Source of the DNA: Felis catus | Taxonomy: Eukaryota | Length of the DNA: 64,000 nt | Assembly: GCF_018350175.1 (NCBI RefSeq) | Contig: NC_058368.1 | Coordinates: forward strand, 19,470,001-19,534,000 | Reading direction: 5' to 3' | Shown: piece by piece, positions 1 to 64,000 of the stretch | Layout of the letters: every line of letters starts with the position of its first letter | How positions within the stretch are numbered: position 1 is the stretch's first letter | Position numbers and translations under genes: made by a program | Notes under the pieces: model-generated | What the model saw: only the letters and a program-made list of their open reading frames with translations | Databases searched by the model: none | What the model was told of the DNA's origin: nothing

Positions 1-517
1 TTCACAGCAAAGTCTGGGTGTTATTTTTACAGGTGGTGAAGATTTTTCTTACTTCCTGTGTTCCTCTTGATAACATAGGGTTGGAGGAGAGCTGAACTTT
101 ATACCCATTTCATAACTTGAAATGTGTAACTATATCACAGACATTTATAAATGTGTGAGTTGACTTACATTTATACCATTAAAAAACACTAAAGTCCTCA
201 AACTTGCAAGAGGGGGCTTGCAAACATAATACAATTTCATCTGTTTGAAGCCAATGAGATAATAAGAAGGAAAACCTAGTTTAAAATAAACAAGCGGAAT
301 AGAAATTTTAACATACCAGTGTGGCTAGTTTACAAAGCACAAAAGTGACTCTCCTACCCATCAGCCATGTGTCGTAAGTCACTAACCTTTTCTGTATCTC
401 CGTTTTCTTGCTGGTACCATGAGGGGTGGGATTAGGTCACCTTCTAACATTCCATGATTTTATAAGAACTCAAATGAAGAAACATTTTTATTTTCAGTAA
501 CACAGTTTCCTCTTCAG

Positions 518-655
518 GTGGCCAAGGGATTGTGACTGAAGGCGTTCCAGAAAATAGGAAACAGTGGCGGCACGAAGTGCCAGGAGCTTTAATGAACGCT
601 TTGGCTGCAGCACGTCTAACAAGTAGCTCATTTTCTGCCAACGAAGGAGAATTGG
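518..655 (+). CDS. NEK5: NEK5 internal coding exon (third-from-last), NIMA-related kinase 5 C-terminal region
   Basis: Acceptor tcttcAG|GT at 516-517; donor TTG G|GTATG at 656; phase 1/1. Encodes GQGIVTEGVPENRKQWRHEVPGALMNALAAARLTSSSFSANEGEL, matching the recalled NEK5 C-terminus (...RKQWRHEAPGTLMSVLAAAHLTSSSFS...). Synteny next to ALG11 agrees. Confidence 0.9.
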
Positions 656-3600
656 GTATGCAGTTTATTTTTAAAAATATAACCAGTCGCCTGAGGAACT
701 TTGTCAGAGACCTGTAAATGTAGAAAGGGGATAAAAATACCTTCAGCCCAGAGAGAGAACTGTAAAGGTCTCAGCCTTTGCAGAAGCTGATTTGCTTTGT
801 CCGAGCCCGTTCCAAATGCTGCTAACAAAAGACTCGAGCTTCTGAGAAAAGTGGGGTAATTTTCTTTAAGGTAATCAGTTGACAACCGGTGAAAATAAGT
901 AAGTAGGGCAAGTGGCTTTGTAGATGATGAGCTGGTCTTGCTTAGCTCTACCTGACAGTATATTTCTGACAGCTATTCAATAGACAGATTATCCTATAGG
1001 CAATGAAAATGCATCATAATAGAGTTTCTTAGCTTTGGGAGGTTTTTTTTTTTTTATTTTGCCTTTATTTTGATTTTTAGCAAGATTATGTTTGTGTTTG
1101 CCTTATGGAAAGCCAACCATCATTTTCAAAAGTTTGAGGCAATTCCTATTTTGGGATTTTGTCTTTGCTCAGGTGTGCAATGCTACAAGGACGTTGCCAT
1201 AGGCAGGCAGGTGCCTCGGCACAGGTGCGAGGTTAGGGACCCTGTGTTTCAGGGCGAGATTGAGGTGGTAAGGAGGCATAGATACAAGCTAGGTATAACA
1301 GAGGCTGATAAAGAACGATGCAAAAATGTGTACAACCTTGAGAATAATGTAAGATAGGCACCTTCCTACCCAAGAGTGAGCCGGCCAGTTTGTGAAGCCT
1401 AAACTTCACAAACTTTGTGAAATCTTTGTGAAAGTTGAGTCTTCAAGAATGTAGAGAAGAAAGAACGTATCACGTGGGAAGGACATACAGGTACACGAGT
1501 CTGTGTCAGGCCCTGAGAAAAGCAGTTTGACTAAAATTTAGGAGAAGTAGAGGGGGCCAGAGTCCCTGAGTGTAAGAAGTCCTTCGAAATCCTTCGCTCT
1601 TACTACCTCTATCAGTTGACACACTGTTGCTTAAAACTTAAGAGAGAGAGGGAGAAAGGGAGAAACTGCCTTTAAGACTCTCTTTCCAGTACTTTCAAAT
1701 TATAAAAAGCAATGTAATTGTCTGTTTGTTTGCTCCCTTCCCTCTGTGCTGGGCTAAAAGCATTGTCCCTGAGGATGGGACTGGAGGCGGTAAGGAGGAA
1801 GCTTTGGGCTGACCTGGTTTGGCCTGGAAGCCAAGGGCTGGGACCCCAGGCCAGGTAGGAAGGATGGTGTTCCTCTTTCAAGACACTGAGGTGGGGACAT
1901 ACTTGGTGGCTATGATGCCTCTGCTTCCATTTGTGCCTGTGATTCTTAGAGAGAGTTATAGAAAACCTTCATTTGGTCTGTCATGCCTAATTAATTAATT
2001 AGTTCATGAACTTCATTTACATAGATGGCTTTACATTGGGCATGTATGAACAACTGATCTATCAAGTGAGATTGGAAATAGGAATTTGGCTCCGCAGGTG
2101 CATTCAAAGCAGAGTGCAGATGTTTTCTTTTGCAACCTGCTCAGGGCGTTGACACGCCTCCCGCCCCAGCTGTGCTCTGAGTGCTGGTGGCCTCTTGACT
2201 TCCTGTCTCTGGTCATCTTTTCTTCCTTCAGCTCAACCGTTTGCACTCCTGCCTGATAATCCTCCTCCTAAAAAAGACCAAATCTCTTTTCAGCTTAAAA
2301 TCCTGCACAAGATTCTCTCTTACCCCCAGAATAAAATCCAGTCTCTTTGTGGACTCTAAGCACCTTAAAGATCAGGTCAGCCTGTTGCAATGCCAAGGTT
2401 TGCTTGCATGTCTCCACCATCATATATTCCTCCCTTGGTTTAGAATGCCTGCCTCTTTGATCAGAATTATACCTCCTGCAAGATTTCCCTCTGATGAACC
2501 TCCTACCATTTCGGTCAGTATGTTTCATCGGCGGTTACCCTTCTCTCCCTTCTTTTCCCTATAGCACCCAATGGGGCTTTTTGTAAAGGGGTCTGGAATA
2601 AAGTCGAACCTTGAATGCTCTTTTGCATGAGTGAGTGGAAGACCCTGTATCTATATTAATATGTTTCTCTTTAATCCAAAAAATTCTACGAAGTCCTCAA
2701 GTTTGTCTACAGTCTCCCCACCTTTTCTCTTAGCTGCTTCTGACAATTTCACATTCATTCGGTCTGACACTTAAATTCATTCACGCTCAAATTATTTGTT
2801 AAACGCATGCAATATTGACCTTTCATCATTATATTTATTGTTTAAATTCATGTCATAAAAAAGATGCTGTCGTGAATTTATTTGCATTTTTATGATTGCT
2901 ATGAAAAACCTGGATCTCAAACTACTGCCTGGGTCCCGCTGACGGGGAGCCACTGCTTTAAATGATTGAGAAAATATCTAAGCATGTTTCCCTTGCCTGC
3001 CTCTAGGTTTGGCTTCCCCGCTTAATACCCCACAAGACACTATAATTGTCTGATCATAAAACTAAAGTTCACTTTAATTTCTTATTCTTACTATCTTCCT
3101 CCCTAGACTATAAGCTTATGAGAGCTTTGTCTTGATTACCACTCTGTGCCTAGAATTTAGTCGATGGCCATAGTCTTTGTGAATGAACATAAAACCACAG
3201 CACAGCTTTAGTATAACTTTATGCAAGGGCATGTAATTACCAATATTTGTATGGCCGTCAAGTTGGAGAGGGAAATTACAATGCGAGAAATAATTCTTAT
3301 GGCTGTATAGAATCTTCATGAAGGCTTTCTGAATGTGTAAGTTTTACTAACTTTGATTGCAGGTATAATAGACACAGTTTATAAAGGCTTGTAAGGATTA
3401 GCTATTGGTCATACATTTAAGCATTTTTCATATACCCTTCATCAGTCTTTAGCTTAAACTTCCAATTTCTTTCATGCTTCTAGCCCTGCATTCCATTAAA
3501 AAAATGAAACTTTATCAACTACATGTTTAATTTATCCTCACTTTAAGATAGCAAGACTTTCATAAAATCCTTTTCAATGACTCTTACTAATAAAAGCTAC

Positions 3601-4279
3601 ACTCTTTAGATGACAAGTACTTTTTTTTTTTTACATGTGCATAATTAATTCAGGTCAGTAATTTTGTTTATCATTTAACCACTCCAAGGGGATCCTTGGT
3701 GGGAAGGTAACCTCCATGTTTCTTGTGTAAATTTTCAGGCCACAGAGTTGCCTTGGTAACATCATGGTTGCACATCCTGATAACAGCTGATTTACATTTC
3801 TACAGTTAGCTATAGTCATTCTTTCTTCTCTCTTGTTAAACAAAAAATAAAAGCCTGCTAAAATTGTCTTCCTAAAACAGGAAACCAAAAACTATGAATC
3901 CCATACCAAGTGGAATATTCAGGCTGCTATTAATCAGCCAGACAACCTCATAGATGATATGTATCAATCAGTTCGTTTATTTTATAGTGCACTTTAGGAA
4001 ACAATATAAGCTATGATTTGGGATGAGACATATTGATTAAAAATAGGTAAATATTTAATTACAGTGTGGTGAAATTTCTACTTGTAGTTATGTACGTGAA
4101 TAGTTTACCAGAGAGAAAAAGCCACACTTTGTTTTTAATTTCACCTTTGGAGAAAAGTTACTATTTCTAATCCCATTTGTTAGCAGTGGGTGGGATTTTT
4201 TCCTGGAGACTAACGTGAAACACTGTTTAGACCCCTAGGAACCAGATGGTTGCAGAGGACATATGGGAGACGTAGGTTA

Positions 4280-4790
4280 TGGTGGGTTCCCAAAATAGGC
4301 ATAGTCCTTCACTCTTCCCTTTATCTGTGCCCTTTTCAATATGACTTTGCAGCTTCTCCATCATTAAATGGCTTTTTTTTCTTTCCCCTTAAATATCAAT
4401 TGGCCTTTGTAATTTGCTTAGGCGGGTAGGATGAGTAGAAGTGGTGGTGTGCCAAATCTGAGTATTCAAGGAACCGCTGCTTTTTTTTTTTTTTTTGGAA
4501 CTCTGTCTATCTCTCAACTCCCTCCAGTTGGCCTGCTGGAAAATGAAGAGACCATGTGGAAAAGAGAGGCAAGCCACCCAAAAGAGGCCACAGTAGGCCA
4601 GCCAGCCTCCAGCTGGCCTGGCAAGTGACCGCACATGCATGATTGGGCTCAACCAAGACCAGAAGAGCCAGCCAGCGAAGCCCAGTCCGAGCTGCCTAAC
4701 GGCAGGGTAGTGGCCTAAATAAATGGTTACTGTTTTAAACCACTAAGTTACGTGGTGGTTTATTCTGGAAAAGCTAACTAATGTAGACAT
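4280..4790 (+). mobile_element. MaLR (MLT1-type) LTR remnant
   Basis: MLT1-like 3' end 'ttttaaaccactaagttacgtggtggtttattc...gctaactaat'; boundaries approximate. Confidence 0.6.
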
Positions 4791-4959
4791 GTATAACAAA
4801 ATTCCCAAAGTGGGAGTCAAACGGAGGCTAAGACTTTATAGTTTTAAAGCCAGCTTAGGAAGCCAGCATTTTAAATTTTTGTGTAAACCATTTTAGTGTT
4901 TTAGATTTTAAGAAAATGTCTCAACATTGCTATTGATCGCACCAAGGTTGAAGTTATGC

Positions 4960-5778
4960 AGGAAAAAAGCCTAGACATCAATGATAAGCATATGAAAAGA
5001 TGCTCAACATCACTCATCATCAGGGAAATTCAAATAAAAACCACACAGAGATATCATTTCACATCTGTTAGGATGACTGCTAGCCAAACAACAACAACAA
5101 CAACAAAAACAACAACAACAACAAAAAACAGAAAATAAGTGTTGATGCGAAATAATTAGAACCCTTATGCACTATTGGTGAGATTGTAAAATAGTGCAGC
5201 CATAATAAAAAGCATATGGAGGTTCCTAAACAAAATTTAAATAGATTTTCCATATAATGCAGCAAGTCCTCTTGTGGGTGTATGTCCAAAAGAACGAAGA
5301 GATATTTTTGCACATCCATGTTCATTGTAGCAGTATTCACTGTAGTCAAGATGTGGGAGCAACCTGGAATGTCCATCAGTGGATGAATGGGTAAGGAGAA
5401 TGGGGCATATTCATAGCATAGAATATTATTCAGCCATAAAAAGGAAAGAAAGAAATCACGTCGTATGCTACAACATGGGTGAAACTTGAGGACAGTATGC
5501 TAAGTGAAATAAGCCAGTCACAAAAAGACAAACACTGAATGAGTCCACTTGTATGAGGTGTTTAGAGAAGTCAAACTCTTAGAAACAAAGTAGAATCGTG
5601 ATTTCCAGGGGCAGGGGAGAGGGAGAATGGGGACTTGTTTAGAGTTTCAGCCATGCAAGATGAAAAAGTTCTAGAAATCTCTTATACAGCAGTGTGCATA
5701 TAGTTAACAATACTGTACACTTAAAACTTGTTAAGAGGGTAAATTTATGTTACGTGCTTCTTATCATAGTTTAGAAAA
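4960..5778 (+). mobile_element. LINE-1 3' fragment (end of ORF2 + 3'UTR, L1MA/MB-like)
   Basis: HMKRCSTSLIIREIQIKTT ORF2 C-terminal motif; typical L1 3'UTR (atgctaagtgaaataagccagtcacaaaaagacaaa). Confidence 0.85.
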
Positions 5779-6282
5779 CACAGACATTAATGAAAGAATT
5801 ATTCAGAATATCTTAATTGTCTCCTAAATCATTTTATTATGGTATCTCTGAATCAGGATCCAAAAATTTTGATTGATAATATAAAAAAATAATTCAGAGG
5901 AGTAATACTCTGAATGTGAGGCATTTTAATTATATGTTATTCAATTTTTTTAACTTATATTTTCCTCTTTAGGAATATACAAGACTGATACAATATTTAA
6001 AATGTATGCTTAGAAAGGACTAAAAGTTCTTATAATAGTTTATGTTTATAAAATATAAATTCTAAGGGCTAAGGAATCATTTTGTCATTTTGTCAGTAAC
6101 ATTTTCTTTGCTATTGGTGTGTAAAATAACAATGCATCTTACAATCAGTGGGTGAAGAATAGTGTGATCCAATAAAGATGGCAAATCTTAAGTTTTTACA
6201 ACAGAAGATTTTCTTAAATTTTCTATACAATCAAAGCATCTATCTCCAAAGTGGGAGTATTTTGTCTTTTCATCTCTCTCTC

Positions 6283-6473
6283 TTTTTTAAGTTTATTTAT
6301 TTTGAGAGAGGAGGGGAAGTGGGACAGAGAGAGAGGAAGAAAGAGAATCCCAAGCAAGCTCCGAGCTATCAGGGAAGAGTTGGACACGGGGTTCAACCCC
6401 ACAACCGTGGTATCACAACCTGAGCCGAAATCAAGAGTTGGACACTTAACTGACTGAGCCACCCAGGCGCCCC
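6283..6473 (-). mobile_element. CanSINE (SINEC)
   Basis: Reverse complement of ggggcgcctgggtggctcagtc head and A-tail; TSD about ttgtct(t/c)ttcatctct. Confidence 0.9.
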
Positions 6474-6709
6474 TTGTCTCTTCATCTCTGATCCTGATTC
6501 CTCTCACTTCTCTTTCTGGTCTTGTGTTGCCTACCACCTTCAGACAATGTGCGATTGTTGGGATGTCGTCATTCCTGTCATATTCTCTGATTTAATGGAA
6601 ATGATTCAAAGGCTTTACCTTTATGGTTGATGTTCAATACAGGATTTGGGTATACCCCTCATTGGGTATATAGGCTGGGATGTTTTAATCTCTCTTATTT
6701 CTTTAACAG

Positions 6710-6815
6710 TGGGAACATTAAAACAGTGGCTTCCTAGAGAAGATGAGGGAAATGTGGGAATGGTCCCTGGCATTGAAGTAGATGAGGAGCAACCAAGATC
6801 GGACGATGATGATAC
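6710..6815 (+). CDS. NEK5: NEK5 penultimate coding exon
   Basis: Acceptor tctcttatttctttaacAG at 6708-6709; donor AC|GTAAGT at 6816; 106 nt, phase 1/2, in frame with both neighbours. Encodes (V)GTLKQWLPREDEGNVGMVPGIEVDEEQPRSDDDD(T). Confidence 0.9.
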
Positions 6816-6919
6816 GTAAGTAGGTCCTATCCAGATGCCTGAGTGAAGCGCTGGTAGAAAGTGAAAATGCTGTTGTTGAGACTTGAACAATAGTCTCAGA
6901 GACCTAGCTAAGGAGACCA

Positions 6920-8720
6920 AGTTTTACTATACATGTGGGTTTGTTTCCAGGCTCTCTGTTCTTTTCCAATGGCATTGTTTCCTATCTCTGCAGGAGTGAT
7001 GTTCTGTCTTAAATTACTGTGCATTTACCATATCTCTTGGTATGTGGTAGGACTAGTTTCATACCTTCTTGTCTCCATATCTTTTTCTTCAAAGTTATCT
7101 TAGCTATTGTTGCCTTAAGATATACTTAACACATACATCTTTGCATTTTATTGTAAAGTGTCATGAAAAGCTTTGTTGGGATTTTGATGAGAATGACATT
7201 ACATTTGTTGAGTAATTTATAGGATTTGACATCTTTATGACCATAAATCTGAACATCCATGAATATAGTATAGCTTGCATCTTTTTATGTCTTTTCATAA
7301 AATATCCTTCAGCATTTTTGTAGTCTTATTCACAACATATAGGTACCACCTAACTTTTTTGTTGTTGCTGTTGTCATTATTAAGGGGGTCATTTTTCTTT
7401 TACTGTGTTTCACCTTGGCTACCATGAGTGCATAGAACACTATTGATGTTGTATCCTGTAACCTTACTGAATTCTCTTATTAGTTCTAAAACTTGGAGTC
7501 TTTTGAATTAAAAAAATTTTATCATGTACTTTTTAAAAAATTTAATTTTTTAAAATTTACATAGGTAATATAGTCACATGGCTCCAAATTCAGAGGTTAA
7601 ACTTTGTCATAGTCTTCCTGCTATGACAATTCCTCTTCCCAGAGGCATTAAATATGCCTCATGTGCACACCTCCCCTGAGGAATTGCATTAAACTGTAAG
7701 TCAATATGTGTATCTTGTGTATGTGTGTATTCTTTTTCTTTTTTGTACGAAGTTTCATAGTGCACATACTCTCTTGCAACTTCCTTTTATCACTTAACAC
7801 TGTAGCTTGAATACGTATCATAATGTACAAATAGTAATTTACATACTATTTGTATGTACATTTGTAATTGAATATTGTCAGATTGCCCTTCACAGAAGTT
7901 AACACCTATGAACACTTCCACTGACAGAGTACAAGAGTGCCTGTGACCTTGTACATTTTCTTGTTTAGTGTGTTACCAAACTTAAGGACGATTGCACAAC
8001 TGATAGGTTAAAAAGTGACATTTAAGGTTATGTTTAATTAGCATTTCTCTTCTGAGTAAGGTTGTCTTTCCAAATGCTTAAGAACCATCTTTATTTCTTC
8101 ATTGGAGACAATTATTCATAGCCTTAGCCATTTAAAAAATTAGGCTACTAACATTGTATTGATTTGGGGAACCTTGTGTATTTTAAGGAGATTAATGTTT
8201 TATCTATAATATGGCTCTAGAATATTTTCCCCAGTTTTTTGTTTGCATTTTGATTTTATTTATAGTGGCTCATGATGTAGAAATTTCTTATTTTTTATCT
8301 AATTAGGTTTACCAATTCTTTCATAAGAAATGATACCAGAATTTTTAAGTACTTTTATGATTTAATTTTCTGTTTAAATATTTTAATCCTCTTGGATTTC
8401 ACTCATATTACACTGCAAAGTGTGGCTCTAACTTTATTTTTTTCCAAATAACTTCTTCCTTACTCCAACACCATTTATTGAAAATCTTTATTTTTGCTAC
8501 CAATTTAAAATGTGACTTCTATGATGTGCTACATTTTTATATGTGCTTGCACCCAATTCTTATTCTTGCTAGTCTAATTATTATATTATAAACATATTCA
8601 TAATATGAATTATTATTTTGGAGCGCTAGTTCCCTTAAATACTTTGCTTTTGTCAGTATTTTTCTATCTAGTTTTGCTTGTTTATTTTTCCATACGAACA
8701 TTAGAATCAACTTGTCTAGC
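6920..8720 (-). mobile_element. Old fragmented LINE-1 (L1M) remnants
   Basis: Antisense L1 ORF2/3'UTR-like, T-rich stretches (ttgttgggattttgatgagaatgacatt; ccaacaccatttattgaaaa); boundaries approximate. Confidence 0.6.
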
Positions 8721-8789
8721 AAGTAAAGGAGGGCAGGAAGGAAGGGAGGAGAGAATTTTCTCAGCCTGCTTCCTGGCAGTAGAATTTTA

Positions 8790-9055
8790 GGGTCCAGCCA
8801 TTTCTTTTCAATTAGGATTGTCTGTGTCCCTTTTGGTTCAACCTGGCTATGTTTCTGCATATATATTTCTTTCAAAAATCACGTAGGTTTCTGCAAATCT
8901 TACTGGGATTCACTTCATTAGACAAAAGCCAGTTCCACAGATCTTTTTTACATAAGTGCTTCCCTGTCTTGAGCTTTTGCTTAGATTCTGAGGGACAACA
9001 CCCTGAGGCTCCGTGGAAACCCTTCCGTTTGAGAATGATTTTGAGATTCTTCCAC
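8790..9055 (-). mobile_element. Probable ERV-L gag relic
   Basis: Minus strand reads KKDLWNWLLSNEVNPSKI, then in a shifted frame KPT*FLKEIYMQK. This resembles the recalled ERV-L gag motif DLWxWLxxxGVxxxEIDxKPTxFLLxLYKQK. Confidence 0.45.
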
Positions 9056-9107
9056 AATGACATGTGTATCAATTAGCCACTTCTTTTTATTGTTAGGTAC
9101 TATTCCA

Positions 9108-9420
9108 TTATATAGAATATATATAATTCTCTCTATATAATATATATATAGAATATATATATAATTATATATATATAAATATATATATAGAATATATATA
9201 TAGATATATATAGATATATAGATATATAGATATATATAGAATATATAGATATATATATAGAATATATATATAGAATATATATATATAGAATTCTATATAT
9301 ATAAATATATATAATATATATATAGAATTATATATATATAATATAAAAAATATATAAAATACATAAAATATATATTATATATAATATATAATATATAATA
9401 TATAACATAATATATATATT
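9108..9420. repeat. (TA)-rich low-complexity/microsatellite tract, about 310 bp
   Basis: Almost pure A/T with atatatag / tagaat units. Confidence 0.95.
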
Positions 9421-9745
9421 ACCACAATTTAGTAATACATTCACCTAACAATTGATGTTTGGATTATTTCTAGTTTTGGGCTATTATAAATAAAGCTGCT
9501 ATGAATATTTATGTACATGTCTTTGCGTGGACATAAATTCCATTTCTCATGAGTAAAACTGTAGGAGTGGAATGACTGAGTTGTTTGGTAGGTGAATGTT
9601 TAACTTCTTAAAAAACTGCCAAACTATTTTCCAAAGTGGTTGTGCCATTTTACATCCCCCTGTTGAATGGTGTATAAGATTTCTAGTTGCTCTACATCTT
9701 TATCAATACTTGGCATGATCAATTTTTAAAAATTTAACCAATCTT

Positions 9746-9978
9746 GGGCACCTGGGTGGCCTAGTCGGTTTCGGCTCTTGGTTTCGGCTCAGGTCATGAT
9801 CTCATGTGTTTGTGTGTTCCAGCCCCGCGTCGGGCTCTGTGCTGGCAGCCTGAGGCTTGCTTGGGATTCTCTCTCTCCCTCTCTCTCTGCCCCTCCCTCC
9901 CTCACACTGTCTCTGTCTCTCTCAAATAAGTAAATAAACTTTAAAAATAATAAAAAAAAATAAAAGTAAGATAAAAAT
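9746..9978 (+). mobile_element. CanSINE inserted in an antisense L1 remnant
   Basis: SINEC head, (CT)n and A-tail; TSD aaaaatttaaccaatct. Confidence 0.9.
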
Positions 9979-11005
9979 AAAAATTTAACCAATCTAATGG
10001 GTATGTGTGGTGTCTATGTAGTTTCTGAGTTACAGGCATTATTTATATAGCCTTGCTACCAGTTCTTTGTTAGATATATATATTTTACCAATATATATTG
10101 GCCAGTATTTTGCCAAGATTTCTGTCTGGGATTTCTTGTTATGGTATGATTCAGGTTTGAAGTTTCTGACTAATGCATTTTTTAATCACTTTCAAAAATC
10201 AGCGTTTCCAATTTATTTGCATTTTGGACAGAGACCATCATCTGAGTTTTAGTGGTTTGGAAAAGTTTATTGGGACTCCCTTTGCTATTCAGTATAGTAT
10301 TAATTTTATGACAGTTATATATGTACTTGAAAAAAATGCATATTCTTACTATTCTGGGGGTACATATGTTCTATATAATTATCAAGCTTAAAACATTTTT
10401 TCGTTAAACTACTCTATGGATTTTATTTCCCCTTTATCACTTCTAGATAGAAGTACATTTAAATCTTCAGCTGTGTTTGTGGCTTTGATCATTTCTCCTC
10501 ATATTTCTATCTCCTTTCAATGTACTTTAAATATATAGAAGCTGTGTTCTAATTTATGATTGTAATATCAGTTTGATAGAGTATCCCCCCCTTTTTACAT
10601 CATGTATTGTAATTTTTGTCCCTATTAAAGCTGTTTGCCTTAAATTCTATTTTGTCGGATACTGACATTGCTATTCCAACTTTTAAGTTACTTTATTTAA
10701 CTTTTAAGTATTTTTCTGACATGAATTTTTTTAATTTTTATAATTTCCATATGGTTTCATTATAATGTGTTTCTTATAAAATGCATGTAGTTGGTTGATT
10801 TGCTTCTTGTCCTGTAATAACCTCTGTCTCTTAATTTAATATAATAAAAATCATTAGAATTATTGACATATTTGGGGTTCACTCTATATTTTAAGCTTGA
10901 TTTTGTATTTTCTGTTATCGTTTGTCATTTCCTTCCCCTCCTGTTTTCTAACCTTATGTTACAATCACAAACTTTTCTGTATTACTCCTGTTTTCTCTGT
11001 ACTAG

Positions 11006-11237
11006 TTTTTTTTTTTTTTTTTAATTTTTTTTTTCAATGTTTATTTATTTTTGGGACAGAGAGAGACAGAGCATGAACGGGGGAGGGGCAGAGAGAGAGG
11101 GAGACACAGAATCGGAAACAGGCTCCAGGCTCTGAGCCATCAGCCCAGAGCCCGACGTGGGGCTCAAACTCACGGGCCGCGAGATCGTGACCTGGCTGAA
11201 GTCGGACGCTTAACCGACTGCGCCACCCAGGCGCCCC
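11006..11237 (-). mobile_element. Young feliform SINE (SINEC_Fc)
   Basis: Near-consensus sequence; TSD tctctgtactagttt. Confidence 0.95.
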
Positions 11238-12296
11238 TCTCTGTACTAGTTTTAAAGATACAGATTATATTTCTATTCTTTATTTAATAGCTAGCTTTTA
11301 TGTACTTCCTACAGATTTATCTAACAAATTCAGAAGTTGTTCAGTTATCTTTTTTTCTTCCCAAATATGACAAACACCTTTAACCGCTAAAACCCTTCCA
11401 TTCTAATATTGTTATCTAGGGTTACAATTTTACTTAAAAAACATTTTTTTTATTGTGGAAAACTTCAAACATAGTGAAAGTATAGAGAACAGCATAATGA
11501 ACCCTCTTGTATTCACCATCTTTACTGCCTGCCCCCCGTACCCCTACACTTTTTTTTTAAGGTTTGGAACATTTTAAGTCTGAGACATCAAGTCATGTAA
11601 TCCAATTTTACCCTTTTTTTTTGATGAAATATATATATTTTACTCTCAAACCTAACTCAGTTTGCCATTATAATTTATCATTCTTTGAATTTGCCATGGT
11701 TTTTTCTAGTCTGTGCTTTTCTTCCTATTTCAGTTTTCTTCTTGCTGATGTATATTCTCCAATAATTCTTTAAGATAATATTCTCTAATAATTCGGTGGG
11801 TGGTAAATTTTGGATATGTTTGCATATCCAAAATTATTTTATTGCTTTATTTATAATTCAGCTGGGTATACAATTTTAGGTTGACAATGGTTTTTCTCTT
11901 GATCTTTATTATTGTTGATGAGAAATATGCTGATTGTTTTTCCTTTATAGATAATGCTCACTTTCTCCCCAGCATGTTCTTAATTTTCTTTTTATCTTTG
12001 TGTTCTTATGTTTCACTGTTATATGTCTGGGTCTGGATTTCTCTTTTATCCTGCTTGGCTCACTTTTTTGTGAGGACCTATGACTGTCTTTAGTTCTGGA
12101 ACATTTTTACTTACTACTTTTCCAAATGTTTTTCTTATTCCCTCCATTGTGGCCCTCAAAACAGGTATGTTTTGGAGCTTCTCAATCTGTCCCCAGTAAC
12201 ATCTAATTGTACTTTTGTATTTTTTATTCATCTCTGTTCCATTCTGGGTGAATTCTTGAACACTATTTTCAAACCTTTCTGGGTATCATCTATTAA

Positions 12297-12502
12297 TTTT
12301 TTTTTTTTAGTTTATTTATTTTGAGAGAGAGAGAGCATGAGCAGGGAAGGGGCAGGGAGAGAGGGAGAGAGAGAATCCCAAGCAGGCTCCATACTGTTGG
12401 CACAGAGCCTGATGTGGGGCTCAAACTCATGGACCATGAGATCATGACCTGAGTCAAAACAAAGAGTTGGACACTTAAACAACTGAGCCACCCAGGTGCC
12501 CC
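12297..12502 (-). mobile_element. CanSINE
   Basis: SINEC body; TSD atcatctattaa. Confidence 0.9.
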
Positions 12503-13166
12503 ATCATCTATTAAGTTTTTAATTTAAATGATTATGTATCTCTAAGATTCATAATTGTTTATATATTTATGTGTTGTTTAATTATTGCATAATTATTTCC
12601 CCTAATTTGAAAACATTTTAAAATGGATGCTGTGCTTTAATTTCTTTTTGAGCATACTTACTTTAAGAGCATTATAAAAATCCTCCATAAAAGTAATAAA
12701 TCTGGACTTAACCCATGCTCCAACTTTAAATAAAATTTCTTGCCTATTTTTCTTACCATTAGATTTATTCATGTGTTTTGGAATTTTAGTTTATAGGCTT
12801 ATTTTGTTTTAGAAGTTTCATTTTGAAGTTTTGTTTTTTAAATTTTCTTTCTTCCCTTTCTGTCTCTGTGCTCCTCCTGTGTATCTGCCCTGCACGCTCT
12901 CCCCCTATCCACCTCACTGTTGTCATGTGACCACGCCTCCTACCTCACAGAGATAGCACGTGGTTTGTAAGTGGAACGGTCTTGATTGTCTAGTTCCATA
13001 ACTGCTCTCTGTCCACAGAAGTCCTCATTGCCTTCTCTCTCCCTATCTTCCTTCTCAGACAAAAAAACTGTTTCCCTTCCTGCTGAAAGCACATCCTGGC
13101 ATGGGTACTCTGAATCCCAGCCTTTTTTCAGAGAACTTGTTCCTGTCTGTTATCTGTCTTTCTCCC

Positions 13167-13369
13167 TTTTTTCTTTTTTTTTTTTTTTTAGAGAGAGAGA
13201 GACAGATTGTGAGTGGGGCAGAGACAGAGCGGGGGAGAGAGAGAATATTAAGCAGGCTCCATGGTCAGCATGGAGTCCAATGCAGGGCTCTATCCCATGA
13301 CCCTGGGAACATGACCTGAGCCAAAATTAAGAGTTGGGTGCTCAACTGACTGAGCCACACAGATGCCCC
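13167..13369 (-). mobile_element. CanSINE
   Basis: T-tail, (GA)n, catgacctgagcc...actgagccac. Confidence 0.85.
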
Positions 13370-14361
13370 TCTCCGTTATTTTTAATGTCTCTCTATTCCC
13401 TACTTTCTCTCAGCATATAAACGTGCCCAAATCTCTCCCATCTTGAGAAACACCAAAAAATCACTGCCTTCATGTTCTCAAGTTAACACTGTCCTTTCAG
13501 AGCCAGGCTCCCCTCAGAGGAGTTTAAGCTCCTTGTTGTCACTTGCTTACCTCCTACTGCTTTCTTGATCCACTATAGAATCACTCCTGCCACACAGCAG
13601 GCCAGAAATGTTCTTGTAAAGGTCATCTATTACCTTGAAATTGCCAGGTCCAACTGTCATTTCTGTCTTCCTCTTACTTGGCTGCTCCCTATCTGGAAAT
13701 TCTCTGCCTCCTTGGCTTCCATGATGAACACTTTCTTGGCTCTTACCAGATCTTCCTCAGCCTCTTTACTTGCCACGTAGATATCTGGGATTGTTGACGT
13801 GGTTTTCTTGGTCTCTTGCCTTCTTCCCTTCTAAAAACATCAGTGTTGAGGTCTTAGATATAATTTCAGTTCCTCGTCCTACTAATTAGTATCTGTGAGA
13901 CCTTGGGCAAGTTTTATTAACCTCTCTGAGCCCAGATTCTTAATAAATTGATGGTGAATATGTCTACCTCAAATTGTTGCTAGTATTAGATGAAATACAG
14001 TTATGTAAGTGCTCGAGGGCAGTCACTGGTATATAATAAGGGCTCACTATATGGCAGCTGTTTTTTATTCTTTTATTATTTTTTCTCTTCACTTTTTAAA
14101 CATAAGAGTAGATGGGTATTAATAAATATAATTAAAATTGTCAAACACAAGTCCAACTAAATAGAATACTGATTATCCCAACATTGTTTTTTTGTCATTC
14201 TTAGGAAAACCAGACGGATATAATAAATAATGCATTACGTAGGGGAAAATGCATCTATTAAATTGCTCAAGTGGGAGTGGGAAATGAGAAGGGAAACTAC
14301 CTTTCATATGTATTTTTAATTATTTTGATATCATAAAATTGATTTTTAACTCTTATTTCAG

Positions 14362-14623
14362 AAATTTTGAAGAATCTGAAGATGAGTTGAGAAATGAAGT
14401 AATAGAATCCCTAGAAAAACTTGCTACTTCTAAAGAGGAAGAAAACAGAGAAGAGTCTCCTGGTTTTTCTAAGGGTGCTGGAAAGTTAGGAGGAGAGGAG
14501 ATAAGCATACAGAAATATGCAGAATTCAGTGAAGGTTTAGAGAATATCTCTACTCGAGCTAATGACAAAGTATGCATTGCTGATGAAAACCAAGAAACAT
14601 CAACAACCCATCAAAATGTATAA
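14362..14623 (+). CDS. NEK5: NEK5 last coding exon, to TAA stop
   Basis: Acceptor tcttatttcAG at 14360-14361, phase 2. Encodes acidic tail NFEESEDELRNEVIESLEKLATSKEEENREESPG...ENQETSTTHQNV*, matching the recalled NEK5 long-isoform end. Confidence 0.9.
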
Positions 14624-14840
14624 GTGTGATTATTGTACTTTTTCTTAAGTGATAAGTTAGTATCTATTAGGTATAGTGTCTGGGCACAAGTCATTAATAT
14701 TCATTCTGTAAGAGTTTTCCAGTCATCCCAGGGGTTTATTAATTTTTCTCCCAATTTAGACAGTAAGGCTGACTAATTTGAGTATAGAAATTAATATTTT
14801 TACTTTAAAATTTCTACCAAGAAATCTTTCAGACAGTAGA

Positions 14841-15369
14841 TGTGATAGGCAGAGTAATGAGTCTCTCTTCCTGCCACCCCGCAGCACACCCAGTGATGTG
14901 AATATATTGTTACATGGTAAAGGGGAATTAAGGTTGCAGGTGGAAGTAAGGCTGCTACTCAGCTGACCTTCAAATAGGGGAGGGTGTTTTTGATTACCCA
15001 GGTGGGCCCAATGTAATCAAAGGGTGTTTAACAGCGGAAGGAGGCAGAAGAGAGAACCAGAGAGATGTCAGGGTGAGCGGGGATGAGCCTGGTGCTGCCG
15101 CCTTTGAAGATGGAGGAACATGCCATATGCCAAGGAATACAGGCAGCTTCTAGAATCTGGGAAAGGCCAGGCCATGGACTTTCCCCAGAAGCCCGCAGAG
15201 GGAACACAGTCTTGCTGACATCTTGATTTTGGCTTCTGGAAATCCACTTTAGACTTCTGACCTACAGAATTGTAAGATAATAAATTTGTGTTGTTTTAAC
15301 TAAATTTGGTAGGTTTAAATTTGATAAATTTAACTAAATTTGTTAAGACAATGGTAGAAAACTAATACA
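14841..15369 (+). mobile_element. MaLR LTR (MLT1D-like) just downstream of the NEK5 stop
   Basis: TG...CA ends (tgtgataggcag...aaactaataca); diagnostic 'ggggaattaaggttgcag', 'gcctttgaagatggagg', 'gaattgtaagataataaatttgtgttgtttt'. Confidence 0.85.
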
Positions 15370-16385
15370 ATGTACAAACAAATTCATTTAGAATAATCTG
15401 CCATTATAGAAAACTGTGATTTGAGGATTTCTGAAGTCATACGGAATACACTTTTTTGAAGCTGATGTTGACACTCAAGAGAGTAGGGTAATTGAGCAAA
15501 GAGAGGATCAAGGCCCATCATGTTAATTACGCACCAAATATTCATTTTATTATGTTTTATTGAATTAATTTCTAATAGCTTCAAATGTATAGATTATAAG
15601 CTTCTTGAAGGCAAGAAGCCACCATCTTACATCTTATATCTTACTTATATCGTACACTGATCTTTTTATATATGGTGCTTAGCAGAGAACAATCCCAGTG
15701 TTGAACATGTGCCTGGAGTTTAATAGATATTTGTTGATTTATTGTGTTGCTTCTATGAAGGACAGAGTGGTTATAATTCTAAGTGGTAGAATTCTCCCTG
15801 AAATAGATGCTCTGGAATAAAAATAAAACTGAAATTACACATTAATACATTGCTAAGCCAATGAAACAAGGATGAGGAGGGGTTGGCCAGAATATTTCTA
15901 AGGTCTGCTTAGTGTTTACATTTGATATAATTTTATTAAATGTGGGGAAAGTATCAAGATTCCCCTAACTGTCGGATGCATCCTGTATTTTCCTTGGTGA
16001 AAGTTCCTTTCAGCTTGGTGTATAGGGTTTCAAGCTGCTCTTTAAGGGAGATGGCTCAGTATGGTCACATCATGAGGCTGAGAATATTTAAACATTTCTT
16101 ACCACTGTTAATTTCAACCGTGGTAACACATGACCCCGAAAGATTAAAGCATCATTAATCCTACTGACTCTTACTGGTCAGCGTATACGTGTTTTACTTT
16201 TGGAACATTATGTGGTTAAGGCATAATAAATCTGTTAATATGCTTCATTTAATCCTCATTCTAGATAGTAATTGAATGCATGGAGAATGAAACTTGGTTC
16301 CTGAAAATTCCAAAGATCCAAAGACCAGTCAGTTATATGCAGAGAAAAAGGAAAAAAAGAATGAATGTTTAGGGTCAATGTTTAA

Positions 16386-16598
16386 GGGGCGCCTGGGTGG
16401 CTCAGTCAGTTAAGTGTCCGACTTCAGCTCAGGTCATGATCTCCCAGTTTGTGGGTTCAAGCCCTGTATCAGGCTCTGTGCTGACAGCTGAGCCTGGAGC
16501 CTGCTTTGGATTCTGTGTCTCCCTCTCTCTCTGCCCCTCCCCAGCTCACGCTCTCTCTCTGTCTCAAATAAACATTAAAAAAAATTTTTTTTAAAAAG
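16386..16598 (+). mobile_element. CanSINE (SINEC_Fc-like)
   Basis: ggggcgcctgggtggctcagtc head; TSD ggtcaatgttta. Confidence 0.9.
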
Positions 16599-18369
16599 GT
16601 CAATGTTTAAGAATAAGCCTATCAAGTTTGCTCCAATGACAAGATGTGTGGCTAAAGTCTCCTTTAGCTAACAGCCACCAACCCTTATTCATTGTAAGAT
16701 TTTACAATCTTTGCTGTAAAGTAGGAAGTATTCATTGTGATAACTATCCATATCTTGAAGGTTTTTCAACCTACATCAGCTCCTAATTCACCTTACCCGT
16801 CTTACGTACACTGTTATCTAAATCATGTTCTTGAGGCACAACTGACTACTTTATTCTGGGTTTAGACGTAGCTGCATTTGTTAAGTTGAAACTATTGATC
16901 ACACCTGCATGTGTTTTTAGAATAAATTTTATTAAAAATTATGCATCTTAGTAACTATGTATCCTAGCTATCAAACTGATCATTCTTTAAATGTGTACAA
17001 ACTTTTAACTTCCCTTTTAAGTATCTTGTAACATGTATAGTCCAAGTGAGCACGTAGCACTCGAATATTAGAACTGATGCTTCTTTGAAGCCAAGGGTGG
17101 CCTTAGATTTAGGGTGGGGACAGAGGAAAAAATTAGCTGAGGAATAGTGGGAGAGGTAGGGGAAATTACAGGGGCATAATGTGATTCTAGTAATTTGCAG
17201 AATTGCTTCTCATGGTTAACTTTTTTGTTGTACCCACTGAAAGATTTAGCACAGACACCCTATTCATATTAGAGTCCTGGAGTCTAGGGTACATTCACAT
17301 AATTAAACACAAATATTCTGAAAGCACTGATAATTACAGGGGCTACTCTCTCAGAATTTTGTCTATGACTCTGTAAAAAAGAAACCCCAAAATTATTAAA
17401 ACATATGAAGTTCTGCAGTGTTTGGTAGGTCTGAAATATTCATTAAAAGGAAAAAGTCTATTAAACCTGACAACCTATTCTTCTTGGGTACTAGAGGCGA
17501 GACAATTTTACTTTATCTTTAAATTTTTCATTTTTATTTTTTAAATTCTTGGCATGTGGAGCTTAGAAGTACTGGTAGTAGATAACAAATAATTCCGAAT
17601 TGAGAGCCTGCATGAGGGGACAAATACACCATATGCGGAAAAGTATCCAAGAGACTGAAAACCACTTCCTATCATACTTAGAGACAAACAGATTTTGTAT
17701 CTATTAAAGTCATATTTAGATACAAGTAGAGATACAAAGAACAGGTATTTTGTTATGCACAGCTGAAATAAGAATGTGCATCCCCACTGCTGTGGGTTCA
17801 AAATATACTGTGTTTGGACCACTCAAAAACAATGTTTTATAGGAATAGTCACTCAAGAGTTCTTCAGACAGACAGCAGACATATTGCTTTGATGCTTTCC
17901 ATGGTTATCAGTCCTTCCAAAAAAAAAAAGACATGTCCTATCACATTAGGAACAGGGAAGATGAACATATACGCAAATTATGTTTCCAGTGATGTTTGTG
18001 ACAAATGAAAAAATAATTTTGAAGAAACAAGATTAAGAAATGCTTTATGGGATTTCAGAAACCTTTCTTCCTTTACTTCTTAGTCCCTTTCAATTTCTTT
18101 ATCTTTATTCTCATGATTTTCTATGGGCTGATGGGTAAACTGAGGGGGCGGTGGTATGGATCTTACCACAAAAGACTAGCTGTAAGGTAAGAAAGTGAAC
18201 TGGGCTGGAGTCAGAAGTCCCACGTTATAATCCCAATTTTTGTCCTTAAACAGCTTTGTGAAATGGAGTCTTTAGGTCTTTAAATTATTCTTGTCTGTAA
18301 AGTTGAAAGGAAGAAAACTGGATTAGAGGATTTGTAGGGTTCCTTCCAACTCCAATGTCCACTAGACTT

Positions 18370-18573
18370 CTTTTTCTTTTTAAATGTTTATTTTTTTTTT
18401 TTAAGAGAGAAAGAGCACAAACAGGGGAGGGCAGAGAGGGTGACAGAGGATCCAAAGCGGGCTCTGCGCTGACAGCAGAGAGCCTGATGTGGGGGACTCG
18501 AACTCATGAACTGCGAGATTATGACCTGAGCCAAAGTTGGATGCTTAACTGACTGAGCCACCCAGACGCCCCC
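18370..18573 (-). mobile_element. CanSINE
   Basis: SINEC body in antisense orientation. Confidence 0.88.
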
Positions 18574-18802
18574 ATCTTTCTTTTCTGAACTGAATCATCT
18601 CCACCCAAAGCTATGTTGGTGTGTCATATCACCCTGGGCCTCTGTTTTGCTGCTTTTTGACCTGATGACAGAAGGTGGCCTGTAGATGAGTCAACGACTG
18701 GAAGTAGACGATGAAGCTGGCCAGGTCGGTGACTGGATGAGAGGAGTTTGGAAGGGAAAAACATACCTCTTTCACATGCTCCTAACACAAAAATGTATCA
18801 GA

Positions 18803-19128
18803 TTGACAGAGAAAGACAGATACATGATTTCACTCACGTGGAATTTGAGAAACTAGATGACCGTAGGGGAAGGGAAGGAAAAATAAAATCCAGAGAGGGA
18901 GGCAAACCATAAGAGACTCTAAATACAGAGAACAAACTGAGGGTTGATGGTCATGGGTGGTTGGGGGGGTGGGGAATTTGGGTGATGGGCTTTGAGGAGG
19001 GCACTTGTTGGGATGAGCACTGGGTGTTGTATGTAAGTGATGAATCACAGGAATCTACTCCTGAAGCCAAGACTACACTGTATGTTAACGAACTTGACAA
19101 TAAATTAAAAAAAAAAAAATATATATAT
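18803..19128 (+). mobile_element. 5'-truncated carnivore LINE-1 3' end with poly(A)
   Basis: L1_Carn/L1_Fc 3'UTR (gaggagggcacttgttgggatgagcactgggtgttgtatg), aataaa + A-tail; TSD atgtatcaga. Confidence 0.9.
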
Positions 19129-20415
19129 ATGTATCAGACTGTGCAGGAGGTGGATTATGAACTAGAAGGAGCTAATTATGTGTGCAGAAAATGCCAAACG
19201 CTGTAGTTCTCTGTAATTGCATCTGCACAGCCACATACTTTTCGTGCTAGTTATTCAGCACAGAAGTCCCGTTAAATGTGTACTGATTTGTAGCTACTGA
19301 CCTAGTAACCACTCGCCTACACTGAACCCTAATGCATTAATAAGGAGGATTACGAAAGACATATACTATAAATTGTTATCTTTAAATTACTTTATAAAGG
19401 TACCTTTAAAAAACTTGGATAGTTATCCAGGTATTTTTCACATACTTTCCATCTCAGAATCACTAGGAGGTAGTGAGGACAGGTATCAGCATCTCCAGAT
19501 TATAGATGTAGAATGTAAGTTTCAAAAAGATTAAGCAGCAGCTGAGTATTAAGAGATCAGATGTTTGCAAATGATGACACAGGGATCAGGCCCAGGTGTT
19601 TTGCTAGTCCGGTGCTCTTTTCAAAATGCCACCTCATCATCTTACAAGGCATGATGCTGATAACAGAGACTCGGTGGACGGATCTGGCTACTCTATCATG
19701 GCTATCAGAAAAACAACTTATCAAAGCGATCTCACTCAGACCTTCTGAACAACTTAAACCTAGCTTCCAGCCTCCTGCGATGTGGAAATGTGAAGGGATG
19801 ATGAGAGCATCCTTCTCAAATGTACTGATAGCACCAAACAAAAACCTAATTTCACAAATATGGAGCTGTGGGAAGGATCGCTGGAGGCCTCCTGGCCCCT
19901 GCGAGCCGACACATGCCCACAGGGCGGTCCCAGTCCCTGCCTTTTCACTACAAGCTTTCAGAACATGATTAAGCCTGCTTAAAGTCTCTTTTCTCTTTTA
20001 AGAGAATCTTTAGATATATCCAAGAAGGTCACCCACAATTACTATTTAGGATTTAAATGGACTAGAATTTTTCTGTGTTCCCAAGATAGCAGAACATTTC
20101 TAAAGTACCAAACTATTAATTATCAGTCTTCCATTTTCCTTTCGACATTTCCTTTTTTTCTAAAGGTAAATTCTCTTTCCTGGGTTCTAAAGTACAGTGA
20201 TTTGACAAATAGGACTTGAAAAATGTGAATTAGACCAAAATTAAGATGGTTGGTTCATTTTTTTCTTTCAGATCCATATTTTTCAGAATTTGAGACAAAA
20301 TCCTAATCTAAAATTTTTTCATTTAAACAATTTAGGTAATTTTGACCTTTGTCATTTTCACTGAAATAAACATCCTGTCTATATACATACTGCTGAGAGC
20401 ACTGCTTAGGCTGAC

Positions 20416-20421
20416 TTTATT
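20416..20421 (-). terminator. Candidate ALG11 polyadenylation signal AATAAA
   Basis: tttatt on +, i.e. AATAAA on -, about 90 nt past the ALG11 stop codon. Confidence 0.55.
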
Positions 20422-20511
20422 ACAATACAGAAAAAGCTTAGAAAAATTACTCACGAATGAAGGTATGTCGCCATTTTATATAAAATATCTTTCATCTGTA
20501 CAGATATGACA

Positions 20512-20940
<429 letters not shown>

Positions 20941-21399
20941 TCAAGTAATTTTAAGTTTTTTAGTTTTTAGCCTTTACAATAATGCTACTTGGTTCTTAAT
21001 TGAAACAGACAAGCAGGAGAGAGAACAGTCTGTAAAAAACAGATCCCTGTAGGTAATAAAACGAAGTAGACTACAGAATGCTGGCAAGATGGCAGACTGA
21101 AAGATAAAAGGTGTAAAGAGATACCAAAAGCAAAATTTCAGGAGTTCCAATTCCAGCATTAGGAGGTTGCCCTCTTCCCTCTACTTCTTCTTTTTTGCTG
21201 GCTCCTCCTCTTCTGCCCACTTCTGAACCCTGCTCGTTCTCAGCATTTTGCAGCAGGGGCCTCTTCTCACTGGGCACTTTCCCTAGGCCACCGAACCCTC
21301 TTCCGTGGGGCTTCCGTAACGACCCGGACGGCAACGAACTCCTCCGTCTGTGTTTCCTGGTCAGGTCCCTCACCTGCACTGCAGACTCGTAGAGACAAG

Positions 21400-22280
21400 T
21401 GTCCACTGGACACACCCAACTCCGTGTCCTGCAGATCATTCTAACTCTACCTGCTGGGAACCTGGCTCATCAACTGCCTCTCCTCTTGGGACTCTGTCTC
21501 GAGGTGACAGCCATCCACTGTTCATACATTTGCCTACACTCAAAACCCCAGGAGGTCCTCTTGGACTCTTCTCTCTCCTTCACGTAAGACGTCCAATTAA
21601 TCACCACGTCCTGTTCAATCCTGCCTCAGAATTTCCCTCGAGCGTGTTCGCCTACCGTGTTTGTACCACAGCACGTCACCCAGGTTGCCAGGGCAGCCCA
21701 ACACATCCTCCTGCCTTCCTCCCCTGGCCCTCCCTGCTCCTCACTGATCCACCCCTCCACGGCAACCACAGTGAACTTGAGGAAATAGAAAGCTTTTAAA
21801 TCCAATACTCAAAATCAGTCTATCTTTTCCCACTGGCTTCACCTGGCCCCAGCTCCCCTCTCCATCAGCGTGTTGTTCCTCCTGCGTGCTCCGGCCATAC
21901 CGAACCCTTAGTTCCCTGAGTGCACCTGCTAGTGCCCTTATGGTCCCACCTGTCACGATGCTGTTCCCTCTGCTGGATATTCTCCCATCTTTTGCAAGGC
22001 TAACTTCTAATTACTGTTCAGGTCCCAGCTTACGCATCACACCATTTCCTCGGGCAACTGTTCTCTGACCTCACAAATCTGTTAGGTGTTTCTCTTGGGT
22101 GCTTCAAATCACCCTGCACTTGCCCTGGCACAGCACTTAGCACCGTGTCCAGTAAAGTGCTGTTTAACTGGTCTGTATCACACACAGAGCTGGAAGTCTC
22201 AGAAGGGAACAACAGGTCCTGTCTCCCAGTCATTTTCCCAGCACCCGCCACGTGCCTGGCACACTGAATGCTCCAGTAAG
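21400..22280 (+). mobile_element. LINE-2 remnants in ALG11 intron 3
   Basis: Pyrimidine-rich L2-like body ending 'cacgtgcctggcacactgaatgctccagtaa'; boundaries approximate. Confidence 0.55.
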
Positions 22281-22899
22281 TCTCCGTGGGAGGAGGCACA
22301 GGGAGTCAGACCCTGTGCAGAAGGTCTGAATCAAAAAGTTCTTGCTGTATGTCTGGGCTCAGTAATGTGCGACCCACTAGGGATAGACAGGAGGGTAAGA
22401 GAAATCATAGCCTTAGCACAGGAGACTTCACTTTATGTTTTTCCATTTTCCCTGAACACCTAGCAGTGTGGACACAAAGCAGCCACTTGAGAAATAGATG
22501 TTGAACCAAATTAGACACAAGACAGCAGTTGACTTTATGCCAAATGTATGCATAACAGGAAGTCAGGATATAGAGAGCAGCTTGTGCTAGAATAAACAAG
22601 AAAGGCTAAATTAAAGGCTAAGGAGATGAAAGTCAGACACTTATAATGGGATTTGACAGAAAAAGGAGGGTAGGCCATTTCAATAATGGGTAGGGAATCA
22701 ACAGAAGAAACAACAGAATTGACATGAGGAGCCCTGTCAGCTCAGCTTTTGGTGTACATGAAAATCACCTGATGAGCTTTACTGAAATACATCTACCTGG
22801 GCCCCCCCCGGAGATTCGGATTTGGTCCTTCAGTGAGATTAGGCCAGGAATCTGTACCAGTCCAGACATAGGGTTAGGTGGGGCAGAGAAACTGGTAGG

Positions 22900-23125
22900 T
22901 AAGAGCAGGGGCTGAGTTAGGATCCAAGCTCTATCTCTTATTGCTAAGGCTGAACAAGGGCAAGTTCAAAACCTCTCTGTGCCTGAGTTTCTTTATTCGT
23001 CAAATGGAAATAACAGTACATCAAGCAGGGTTTCAGAGAGGATTAAATCAGATAATACTTGTAAAGATCTCAACAGTGACTTCTGCACAGTAAGCTGTCA
23101 ATAAATATCAGCTATTATTATTGAC
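22900..23125 (+). mobile_element. MIR element
   Basis: MIR core 'ggcaagttcaaaacctctctgtgcctgagtttctttattcgtcaaatggaaataacagta...gaggattaaatcagataata'. Confidence 0.75.
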
Positions 23126-23256
23126 TACATACTGTTATGTCCTGCGGGGTCTCAAATGAAAAAAGTTTACTTGGCAGACTGGGAGAGGAGAATTAGACCT
23201 GATGTGAACTTCTAGAGTATTATTATTTTATCAAGAGAACCCAAATGTACATCTCA

Positions 23257-24264
<1,008 letters not shown>

Positions 24265-25028
24265 TTAAAATCGAGCAGAAAAGTTGGAGATAATTATTTT
24301 GTCACAATCATAAAGAAGGTTATTTCTATATTGAAAAAAAAAATGTTTTCCACTGTTTTTCCTTCATTGCACTTGGTCTGCTGATCCCGAGTCCTCTGCT
24401 GTCCTGGGAGTTAAATGTTAGTCCTCCAAATGAGACTTCGAGTTCTTTGCTATTTCCTCTTCTGAGAGTTTTGCATAGAGCAGACATCAATAGAATTTGC
24501 TGACATTTCCGCTTTTATGAAATACACAGAAACTTTATTCTGACAGCCTTTTCAGTATAAAACGGTAATATCAATAATGTACTCTTAAACAAGAGTTAAA
24601 ACTTACTAAATGTATCTTTAGACAGGATCATAGATGCTAAAGCGTTACTCTATTTTTATCTGAGAAATGCAATAAGATTCTAAAAGCTAGATCAGGTGCC
24701 TGCATCAAAATTAGATAGGATATAATAATAATGGAAGTCTTTAAAAGTATATATTCTTATGACTATGCTTTTGGCATTTGCTCTGATGGTGTTTTTGGCT
24801 ACTGAGTCATAAAACATTTCTTAAGTATCTAGTATGAGCTACTAGGTTCAGGGATTAGAGGGTCTTTACCCTCGAGGAGCTGAGTTCAGTGGGGAAAACA
24901 GATGTATAAACAGAAAACTGCAAAACTGTGATATGTGTTGATAAAGACAGCCATGGGATGCTGTGCAGACCCAAAGGATGAGCATCTAACTGCACTTCCC
25001 CACAGGCAAAATGATCCTTAGACTGAGG

Positions 25029-25259
25029 TTTTTTTTTTTTTTTTTTTAACGTTTATTTATTTTTGAGAGACCGAGAGAGAGGGAGAGAGCTTGCACACAT
25101 GAGCAGGGAGAGGGGCAGAGAGACAGAGAGAATCGCAAGCAGGCTCCGCACTGTCAGTGCAGAGCCCGAAGCGGGGCTCAAACTCAAGAACCGTGAGATT
25201 ATGACCTGAACTGAGATTAAGGGTCAGATGCTTAACCCACTGAGCCACTCAGGTGCCCC
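25029..25259 (-). mobile_element. CanSINE
   Basis: T-tail, (GA)n, SINEC head reverse-complemented. Confidence 0.9.
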
Positions 25260-25299
25260 TGGAATGATCCTTATAAGACGTAAAAACGATTGTCATCTC

Positions 25300-25822
25300 C
25301 GATTGCTTAAAGATGGCCACAAATTCTTTGACACTTATCAAGTGGTGGGATCTATGTCCCTTCCCCTGGAATGACGGGCTCTGTGATTGCTTTTACCAAT
25401 AGACTATGTCAAAGGTGACATTTTGCCAGTTTCTAGAGCCAAGTTCTATGGGGATGGTAATTTCTGCTTTGCTCTAGAGAAGTCAACTGTCACATAAGAC
25501 GTCCAACTATCCTGAGACTGCCATGTTGTGTGCAAGCCCAAGCGAGTCACGTAGAGAGGCTGCGGGTGACAGAGATGCCTGACCAGTGTTCCCCACCCTC
25601 ACCCACTGTCACTGTTGCAATCATCCCAGCCCAGGAAGCAGGTATGTTAGTGGAGAAGCATTCAGATGACTTGGAGCCAGCTGCCATCTAACTGCAGCAG
25701 CTTGGTATGCAGGATTTCAAACAGGGCCCATCAATCCCCAAACTGTGAAATATAATGAGAAATTCTTGCTTTAGCCATTACGTTTTGGGGTGGCTTGTCA
25801 TGTAGCAACGGATAAGCAGAAT
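25300..25822 (+). mobile_element. MaLR LTR (MLT1F/G-like)
   Basis: 'aaagatggccacaaattctttgacact' start and 'ttttggggtggcttgtcatgtagcaacggataagcagaata' end. Confidence 0.7.
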
Positions 25823-26332
25823 ATCATCTCTCTGTCTGAAACACTCATATAGTTTCCCACAGCACTTAGAATACCAGCTAGACTCCTCACTCTACTCACT
25901 CAAGCCCTGAGTAATCTGGACCCTGCCTCCGCTCTCTCAGGTACCCACAGGGTCAGCCAAACTGGATTCCTTTCTCTGAACACGACAGGCTCCTTCCAGT
26001 CTTAGGGGACTTGCAAGAGTTGTTCCCTCCGTTTTGAACTCTCTTTTCTCATCTTCACTGTGTTTTCCTGAGGCAGACGGTATGGCATGTGATTTACAAC
26101 ATGGGCTCTGTAATGCAGTTCCCTTATCTGTCAAATGAGGGTAACAGTAACAATCTCATAAGGTTACTCTGAAGATTGGGTGAGCTGACACGTGTAAAAC
26201 ACTTCAAACAATGCCTGGCACATAGTAAATGCTCAGTACACGTCAGCTGCTTTTGTCATTTAAACTTCAGTGAAGTATCACCTCCTTGGAGATTTTCCCT
26301 ACTTACTCAGTCTAAAATACGGAATCATTCCC

Positions 26333-26520
26333 GGGGCACCTGAGTGGCTCTGCCGGTTAGGCATCTGACTCTTGATTTCGGCTCAGATCATGATCTCATG
26401 GTCATGAGATCAAGCCCCAAGCTCTGCTCAGTGCAGAGCCTGCTTGGAATTCTCTTTCTCCCTCTCTCTGCCCCTTTCCCGTTCTCTCTCTCTCAAAATA
26501 AGTAAGCATTAAAAAAATAA
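26333..26520 (+). mobile_element. CanSINE
   Basis: ggggcacctgagtggctc head, CT tract, A-tail. Confidence 0.88.
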
Positions 26521-27888
26521 AGTATGGAGTCCTATTTTAATTTCTTGCGTAGCATCTCTCACCATTTGGTATTTTTCTTTTTAGGTATTATTTTGTCTCC
26601 TCTCCATTAAAATCTAAGATCCATGATCTATTTTGTTCACCATTCAATCTCAACTCAACAGTGACTGACACAGAGTAGGTCCCCAAGAAATATTTCTAGA
26701 TCGAATGAAAAGTGTATTGTAGTTTATGCTGAGTCAGGAGAGGCTTGTAGAAATTAGCTGAGGAGAAAAAGGTCAGAAAAAAAAAAAAGGAACACCGTAT
26801 GGAAAGGCAAGGAATCTATAGAGAGAGCCTGATGCTCCTAGCTCAGTGTGCTGAGCAAAGTATACATGAAGGAATGGGGAGGGATGAAAAATAAAATGTG
26901 GCAAGAACAAGATGAAAAAGTATCTTCTATGTCCTACTGAGGATTTGGACTTCTTTCACTGCAGGTGACTTGGGAATAACAGAGTTTGCTGGGGAGTACA
27001 GTAGAGCTATCACAAAACTTTACCGCTGCCCTCAAGAGTGAGAGAATCCAGGTAGACAAGTTAATGCACAGAGTTAGGAGAAGGAAAGAGCAGTAGTGAT
27101 TAGAGAAGGAGCAGGGAAGGCCTCAGAAAGGTGGGCAGTACGCTGAGATCTAAGAACACGTTTTAGATCCAGGGAGTTATGGAAGATGGCAGAGGAAATA
27201 CAAGGGTGGTGGCTGGAAGCCAGGATGAGCCAAGAAACAGAGATGTAGAATGAAGGGAATTCTGTGTGAAGGCTCTGGAACTGGATGAAGGGCATGTGCC
27301 AGGAAGTAGCGTAACCAGGGAAGAATAATAGTTTCCTCCTATGATAAAACCACAAATGGAATTTGTACTTTACTGTGTTTATTCCTCCTACATTTGGAGA
27401 TGCAGGTGGGGAGAAGGAAGCCTAAAACATGAAATGACCGGGTAGTAGCATATTCTTTCGAACATGGTAACTTAAGACTAACTGGTAATGATATCAACAT
27501 TAAAATCAGATAGATGCTCTCACAGAGATTATCTCCTGTGTGCCGCTATGGACTAAATGTATTCAGGCTTAAAGTGTTCCTTGGTATTGCTTGATATATT
27601 TCTGTTTACTATTCAACTTCTCCACACGTTCTTCCAAGGTGACAGTTATCCCCGCTAAATTTTGCCATTAAAGGGTGGATACTTTCCCTTTCCATTTCTT
27701 TGTCATATCAACTAAAATTCAACAGGATCTTGTAAGGCAGGCTGGCACATAACAGAAGCGTTTCCTTATTGAAGAACAATTAATTCCTGGCCACGAGTAA
27801 GGTGAGAGAAAGTTAACTTTCTGGGCAATGATTTTTTTTTTTTAAAGGTAATACGAGAGCAAATGAGCTAAGAAAGATGCATACCTAC

Positions 27889-28119
27889 TTTTTCTGCAGA
27901 GCCCTTAAGGCACACCACAAAACTCTTTCTCCTCCGCCGCCAGCATTGCAGTACGGATGAAAAAATGCAATCACCAGTTGATTTTTCCCATTTTTGCTAG
28001 TTGCTACTGACTCTTTCTTTCTTCGTACCAGCAGTCTGATTCCCCAGAGGATAATGAACAAACATATGCATAAAATTCCACATACTGTCAGGCCAGGGAG
28101 GAATAATGAATAAAAAAAC
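27889..28119 (-). CDS. ALG11: ALG11 exon 2 (membrane anchor and [18 protein letters not shown] motif)
   Basis: Acceptor TTTCAG|G TTT TTT TAT; donor AAA AA|GTAGGT; 231 nt. Encodes [76 protein letters not shown]. Confidence 0.97.
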
Positions 28120-28318
28120 CTGAAACAAGAAGGAAAATATAAAAATCAACAGAAACAACAAATTAAAGTCCACTTTTACATATCCACTTTATATATCAGT
28201 AGTAAAGAGAGATTTTTATACCTGGGAGTCTGCTAACGAAATACTTCTTAATCAGCAGTAAAAATCAATGTTGAGCCACTTTTCTCCTAACAGTGTATGT
28301 GTTAAGGGACTAAAAACA

Positions 28319-28559
28319 GGGGCGCCTGGGTGGCTCAGTCGGTTAAACGGGTGGCTCAGTCGGTTAAGCGGCCGGCTCAGCTCAGGTCATGATCTCGCGG
28401 TCTGTGAGTTCGAGCCCCGCGTCGGGCTCTGTGCTGACAGCTCAGAGCCTGGAGCCTGTTTCAGATTCTGTGTCTCCCTCTCTCTGACCCTCCCCTGTTC
28501 ATGCTCTGTCTCTCCCTGTCTCAAAAATAAATGTTAAAAAAAAAAATTTAAAAAAAAAA
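28319..28559 (+). mobile_element. SINEC_Fc with tandemly duplicated 5' A-box segment
   Basis: gggtggctcagtcggttaa occurs twice (28328-28346, 28349-28367); TSD ggactaaaaaca. Confidence 0.92.
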
Positions 28560-28664
28560 GGACTAAAAACAAATTTATTAACCTAAACAAGACATGATCA
28601 GGAATGGCATCTGACCCTCAAAAATCACAACGCAGAACCCGAGCAGTACGTCTTCTGAATGATC

Positions 28665-28724
28665 AATGAACATTTAATTAGTTAAAATGAACATTTAACT
28701 AGTAATGAACATTTAATTAGTTAA
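28665..28724. repeat. Three-copy short tandem repeat aatgaacatttaa(t/c)tagt(taa)
   Basis: Copies start at 28665, 28686 and 28704. Confidence 0.9.
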
Positions 28725-29482
28725 AAGTTTGATGAGGTAGCAAATCATTTTTATTCTTTCATTTCGCCTCAAATAGAACAATTTCTGGGGTGAGAGGAAC
28801 TTAGATCTCTCCATTTCTATTACAAGTTCTGCATCTGATCTGTTTCTATGACCCTAGAACACTGCCTTTCCTTATGTGCCTCTAAATGAGTTGCCATAAA
28901 TGCTCTGAAAACCTACTTCTACTCCATACTCACTCCCCCACTGACTGCTAAAAGGCTCTTACTGCCAGGCTGGCTGAAGCTCTGCAAAGGCAAGGAAGGA
29001 CCCAGGCTTGTTTACCACTGGATGCCAACGCCTAGCATAATGCCTGGGCCAGAGAAGGCATCCGTGTTTGTTGACTGCATACAAAATTCTTTACCTCTTC
29101 AGACGTCTCTTAGATGATGTTAAAATAATTTTTCAAAGTGTGTTTTTCTGTTAGCGTTGGGCAATATAGTTGGTATCTAGCTTCATATTTTTTATATCCT
29201 GCCTACCCTTTATAAAGGATCCGGGGAGCTTGTAACACATAAAAACACTAAAATACTAAAACTTAAATAATGAAAACGCAGGGCCGGGGAGTTCAAGTAT
29301 TTGGTGGGGAGCAGTGACAGGTGGGGGACATAGATATACAGACTCTAAGTTTGTACATGGTAGTGAAAAGCAGATTGGGCTCTGAAGGGCTTAACGATCC
29401 AAGCATGTATGGGGATATTTTGTGTACTTGCATAGTTTTCATTGTCCATAAGTAGAAGACATAAATTCTTCAGAGAAATAAC

Positions 29483-29696
29483 TTTTTTTCTTAATTTTTA
29501 AAGTTTATTTATTTATTTTGAGAGAGAGAGACAGAGAGTAAGTGGGAGGGGCAGAGAGGGAGAGAGAGAATCCCAAGCACAGAGAGAAAATCTGACAGTG
29601 CAGCCTGACATAGGGCTGGAACTTACGAACCATGAGATCATGACCTGAGCCAAAACAAGAGTTGGATGCTTAACCGACTGAGCCACCCAGGAGCCC
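29483..29696 (-). mobile_element. CanSINE
   Basis: SINEC antisense body. Confidence 0.88.
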
Positions 29697-29873
29697 TGGC
29701 AGAAATAAATATCTTACTTATATTTAGTTTGGAAACAAACTTCTCATGTGGGATTTCCTATTGTGAATAAGTGCACTGTTTGAAGACGTATTTGACTTAT
29801 TAGAATGATTGATCTCAGGATATCTTTAAACTCTTAAAAATTCCTGAAGACCCCATACAGCTTTTATTTCTAT

Positions 29874-30083
29874 CAGGATTTCCCAACCTCGGCACTGCTG
29901 ACATTTTAGGCCACAATAATTCTTTGTCTGCAGGGACTGTCTTATGCATTATAGGATGTTTAGCTGCATTCCTGGTCTCAACCCACTGGATGCCTACAGT
30001 ACCCTTCCAATCATGACCATAAGAATTATTTCGACATTGCTAAATGTCCTGCAGAAGTTAAAATCAGCCCTTGTTGAGAAATA
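29874..30083 (-). mobile_element. MER20 (hAT-Charlie MITE)
   Basis: Reverse complement of MER20: 'caacctcggcactgctgacatttt...gatgtttagc...gacattgctaaatgtcc...gttgagaa'. Confidence 0.85.
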
Positions 30084-31072
30084 CTCATTTACATGGATTA
30101 TATCTACCAATATTTAGCATATCAGAAATGAAACTGAGGAATTTAATGAATTATTCTGACAATGACAAATCCATTACAAGTTAATATAAAACACATTTTT
30201 ATTAAAAAAGCCCTTTTTTCCAAACAAACAAAAAAGAAACTCAGTAAGAAGGGTATTACTGTTTTAGATATTTGCAGATCTCTTTAATGTCTGGCTTAAC
30301 AAAAGACAGTGGCTTTTAATATCTGCTTCTGCATTCAATCTTAGTGATAGTTGTTTTACTTGAAGTATATGAAGGAAATCTAAGCTCACTCAGATATGTA
30401 GTAGGAAAAGGGAGTGTGTTTAAATACCCTTTTCAGATGGTTACAGCATTTTTCTGTGATGTTATACCAAATTAGACAAGTAGTAATTTCTTAATTGTCA
30501 GCTGCAACATGGAGTTTGAAAGCCAACCAATGTCCTTTTCATACTCTGTTATACTGAAATCTTGTACTTTAAGTGGATCTTTTACCTATACATGATTTTG
30601 TAATGTCATGACTTGATTATTTGGAAAATATTGGTTCATGACTCATGTAGACTTTCCAAATGTGGGCACATTTTTTCATTGTATAGTATCTCCAAATCAC
30701 ATTTGTTAATATCACTACCCATCTCTTCAGGAAAATCTTTTAATTATTGGAAAGTGGTCAAGCTTTGAATGGCAGATACAGGTTCTCCAAATTCTAATTT
30801 TCACTTGAGAGTTCAAACTTTATTATTAGCAATAAATTCTGTCACTTGTTTTCTTTGAACTGACAGGGTCATTTCATTCATTTTCAAAGCCAAGTCAGAA
30901 GAACCATACTTTGTCAGTCATTCTTTCAAGTAGAAACCACGTCCCATAAAAAAGTGTCTAATTCAGCTTTCAACTTAGCAATCATGCAAGAAGTTTTCCT
31001 TGAGATAAGCATACTTCAGTATGAAGACATTATATATATTAAAAAGATACGCATTCAACTCAAGGTTAATTC

Positions 31073-31302
31073 TTTTTTTTTTTTTTTTAATTTTTTTTTC
31101 AACGTTTATTTATTTTTGGGACAGAGAGAGACAGAGCATGAATGGGGGAGGGGCAGAGAGAGAGGGAGACACAGAATCGGAAACAGGCTCCAGGCTCTGA
31201 GCCATCAGCCCAGAGCCCGACGCGGGGCTCGAACTCACGGACCGCGAGATCGTGACCTGGCTGAAGTCGGACGCTTAACCGACTGTGCCACCCAGGCACC
31301 CC
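31073..31302 (-). mobile_element. Young SINEC_Fc
   Basis: Near-consensus sequence; TSD tcaaggttaattctt. Confidence 0.95.
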
Positions 31303-32008
31303 TCAAGGTTAATTCTTAACAAAATTAATTTTTACTGTTTCATCAAGGACATTCTTAGTAAAACTGGCTTTAGCAAGTGCACGGTGGTGAAAAACACAAG
31401 ACTTCTCATATACTTTGATTTCATTGCCTCAATTTGTAGTAAGTAGCAGTTTTATCCACTATTACTTTTGCACCATTGGTGCAAATGTAAACATAATGAG
31501 AAAGCAAATGTTAGCATAAATTATTATAAAAATAGTTTTGATCTTGAAGAACTATTAAAAGAGTCTTGAGGACCTGTCAAGGTCTATGGACCATGCTTTG
31601 AGAACTACTGACTTAAAGGATGAACAGGGTTTGACATAAGTGGTAAGATTTGTCAATTATTTAATGTTTGGAATATATCTGTTCATAAAAAGAATATTAT
31701 ACAGCTTTCCCAGGAAAAGTTAAAAGCCCATTTAATTTAAAATGAGGCTGATCCATAGAATCCAAGGATTTTTATGGCATTTCCTTCTAATGACTTAAGT
31801 GGGAAGATTCATGTGATAGGATTTTCAAACTGAACTATTTAACTTAAAATCAGAAAAAATAAATCCTACTAATAACTAAAGTTGAGCCAGTCCTTTATTG
31901 AGTCTCTTAGTTTCAAAGATACAGACTATATAAATTTATTAAACATCCTACAGTACTTGCACATCAAAACTATCCATTTTAGAATTTGTTTAAATCTAAC
32001 TAAAAATA

Positions 32009-32200
32009 GGGGCGCCTGGTGGCTCAGTCCAGTTAAGCATCCAAATTTTGGCTCAGGTCATGATCTCACAGTTTGTGGGTTCAAGCCCTGCATTGGGCTC
32101 TGTGCTGACAACTCAGAGCCTGGAGCCTGCTTCAGATTCTGTGCTTCCCTCGCTCTCTGCCCTTCCCCAACTCGTGCTCTCTCTCACTCTCAAAAATAAA
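32009..32200 (+). mobile_element. CanSINE
   Basis: SINEC head and body. Confidence 0.88.
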
Positions 32201-32470
32201 CATTCAACTATACAGTATATACATACACACACACACGTATATAAACTAAAAATATGTGCCATTAAATAATGTTTACCACAGAAACCCAAGGCTTTAAAAG
32301 ATAACTAATCAACAGTGACTCATTCATTCGACAAACATTTATTTAGCCATTGTGATGCGCAAAGCACTGAGTCAGGGATATTTCAAATGTCGGGGAAGAA
32401 TATGAAGCCTCTGAAAATAGACTTTCCTGTTCAAAATGTTTTAAATAATCATTATAGAAATTGGAGTAGA

Positions 32471-32700
32471 GGGGCGCCTGGGTGGCGCAGTCGGTTAAGC
32501 GTCCGACTTCAGCCAGGTCACGATCTCGCGGTCCGGGAGTTCGAGCCCCGCGTCGGGCTCTGGGCTGATGGCTCGGAGCCTGGAGCCTGTTTCCGATTCT
32601 GTGTCTCCCTCTCTCTCTGCCCCTCCCCCGTTCATGCTCTGTCTCTCGCTGTCCCAAAAATAAATAAACGTTGAAAAAAAAAATATTAAAAAAAAAAAAA
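32471..32700 (+). mobile_element. Young SINEC_Fc
   Basis: Near-consensus ggggcgcctgggtggcgcagtcggttaagcgtccgacttcagccaggtcacg...; long A-tail. Confidence 0.95.
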
Positions 32701-33145
32701 GAAATTGTAGAGGGGACAAAAATGAAGAAACAATACCTGAATTTTGGAGAGAATATGTATACACTGGAGGATGCTATCATGTTAATTACAAATTTCAACC
32801 TGAACAAAAATAGGTAGGTGTTAAAAGAACTGTGTAGATGGAATATAATAGGTCTTTTTTTTTTTTAAATAAATTTAGGGCAAGTCAGGTAAAAAACAGT
32901 AGTATTACAACAATAAAAGTAGGGGGAAAAAAGTCTGGGTTTTTTTTCACCAAAATGTTAACAGTAGTTATCTCCAGATGGTAGCACGCCTGGCCAGTTT
33001 TCTTTTTTGCTCCTCTATTTCCTAACTCTTCTGTAAGAAACAATGTATTACCTATGTAATACAATTTTGTATTACTCCTACATCAACCGGAAATAAAGAT
33101 CAATGGATGATCATGAAGCAGATGATTCAACATAAACTTTTTATT

Positions 33146-33599
33146 TGTGAAAATAAAGAGAAATCTCACTAAAATGGAGTCAGGAGGCCAGAAGGGGGAA
33201 CGCAGAGGAGCCCTATCACTCAAATGTCAATTTCAGGAAGAACTGTCAATTACAGCATCCCACAGTAGAATCCTAAACACGATGGAATGGTCACTAACAG
33301 GCCCCAACAGGGAGAGATGTACGTCGCATTTCCTACAACTCCTGCAACTCAGCCAATGAGAAACCCTCACTACTCTTGCTTTTCTCCAGCGGACTTTACT
33401 TCAATCCCCCCACCCCTTCAACTTCCTCCTTCTCCATAAAACAACGGTCCTCTCGTTGGTAGAACTTGCCAGGTATGGTTTTGTCATAGCTTGTATATCC
33501 AGAAATGCAATTCTCTGCTACTCCCGAAAAAAACAAACAAACAAAACCAACCAAACCATTTTTGCTGGTAAGATAGCTGTTTTATTTTTAAGGTTAACA
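33146..33599 (+). mobile_element. Solo ERV LTR (ERV1/MER34-like) in ALG11 intron 1
   Basis: TGTGA...TTAACA ends with near-TSD tatt/tatg; internal CAGCCAAT, TATA-like ccataaaa and 'gaaatgcaattctctgctactccc' R-region-like sequence. Confidence 0.65.
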
Positions 33600-34042
33600 T
33601 ATGTAAGTGACATATGTTAACAGCGACCATTTTGGTGAGTGAAAGAGGGGAAACTAAGACGTGACAAGAGCCAGTTTATTCTTTACCAAGAAGAGACACG
33701 ACAGTTTGGAAAATGATCCATGGCTCAATTATAAAGGAAAACGAGAAATGAATATGGATAATTTATAACAGAATAGTTGGAGTGCGAACAAAAAAGAAAA
33801 AGGAAGGGAAACTGCACCCTTCAGCCAGAAGTGGGGCAGGCGAAGAAAACGCGGTTAACTGAGTCTTTAACCCAGTCAGCTTCAGTCTAATTAAAAGACT
33901 CCGAAGTGAGAACAGCGCTATCCTTGAGGCCTAGATTCGTGACTAGAAGATCCCCCTTCCCCGCAAACTTCAGTTGCCCTGGGCGGACAAGAACCACCGC
34001 GAAACAGAAAACGCCTGCGAGCCCACACCACCAGCTCCTCAC

Positions 34043-34086
34043 CTCAGTAACTCGCACAAGCACCAACCCACTTTGGTGGTCGCCAT
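34043..34086 (-). CDS. ALG11: ALG11 exon 1 coding part
   Basis: AAG ATG GCG Kozak context; encodes MATTKVGWCLCELL(R); donor AG|GTGAG; 44 nt. The four exons total 1479 nt = 492 aa + stop. Confidence 0.95.
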
Positions 34087-35071
34087 CTTCCCTCGACCCC
34101 CGAACTCAGGAAGCGCTTCGCTGTTCCTCTTCTCTATTGGCTCCAGAGGAAGCGGGCGGTGTTCTCTCCGCCCCCATGGGGCAGATTTCGCGTTTCAATT
34201 GGCTGCTGGTAGTAGCTTCCCACGGCCTTCCAGTCAATAGAATCTCCCGGGGAGGAGACAAGTTTTCGGCGTGGCGCACAAGGGTCCCGCCCCCCCAGCG
34301 GGCGGGGCCGTAGTGGGAGTAGGGCTGGAGAGGGCGTGGCCTGTGATAGACAGCCGGGCACCCGCCCTCGGCCCCCTCCCCCACTGGAAGCCCCCAGCCC
34401 GGGGCCCGCCGGCCGTTGAGACCAATGGGAGGCCCTTGCGCATCTAGGATCGATTTCCCAGGTGCGGAGTTCACTCCCGCGGCAGCTGCGGCATTTGGGA
34501 CCCGCGACGCCCCGGAGCGAAGCGCGGAGCTGAGAGGCAGCTGTGCGGAGCGGACCCGAAGAAGGTGCCCGCCACGCCGCACCTCTCCGCCGGCGGTTGG
34601 CGAGCCCTGGGATCTGCATCTCCGGCTCGGCTCTGCGCCGCTCGCCCGCCCTCTTGTCCTTCACACGCCGGGGGCCTAAGACCGAGTCCGCAGCGTACCG
34701 GCCCGAGGTAGCGGAGACTTGGGAGGGAGGACCGGTCCCCGCCAGGGGCACGGGCAGGGCCGCCTCCGGGTGTGAATGAGGGTCCGAGGCCAACCCTCCG
34801 CCCTTGAGCTTATCCCCGCCCCCCCCCACCCCCCCAAGGGCCAGGGCGCCAGGGCGCGCGACTTTGAATTAGCCGGTGGGGCGAGGGCTGCTGATCCCCT
34901 GGTCTGAAATGCAGGAGACCTTTTCCAGACCCTTCCCCGGGTGAGAGAGCCGAACCGCAGAGATGCCACCCACAGCCCGCTCCCGGGGTTTTAACACCGC
35001 ACTTCTCCACTAACCAGGTGACCTGTGGGCTCTGGGCGGATCACAGAAGAAATTGGTTCCTCCGGAGGAGG

Positions 35072-35122
35072 ATGCTTGAGCAGGAGAGGCAGCTTACTGC
35101 TAGAGTAGGGGCCGGTTGGAAA
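35072..35122 (+). CDS. ATP7B: ATP7B canonical first coding exon (copper-transporting P1B-type ATPase, Wilson disease protein); exon 2 onward lies outside the window
   Basis: Encodes MLEQERQLTARVGAGWK, then consensus donor AAA|GTAAGT (51 nt, phase 0). Compare human MPEQERQITAREGASRK; head-to-head with ALG11 as known. Confidence 0.93.
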
Positions 35123-35695
35123 GTAAGTTTCCCTACCCGAGCGCCGCGTGCTCACACCTACCTGGAGGACTTTCCACGCCCACCTGCCTGCCTTTCTCTG
35201 CGGCCGGCCTGGCTTGCTCGAGGAAGGCAGGGGGCTAGAGCCCTAGCTCCAGGAGAGCAACCTTAGAAATGCTATGCCTTTCACGGGTTTGCAGGAACAA
35301 TTTAAAACCCGGCACTTTCCCACTCCTCTTTATGCCTGACGCTGGATTTGTAAAGTGAGCGTTGAGTTGCTGTGTAAGAGCCCTAATTGCCCAGGACGAG
35401 TAAATTAGTTACCCAGCGAAGTTATGAAGAGTGCGCTGGTCTCTTTTTATCCAGGTCCTGCAACTTTTTTTTTAAAGAACTGTTTTGAATTCATTTTAAT
35501 TATACAAGTAACGCATTAATGTGGTGACTTAAAAATGGAAACAGCACAGAAATATTGAGCATGAAAAGCAGATCTGCTTCCTAATCCTTTTCTGTACATT
35601 TACATATGTCATCCTTTGTTCTGCAAACATTTATTGAACACTTACTGCATGTTTCAGGCATGGTACTGAAGAGCTGAAAATACAGTGGTTAAAAA

Positions 35696-35696
<1 letters not shown>

Positions 35697-35738
<42 letters not shown>
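35697..35738. repeat. (TG)21 microsatellite
   Basis: Perfect dinucleotide run. Confidence 0.97.
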
Positions 35739-35739
<1 letters not shown>

Positions 35740-36621
35740 ATCTCCAGATAAATCTTTAGGTTTTGTATGTATGTGGTTTTAAAATTTTTGTTTGTTTGTT
35801 GTAAATGAGATCACATAGTGTGTATTCTCCAACCTTTCTTTTCTCCCCCTCCCCCCCCCCCATAGAACTGTCTTTTGGAGATTGTTTCATATCAGTACAT
35901 AAACATCTATCTTGTTGTTCAGTTTAACCTCTATACAGTATAGATGCATACCATAGTAAGTTTTATTTTTTCCCTGTGGGTGGACATTCTGTGTATTTCT
36001 AACTTTTTTTCCTCCCTTCACAAGTCATGCTGTAGAGGACATCCTTATACATGATTTTTAATGCTGACTCTTGAGTATTTCTTTAGGATGGACATGTAGG
36101 CCTGAATTGCTGGTCTACAGATTTCTAAAGTGAACTCAACAACATTATTTTGCGCCCTTTTGTAGTGAAATTTGTCTTAGGCTCTGGTGGTACAGAAATG
36201 AAAGGTAAGTGGATTAATGGATGGGTAGACAGAGGCTGGTCAATAGATGCCTCTAAGTGTGATGGCTCTGCATTTAATGGAGGTGCAAAGAACACATGGG
36301 GGAGGGTGGCTCAGACAGGGGCACACTTCTAACTCCCTACGGTGCCCCCACCTCTCTACCCGTCAGAACAATCCTTGTCATTCCAGATCAAGCTCAAGGT
36401 GCTTCCTCCTTGAAACTTTGGTGACTGCTTCTCCCTGTGTTGACCTCAGCCTCTTCTGGATTTCTTAGAGAATAGTATTAGCTGATGTTACTGAGCCTAC
36501 TACCTGCTTGGCACTGTACTAAGCACTTTATATTCTTTTATGTGCACTGTCTTATTTAATCCTCACAAAACCCTTTGATCTAGGTATTATTTTTTTGTTA
36601 TCGCCACTTATTTAACAGTTG

Positions 36622-36795
36622 TTTTTTTTCTTTTTGAGGGGGGTGCATGAGTGAGTGAGGGGGTGAGAGAGAGAATCCCACATAGGCCCCACACTGTCAG
36701 CGCTTCACCCAAAGCGGGGCTCGAACTCATGAACAGTAGGATCATGACCTGAACCAAAGTCAGATGCTTAACTGACTAAACCACCCAGGTGCCCC
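36622..36795 (-). mobile_element. CanSINE
   Basis: Antisense SINEC ending ccacccaggtgcccc. Confidence 0.85.
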
Positions 36796-37521
36796 TAACA
36801 ATTTTTTTTTTTTTTTTTAGTATTTACTCTGTGCCAGCCATTCTAGGCACTGGGGATCCAATTAAGACTAAGACCCTGCCCTCAAGGAATTTATGTCCCA
36901 GTGGGAGATGCAGAAATAAAAAAGGGTAGACAAATAGTGTGATTTTTGGCACTGGTAAGTGTTGTGGAGTAAATAAATCCGAGTATGGGCATTAGGCAGG
37001 ACATGGGAGGGGAGATACTATCTAGGGCAGGTCGTCAGGAAATTATCTCTGAGGAGGTTGTATGAGTAGAGACCTGAATGGTTCAGATTTGGGAGAAGCG
37101 TTCTAGGTTGAGGAACCAGAAGGTGTCAATGTCCTAAGTCCAGAGTGAGCCGAACAGGGGAGGAACAGTAAAAGAGAGCTAGAGTGGCTGGAACAGAGAG
37201 AAGGAGAGGAAGTAGTACAATACGAGGTCAGAATTCATCCTCTTTACAGGTGGAGGGACTGAGGCAGAGAGAGGTGAAGTCACTTACTCAAGGTCCTACA
37301 GATAATAAGAGCTAGTAACAGGGAGACCTGGAATTGAGTCCTCGCCAGGCTGCTTTGACTTTCTTGGGTATATATTTTCTTTCAAACTTCCTTGACACCT
37401 GGTCATATGGTATGATTATTTAAACTTATCTGAATATAGCTTTTTTTTTTTTTTTTTTGGATCAACTGTGTGTTTCTTGAAAGCAGGGACCAGGTTTGTA
37501 TCTCTTAAAAAACATTCTCCA

Positions 37522-37704
37522 GGGGTGCCTGAGTGGCTCAGTCGGTTGAGTGTACGATTCTTGATTTCAGCCCAGGTCATGGTCCCAGGGATGGAGCCCT
37601 GTGTTGGGCTCCTTGCTCACTGTGGAGCCTGCTCAAGATTCCCTCTCTCTTACTCTGCTCCTCTCCCCTACTTACCTGTTCTCTCTATCTCAAGAGAAAA
37701 AAAA
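37522..37704 (+). mobile_element. CanSINE
   Basis: ggggtgcctgagtggctcagtcgg head; TSD about aaaattctcca. Confidence 0.85.
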
Positions 37705-38596
37705 TTCTCCATAGCTATTAGAATAGGTGCACCAGAGTTGTTCTTGAATGAATGAGTTATAGCAAGATTTTTCCCTACCCCCACCCCCAACGCATTGTTT
37801 TCTCTTCGGAGGCCTGTCTGGGGCAGCAGTGACCCTGAAAGGGAGGTGGTCCATGAGCTGGGTCATTCAGCCTTCACTCTACAAACATGGAATGCCTTCT
37901 GTTTCTCTGACGCTGGGCCAAAGCAGAATAGAAGTGCAGTAGTGGCACAAAGATGAATAGAGGTCAGCCCCTGTACTCTTGGGGTGACAGTCATAGGTGC
38001 CAGACCAAAGACGTCTGTATACAGCATAACACGTACAGGCAAGAGCGAGTGGCCTTCCCTGGGAGGAAGGGATGCAAAAAGGACTTCAAGAAGAGGTATT
38101 TCATGACTGAGGTTTTGAAGGAGAAATGTGTCAGCTGGGCACACAGAAGAATGAGAAGAAGGATGTCGCACGTAGAGTCCGGCATGTGCAAAGGTGCAGA
38201 GGCTAGAAGCGGAAAGACGGATTTGCCCTGTGGCTTGACAGCCTGGAAAGTGGTTGTGGAAGGCTCTGTTTCTCAGGCCTTTGGACTTTATCCCACAGAC
38301 GGGGGAGTTTGCACAGGGGGAAATGGTGTATGGTGCTCTTTGGAAGTAAAGGGCGAACTGGGAACAGAGGTGCTGGAGACCTGATTAGAGGCCTTTGCTG
38401 GGGTCATCCCATCCAGATCCAAGGTGGCCAAAGCCCTACAGAACTGGGAGTCCCGTTCCCAGTGTCATGTCAGGAGACAGTGGAGGTTTTCTGCACTCTT
38501 CAGTGTCCAGAGCATCAGAGGCAATGGTAGTCCTTCTAGCAACAACACAGAGAATAGTTGGTACAGGACTAACTGGGAGTAAACTGCGGTGGGGGA

Positions 38597-38764
38597 GGGG
38601 TGCCGGGGTGGTTCAATCAGTTAAGCATCCAACCCTTGATTGTGGCTCGGGTTATGATCCCAGGGTCGTGAGATCGAGCCCCACGTCAGGCTCTGCGCTG
38701 ATAGTGTGGACCCTGCTTGAGATTCTCTTTCAAAACAAGGAAATAAACACTAAAAAAAAAAAAA
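38597..38764 (+). mobile_element. CanSINE (short)
   Basis: SINEC head and A-tail. Confidence 0.8.
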
Positions 38765-39421
38765 GCTGGCGGGGAGGAAAGAGAATTGGATTTTAAGTGC
38801 TTCTTTATCTGACATTTTCATTGCAAGGATGGAGATGACCCAAGTCCATTACTGTCCACTGATGCCATAGCACAGGTAGCAGAATGTGTCCATGTTCAAG
38901 CGTGTGCAATATTATTTTATCAGTAGGATTAGAAATCCTTACCCAGTGAAATTCTCGAATGTCTGACTTTTTTTTTTTTTTAAACTAAGTTAAAGGAAAA
39001 AAATCTAAGCAGATCAAAGGTCGATGAGATAAAGTAGAGGGCAAAGCAGAGAGGGACTTTTCATTGTGATGTAACCAACATGGCAAATAAGATTTAAAAA
39101 CACCAGTGGTTTGAAACCTGTGGATTCAGAATGCAGCAATTCTGTTGAAGCCTCCGTTCCCACAGAAACTAAAAATTACTATTATAAAAGTAATTTAATT
39201 CTGTGACTGAAATTTGGAAAATAAAGACCAAAAGGGGAAAATTCACTTTTATTCTTTATTACTCTTAGGATGGCTGTTAGCATATTTGTAAACTTCCTTC
39301 ATTGCTTGCTTTCACTGCATCAAGTTGCTAATTTTTAGAAATAAATACAATCTTGTTTCTGAAAGATAACCAATATTAACGTCTCAGGCCTATTTCAGTC
39401 CAGTGAGCTCAGTCAGTCTTT

Positions 39422-39423
<2 letters not shown>

Positions 39424-39476
<53 letters not shown>
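39424..39476. repeat. (TG)~26 microsatellite
   Basis: Perfect dinucleotide run. Confidence 0.97.
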
Positions 39477-39478
<2 letters not shown>

Positions 39479-40729
39479 CTTTCTTTCTCTAAACTCAGTG
39501 GTGTTTTTTTTTTTTTTTAAATAGGCTTTAAAAGCTGCCCATCACGGAGGCTGTTATTATTATCAGTAAACTTGTATGCCCTCTCCCTATCTTGGAGGAC
39601 CACTTGGTGTAGTCTGAAGTTTCCTCCCAGGCTCCCTCCTCCTGCCCCCGCCCCCCAGTCCAGGGTCCTCCAACTGCTGTCCCAGGGCCCTGCTGCCACA
39701 CCACAGGGACAGAACTGCTGGGAAATGCAGGCAACCCCCCCTTGATGCTGCTAGTGGTTTCTTGTTCCTCATCTCATCTGTGCCTGCTTTTCACTTGTTC
39801 TGTGTCAACTTCTTGCGACTCCTTCAAACCTTCCCTGCTTGCTCATCTCTGCCTTCCTTATTTTCAACAGATGACCTCAGTGCTTACTTCAAGAAAGCTG
39901 GATACCATTGTTTATGGTTTTCTTCAACTTTCTGCCTCCCTCAGTGCATCTTCTTCCAGAATTTTATTTATATCTACAACGTATTTTCACTTTCTCATCT
40001 AGTCTCAGGACAGGCTTGCTTTCTTTTCAAGGTTCTCTCCCTGGCCTCAGTGCCCTTGTCCCATATCCCTTCTTCTCTACCTGTTTTGGAGCCCTTACTG
40101 GTCATGTCTTTTCTCACCTACAGTCTTTTCCTCTTTCTGCAGACTTCTCCCTTTGGTTTATAAACTCATGCCATTTGCCTTCATTTTAAAATCTCTCCCA
40201 TTACCTGTGTCTCCCATTTGCTCTTGTACTATTTCTCCCCTCTCCTCCTTTCTCAGTCTTCCAGAAAGAATCGTCTTCATTTGCAGGTTTCCACTCACCT
40301 ATTCACTTTAAGATTTTTCTTTTATTATTCTATCAGTTTATTGGACATAAAAGAAATGTATATAACCATATATGTAGTTATAAAGCATAGTAAGATAGAG
40401 AATGCCTGTGAACCTACCACCTGACCCAAGAACGAGAATGTTGTCCATGCCAACATGGACATGAATGGCATCCACTCAACTGTTTCTTCTCTGGTGTCAC
40501 CGTTAGGAGTACCCACTATAGAGGCAACCGCCATCCTGTTCTTTGTTCGTTGTAACTCAGCTTTTGTTTTTGTTTTTGTAAAATTTTATCACACATATAT
40601 GAATGCCTGAACAATACATTATTTAGTTTTGCTTGTTTCTGAGCTTTATAAAAATTCTGTTGTCGTGTGTTTAGTCTTCTGTGCTAGCTTCTCTAAGTAG
40701 ACATCACACTAAGAAAATTATTTATTTTA

Positions 40730-40953
40730 GGGGCGCCTGGGTGACTCGGTTGGGTGTCCCACTTCGGCCCAGGTCATGATATGTGGTCCGTGAGTTCAAG
40801 CCCCACATCGGGCTCTGTGCTGACAGCTCAGAGCCTGGAGCCTGCTTCGGATTCTGTGTCGCCCTCTCTTCTGTCCCTCCCCCACTCATGCGCTCTCTGT
40901 CTCTCTGTCTCTCTGTCTCTCTTTCTCAAAAATAAACAAACATTTAAAAAATT
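40730..40953 (+). mobile_element. CanSINE (SINEC_Fc-like)
   Basis: Head at 40730, CT tract, A-rich tail. Confidence 0.9.
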
Positions 40954-40967
40954 AAAACAAAAACATT

Positions 40968-41201
40968 ATTTTTTTTTCAACGTTTTTTTTTTTATTTATT
41001 TTTTTTATTTTTGGGACAGAGAGAGACAGAGCATGAACGGGGGAGGGGCAGAGAGAGAGGAAGACACAGAATCGGAAACAGGCTCCAGGCTCCGAGCCAT
41101 CAGCCCAGAGCCTGACTCGGGGCTCAAACTCACGGACCGCGAGATCGTGACCTGGCTGAAGTCGGACGCTTAACCAACCGACTGCGCCACCCAGGCGCCC
41201 C
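40968..41201 (-). mobile_element. Young SINEC_Fc, tail-to-tail with the previous SINE
   Basis: Near-consensus sequence; TSD aaacattatttt. Confidence 0.93.
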
Positions 41202-41224
41202 AAACATTATTTATTTTAAATAAA

Positions 41225-42270
41225 AATTTTTAATTTTTAATTCCAGTATAATTAACATACGGTGTTTATGTTAGTTTCAGGTGTATATATAGTGATTCCC
41301 CAATTCTCTACATTATCCAGTGCTCGTCATGATGCGTGTACTCTTAATCCTCTTTGCCCATCCGCCTGCCTACCTCCCCTCTGGCAATAGTTTGTTCTCT
41401 CTGTTGAAGAGTCTGTTTTTTTGTCTCTCTCTCTCTCTCTCTTTGCTCGTTTGTTTTGTTTCTTAAATTCCACAGAAGAATGAAATCATAAATTATTTGT
41501 CTTTCTATAACTGATTTCACTTGGTAATATACTCTCTAGATCCATCCATGTCGTTGCAATGGCAAGATTCCATTCTTTTTTTTGTGTCTAATACCCCATT
41601 TCATATATATACACACATATACCCCACAGCTTTATCCACTCATCTGTGGATGGACACTTGGGCTGCTTCCATATCTGGACTATTACAGATAATGCTGCGG
41701 TAAACATAGGGGTGCATATGTGTTTTCAAATTAGTGTTTTAGTTTTCTTTGGGTAAATATCCAGTACTGGAATTACTGGATCATATGGTAATTCTATTTT
41801 TAATTTTTGAAGCAACTCCATACTGTTTTCCACAATGGCTGCATCAGCTTGCATTCCCACCAACAGCGCATGAGGGTTCCTTTTTTCTCCACATCCTCAT
41901 CAGCACTTGTTGTTTCTTATGTTTTTGATTTTAGCCAGTCTGACAGGTGTGAGGTAATATCCTATTGTGGTTTCGATTTGCCTTTCCCTGAAGATTAGTG
42001 ATGTTGAGCATCTTTGCATGGGTCTGTCAGCCACCTGTATATTTTTTTAGACATATGTCTATTTAAGTTCTCTGCCCATTTTTAATTGGATTATTTGTTT
42101 TTTTGGTGTTGAGCTTGGTGTGTTCTTTATACGGTTTGAACATCAAGCCTTTATTGGATATGTCATTTACAAATATCTTCTCCCATTCGGCAGGTTGCTC
42201 TTTTGTGTTGTTGATGGTTTCTTTCGCTGTGCAAAAGCTTTTTATTTTGGTGGAGCCCCAGTAGTTTAAT
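41225..42270 (-). mobile_element. Carnivore LINE-1 3' portion (antisense)
   Basis: Minus-strand ORF2 remnant [26 protein letters not shown]...; L1_Carn 3'UTR. Confidence 0.88.
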
Positions 42271-42560
42271 TTACCGGCCATTACATTTCTGAGATTCGTT
42301 GTTGTGCAGTATGCCATTGTGGGAATATAGCACCGTTTATCCATTTTGCTTGAAGGATACTGGGTGGTTTGGGTGCTTTTGCAATTACGAGCATTCTCCT
42401 GGCATATACACTGGCGCTCTGTCCACTTCTGTTCCTGTTGCTTCACCTCTTGTCTGGAACCTCCTTTGTTGAGGATTCCATGAATGCCAAAGGCAGATCC
42501 TCCCTAATTCTTATTTTAATGGTGTCTCTAACGATGTGGGGGGGGGGGGGAACCAGCTTA

Positions 42561-42730
42561 GGGGTGCCTGGGTGCCTCAGGTAAGCGTGAATCGTCCCAC
42601 TCTTGATTTGGCTCAGGTCATGATCTCTAGGTAGTGAGATCAAGCCCTGCAGCGGGCTCTGCACCGACAGCGACAGTGTGCCTGTGTGCTCGTGTGTGGG
42701 TGCTTTCTCTCTCTTTCAAAATAAATAAAC
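42561..42730 (+). mobile_element. CanSINE
   Basis: ggggtgcctgggtg head; aaataaataaac tail. Confidence 0.8.
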
Positions 42731-43898
42731 ACTAAAACATTTGAAAAACAGCTTTATTAAGATAAGAGTCACAGGTACATGCAATCATCACAACAATCAG
42801 GTATCTTCATTACCTCAGAAACAAAGCCTACACCCTTCATCTATCACTCCCCACCTCCACATGGTCCCCTTGCCTAAGCAACCACTGATCCACTTTCTAT
42901 ATCTTTAGATTTGCCTATTGCAAAGATTTCATGTAAATGGAATCTTTGTCTATTTCTGATCTTAGGGGAAAGCTTCCAGCCTTTCGCCATTAAGTATGAG
43001 GTTAGCTCTTGGTTTTGCAGAGATATGCCTTACCAGGTTGAGGAAGTTCCCTCCAATTCCTAGTTTGTTGAGCGTTTTTATCATGAAAGGATTTTGGATT
43101 TTGTCAAATGCTTTCTCTGTGTCTGTTGAGATGACAATGTGTCTTTTGTTTTTTATTCTATGTGGTGTATTCCATGAATTGATTTTGGATGGTAAGCCAG
43201 ACTTGCATTCCTGGAAAGATCCCACTTGGTCATGGCATGTAATATTTTTTGTATGTTGTTGGATATGGTTTCCTACTGTATTGTTGAGGAATCTTTGTGT
43301 CCATATTCACCTGAGATATTGGTTTGTAGTTTTCTTGTGATATCTTTGTCTGGTTTTGGTATCCAGGTAATGCTGTCCTTATACATAGAATGAACTGAGA
43401 TGCGTTCCCTTGTCTTTTGTTTTTTGGAAGACTTTACTGAAATTTTGTATTAATTCTCCTTAATTAATCTTTGATGGCATTCAGTGTTGAACCTGTCTGA
43501 GCCTGGGCTGTTTTTCTTGGAAAGCTTTCCGATTATTAATTCAGTATCTTTCTTCTTAACAGTTGATTTAGATTGTCTGTTTCTTCTTAAGTCAGTTTTG
43601 GTAGTTTTTCTTTTTAGAATTGGCTGTTTCCATCCAATTTACCTTATTTGTTGGCATATAGTTGTTTCTAATTGTATCTTATATAAACCTTATTTCTTTA
43701 AGATCAGTGATAATAACCCCTCTTTCATTTCTCATTCTAGCACTTTGAGTCTTTGTTTCTTTGGTCATTGGTCATTCTAGCTAAAGGTTTGTCAATTCTA
43801 TTGATCTTTTCAAAGAATCAGCTTTTGGTTTCAACAGTTTTCTGTATTTTTCTATTCTCTATTTCATTAATTTTTTTCTCTAATCTTTATGATTTTAT

Positions 43899-44328
43899 TG
43901 TGTTGTGGGTTGAATGGTGCCCCCAAAAGATAGGTTGAAGTCCTAAGCCCTCGTACCTGTGAATGTCATCTTACATGGAAATAGGCTATTTGCAGGTGTA
44001 ATTAGTTACATTCAGATGAAGTCATACAGGATCCTGGTGGGCCTTAAATCCAATTACTGCTCTCCTTATAAGAGTACCATATGAAGGCATAGAGAAGAGA
44101 AAGCTTCTTGATTACCGACACAGAGATTGGAGTGATGCTTCTATTAACCAAGAAATGCTAAGGATTGACAGTAACCACCAGGAAGTAGGAGAGAGGCATA
44201 GAACACTTTCTCCTTCAGATCCCTCAAAAAGGAAAATCTTTGACTTCTAACCTCCAGAACTAGGAGAGAATAACGTTCCAGTACTCAATTTGTGGTATTT
44301 TATTACAGCAATAGTAGGATACTAATAT
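43899..44328 (+). mobile_element. MaLR LTR (MLT1B/C-like)
   Basis: 'tgttgtgggttgaatggtgcccccaaaagata...gtacctgtgaatgt...ttgcaggtgtaattagtt' through 'ttacagcaatagtaggatactaata'. Confidence 0.85.
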
Positions 44329-44734
44329 AACTTCCTTATGCTTCCTTAGGTTTAGTTTAGTTGTCTTTTTTTCCCAGTGTCTTAGGCAGAAGGTTAGGTT
44401 ATTGATTTGAGATCCTTCTTTCTTAATACAGGCATTGACAACTATAACTTTCCCTCTAAGCATTGCTTTAGCTGCATCTCATACATTTTGGTAAGTTGTG
44501 TCTTCATTTTCATTTATCTCAAAGTATTTCCTAATCTCCCTTTTGGTTTCTTCTTTGACCCATTGTTTATTAGGAGTGTGTTGTTTAATTTCCACTTATT
44601 TGCGAGTTTCCCGGATTTCTTTCTGTTACTGATTTTTTTATTCTATTATGAGTGAAGAACAGACTTTGCATTATTTCCATTTTATTAAATGGGTCTGGTT
44701 GGTTTATAGTGTTGTTCCTGTCTTCTGTTTTGTG

Positions 44735-45161
44735 ATTCTGCTACCAGTTCCAGCGTGTGGGTCTTTTTCCCCATGCCAAGCACTTCTTGGGCCAGCTGGG
44801 TGTTCTACAACCTAACTTAATTCGCTTTCTGGAGATAGCATCAGATCCCACAGGTTAAGAGCTCAATTCTGCAAGACTGAGTTCTAAAGACTCCTGCTTC
44901 GCCAGTTCAGACACCGGTTGCAAGTCCAGACTGTTACCTGTGCTTCTGACTGACTTCTGACTCCTTGGGTTCAGTTAATTTGCTAGAGGGGCTCACAGAA
45001 CTGAGAGAAGTACCTCCTCACATCGTGTGTTGTAAAAGGATGTCACTCAGGAACAGCCAGGTGGGAGAGTTGCACTGGGCAGGGTATTAATGAGAATTTT
45101 AATCTGCCATCACTTAAGAGATTCCAAGGGCTTTAGGTTTCCTGTAAATCACAATGTCACA
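44735..45161. mobile_element. LTR remnant (MER21-like)
   Basis: 'ctggagatagcatcagatcccacaggttaagagctca', 'ttaatttgctagag..gctcacagaact', 'gtaaatcacaatgtcaca'. Confidence 0.7.
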
Positions 45162-45261
45162 TGTTTCCTTGTTGATATTCTGCACAGTTTTGTTCATTTT
45201 TGAAAGTGGGTATTGAAGTCTCCAACTGTCACTGGTGAATTGTCTTTTTTTAAAAAAAATA

Positions 45262-45475
45262 TTTATTTTTTAAAATTTCTTTTAAGTTTATTTATTTATT
45301 TATTTTGAGAGAGAGAGAGAGAGAGAGAGAAGGGGAGGAGCAGAGAGATGGAGAGTCCCAAGTGGACTCTGCACTGTCAGCACAGAGCCCCATGCGGGGC
45401 TCGAACTCACACGATCATGACCTGAGCGGAAATCAAGAGTCGGACACTTAACCACTGAGCCACCCGGGCACCCCT
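45262..45475 (-). mobile_element. CanSINE
   Basis: (GA)n and SINEC antisense body. Confidence 0.88.
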
Positions 45476-45934
45476 GAATTGTCTTTGCTCTTCTCATTTC
45501 TGTCCGTTATTTTTGTCTGGGAATCCATTTTGTGTTCTGTTTTTAGATGTATATGTTTGTAATTTTTACATTTTCCTCATGGAATGACTTTTATCATTAT
45601 AAAATGTACCTCTTTATTTCTGGTAACATTGTTTTCAAGTCTGTTTTGTTTGGTATTAGCATAACTACATCAGTGTTCTTGTGGTTGCCATTTGCCAGAT
45701 GTATCTTTTTCCATTCTTTCATTTTTAATCTGTTTGTGTTTTTGAGTCTAAAGTTCATGGAACTTTTTGGATGTGTAGGCCATTATTAGTAGTTGTAGTA
45801 GTAATAGTAGTTTTTCACTAGATTTGGAGAAGTTTTCAGTCAATATTTCTTTGAGTATTTTTCCTACTTTGTCTTTCCTGGTCTCTCATTACACCTGAGT
45901 TGGCATGGGCAGTCGTGTCCCAAATTTCTATGAG

Positions 45935-46563
45935 TGTAACCGAACCCAAATCCATCTGCCCAATACACAGCAGAACCGATCACCAAAACATTAGGTTTGC
46001 AGCCAGGAAAGGGTTTATTTGAGAGGCAGACAAGTGAGGAGACAGGAGGGCAAGCCTCAAATCGGCCTGCCTAAAAGAGGAGAGAACAAGTTTGTTTTTT
46101 TTTATAATTGTAGGGGTTGAGATTGCATACATATTGATGAATAGGGCAGGGAAACTTATGACTGTTCATGAAGTACAGTGTAGCATGTGCGTTGAGCAGA
46201 CATACATATAACATGTATCCCATGTTCACTTTAGAGGAAGACTTAATATTCAGCCCTGATGTCAACAGGTTATCTTATATCTTAGGACACGGAGACGGGG
46301 TGTGGGCATGTTCCAAGAGCTAGTATAAACTGGATGGGGTCTTGGCTTGTTATCTTGGGTAAGGAAGGCAGGGCCTTGCTTGTTCATAGGCTGGAACTGT
46401 ATCAGTTGACCACGAGCCCAGGCTTCTGCAGAGACAACTAGTGGGTTTGATAGCAGGGTCTGAAAAGACACAACAGGTGATTAGGGGGAAAGAGTTCTCT
46501 GAGAAACAAGCTTTAAACTTTATGCTAGTTTCAACCTCATTAACCCTGTGGGTCACAGTTTCA
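45935..46563 (-). mobile_element. Solo ERV1-class LTR (629 bp)
   Basis: TGTAAC...GTTTCA termini with exact 4-bp TSD TGAG (45931-45934 and 46564-46567); tttatt poly(A) signal implies minus orientation. Confidence 0.85.
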
Positions 46564-47003
46564 TGAGGTTCTATTAATTTTTTTGCATTCTTTTTTTCCT
46601 CTCTGAGATGGCATTATCTCTTTGATCTCTCTTCTTGTTGGCTGATTCTTTCAGCTCAAATCTACTGTTAAACTCAACTAGTAACTTTTCATTTCAGTTT
46701 CTATACTTTTCAACTGCAGAATTTCCGTTTGGTTCCTTTTTTACGATTTCTGTCTCCTTACTGATATTTTCTATTTGATGTGACATTGTCATCATCCCTT
46801 TCTTTATTTCATTAAAACGTTTTTAATGGTTTCTGCCTTTGTATATTAAATCCTACGTCTGGTTGCAATTATAGGCTGCTCTTTTCCCCTGGTGTATGGG
46901 TCATACTCTTTTTTTGCGTGTCTCATAATTTTTTGTTAGAAACTGGACACTTTAGACAATTCTGCATGCTGCTACTCCCTCACCACCCCACCCAAGGGGT
47001 TGC

Positions 47004-47455
47004 TTTTTTTTCTTTAATTTTTTTAATGTTTATTTTATTTTTGAGAGAGAGAGAGAGAGACTGAGACTGTGAGTGGGAGAGGGGCAGAGAGAGAGGGAGA
47101 CACAGAATCTGAAGCAGGCTCCAGGCTCCAAGTTATCAGCACAGAGCCTTACGCGGGGCTCAAACTCACAAACCATGAGATCGTGACCTGAGCCGAAGTC
47201 GGTTGCTTAACTGACTGAGCCATCCAGGTGCCCCCCAAGGGCTTGCTTTTTTATTATTTAGTGACCTACTAGATAATTTTAGTGGAGATCTTTTTTTTTT
47301 TAATGTTTATTTATTTATTTTGAGAGAGAGCAAGAGCGAGAGCAAGAGAGAGAGAGAGAGGGAGAGAGAGAATCCCAAGCAGGCTCTAGCTGATGTGGGC
47401 CTCGATCTCAATGACCATGAGATCATGACCTGAGCCGAAATCAAGAGCCAGACCG
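47004..47455 (-). mobile_element. Two consecutive antisense CanSINEs (about 47004-47234 and 47290-47455)
   Basis: Two T-tail/(GA)n/SINEC bodies. Confidence 0.88.
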
Positions 47456-48364
47456 TTCACCCTGGCAGTGTTGAGCCTCTGTTGTTGTTTCTCAAGGGGC
47501 ACAGCCCTGAGTGTGCCCTCAGTCACCTTGTAATAACAATTATTTTGTCTTTGTGGTTTTTCCTGGCTGCACCTAGCTATTAAGCTCCACTAATTGCTGG
47601 CTGATCTATTGTTTTCAATAATGCCAGGGGCATACATTCCTCCACAGCTGGGTCCATTCAGACTCAGGCTCCTTTGATGGGATGTTCCTGAGCTCAAGTG
47701 TTTTGAGATTTGTTCTGACCCTGGTCATATTCTCCCTCGTGGTCTCTTTTCCCAGGTCACTCCAGCAAACTGGCCAGCCTATAGTTTCGTCTATATGTCC
47801 AGTCGATCCACCTGTCTCCTCCCAGTTGCCTCACCCAGGCACAATTTCTGAGCCAAGTCTCTAACTGGGGATGGTGACGAGGCCACACTTTTCTCTGGCT
47901 CTCCCTCTTTTAGAGTTGAGTGCGTGGAGAAGGGAATTCGCCAGGGGCACGGGGTCGTCAGTACCCTCCGTTCTGCTCGGCTTTCCTCTCTTGGGTTGAA
48001 ACCACAATGTTACGAACCAGAGCAAGGGCAGTTGAGGCCCCATATTCTGGGTGCACCATGCTCAAGGTAGAGCCTTTGTACCACCAGCGGGGACTAGTTG
48101 GAGGAAGGGAAGCTCCACCTCTTGGCTGCATCAGCCTGCAACTTAGCTTCAACGTCAGGATGAGATGGACAGGGTAAGAAGTGCCGATGCCTTGCCCCTC
48201 CTGGGAAGAAAGCCCACTGACTGGTTGCTGGGTGGAGAGTGATCCCTGTGTTCTTGGCTGCACCAGTCAAGTGGAGTTTCCACCTCGCTGAGGTCGGAGA
48301 GGTGAAGGAGTGAGGTCTTGATTCACACAACACAGACTCGGGGCTCCGGGGAGGAGGGCGGGGA

Positions 48365-49086
48365 GGAGGGCCTCAGTCAATTAAGTGATTAAGCATCTGA
48401 CTCTTGATATCGCTCAGGTCATGAACTCACAGTTCTTCATCAGCACTGTGCTAGCCAGGAGCCTGCTTAGGATTCCCTCTCTCCCTTTGCTCCTCCCCCC
48501 ACTCTCTCTCTCAAAACAAGTAAATAAACTTAAAAAAAAAAAAAAAACAGCACAGACTCTTGCTATTTTTAACTATTGTTAGTAGGTTTTCAAAAAAATT
48601 TTTTAAAGTGCTTATTTTTGAGAGAGAGAGAAAGAGAGCAGGGGAGGGGCAGAGAGCGAGGCAGACACAGAAACTGAAGCAGGCTCCAGGCTCCGAGCTG
48701 TCAGCACAGAGCCTGACGCGGGGCTTGAACTCACGAACTGTGAATCACGACCTGAGCTGAAGTCAGACACTTAATCGATTGAGCCACCCAGGAGCCCCTA
48801 GTAGGTTTTCTTGAATTAAATCATTTCTTCATTTGCTATATGTCTTTAGGATCATTTCCAGCTATTTTTCATATTTGTTTGGTTTCTTTAAAATAATTTT
48901 CAGAGGCACCTGGGTGGCCCAGTCGATTAGGCGTCCACTCTTGATTTTTGGCTCAGATAGTGATCTCATGGTTTGTGAGATCAAGCCCCGCATCAGGCTC
49001 TGTACTGACGCATGGAGCCTGCTTGGGATTCTCTCTCTCCCTCTGTCTCTGTCCTTCCCCCAAATAAATAAATTCAAAATAAAATA
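48365..49086. mobile_element. Three alternating CanSINEs (+ 48365-48548, - 48599-48798, + 48903-49086)
   Basis: SINEC heads and tails in alternating orientation. Confidence 0.85.
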
Positions 49087-49527
49087 ATTTTCGCCAATAT
49101 CACTGGGGAGCTGATCTGCATAACTCATACTGCCATGCCAGAAGTTCCTACTCCTCTACCGCATTTGACACTTATAATAGAATTGTATTGTGTTTGGCTG
49201 TGTATAAGAGAAAGCCCAAAGCAACGTGGCTGTCAGTGAAGTCTAACGGCATGTGTCCCAGGTTGGTTTGGCATCTCAGGGTCATCAGGGATTCCACCTT
49301 CCTTTTCTCTCTGCTCTAGCAAGCTAGGATGCAGCTGCATGTTCCTGAGACCTCATGGCCTTAAGCTGGCTGCCAGGACTCCAGCCATCTAATCCATGTT
49401 ATACACAGCAGAAATGAGGAAGGGGTAAGGGCAAACCCACTCTCTCTTTTAAGGCGCCTTCTCAGGAGCCCTGACAAACAGCTTTTCCTTATATTTCATT
49501 GACCAGAACTTTGTGTCTGTTTTCAGC

Positions 49528-49756
49528 ATTTTTATTTTTTTAATATTTATTTATTTTTTAAATGTTTCTTTATTTTTGAGAGAGAAATAGAGAGGAAGAG
49601 AGCACAGGGGAGGGGCAGAGAGAAAGGGAGACAGAATCTCAAGCAGATTCCCGTGCTACTAGCCTGTCAAGGGGCTCAAACCCACGAACTGTGAGATCAT
49701 GACCTGAGCCCAAATCAAGAGTTGGGCTCTTAACCTACTGAGCCACCCAGGTGCCC
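49528..49756 (-). mobile_element. CanSINE
   Basis: Antisense body; TSD about gttttca(g/a)cattttt. Confidence 0.88.
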
Positions 49757-49893
49757 ACGTTTTCAACATTTTTAAGTTAGAAGATTTTATTGTGTAAAAT
49801 TTCAGCTACTTACCTTCTCTTGGAAACTCTGACAAGGCCCTTTGAAAATAATTGGCCAGAGCGCAGGAGTAACTGCCTCTTTTAGGTGGAGCA

Positions 49894-50362
49894 GGTTAAC
49901 AAGAAAACCACAGAATCAAAATGGTGCCACTTGGGTTAAGGCCCCGAGACTGTGAACCAGGGGTTCCTACCTAACCTAAGTGAAGTTTCAACCTCCTGCA
50001 GAAATACAACCCTTAACTGGTTAGGAGTTTTCTGATAAGCGCCAGTGAGGTATTCTGTCACGCGGGTCTTGTCTGTCCCCTGAAGGAAGATGACGTTTGG
50101 CACATAGTAAGACCCTCTCCCCTTCCCTCTCAGGGAAGATGATCTTGTCTGAAACAATCCTTTCAGTCTCTTCTTTTCTGTTGCTTACAACTTTCAGGCC
50201 CCACCCTCCTTCCCTTAAGACCTTCCATTCTGTACAACCCCTTGGGGTGCCCCTTTACTTGGTCGATGGGGTGCTGCCTGATCCATGAAGCATTCCATAA
50301 AGCCAATTATATCTTCAAATTTACTTAGCTGATTTTTCTTTCTTTCTTTTTTTTTTTTAATA
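49894..50362 (+). mobile_element. Solo ERV LTR (carnivore ERV1/MER34-like)
   Basis: 'gttaacaagaaaaccacagaatcaaaatggtg...' start and 'gctgcctgatccatgaa..ataaagccaattatatcttcaaatt' end region typical of this LTR class. Confidence 0.6.
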
Positions 50363-50539
50363 AGTCCTGTTCTCAATAGTAGTTGAGTTTAGACCGTTGG
50401 CTTAGAGGAGAAAAGGAGTAAGGGAGAAGAGAGCCAGCTTAGGATGGGGTACCTTCTGAATGTTGAATACTTGTTTGAAAGTTTGGCAGTCTGTTTTTTT
50501 ATAGCAAAAAATTACGTGAGTTGTTTTTGTTTAGTTTTC

Positions 50540-51800
50540 TGTGTCATTCATTCAACAAGTACTTATCGAGAAACGTAAATGTAAGCACTGTTGTAGTGCT
50601 GGGAATACAGAGGTGAGTAAAGAAAACAGACAAGGGTTTCCTGCGCTTGTGAAACTTACATCCTAATGGAGAGACAGTGAGTAATTATATAAGTAAGTAA
50701 AATATATATTACCGTATCAATGGCAGTTGAGTACTCCAAAAACTTGGCAGGAAAGGATGGGCAGCGGCAGCGGGAGTGTTTGAAATGAAAAGGGGGTAAA
50801 CGGGCAAGTCACTGAGAAGGTGACATTTGAGGAAGGTGAGGAAGTGAACCACCTGGATATGGGGTGTTGGAGGACGGTTGTTTTTAAGCTGAGAGAGTAG
50901 AGAGTAGTGGGCACAAAGGCCCTGAGGCTGGAGCATGCCTTTTGCTTTGTTACAAAAACTGCCGAATCAGAAGAGATTTAGCCCAGTGAGTGAGGGGTGA
51001 GCAGTGTGTGGATTGGTCGCAAAGGAGACGGAGTGGAGCTGACTGCAGTTGTCTGACTTCCCCTTTAAGGGGACTCCTCTGGTTTTTGTGTTGAGAATAG
51101 ACTTTAGGGGCCAAGAACCACCTGGGGGATTGTTTTAGTACCGCAGGTGAGATGTGCTGGTGGTTTGGACCTGAGCTGTATGTAGTAGGGGGTACACATG
51201 GATGCTGCACATACTTAAACACGGAACTGACAGGATTTGCTCAACATTTACCTGCGGGTTTGAATGCAGGACACAGTTCTTATCAAGGGTTAATGCAAGT
51301 GTTTGCACTGGGCGAGTGGAAGGGAGGAAATGGGAAAGATGGTGGTAGAAGCAGGGAAGGGGCAGAATACTGGGAGCTCAGTTTTAGGCAAGTTCACATT
51401 TGAGATGCATATTAAATAGCCAGCAGGGGATGCTGGTTGAGCCTTTGGATCCCTAAGTGTGGAATTGGGAGTTACTGGGTATAAGTGGTATTTCTACTGG
51501 ACTGAATGAGTTCACCGAGGAATGAGTACAGACGGGGAAGGGGTCCAAGGGCTGAGCTGCAAGCCACTCCAGCACTAAGGGGTTTGGGGACCAGTAGGTT
51601 CCTGTGAAGGCCTCTGAGAAGAATCTATTGGGGGGGGGGGTGGGAGGAAACCCAGGAAGGGGTGGGTACTTGGAGCCTGACCTTGGGGGTAAGAACAGTT
51701 CACCCTACCGCCCGAGGGAAGGCGCTAACACAGGTGGGCGGGTGGTTGAGATGTTGGCAACTTGTTTTCTGATTGCTTCTGTTATTTCAGCGTAGTAGAA
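50540..51800 (-). mobile_element. LINE-2 (antisense)
   Basis: L2 3' end 'cattcattcaacaagtacttatcgag...gctgggaatacagaggtga' followed by a purine-rich body. Confidence 0.7.
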
Positions 51801-54040
51801 AGCAGGCTTATCAGTGGAGAGAGACTGGAGCTGGGGTTAGGGAGTGGAGGTCAGAGGAGCAGCGGGGGGGGGGGGGGGGGTGTGAGACGTCTGGCACGTC
51901 CTCCAGGAGAGCGGAGAGGGAGGGGACTAGGGAGGTGCACAGTTGGACGGCCAGCAGCCTCTCCAGGTTCGTGGTCTTGAGGCAGCATGGCCGACCAGCC
52001 TGGCCATGTTTGGTGTCATCCTCATTCAGCTGGGGGCCGACAGACCCGGAGTTTGGGGTAGTCTGGGGCCGTGGAGGAAACCAGGGCTGGGGCTGCACCA
52101 GGTGGGCATCAGATGACCAGAGCAGCCAAGGGAATTGAAGGTGTATGTAGTTAACTGTGGAAGTGAAACATTGGCCTTTACTCTGACAATCTCAACTGTT
52201 TCTCTTTTTGGCCCTGTCCAGTCTCTTTATGGTTTAGAACTATTGTAATTTTTTTCACCGTAGGCTATCAAGCCAGGCATGTTTTTTTTTTTTTTTTTTT
52301 CGTTTTTGTCTTCTGCTAGTAAGCTAATATAAAAACTGTGCTTAGCTAACTGTTTCAGTCTCAGAAACCACCAATTCCTGGGGTGTGAGGAACAGCCCCC
52401 CAGTCCTTCCCCTGGCAAGTCTCCCAGGGTAATTGGCCTGCAGCAACCCCTCCCACCCCGAACACCTAATGTTTGAAGGATGTCTTTTATACTTTCATAC
52501 TGTCCTCTCCTGTTCTTCTCTCCTAACCTGCTAATGAACTCCTGAGGGCAGAGTATGTCTTGTGTCTTCTGTTGCACATAAGCGCCTGAATGGTTGGCTC
52601 TCAGGCTGTAAATTATATTCATTTATTAGCATTCCACCTCCGTTGTGAGGGATGTGCTGTTTGTACTGCTCATGTTCTCTGTATGGGAACCTTCTGGGCC
52701 ACTGCTTCCCAGCATATGGCTTAGTGTCAGGTTCTGTTGTCCTGTCCTGTCACAGGATCTGGGGTTCCTCTGCCTGTCTCAGGAGGACTGGCCTAGTGTT
52801 TTTCCTAAGAAGCCCCACCCAGGGTGAGCCTCGAGCCAGGCCAAGCTGGTCATCTTTGGAAAGTGCTGAAATATTTGAACTAGATGGCCCTCTTGCATAT
52901 AAGGTCGTCTGTCCCGGAGGCCATGGAAACGTGAGCTGCCCATCTGCCTTTGGGCCCAGGATCCTCAGGTTGCAACAGGAGGGTTTAGGACATCAGAGGG
53001 ATTTTTATTTTTATGCAAACAAGATCCACAGAGACTGGGAAGGTGAGTCGGAGATAAACAAGGTGAATTTATTTTGGAAAACCGCTGAGATAATTTGCAC
53101 ATGTGGGAAGCAAAATAGTTTAGCATGAGGAGACCCTTGAAGACCTGTAGTTCTGGAAGGAATACGTGAGAGGTGAATGTGCCCTTCCCCCGTGGTAAGG
53201 GGGACAAAAACCACCGTGCAGTTCTAGGTGGAAAGCGCATTCAGATCTGTCTGTACTTCATCTCTATGAGCATGTATTTAACATCTGGGGGATGATATTT
53301 GTTCATCACCGTGTTAGGTAAGACGGAAGAACCTTGTCTTCGGGTGCTTGCAGTGTTTCCTGCCACTGGGCGCAAGGGCTGGTCCGGATACAGCCTCAGT
53401 GGAGAGAGAAGGCTTGGCCTCCTCTAAACGTAGAGGCTCCGTACCTGCCAGGTCTGTGGTGTTGCGTTAGTGACACTGGAATTCGGGTGAGGGAGAGAGA
53501 GCCCTGCTGGCGTGAATAGAGGCCAGTCCGATGAGAGCAGGACTTAAAAGGATAAGGAGGATTAGCCGAACAGAGGAGGGGACCCGGGGGTCAGGTGTGA
53601 GGAAAGGGGGAGGCGCAGGAAAGAGGAGTTTGGACTTGATACCCAACCAGGGAAAATGGCTTATGCTTTGGCTGTTTGGCAGGTCCCCTAGAACTTATGG
53701 GAACAAAGGAGAAGGCACTGTGTTCACCCCAGAGGTACCTCCCCACCATTCCTCCTCATCTCTGCCAAACTGGAAATGGCCCTGTCGGCCTCAGGTCCTC
53801 GCCAGCTGTGATCACTTGATCGCTGAGCCTGGAGGCCCTCCTCATTTGTTTAATCCTACTCTACTATTCATTTTCTCTGCTTCTTGTAACCTGATCGTCC
53901 CCTCTTCTCTGAGTCTTAGCTCTCATGCCTGCCCAAACTGTATTTCTAAGTCACAAATGATATAAGTCCTCTGTGTTAAAAATTGGCAATTCTCTGCTAA
54001 ATCTAAACTTCATGCCTCTTCTAACCTGGCCCCCAGTCTC

Positions 54041-54266
54041 CTTTTTCTTTTCTTTTCTTTTTTTTTAAACATTTATTTTTTGAGAGACAGAGACAGAGCG
54101 TGACTAGGGGAGGGGCCGAGAATGAGAGGGAGAGACAGAATCGGAAGCAGGCTCCAGGTGCTGAGCTGTCAGCACAGAGCCGGATGTAGGGCTCGAACTC
54201 ATGAACCGTGAGATCATGACCTGAGCCGAAGACGTACACTTAACTGACTAAGCCACCCAGGCGGCC
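54041..54266 (-). mobile_element. CanSINE (SINEC_Fc-like)
   Basis: Antisense body. Confidence 0.9.
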
Positions 54267-54535
54267 CTCCAGCCTCCTTTTTCTAGCTGTGTTCTGGGTC
54301 TGAGTGGCCATTTAGGAGAGGTAAAAATATTTTACAGTAAAGCATTTATATTTTCCATAGGTCATGGAACAGGATAGACTCTTCAAAAGCACTTGGGGTG
54401 TATGATGCCAACTACTTTCATTATTAACTATTCATATCTATAACACAGAACTAGTATTTATATTTAGAATGATCCCATATCACCAAGGAAAATTTGAAAT
54501 ATGGTTAGTAACTCAGCTTTTAAAAAGACAGCAGA

Positions 54536-54753
54536 GGGGCGCCTGGGTGGCGCAGTCGGTTAAGAGTCCGACTTCAGCCAGGTCACGATCTCGCGGTCCG
54601 GGAGTTCGAGCCCCGCATCAGGCTCTGGGCTGATGGCTCGGAGCCTGGAGCCTGTTTCCGATTCTGTGTCTCCCTCTCTCTCTGCCCCTCCCCCGTTCAA
54701 GCTCTGTCTCTCTCTGTCCCAAAAATAAATAAACGTTGGAAAAAAAAAAAAAA
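54536..54753 (+). mobile_element. Young SINEC_Fc
   Basis: Near-consensus sequence; TSD aaaaagacagcaga. Confidence 0.95.
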
Positions 54754-54831
54754 GACAGCAGAAATACACGGCATCTTTGGGGGAGGATTTCTACCCAAAA
54801 TGACAAAAATTTTTAAAATATCTGGTGCTTA

Positions 54832-55057
54832 GGGGCACACTTGGGTGGCTTAGTGGGTTATGTGTCCTACTCTTGATTTCGGCTCAAATCCTGATGTCAT
54901 AGTACGTGGGATCAAGCTCAGAGGTAGGTTCTGTGCTGGCAGCACGGAGCTTGCTTGGGATTCTCTCTCCTCTCCCTGCCCTTCTCCCCACTCACCTGTG
55001 CTGTCTAGCGCTCTCTCTCTCTCTCTCTCTCAAAATAAATAAACATTAAAAAAAAAA
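54832..55057 (+). mobile_element. CanSINE
   Basis: SINEC body, (CT)n, A-tail; TSD about atctggtg(c/t)tta. Confidence 0.88.
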
Positions 55058-55968
55058 GATCTGGTGTTTAAAGAGATCAGATTAGGTTATCTGGAGAACG
55101 CACTTACTATGCCCAATAAAGGAAATGTGGGGGGGTCGGCAGGCACACCCAGACCCTGGGTCTGGACCTTATCGGGAAGACCAGAGATGAGCAAGATTTG
55201 AGTGATCGCAAGAAAGCAGGGGCAGATATACCGGACTCCTCTGTGCCGGCGGCCCCTACATGGAATTGGGGCCCTAGCATCACACATGCCATTCCTTTGT
55301 TGTCACTGATTTGAATGGCACTTCTTAGAACTGCAGGCAGATTCTTTTTTGACTGAGCACAAGGAGGATAAGAAGCCAAGGGAGACACATTTTGGAGCTG
55401 GCTGCCTGGAGCGTTTTTCAGAAGTGGGAGCAAACACATAGTCACATCCCCACAGGGTAAATAAGAGGCAGAAGAGGAACCGGGTCTCCTAGGACGTGTG
55501 GCTCATGGGCCAGTGGTGAGGCCGCCTTCCCTCAGGCAGAACAGGGCTCTTGCTCAGCATTTCTGGGGGCAGCAGTGGCAGTTTAACGGGGAGGAAGGGT
55601 CACTGTAGGTAACTCCTTAGGAGGCAGAATCCTCAGGGAGCTTGAGCAGAAGTGGATGTGTTCTAAATGCCCTCAGGGACCTGCCACTGTGACCTCACCC
55701 TCCCCTGCCAGGGGCATGTTCATTCCGCGAGAGGAATGTTTTTACCAACTCAATTCAGTGGGCAGCGTGGACACTTTACACACACTGGCAGGGGGCGGCG
55801 TTGCCAGGATTAGTGGCTGGCGGAGCCTTTCCTTCCCGGGGGATGAGGTTGCCTCCTTCCCGGTCTGTGAGCCGGTGGGGGTGGGAAGGGAGACAGCGCT
55901 GCCCAGCCAAGTGGGAGGCTGCCTGGATTACCACACTGCCCCCTTCTCTTAATCCTCCTGTGGACAGC

Positions 55969-55990
55969 GGGGGGGGGGGGGGGGGGGGGG
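55969..55990 (+). repeat. G22 homopolymer
   Basis: 22 consecutive G. Confidence 0.9.
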
Positions 55991-56220
55991 TAGCTGGAGA
56001 AGCCTGAATTGTGGGTTCGTTCCTGGCTGTCCTCCCCCGTACAAAAAAGGATAACAAGGATGAGCCTTTGTTATCCAGTGCGTTTTTGCAGTCAGTTCTT
56101 ACTGAAGCCAAGCCAAGTTGGTCCAAGGGAAAACAAAGCTGCAGGAAACATGGACCTTTCTTACACCTTCTTGAAAATGCAAGTCATGTTGCCTAGGAAA
56201 TACTCTGTCCCCTAGCGTGC

Positions 56221-56561
56221 TGCACACCGCCAGCATTGGAGCTATGGAAGAGGCCGCTGAAGTTATTCCAAGAAAGCGTTGGAAGTTTGGTAATGAAAGG
56301 AAGTGTCATCTCTCCCCTGCCTCGAGGCTGGGTTTCTGGGAGTGCACACGGCCAAAAGGAAACTGTGCTCAGCTTTGGGAGGTGACTGTGTGCCGGGCTC
56401 CTGCACACGCTGGCCGGGTGTCCTGGCACGGCTGGGTGAGGGCACGCGTGGGGCCGTGTGCAGAGATTCCCAGGGCCGAAAGCAGTGTGGTGAGTGAGAG
56501 GGTGCCAATTGGTTGGAAGGATGTAGGTAAACAAGAGTAAATATACATACAGCAGTGTGCA
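56221..56561. promoter_or_regulatory. Cluster of metal response elements (MTF1 sites) with FOXA and CCAAT motifs; putative internal ATP7B promoter
   Basis: TGCRCNC cores at 56221 (+), 56340-56346 (-), 56343 (+, TGCACACGGCCA), 56402 (+), 56456-56462 (-, within perfect TGCACACGGCCC at 56451-56462) and 56555-56561 (-). CCAATTGG at 56505; GTAAACA at 56527; GTAAATA at 56537. Confidence 0.75.
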
Positions 56562-56783
56562 GCCTGCCCAAGTTCAGAAGCTGGCTGCTAGACTTGGCCG
56601 GCAGCCTCTCCCCCGCTGGCTCCAGAGCAGAGGGGAATCTGCAGGACTGACGGATCACAGGTGCCTCCCCCTGCTAGTTAGGAGGACACTTTTAAAGCTT
56701 TTCCTTCTCACTCGACCAGGTAGTCTGGTGAGGGTGAACAGCTTGCTTGAATGGTGGGTAAAGGTGTGACCGCGGACACAGCG

Positions 56784-56999
56784 ATGGAGAAAGCCGGGGG
56801 TGACATGCCCGGGAGCCCTGAGCCGTCCTTCCTGGCGACTCTGGGTGACCCACAGGTGACCCTCGTGTCCGTCCACAAGCGGTGGTCCTTCAGGAGGAAT
56901 CCTGGGACCGGGGGCTCCACCAGGCCAGTGACTTCGGAGGAGGAAGGAGAGTTTTCCCAGAAGGTTTTGAATGGAACACGGGGAATCCGTTCCAATCAG
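56784..56999 (+). CDS. ATP7B: ATP7B alternative first coding exon (72-aa N-terminus; possible upstream in-frame ATG at 56751)
   Basis: Strong Kozak gcgATGG; open 72 codons [72 protein letters not shown]; donor CAG|GTCAGT in phase 0 like canonical exon 1; in-frame TGA at 56748. Resembles the recalled long N-terminal isoform of sheep ATP7B. Confidence 0.8.
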
Positions 57000-58769
57000 G
57001 TCAGTGCAATTGCAGAAGGGCTAAAAAGCCGAGAGGGAGTTGGACGGGCTTTCAGATGGAGGTTCCTCCCTTGTCTTACGAATGGGGGATCAGGGAAGCG
57101 CGGCCGGGGTGGGGAGCCAGAGTTGAGGTGATTCTCCAGACTTTATCCAGAGATAAAGTCCATCATGGTAACCGTTGGGTTTCTCGCTTGTTTTTAGGAT
57201 ATTTTGTAAGCCTCTGTGGGGCAAAAGTTTTCCGGAAGGCAGATCAGACAAAAATGGAGTTTTGCCCTGTTTTTGCTTTTTAAAACGTGTACCTTATTTT
57301 GTTAATCTCCGTATTTCGACTAAATAAACATTTTGAATGTGTTGCTGCAAAACGAAGCTGTTCTTCTTAAGCAAATGAACATTTTGTTAACCCAGAGGTC
57401 AGGTCATGTTCAAAAGTAGGGCAGTGTAACGTTTTATAAGAGCCTTGTAGTAACATTTCCGGGTGGGACTGGTGGTTTGTGTGGGGTCTTTTTCATTGAT
57501 CAGGGCAGATGAAAAAATACCAGTTAGCAACAAAGGAAAGTTTTTGAAGTCCTTTGACCCTTTAAGAGTTATGTTTGTTTCTCCTGGGTTTTATTGTTTA
57601 AAAAGTCCCCACATTTGCTAAAGGAAATTTTGTGAAAAGAGATTTTTGAAATGTACTATGCAAGAGATTTACATCTGTTGAAGGAAATTTCTGAATGCCC
57701 TTATGCAGTGCACGGTTAACTTTATATTTTTAGCTGAGTGTCTAAGACAGAAATATTAGATTGGGGTGGGAAGGCTTAACATTGCTTTAAAATGTTCAGA
57801 ATACTACTTCACAAAATCCAGCCTATGTCTGAGATATTTGAATGTGAAATATCCTAATTTTTAAATGGCCATTACTAATCTCATGTAACTAGGGGAGCAA
57901 CCTGAACCTGGCTGGGGGAGCCTGTCTGAAAGGAGGACCCAAGTAGAGGCCCACGTCGAGGCTGTGGTCCTGGGGATCTGGTGCAGATCTGGGCTCTGCC
58001 GTTGTGGGTCTGGGGGACCTGGCAGGTGAGGCTCGGGCTCCTCCAGCTCCAAATGCCCCACTGCAAAGTGGAAGTAATAAATGCCACCTCACGGGATTGT
58101 GAAAGCACTTTGTGGAGTACTACGGAAATGCAAAATGGTATCGTTTCTGCCAAAATTATGATTTTCAGTAGAATTCCCAACTCAAGATGTGTTTGGTGCC
58201 CTCTGAATGTCTGGTAGAACTGTGTCAGCCAGTTAATCTGTCGGAGCACAGTTCTAGCTATTTTTTTCTAGAGCTCTGATTACACACGTAACATGTGCTC
58301 ATTATACAAGACAAATTTTGGATGAGGCAGGGGGAATAGAGAAAAGTATTAGGAAGAAAATGTAAGCAACCGTATGCCTTAGCCATATATGTGTACATGT
58401 ATCTATTTATTTATTTACAAACAGAGGATCAGGCCATGCATAGTATTACATACCTTACATTTTTTACTTAATATTTTGTGGACATACACCGACACACACA
58501 TGATGTATATTCATCTATATTTATATACACATCTGTATCATCAGGTTTAATTGCAGTCCTGCTTTTAAATTTGGGATTACTTTTAGAAAGAATCTAACTA
58601 TTCTCAAATGGGGGAAATTTGTAGTAGCTGGTTTAAGATGAGAAGAACCAAGCTAAAAGTCATTTGTAATTGAGTATTTGTTCATTGTCAACAGTGTATT
58701 TACTCAAAGTCTATTATAATCAAACTTTGGATCTACTTGAGAGTTAACTTGTTTAGTACTTAGTATGTC

Positions 58770-59430
58770 TTTTTGATGATAGCCATTTTAACAGACCTGA
58801 GGTGCTATCTCATAGTGGTTTTGATTTGCATGTCTCCGGTGACTGGTGACGTTGAACACCTTTACATGTACCTGCTGGCGATTTGTACGTCTTCTTTGGA
58901 AGCGTGTCTGTTCATTTCCTCTTCCTATTTTTTTGTTTGTGTGTAAATATAAAAATAAATATAAATATAAATTTTGCTATTGAGTTGTATGAATTCTTTA
59001 TGGATTTTGGCTATTAACCCCTTATCAGATATGTGGTTTGCAAATATTTTTCTCCCATTCTGTGGGTTGTCTTTTCATTTTGTTGATGGTTTATTTTGCT
59101 GTGTAGAAACTTCATAGTTTGATGTGGTCCCACTTGCTTATTTTTGATTCTGTTGCTTGTGCTTTTAGGTGTCATATCCAAAAACTCATTGCCAGGATCC
59201 ATGTATGTCAAGGAGCTTTTTCCTGTATTTCCTTCCAGAGTTTTATGGTTTCTGGTCTTCCATTTAAGACTTTAATCCATTTAGGGTTAATTTTCATGAG
59301 TGGTGTAAGATAGGGGTCCATTTTCATTCTTTTACATGTGAATGTCCAATTTCTCGAGCACCGTTTATTGAAGAGACTGTTTTTTCTCTCCACTGAGTAT
59401 TGGCTCTCTTGTCAAATATCATTTGACCCT
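58770..59430 (-). mobile_element. LINE-1 ORF2 3' fragment (antisense)
   Basis: Minus-strand SLFNKRCSRNWTFTCKRMKMDPYLTPLMKINPKWIKVLNGRPETIKL. Confidence 0.88.
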
Positions 59431-61124
59431 ATATTGTTATTAATTTTTTAAAAGGTTTATCAACGATTTGCACTTCTTTTTCTGAGGATTATATTTCGTA
59501 GCAAGTTCCTATTGTGCATTACAGAGTAGCATACATTATAAATATGCATCCACACCTTAAGTCTTTCAAAGGAATATACTTGTTTCATGTTTAGCTGATC
59601 ATACCTATAATTCTAGGCATAAACTTACATTTGTTAGCCATTCTAGAATACAATTTTGTGTGATGAAATGCTAACTAGATTATTTCACCACATGTGACAA
59701 TCACATGGAATTTATCGATAATGATGATAATAATAATAATAAGCAAAAATAATCCCAAGTTCATTGACTTCGGTCATATAATTATCTGAGTTCATAGTGT
59801 TGCTGTGGCATTTCTTCTAACCAGTGGTACTGTCGCATATATTTAATGTAGGTCTTTTACATCCTGATCTTGTAATTCTGGCAAACGACCTAAGGGAGTT
59901 ATGACCTTATGATTCTGGCTTAGACCGTTTCATTCAAATATTAAAAAATATTCCAAGATACTGACAGTTGCTTGGTAGTGACAGGCTCGTTATGTAAAAT
60001 TTCTTTGACGGGAAGGGCTTGCAATGTAGTGTTCTCAGAGAAGCTGAAAAAATGCTTTTGATTTGGTAAAAGTCTGGTGGGATATTTGTTAGGATAGATG
60101 TAAGTTAAAAGCAATGAAATTCTCTGAAACTGTTCATAGTAAAGCTGTTTGGAATGAGATTGCAAACAAGCTCTCTGAGGTAATAATCGTGAAGTGCTTC
60201 TTGGAGAGGTCTTATCGTTTGTGAATTTCTAAATTTTATTTTGTTGTGTGTAGAAAACAGCATGCATCGTATGTATATATCGAGACCGGTTTATTTTATT
60301 TAACTTAATGCACTTTTTCTCCCAAGAAAATGGATGTACTGCACCCAGTTTCTCAGTAAGAGTTGATATTTTTCCTTGCTGTGGTCAAGAGAAGGAAATA
60401 GGCAATACATTTGTCCAGAATTTCCCGGGAACAACATAGTCAACCCCACAGCTGGGGTGGCCCTCGAGGGCAGAGATCCAAGTGTCACACACAGACAGCC
60501 CAGGTATGTAGTCGGCCCTCATCAGTGTTTGAATTAGTGCCTGAGTTTTGGTTGGTTCGTTTTTTCAGTAAATAAAGTTGAAATAATAGTTGGTGGAAGC
60601 TCTTTCTGGACGCTTGTAAGACATCCTGGAGGGACAGTTTGAAGGGGTTGGAGTGGGGGCTGGGGGATTATGTATACTAGTTTTAATCATTAGTTTTCCT
60701 TATCAGTTAAATGGTGGAAATAGTAAGTTCCCTGCCTACCTCCTTGGGCCACTTTTGAAGACCAAATGAGCCATGTGTGTTGTCATAGTCCCTGTCACAC
60801 ATTTATTATGTTAGCCTTTTAAATCTTTTTAGCTTTCCGGCCTTCCTGCAAAATTGTAGGGTGGGTATTTTTACTACCCCACTTTACATGGAGCTAAGAA
60901 AACGGAGTTTCGGGTTTGCTCAGACGTGGCTGGAATTCATACCTAAGACTGTCAAATGTACCCTCAGTAAATTCCCAGCAAGTAGGAAGGACAGATATTT
61001 ACCCAAATATGTGAAAGTGTGTTATAGAGTATGAGACCATGTATATCACTGGTGCATCATTGTTGTCATCTATATCACAGTGATTAATAATGTTTACATC
61101 GTGTGGTTTAACAAGACATATTCT

Positions 61125-61350
61125 GGGGCGCCTGGGTGGTTCAGTCGGTTGAGTGTGGGACTCTTGATTTCAGCTCAGGTCATGATCCCTGGGTCATGGG
61201 ATCAAGTCCTGATTCTGGGTCCATGCTGGGCGTGGAGCCTGATTACGATTCATTCTCTCTGTCTCTCTGTCTCTCTCTCTCTCTCTCCCCCTCCCCCCAT
61301 CTGTCCCTCTTCCCCGCTCACATGCTTTCTCTCTCCCTTGCTCTAAAAAC
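61125..61350 (+). mobile_element. CanSINE
   Basis: ggggcgcctgggtggttcagtcgg head, (CT)n; TSD about caagacat(a/t)ttct. Confidence 0.88.
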
Positions 61351-64000
61351 ACAAATATAGAACCCAAGACATTTTCTTCTTTGCCTTAGAAAAAGTACAA
61401 AACCACATGTGTTTTCTGATGGAAGCTTTTTTTTTTTTTAATTTAAATTTTAAGAACTGAAAAACATAGTCTCACCCACAGGTAACCTCAATTTTATGTA
61501 TTAATAAATCTGCATACATACAGGTTTAGCAGCAAGACATTGATTCTTCCTCAGTGGAGGTTTTAGAGACTGACGCCAGTCCGCCTGGGTGTTTCATGTG
61601 GGATCTTTTCTTGAGTCAAACAATCTCTTCGGACCCTCCCTCCCTTAGGAACCTCTGACATCCAGGGATTTCTCAGATAAGGGTAGGGCCTGGCAGTGAC
61701 TCATTCACAATGTATTCCAGAGGATGTGGAAGGTCCCAGAACCACCGCCACCTCTCCTTGCGTCCTGCCTCCTCTTGCAAATGTAGTTGCCTTGAAATGC
61801 ATTTGCAGCTAGGAATATTGAAGGGATCAGAATGAGTGCCGGTGTTCTGCTGTAGTTTTTCTGAAGTACCAGAGACCCCGAGAGGTGACATACTAAGGGG
61901 CGAAGGCCCGACTCAGAAGCCAGCAGCCGGGCTCAGGGCTCCCGGCTGCTCCTCTGCCTCCTCCTTACTTTGCTCACTTGCTGAGGTGTTAGCCTGTTCC
62001 TTATGTGGCAGGTAAGATGTGGCTGTTTTTCCGTGTTTTTCTGCGTTTTGCTTTTCTGCGTTGCAGTCTCCTCCTGTAATTAACATGGCTAAAAGGAAAA
62101 TGTAACCTTAAATGTTGTTTTTAAAAAAATAGCCTGCTGGACTTTTGAGCCGGATTTAAATCCTAGCTGTTACTTAAGTTGCTTTGTGACCTTTGATAAA
62201 TCGGAGTCTGTTTCCACAGTAAAATGGTGATAAGAATATCTCTTTGTAGAATTATCTTGAGCATTAGAGATATAAAATGCCATCCCCATAAAATACCACT
62301 GAGAACCATTAACTATTTTCTCTTATTGGGTCTGCGTGCGTATGAAAGAACCAGGACTTGTCTGTATTTTGAAAGCTCAGGTGCGTAGAGTTGCGTGGGG
62401 TGGAAGTTATATGCTGGAAGAATTGCATGCATGTATATCATTTTTGCCTTCGAAGTTGTTAAGGGTGTCACACACCCTTCAAGGTGAAAGAAGTCTCAAG
62501 GATAAGTGGGCGAGCGGTGTCCTTAAGGTTGACGGAGATCCAAGTGAGACTAAGAGCTCTCAAAAGTGGCTCTAGCGGTCCTTGCTTTGTGCACACGGTA
62601 GAATTGCTCTTTGATTTGTGGTCACGGGCATTTTCTACAAGGCATGTCATTTCTGGGCTTTTCAATTTCAGTCTGGCTTTGAAACCTTTCATCAAAGCGT
62701 GGCACCCCATTTCCAATTTCTTCATACCAGGCTGGCCTGTCTGCACATCTTCTTTTCCTTTCCTGGCTCCATCTTGGTGAATCGACCACTTGTATTCCTT
62801 TACCCGTCTTTTCTTTTACAAGCCCTGGCACTCACAGCAAAGTCCATGTGCCCTGGGTGTCCAGAGAGTAGCAGAGAATTGAAGTTCATGTTTGGATTCC
62901 CCTCTGTGGAATTTCCCCCTCCTCCTGTGTTTCCAGTCCCTTCTAATCCTGATGCCCAGTATACTGATAGTTTGTTAAAAATTCCAAAGTTAGTTCTTCC
63001 CCAGTGTGTTGTTGGGCTTGCCAAAGAAGTAAGTCCCAGATGTCTGTTCTCAAGAAATATACAATTCAGTGAGAATTAGGCAACATTAGGGCTTCCATAA
63101 AGTTTTCCCAGGACACACTTTGTTCCCTGGACCCCCTCTCCAATGTGCCCTTAAACCTCAACGTGTTTGTTTGAATTCATTTGAGTTTCCCCCCTGACAA
63201 AGATTCTCCTCACTGAGGAATGGAATTAAAACCACACACACGTACCAATTGTCTACACTTAAAAACTATCCAAACACCCAGCAACAGTTATGAGGTTGCT
63301 TCTAAACCAGCAGAGACTTTCGTGTTTCATAAAGTTGTGTTCCGTGCAAAGCAAAGCTTTGTCTTTCGTAACTGCTTGTCTTTAGGAACCTGCCTGTCTA
63401 GAAGGGGGGGCCTCTGAGTATTGTTTGCTACAAACAAATAGCTTCTAACGCTTCTGCAAACCCTTTTGGCAGGAGCATAGAATCCATAATCCAGGGATTA
63501 AGAGCTAGCATTGTGGCCTGGGGTTTGGTGAGTTATAGCTAGATCTACCTAGGACCAAAAAAAAATAAGTTGGGTAGTAAATCATTAGGGATTTGTTTTT
63601 CCAACAGACTAGGTGATTGAGGGTTATGTCTTGTTTTAGGGAGGCCATTCTACTTATTAAGATACTGTATTAAAGCAAGTGTCCTTGAATATCATAGTTT
63701 TTCTTTTAGCTTTTTCAATTAATTATTTAATACCGGTTACAATCAAGTCACGGTTCTGGATCTCCTTTTACTCCTGTGTGTGTGGTTTTTTTTCTTTAAT
63801 TTTCAGTTTTAAACTAATTATTTTTTAGAATTTGGTAATGTGTGCGCGTTGTACAATAGGTTATACGTTGAAAAATAACTCTTCCTCCCCTCTCCTTGCC
63901 TCCGCCCCTGATCCTCCTCAGACTCTGTACCAGTTTCTTATGCCTTCTCCCAGAGCCCGTCCATGTATATACAAGTAGCTATGGGGATAATACTCCTTTG

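What the first reader, a model, noticed from the sequence alone, without database searches (positions are those of the whole stretch)
56221..56561. Metallothionein-style array of six metal response elements deep in ATP7B intron 1: candidate metal-inducible internal promoter
Seen in the sequence: six TGCRCNC cores in 341 bp, at 56221 (+), an overlapping palindromic pair GAGTGCACAC at 56340-56349, 56402 (+), 56456-56462 (-) and 56555-56561 (-). One is a perfect 12-bp MRE consensus TGCACACGGCCC (rc of 56451-56462) and one is 11/12 (TGCACACGGCCA at 56343). At uniform base composition the core occurs about once per kb over both strands, so about 0.35 would be expected here. The array lies 223-563 nt upstream of an intact alternative ATP7B start codon, in a repeat-free GC/CpG-enriched island about 21 kb downstream of the canonical promoter. 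Established: clustered MREs are bound by MTF1 and drive Zn/Cu/Cd induction of metallothioneins; ATP7B is the hepatic copper exporter. Inference: the gene has two promoters, a housekeeping bidirectional CpG promoter and a separate MTF1-driven promoter that makes a different N-terminal isoform under metal load.
Basis: partly seen in the sequence, partly recalled or inferred. Interest (0 to 1): 0.88.

Follow-up and report, generated by a model that had tools for sequence, protein, structure and literature searches.

The report
Metal-response motif cluster before alternative ATP7B exon
A dense cluster of metal-response DNA motifs sits just upstream of an already-annotated alternative first exon of the copper pump gene ATP7B in a cat-family genome; it may be a metal-sensing switch, but its use and its conservation in other mammals are not shown.

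Summary
Six TGCRCNC cores lie at the stated coordinates; two fit the 12-nt MRE consensus at 12/12 and 11/12. No dinucleotide shuffle of the window reached 5 in 341 nt (0 of 500). Density equals true metallothionein promoters of the same genome.

The setting is right but not new. The window holds ALG11 and ATP7B head to head. The start codon downstream of the array opens an alternative first coding exon (56751/56784-56999). That exon is the N-terminus of annotated ATP7B isoforms in many mammals. MTF1 control of the canonical human ATP7B promoter is already in print.

The functional claim is untested. An indirect codon-level test on four orthologous stretches found the cores no better kept than background 7-mers (14 of 21 against 11.2 expected, P=0.15). 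The 11/12 site is lost in three of four relatives. The array is not a classical CpG island.

Verdict: a plausible, possibly felid-specific, MTF1 module at a known alternative promoter. Moderate interest.

The parts
56221..56232 (+). MRE1: core TGCACAC, 12-mer TGCACACCGCCA (10/12)
56340..56354 (.). MRE2: overlapping palindromic pair. Minus-strand core at 56340-56346 (TGCACTC, 7/12). Plus-strand core at 56343-56349 with 12-mer TGCACACGGCCA (11/12).
   Evidence: Left arm of the 11-nt perfect inverted repeat I3.
56402..56413 (+). MRE3: core TGCACAC, 12-mer TGCACACGCTGG (8/12)
56451..56462 (-). MRE4: perfect 12/12 consensus TGCACACGGCCC (core 56456-56462)
   Evidence: Right arm of inverted repeat I3, 98 nt from MRE2.
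56550..56561 (-). MRE5: core TGCACAC at 56555-56561, 12-mer TGCACACTGCTG (9/12)
56505..56512 (.). CCAATTGG palindrome (a CCAAT box on both strands), inside the best-kept block between the array and the exon. No TATAWAW or GGGCGG box lies in 56100-56800.
   Evidence: Residues ERxPIGWK are invariant in three orthologous translations but changed in the most distant one, P0056.
56751..56999 (+). Alternative first coding exon of ATP7B. ATG at 56751 (the felid annotation, MVGKGVT...) and at 56784 (MEKAGG...). Ends in phase 0 before gtcagt at 57000. The 5' end of the exon is unknown.
35073..35123 (+). Coding part of canonical ATP7B exon 1 (17 codons, MLEQERQLTARVGAGWK, donor gtaagt). Its identity rests on my recalled human N-terminus and on the locus context.
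   Evidence: It lies in a true CpG island at 34000-35000 (GC 0.68, observed/expected 0.77).
23254..28145 (-). ALG11 exons (23254-24264 and 27885-28145), the head-to-head neighbour of ATP7B
   Evidence: PF15924, E=6.9e-74 and 1.8e-13

Best explanation
The 341-nt stretch is the proximal 5' flank of the alternative first coding exon of ATP7B. That exon replaces the 17 canonical N-terminal residues with 72-83 others.

I think the two consensus-grade sites are the working parts. They are 56343-56354 and 56451-56462, an inverted pair 98 nt apart. Most likely they bind the zinc-finger factor MTF1. The three or four weaker cores would act as helpers or be bystanders. Bound MTF1 would raise basal transcription from this second promoter and perhaps give it a modest metal response, as MREs do at metallothionein genes and at the canonical human ATP7B promoter.

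Shown here:
- the motif cluster and its excess over chance;
- its metallothionein-like density;
- the identity of the exon and its use in annotated proteins.

Inferred:
- the exon has its own transcription start between about 56560 and 56715 (my estimate 0.75);
- MTF1 occupies the array in vivo (about 0.45);
- this changes isoform output under metal load (about 0.2-0.25).

The sites are poorly kept outside felids. Any such function is therefore probably young or lineage-restricted.
For: - Cluster statistics: 0 of 500 window shuffles reach 5 cores per 341 nt, and local shuffles give P(>=6)=0.0002. The only two sites scoring 11 or more of 12 in 64 kb are both here.
- Positive control in the same genome: the metallothionein cluster has promoter arrays of 7 cores in 249 nt, 9 in 497 and 11 in 591, with at most 8 per 341 nt. 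The array here has 6 in 341.
- The exon is real. All 47 hits (of 124 candidates scored) align to the 72-residue peptide. Of these, 36 are named copper-transporting ATPase 2, 4 are full-length 'hypothetical' proteins with the same Pfam domains, and 7 are unnamed short or partial ORFs. They come from carnivores, ruminants, camel, whale, bats, a mole, a pangolin and a kangaroo rat.
- The exon cannot sensibly be an internal exon after canonical exon 1, because a stop follows three codons after the acceptor-like site (sequence). The seal isoform P0021 is collinear with 56715-57002.
- Two runs on record as RNA hold 0.93 and 0.90 of the sampled words of 56560-56999.
- Prior from print: MTF1 binds an MRE in the human ATP7B promoter, and a promoter variant that disrupts the site is linked to Wilson disease (passages in PMC11503025). 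[quoted passage not shown]
Against: - Conservation is no better than background. I tested whether the residues of four orthologous open frames could still encode each core. The cores were compatible in 4 of 5 evaluable sites (P0052), 5 of 5 (P0054), 3 of 6 (P0053) and 2 of 5 (P0056). That is 14 of 21 against 11.16 expected from all other 7-mers, P(>=14)=0.15.
- The 11/12 site is incompatible in P0052, P0053 and P0056. The perfect site is incompatible in P0056 and has a changed flank in P0053. For the two best sites, 4 of 8 are compatible against 4.26 expected.
- P0052 and P0054 resemble each other closely, so they are not independent.
- One of twenty arbitrary 10-kb genome pieces also has 6 cores within 341 nt, though in simple GT/GC sequence.
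- No TATA or Sp1 box is present, and the region is not a classical CpG island.
- No transcription start, binding or induction data could be obtained.
- From general knowledge (recalled): mammalian ATP7B is controlled mainly by copper-dependent trafficking, and strong metal induction of its mRNA is not the usual finding.
Confidence: 0.42

Rival explanations
1. The cluster is a neutral accident. The region is the alternative promoter or 5' flank, but the TGCACAC cores arose by drift in GC-rich unique sequence and are not used by MTF1 in any way that matters.
For: The cores are kept no better than background 7-mers in four orthologous stretches (14 of 21 against 11.16 expected). The best sites are lost through changes at their CpG (CGG to TGG, ACG to ATG), as unconstrained CpGs are. 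A six-core cluster turned up once in only 200 kb of arbitrary genome. Five of the six cores are the same heptamer TGCACAC, unlike the mixed cores of the metallothionein promoters.
Against: 0 of 500 shuffles reach even 5 cores. Two sites scoring 11 or more of 12 lie within 120 nt, whereas 200 kb of arbitrary genome holds four sites at 11 and none at 12. The one comparable cluster in the random sample lies in simple sequence, and this array does not. The gene is a published MTF1 target at its other promoter. Turnover of binding sites does not exclude function in felids.
Confidence: 0.35
2. The array is transcribed or intronic rather than upstream of a start, and works as a downstream MRE block. 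MTF1 bound here would slow or pause polymerase. That could hold back canonical-promoter transcripts crossing intron 1, or exon transcripts that start further upstream, for instance near the conserved block at 56130-56190. The result would be metal-dependent repression or a promoter switch, as described for Zip10.
For: MTF1 bound to an MRE 17 bp downstream of the Zip10 start represses by blocking Pol II. A zebrafish 'intronic MRE cluster' represses zip10 (abstract and discussion passages of PMC3124522). The transcription start here is unknown. A well-kept non-coding block lies upstream of the array. A GGTGAGT at 56489 and an acceptor-like site at 56719 would allow a small 5'-UTR intron (sequence).
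Against: No read evidence exists either way. RNA-labelled runs hold 0.90-0.93 of the words of 56560-56999, which argues against clean splicing out of 56490-56719, though weakly and without laying. The same lack of conservation applies.
Confidence: 0.12
3. The array is a distal intronic enhancer for the canonical bidirectional ALG11/ATP7B promoter. In this genome it would supply the MTF1 input that MREs give inside the human canonical promoter.
For: The 1.3 kb upstream of the canonical ATG (33773-35072) holds only one TGCRCNC core, at 33813. [quoted passage not shown]
Against: The array is 21.7 kb from that promoter but only 190 nt from the alternative start codon. No contact or activity data exist.
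Confidence: 0.08

Closest known systems
Metallothionein (MT1/MT2) promoter MRE arrays bound by MTF1
   Same: Several TGCRCNC cores on both strands within a few hundred nt, some with the GC-rich flank. The density equals the MT promoters of the same genome (6 per 341 nt here; 7 per 249, 9 per 497 and 11 per 591 there).
   Different: MT arrays mix core variants and hold many sites scoring 11 or more of 12: 14 in 60 kb, four of them perfect. Here five of six cores are TGCACAC and only two sites are strong. The distance to a transcription start is unknown, there is no TATA box, and metal induction is untested.
Canonical human ATP7B promoter MREs (MREa, c, d, e; MTF1 at MREe; Ku at MREa)
   Same: Same gene, same motif class, same proposed factor. 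The link between MTF1 and ATP7B expression is already published. I saw passages in PMC11503025 and PMC8471362, and the reference list of PMC8027023. The primary papers (Oh 1999 and 2002, Chen 2018, Stalke 2020) were not read.
   Different: Those sites lie within about 1.3 kb upstream of the canonical ATG. This array lies 21.7 kb downstream, in intron 1, before a different first exon. In this genome the canonical 1.3 kb has only one core.
Alternative N-terminal form of sheep ATP7B (Lockhart and Mercer 2000, 2001)
   Same: Ruminant ATP7B proteins begin with the orthologous peptide (66-72% identity). [quoted passage not shown]
   Different: I could not read the Lockhart papers. That they describe exactly this exon is my recollection, not a result. 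Nothing I saw mentions MREs at that exon.
Zip10 (Slc39a10) MREs downstream of the start, and the zebrafish zip10 intronic MRE cluster
   Same: An MRE cluster inside a metal-transporter gene rather than in its main upstream promoter. It shows that the position relative to the start decides activation or repression (PMC3124522 abstract and discussion passages).
   Different: There MTF1 represses an importer. Here the gene is an exporter, and the position relative to the start is unknown. Zheng 2008 was not readable.
PINA, the pineal night-specific ATP7B product from an internal alternative promoter
   Same: A precedent that ATP7B carries a second, internal promoter with its own regulatory logic (passage in PMC11491124).
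   Different: PINA starts far downstream, lacks the metal-binding N-terminus and is under clock control. The isoform here keeps all metal-binding domains and only swaps the first exon.

Membership tests
MTF1-dependent MRE array (metallothionein type) | Several TGCRCNC cores clustered within a few hundred nt, beyond chance | tested here: met
   6 cores (5 places) in 341 nt. 0 of 500 window shuffles reach 5; local shuffles give P(>=6)=0.0002.
MTF1-dependent MRE array (metallothionein type) | Density comparable with true MT promoters of the same genome | tested here: met
   MT cluster arrays have 7 per 249, 9 per 497 and 11 per 591 nt, with at most 8 per 341.
MTF1-dependent MRE array (metallothionein type) | At least some cores carry the GC-rich 3' flank (TGCRCNCGGCCC) | tested here: met
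   12/12 at 56451-56462 and 11/12 at 56343-56354; the rest score 7-10.
MTF1-dependent MRE array (metallothionein type) | Array lies within about 300 nt upstream of a transcription start | not testable with these tools
Only the start codons are known, 190 and 223 nt downstream.
MTF1-dependent MRE array (metallothionein type) | MTF1 occupancy, and induction by Zn, Cd or Cu | not testable with these tools
   No ChIP or expression data were within reach.
MTF1-dependent MRE array (metallothionein type) | Cores conserved in orthologous sequence above background | tested here: not met
   Indirect codon-compatibility test on four orthologous open frames: 14 of 21 against 11.16 expected, P=0.15. Two best sites: 4 of 8 against 4.26. 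Power is low, no nucleotide alignment was available, and the species are unknown.
Alternative first exon / second promoter of ATP7B | Exon supplies the N-terminus and joins exon 2 in frame in annotated proteins | tested here: met
   All 47 hits align to the peptide, and the full-length ones continue ...IRSNQ|ILSK.. into the HMA domains.
Alternative first exon / second promoter of ATP7B | Exon is not simply an internal exon after canonical exon 1 | tested here: inconclusive
   Joining at 56719/56720 gives a stop after three codons (sequence). Seal isoform P0021 is collinear across that site. No read-level junction data exist.
CpG-island promoter | GC >=0.5 and CpG observed/expected >=0.6 over >=200 nt | tested here: not met
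   The array has GC 0.56 and observed/expected 0.52. No qualifying 200-nt window starts between 54600 and 56650. The canonical promoter qualifies in 19 of 39 windows.

The most novel reading that the evidence does not exclude
In cats, and perhaps other Laurasiatherian mammals, ATP7B has a second, MTF1-driven, metal-inducible promoter in intron 1. It makes an N-terminally extended copper exporter on demand. This would be a transcriptional feedback loop for copper or zinc load that human and mouse lack, and it would bear on species differences in copper-storage liver disease. The MREs would be a recent, lineage-specific gain.
Probability: 0.2. Interest if true: 0.7.

Novelty: new member of a known kind. 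Interest (0 to 1): 0.35.

Why it matters
ATP7B is the Wilson-disease copper exporter. Cats, dogs and sheep show copper-associated liver disease or marked copper sensitivity. In felids all 14 felid proteins that one search returned start at this alternative exon, so its promoter may drive much of the gene's expression in these animals. If the MRE pair is used, non-coding variants here would become candidates in feline copper hepatopathy. ATP7B would also gain a metal-sensing transcriptional input separate from its canonical promoter. If the pair is not used, the case is a useful warning. A motif cluster can be as dense as a metallothionein promoter, sit beside a metal-transport gene, and still be unconstrained.

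Tried and rejected
- **Read-level evidence.** The look-up of sequencing runs listed 24 runs.
- **Orthologous DNA.**
  - The search for related loci with an alignment of 12 N-terminal peptides found 78 pattern matches in metagenome contigs, none confirmed.
  - In genome contigs it found 94 pattern matches, with one 24-residue chance hit on an archaeal contig (L002), which I dismissed.
  - No other mammalian genome is held, so I used translated open frames from unnamed assemblies instead.
  - The search with the minus-strand frame gave only a near-identical felid ORF (P0055). The representative search gave that ORF plus P0056.
- **Earlier findings.** Three look-ups all came back empty.
- **Wider genome background.** The empirical background therefore rests on 200 kb only.
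- **Core-promoter motifs.** No TATAWAW, TATAAA, GGGCGG, CRE, AP1 or ARE match lies in 56100-56800.
- **Repeat origin.** Rejected. There are no tandem repeats, the region is single-copy in the genome, and the only internal repeats are the MREs themselves.
- **Peptide family.** Pfam found no family for the exon peptide.
- **Papers.** PMC6244090 (Chen 2018) and PMC2494845 (Zheng 2008) are not held. PMC4728329 holds none of my five terms about isoforms. I found no paper that places MREs at this exon. For these I saw the listings, and passages only where cited elsewhere in this report.

Full report
**1. The observation**

A pattern search finds 32 TGCRCNC cores in the 64-kb window. Six fall at 56221(+), 56340(-), 56343(+), 56402(+), 56456(-) and 56555(-), exactly as reported. 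Two of them overlap as a palindrome, so there are five separate places.

Scores against the 12-nt consensus TGCRCNCGGCCC are 10, 7, 11, 8, 12 and 9. The perfect site is the reverse complement of 56451-56462. The 11/12 site is at 56343-56354. Together they form an 11-nt perfect inverted repeat with 98 nt between the arms.

**2. More than chance?**

- In 500 dinucleotide-preserving shuffles of the window, the largest cluster per 341 nt was 4. None of the 500 reached 5.
- In 5000 local shuffles of the GC-rich block 56001-57000, P(>=6) was 0.0002 and P(>=5) was 0.0006.
- Outside the array the window has 0.41 cores per kb and never more than 2 per 341 nt.
- In twenty arbitrary 10-kb pieces of the same genome the rate was 0.57 per kb. 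Nineteen pieces had at most 3 per 341 nt. One (L038) had 6 within 147 nt, but inside GT/GC-rich simple sequence.
- The array itself has no tandem repeat and is single-copy in the genome.
- Sites scoring 11 or more of 12 number two in the window, both here. The 200-kb sample holds four at 11 and none at 12. The 60-kb metallothionein locus holds fourteen, four of them perfect.

The cluster is real and unusual. It shows that six-core clusters are not vanishingly rare genome-wide.

**3. Positive control**

The metallothionein gene cluster of the same genome was found with Pfam PF00131 and fetched. It carries promoter arrays of 7 cores in 249 nt, 9 in 497, and 11 in 591 (twice). The maximum is 8 per 341 nt. 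'Metallothionein-style' is therefore a fair description of the density. The MT arrays mix core variants, whereas five of the six cores here are TGCACAC.

**4. What the locus is**

- A true CpG island at 34000-35000 has GC 0.68 and CpG observed/expected 0.77.
- It precedes an ATG at 35073 followed by 17 codons and a gtaagt donor. I recognise this as the canonical ATP7B exon 1 from my recollection of the human N-terminus.
- ALG11 exons lie on the opposite strand at 23254-24264 and 27885-28145 (PF15924).
- The array lies 21.7 kb downstream of the canonical start, in intron 1.

The 72-residue frame 56784-56999 was searched among longer proteins. 47 of 124 candidates scored E<=0.01, and all 47 align to the peptide.

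- 36 are named copper-transporting ATPase 2.
- 4 are full-length 'hypothetical' proteins with the same Pfam domains.
- 7 are unnamed short or partial ORFs.

Identities run as follows:

| Group | Identity to the peptide |
|---|---|
| Felids | 94-99% |
| Bears, seals, mustelids | 86-90% |
| Ruminants, camel, whale, bats | 65-73% |
| Dog | 69% |
| Mole | 62% |
| Pangolin | 62% over 85% of the peptide |
| Kangaroo rat | 57% |

The full-length proteins run ...IRSNQ|ILSK... into exon 2 and the metal-binding domains. Felid isoforms start eleven codons earlier (MVGKGVT...), which maps to an ATG at 56751, directly after a TGA. The peptide has no Pfam family.

The alternative start codon is therefore real, but it belongs to an exon that public annotation already uses widely. 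A passage in PMC1766353 mentions different sheep isoforms of the Wilson protein. That Lockhart and Mercer (2000) described this very exon is my recollection only.

**5. Is there a second promoter?**

The only acceptor-like site before the exon is ttttccttctcactcgaccag|g at 56719/56720. Joined there, canonical exon 1 would read GTA GTC TGG TGA and stop (sequence). An annotated seal isoform (P0021) is collinear with 56715-57002, across that site.

These points favour a first exon with its own start somewhere upstream of about 56715.

Between the array and the exon there is a CCAATTGG palindrome (56505-56512). It lies in the best-kept block of three orthologous translations. There is no TATA or Sp1 box, and the region is not a classical CpG island.

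**6. Conservation**

No other mammalian genome is held, and scans of metagenome and prokaryote contigs gave nothing useful. I therefore searched with the accidental open frames that cross the array.

Four non-identical relatives came back from unnamed assemblies: P0052, P0053, P0054 and P0056. A near-identical felid ORF, P0055, also appeared. After frame-aware alignment, I asked for each core whether any codons for the relative's residues could still spell the core. The same test was applied to every other 7-mer as a control.

| Relative | Cores compatible / evaluable | Background 7-mers compatible |
|---|---|---|
| P0052 | 4 of 5 | 0.61 |
| P0054 | 5 of 5 | 0.66 |
| P0053 | 3 of 6 | 0.51 |
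| P0056 | 2 of 5 | 0.35 |
| Total | 14 of 21 | 11.16 expected, P(>=14)=0.15 |

The 11/12 site is lost in P0052 (CTR to CTW), P0053 (CMW) and P0056 (RCA). The perfect site is lost in P0056 (LHT to LHM), and its flank is changed in P0053. The W and M substitutions at these two sites (CGG to TGG, ACG to ATG) are changes at the CpG inside TGCACACGG.

For the two best sites, 4 of 8 were compatible against 4.26 expected. MRE5 in P0052 and P0054 fell below my local-identity threshold. By eye the residues there are unchanged.

The test is indirect, lenient and low-powered. P0052 and P0054 are close to each other, and the species are unknown. Even so, it gives no sign of constraint on the cores.

**7. 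Reading**

The most likely account (about 0.4) is that the array is the proximal flank of the alternative ATP7B promoter, and that the inverted pair of strong MREs binds MTF1. This would add basal drive or a modest metal response, probably as a young felid feature. Almost as likely (0.35), the cluster is unconstrained and unused.

Two smaller possibilities remain. One is a Zip10-like downstream MRE brake (PMC3124522 abstract and discussion passages). The other is a distal enhancer that compensates for the near absence of cores in this genome's canonical promoter. That promoter has one core in 1.3 kb. [quoted passage not shown]

**8. Comparison with what is known**

MTF1 acting on ATP7B through promoter MREs is published for the human canonical promoter. 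I saw passages in PMC11503025 and the reference list of PMC8027023. I did not read the primary papers. An internal alternative promoter in ATP7B also has a precedent in PINA (passage in PMC11491124).

I found no paper that places MREs before this alternative exon. The searches were made, for which I saw listings plus the cited passages. The finding is therefore a new member of a known kind, not a new kind.

**9. Verdict**

Its central functional claim is untested, and the conservation evidence leans against it. Interest is moderate (0.35).

Noticed in passing
window 33773-35072: The 1.3 kb upstream of the canonical ATP7B start codon holds only one TGCRCNC core, at 33813. The CpG island itself holds none. 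[quoted passage not shown]
   Followed up: partly
window 56343-56353 and 56452-56462: The two strongest MREs form an 11-nt perfect inverted repeat with 98 nt between the arms, each flanked on its outer side by GAG. The stretch is single-copy in the genome, so it is not a repeated mobile element.
   Followed up: partly
window 56130-56190: A non-coding block just upstream of the array is the best-kept part of the region in the orthologous translations (local identity 0.78-0.96). Its role is unknown. It could be a further promoter or enhancer element, or part of an upstream exon.
   Followed up: no
window 56489 and 56719: A GGTGAGT donor-like site and a pyrimidine-rich acceptor-like site 230 nt apart could bound a small 5'-UTR intron. 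No read evidence could be obtained.
   Followed up: no
window 56784-56999: The alternative N-terminal peptide has a strongly kept core ([12 protein letters not shown][LV]SVHKRWSFR[RK]) across carnivores, ungulates, bats, a mole and a rodent. It matches no Pfam family. No primate or murid protein appeared among the 47 hits, though absence from this word-based search is weak evidence.
   Followed up: partly
window 55969-55990: An uninterrupted run of 22 G lies about 230 nt upstream of the array.
   Followed up: no
window 28262-28537, 31876-32199, 32309-32674, 54524-54832, 61035-61346: Open frames with the same recurring text (GAPGW.SRLS...GHDLAV.EFEP..GL.AD.SEPGACFRFCVSLSL) recur through both introns. 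They look like copies of a carnivore SINE (recalled, not tested).
   Followed up: no
L038 2199-2345 (G000:C39:58002199-58002345): An arbitrary genome piece holds six MRE cores within 147 nt, inside GT/GC-rich simple sequence with CpG observed/expected 0.96. This shows that degenerate (GT)n/(GCGT)n tracts can mimic MRE arrays.
   Followed up: partly
L002 3001-3072: A 24-residue, 58%-identical match of the exon peptide on an archaeal metagenome-assembled contig. I judged it a chance hit.
   Followed up: no

What the first reader, a model, noticed from the sequence alone, without database searches (positions are those of the whole stretch)
56751..57005. Intact alternative first coding exon giving ATP7B a 72-aa N-terminus
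Seen in the sequence: strong Kozak ATG at 56784 and 72 open codons ending at donor CAG|GTCAGT in phase 0. That is the same phase as canonical exon 1 (AAA|GTAAGT), so either exon could splice in frame to exon 2. An in-frame TGA at 56748 favours a first exon over a cassette. Recall, unverified: sheep ATP7B has a long isoform beginning [36 protein letters not shown]...[21 protein letters not shown] (about 79 aa); the felid peptide is the same apart from substitutions and an about 7-aa deletion. If so, the exon is old and conserved rather than a ruminant oddity. The peptide has no Cys, so it adds no CXXC copper site. It carries a basic-Ser motif (KRWS) and an acidic cluster (TSEEEGEF) that could alter phosphorylation or trafficking (inference). 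The exon would be missed by screening based on the canonical gene model in feline copper hepatopathy.
Basis: partly seen in the sequence, partly recalled or inferred. Interest (0 to 1): 0.8.

Follow-up and report, generated by a model that had tools for sequence, protein, structure and literature searches.

The report
Known alternative first exon of ATP7B
This is a real, intact alternative first coding exon of the copper pump gene ATP7B, but it is ordinary: it is conserved across mammals, already annotated in the domestic cat, and already used as "exon 1" in a published feline mutation screen.

Summary
ATG 56784 (G at -3, G at +4) opens 72 codons that end at the donor CAG|GTCAGT (56999|57000), and an in-frame TGA sits at 56748. 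Canonical coding exon 1 (35072-35122) also ends in phase 0. Exon 2 begins with a whole codon about 10.3 kb downstream, outside the window.

The exon is not new. RefSeq XP_023106933.2 (Felis catus ATP7B isoform X9) starts with exactly these 83 residues. In all, 83 database proteins carry the peptide, always at the N-terminus. They range from marsupials and Afrotheria to monkeys, rodents, bats, ruminants and carnivores. Three unnamed contigs, too short to be genomic, join the exon to exon 2.

The "exon 1" primers of the published cat ATP7B screen (PMC6430902) flank this exon exactly, so the claim that screening would miss it is wrong. That screen lists no amplicon for the canonical exon 1.

Still open: the transcription start, which ATG is used, how much each first exon is used in cat liver, and what the conserved core does. 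The read-laying step failed, so there is no RNA evidence from this species.

Novelty: already known. Interest: low.

The parts
56784..56999 (+). Alternative first coding exon of ATP7B, counted from the conserved ATG: 72 codons, ending in phase 0
   Evidence: Searches give the sequence and translation. Searches give E about 1e-37 to 1e-33 against ATP7B long isoforms. The Met-Glu start is the conserved one in most of the 83 proteins.
56751..56783 (+). In-frame 11-codon upstream extension ([11 protein letters not shown]) from a second ATG with a weaker context. RefSeq felid models, including Felis catus X9, use this as the start.
   Evidence: In one search, P0087 begins with the window's exact 83 residues. 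Searches show the extension in felids, seals and mustelids, but not in ruminants, bats or marsupials.
56748..56750 (+). In-frame TGA directly before ATG 56751. It closes the frame to anything spliced in from upstream.
57000..57005 (+). 5' splice site GTCAGT after CAG
   Evidence: The junction ...SNQ|ILSK... appears in the full-length proteins.
57000..57045 (+). Conserved intron stretch just past the donor. Read in frame it gives [15 protein letters not shown].
   Evidence: over 9 unspliced ORFs from other mammals. Identity is 0.40-0.80 over the first 15 codons past the donor and 0.19-0.52 over the next 27.
56698..56719 (+). Pyrimidine-rich tract ending in CAG. It looks like an acceptor, but use is unproven.
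   Evidence: read by eye and not scored. It is the basis of the rival reading that this is an internal exon.
35072..35122 (+). Canonical ATP7B coding exon 1: 17 codons, AAA|GTAAGT, phase 0, at the edge of the CpG island shared with ALG11
   Evidence: Panthera pardus P0088 residues 1-18 match here.

Best explanation
[quoted passage not shown] It lies in intron 1, 21.6 kb downstream of the canonical 17-codon exon 1 and 10.3 kb upstream of exon 2. Transcripts that carry it splice its phase-0 donor (56999|57000) to the exon 2 acceptor. The usual 17-residue N-terminus is then replaced by a 72-residue one (ATG 56784) or an 83-residue one (ATG 56751), ahead of the six metal-binding domains.

The added peptide has no Cys in the cat and no predicted fold. 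It carries a 25-30 residue core, [23 protein letters not shown], conserved across therian mammals.

Shown here: the exon's anatomy, its homology, its N-terminal position, frame compatibility with exon 2, and existing annotation in the domestic cat.

Inferred: the exon has its own promoter outside any CpG island; both ATGs may be used by leaky scanning; and the core is a short linear motif that modulates regulation or trafficking rather than copper binding.
For: Exon 2 and 3' exons matched on the same contig and strand.

Homology: one search gave 47 proteins at E<=0.001 among 124 candidates. One search gave 80 proteins at E<=0.01 among 7999 scored. Together these are 83 distinct proteins, 72 of them 1000 aa or longer and named copper-transporting ATPase 2 where a name exists. 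The core motif starts at residue 10-52 in 82 of 83. The 83rd, P0083, carries a variant of the motif in the same place.

The first 83 residues of Felis catus XP_023106933.2 (P0087) are identical to the window's translation.

Three contigs are too short to be genomic and carry the exon joined to exon 2: P0040 (586 aa on 3267 nt), P0063 (717 aa on 2613 nt, 94% identical to macaque P0055) and P0079 (1530 aa on 5433 nt, 90% identical to Myodes P0080).

The published cat primers flank the exon.

CpG observed/expected is 0.41-0.61 around the exon and 0.70-0.83 at the canonical promoter.

AlphaFold2 with 13 sequences gave mean pLDDT 61.7 and no secondary structure. Residues 11-40 scored 72-81. Pfam found no family for the peptide.
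Against: There is no read-level evidence from this species. The runs were never laid.

The 83 proteins are mostly automatic gene models and ORF calls, so they were selected for having an open frame. No unbiased count of broken copies was possible. No dN/dS could be computed because no DNA from other mammals could be fetched.

Conservation is not confined to the coding part. It runs about 10 codons upstream of ATG 56784 and about 15 codons past the donor. Part of the signal could therefore be regulatory DNA.

No hominoid, Mus or Rattus name appears among the hits.

The transcription start is unknown, and an acceptor-like tract ends at 56719.
Confidence: 0.9

Rival explanations
1. The exon is not a transcription-start exon. 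It is an internal exon included after canonical exon 1, from the CpG-island promoter. The canonical ATG would then open a 20-codon upstream ORF that stops at the TGA at 56729, and ribosomes would start again at 56751 or 56784. The protein is the same, but control would be by splicing and not by a second promoter.
For: A pyrimidine tract ending in CAG lies at 56698-56719, and no CpG island surrounds the exon. Spliced at 56720, the canonical frame reads GTA GTC TGG TGA. The gene coordinates printed with the cat primers place the gene start at about window 34682, so the gene record spans both exons.
Against: The elephant-seal model P0021 reads 24 codons upstream of the conserved Met. By orthology that passes the acceptor-like AG, assuming no indels. 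All 83 proteins start in this exon. The acceptor was judged by eye only, with no score and no reads.
Confidence: 0.2
2. The block is a conserved regulatory element in intron 1 whose open frame is incidental, and the long isoform in databases is a by-product of automatic ORF extension.
For: Conservation spills over both ends of the coding part. The peptide is predicted disordered and matches no Pfam family. Felid gene models do contain doubtful N-termini. Lynx rufus P0099 reads an ORF through the CpG island at 34176-34710.
Against: The frame is open in 83 of 83 proteins from marsupials to primates, and all length differences in alignment A1 are in frame. Three spliced transcript-like contigs exist. 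Sheep cDNA work reported isoforms: the title is seen in the reference lists, the content is recalled.
Confidence: 0.04

Closest known systems
Felis catus ATP7B isoform X9, RefSeq XP_023106933.2 (P0087)
   Same: Its first 83 residues are identical to the translation of window 56751-56999, followed by the exon 2 sequence ILSKHSLPARVW.
   Different: Nothing differs. It is a predicted model, and its RNA support was not seen here.
Sheep ATP7B alternate (long) N-terminal form (Lockhart and Mercer, Biochim Biophys Acta 2000; Eur J Cell Biol 2001)
   Same: Ruminant proteins start with a 79-residue peptide that aligns with the cat peptide along its whole length, at 66-72% identity.
   Different: Carnivores lack about 7 residues in the acidic part, and felids have an extra upstream ATG. 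Only the titles of the two papers were seen, in reference lists. [quoted passage not shown] What the papers showed is recalled. The full text is not held.
Canonical ATP7B exon 1 (17 codons), present in the window at 35072-35122
   Same: It has the same phase-0 donor and the same downstream partner, exon 2. Felid isoforms starting MLEQERQLTARVG... exist alongside the long ones.
   Different: It lies in the CpG island shared with ALG11, is much shorter, and shows no sequence similarity to the alternative exon.
PINA, the truncated pineal and retinal ATP7B isoform
   Same: It is another ATP7B product with an alternative 5' end. A review passage mentions 'a truncated isoform of ATP7B' under diurnal control.
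   Different: It is truncated rather than extended. That it lacks the metal-binding domains and starts far downstream is recalled, not tested here.

Membership tests
ATP7B long-isoform first coding exon (as in RefSeq Felis catus X9 and ruminant long forms) | The peptide is homologous to the N-terminus of annotated ATP7B long isoforms. | tested here: met
   Searches give E down to about 1e-38. One search shows identity over 83 of 83 residues with P0087.
ATP7B long-isoform first coding exon (as in RefSeq Felis catus X9 and ruminant long forms) | It lies on the gene's strand between canonical exon 1 and exon 2. | tested here: met
   Exon 1 is at 35072-35122. Exon 2 is at G000:C1:19537345 onward, which corresponds to window position 67345.
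ATP7B long-isoform first coding exon (as in RefSeq Felis catus X9 and ruminant long forms) | The donor phase is compatible with the exon 2 acceptor. | tested here: met
   The 72 or 83 whole codons are followed by GT. Exon 2 starts with the whole codon ATC after ttttag. The junction SNQ|ILSK appears in proteins.
ATP7B long-isoform first coding exon (as in RefSeq Felis catus X9 and ruminant long forms) | The peptide sits at the very N-terminus and is never preceded by canonical exon 1 residues. | tested here: met
   This holds for 83 of 83 proteins. TGA at 56748 closes the frame upstream.
ATP7B long-isoform first coding exon (as in RefSeq Felis catus X9 and ruminant long forms) | Spliced RNA joins this exon to exon 2 in this species. 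| not testable with these tools
Spliced transcript-like contigs were seen only for other, unnamed mammals (P0040, P0063, P0079).
ATP7B long-isoform first coding exon (as in RefSeq Felis catus X9 and ruminant long forms) | The coding sequence is under purifying selection (dN/dS below 1, no frame breaks in an unbiased species set). | not testable with these tools
   No DNA of other mammals could be fetched (searches found none). Only models already selected for an open frame were available.
Transcription-start (promoter-bearing) first exon | Transcript 5' ends map just upstream of the exon. | not tested
   No reads were laid. Indirect hints only: the exon is not in a CpG island, and the seal model P0021 extends 24 codons upstream of the conserved Met.

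The most novel reading that the evidence does not exclude
The conserved core of this N-terminus ([23 protein letters not shown], invariant or nearly so across the 13 placental sequences of alignment A1) may be a functional short linear motif, for instance a phosphorylation-dependent or partner-binding signal. It would sit just ahead of the exon 2 segment that, by recall, carries ATP7B's apical-targeting signal. In carnivores and ruminants the long form may be a major liver isoform. Copper-transport studies built on the canonical form, for which the searches here surfaced no work on this N-terminus, would then have overlooked a regulatory module.
Probability: 0.3. Interest if true: 0.45.

Novelty: already known. 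Interest (0 to 1): 0.1.

Why it matters
For genome annotation it adds nothing: the exon is already in the cat's RefSeq models. There are two small practical points.

First, veterinary ATP7B residue numbering in the cat follows the long isoform from ATG 56751. G529 and T1297 fit P0011, so numbers cannot be carried over to the canonical isoform without an offset.

Second, the published cat screen lists no amplicon for the canonical 17-codon exon 1, which would lie near gene position 391.

The biological question remains open: what does a therian-wide conserved, disordered N-terminal extension do to a copper pump? It is a modest question and is testable with isoform-specific expression.

Tried and rejected
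- Read laying. There are therefore no depth, junction or start data.
- Sequencing runs. 20 rows hold all sampled words, but only 1 (X11) is on record as RNA, and none was laid. This counts as no evidence of expression.
- Metagenome scans for orthologous DNA. (profile A1) matched 122 pattern stretches and confirmed none. (P0047) matched 548 stretches and confirmed none.
- Earlier findings of this scan: none.
- Pfam on the peptide and on four neighbouring ORFs on both strands: no family. One sub-threshold PRIMA1 hit at E 0.03 was ignored.
- Rfam on 55000-58500: nothing.
- AlphaFold2 on the peptide alone: low confidence and no fold, so no fold search was made.
- Literature. The sheep paper is not held. 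Searches for 'sATP7B' (1 paper, reference list only), 'ATP7B' with 'alternative first exon' (2 unrelated papers), 'ATP7B, sheep, two forms' (8 papers, listing only, none on isoforms by title) and 'sheep ATP7B / ovine ATP7B / sheep WND / ovine WND' (0 papers) gave no text describing the long form.
- Dog numbering. Residue 1453 of P0042 is His, not Arg. Whether the dog literature (passages of PMC4728329) numbers by the long isoform is left undecided.

Full report
**What is in the sequence**

The window carries the head-to-head pair ALG11 (minus strand, with long exon-like frames at 23254-24264 and 20512-20940; the gene name comes from my recognition of the translation) and ATP7B (plus strand). 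A CpG island lies between them at about 34000-35000, with GC 0.64-0.72 and CpG observed/expected 0.70-0.83.

The canonical ATP7B coding exon 1 is 35072-35122: 17 codons (MLEQERQLTARVGAGWK) followed by AAA|GTAAGT. One search confirms it through the match of Panthera pardus P0088.

At the reported place, ATG 56784 lies in acagcgATGg and opens 72 codons ending at CAG|GTCAGT (56999|57000). TGA lies in frame at 56748-56750.

Its context is weaker (T at -3) and it gives 83 codons.

The open frame itself is unremarkable. It runs through the donor to 57131, and the window has 26 stop-to-stop frames of 130 aa or more.

**Where exon 2 is**

The window is G000:C1:19470001-19534000. A search of the same genome with a felid ATP7B protein placed exon 2 at C1:19537339-19538613, with further 3' exons matching downstream on the same strand. 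The ATP7A paralogue lies on another contig.

The acceptor reads ttttag|ATCCTGTCTAAACAT, giving ILSKH..., at L002:1506|1507. That corresponds to window position 67345. Both first exons end in phase 0 and exon 2 starts with a whole codon, so either can join it in frame. The intron from the alternative exon is about 10.3 kb.

**What it is**

A search with the 72-residue peptide among longer proteins gave 47 hits at E<=0.001 among 124 candidates. A profile of 13 diverse N-termini (alignment A1) gave 80 hits at E<=0.01 among 7999 scored. Together these are 83 distinct proteins:
- 72 are 1000 aa or longer and, where named, are called copper-transporting ATPase 2.
- 2 are 586 and 717 aa.
- 9 are short ORFs that read on into the intron.

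The peptide sits at the very N-terminus in all 83. The core motif starts at residue 10-52 in 82 of 83, and the 83rd, P0083, has a variant of the motif in the same place. None has canonical exon 1 residues ahead of it.

Named taxa include:
- felids, bears, seals, walrus, sea lion, mustelids and dog;
- ruminants, camel and whale;
- horse, bats, hedgehog, desman and pangolins;
- Old World monkeys and tree shrew;
- guinea pig, porcupine, naked mole-rat, squirrel, kangaroo rat, pocket mouse and bank vole;
- elephant shrew and golden mole;
- sugar glider and Tasmanian devil.

The exon is therefore at least therian in age. No hominoid, Mus or Rattus name appears. This is weak evidence of absence, because the search is word-seeded and clustered at 90% identity.

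**Already annotated and already used**

Cluster members of the cheetah representative include XP_023106933.2, 'copper-transporting ATPase 2 isoform X9 [Felis catus]'. Its first 83 residues equal the window's translation from 56751 letter for letter.

The supplement of the feline case report PMC6430902 lists an 'exon 1' primer pair at gene positions 22042-22061 and 22389-22408, with a 367-bp amplicon. Both primers match the window exactly, at 56723-56742 (+) and 57070-57089 (-). These are 367 bp apart and flank this exon.

That paper's variant positions G529 and T1297 fall on Gly and Thr in the full-length long isoform P0011. The claim that a screen would miss this exon is therefore contradicted.

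By the same coordinate offset, the canonical coding exon would lie near gene position 391. No listed amplicon covers it.

**Evidence for use as RNA**

I could not get reads for this species. 

Indirect evidence comes from three unnamed contigs that are too short to be genomic yet encode the exon joined to exon 2 and beyond:
- P0040: 586 aa on 3267 nt, with an N-terminus identical to Hipposideros P0043.
- P0063: 717 aa on 2613 nt, 94% identical to macaque P0055.
- P0079: 1530 aa on 5433 nt, 90% identical to bank vole P0080.

A sheep long form is in print. [quoted passage not shown] The details are recalled.

**Conservation pattern**

In alignment A1, 13 columns are invariant and 11 more are 90% conserved. 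They are concentrated in the core [23 protein letters not shown]. All length differences are in frame: dog -6, carnivores -7 in the acidic part, desman -3.

The conserved start is the Met-Glu at 56784. Upstream Met codons vary by lineage. In P0063 and guinea pig P0071 the conserved Met is replaced, and an upstream Met opens the frame.

Conservation is not confined to the coding part. In 9 unspliced ORFs from other mammals, identity to the cat is:
- 0.56-0.90 in the exon;
- 0.40-0.80 in the first 15 codons past the donor;
- 0.19-0.52 in the next 27 codons.

About 10 codons upstream of the Met are also alignable. This fits a regulated exon with conserved flanks. It also means that amino-acid conservation alone does not prove coding constraint, and dN/dS could not be computed.

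**How it most likely works**

The exon supplies an alternative translation start and N-terminus. The added peptide matches no Pfam family. AlphaFold2 with 13 sequences predicts no secondary structure (mean pLDDT 61.7, with residues 11-40 at 72-81).

I read it as a disordered extension with one conserved linear motif, placed ahead of the exon 2 segment FAFDNVGYE. By recall only, that segment is the apical-targeting and Golgi-retention signal of human ATP7B.

I infer that the exon has its own non-CpG promoter, since CpG observed/expected is 0.41-0.61. A rival reading stays open at about 0.2. In it, the exon is an internal exon spliced at the acceptor-like tract ending at 56719, and the canonical ATG becomes a 20-codon upstream ORF that stops at 56729. 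The seal model P0021 reads through the equivalent of that site, which argues against the rival.

**Verdict**

But the feature is already annotated in the domestic cat and many other mammals, was described for sheep, and is already the 'exon 1' of feline ATP7B screening.

Novelty: already known. Interest: low.

Noticed in passing
window 57000-57045: About 45 bases of intron just past the donor are nearly as conserved as the exon itself. In 9 unspliced ORFs from other mammals (carnivore-, bat-, primate- and rodent-like), the in-frame reading [15 protein letters not shown] shows 0.40-0.80 identity. This could be a splicing or transcription control element.
   Followed up: partly
window 56698-56719: A pyrimidine-rich tract ending in CAG lies 31 bases upstream of ATG 56751 and looks like a 3' splice site. 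If canonical exon 1 were joined here, its frame would stop at the TGA at 56729. It was not scored and no reads were available.
   Followed up: no
L002:598-972 (window-equivalent about 66436-66810, outside the window): A third alternative N-terminus of about 124 residues, annotated for Felis catus isoforms X1 and X7 (P0095, P0091), maps about 0.5 kb upstream of exon 2. No conservation check was made, so it may be an annotation by-product.
   Followed up: partly
window 34176-34710: The Lynx rufus model P0099 (1604 aa) takes its N-terminus from an ORF running through the ALG11/ATP7B CpG island. It is probably a 5' UTR frame extended by automatic annotation.
   Followed up: no
window 35072-35122: The primer table of the published cat ATP7B screen lists no amplicon covering the canonical 17-codon exon 1, which would lie near gene position 391. 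Variants there would not have been seen in that study.
   Followed up: partly
window 20512-20940 and 23254-24264, minus strand: Long open frames here translate to what I recognise as ALG11 mannosyltransferase exons, head to head with ATP7B across the CpG island. The name is recalled from the translation and was not searched.
   Followed up: no
proteins P0063 and P0071 (no window coordinates): In a primate-like transcript contig and in the guinea pig, the conserved start Met of this exon is replaced (Ile and Leu respectively), and an in-frame Met a few codons upstream opens the frame. The start codon is therefore mobile while the frame is kept.
   Followed up: partly
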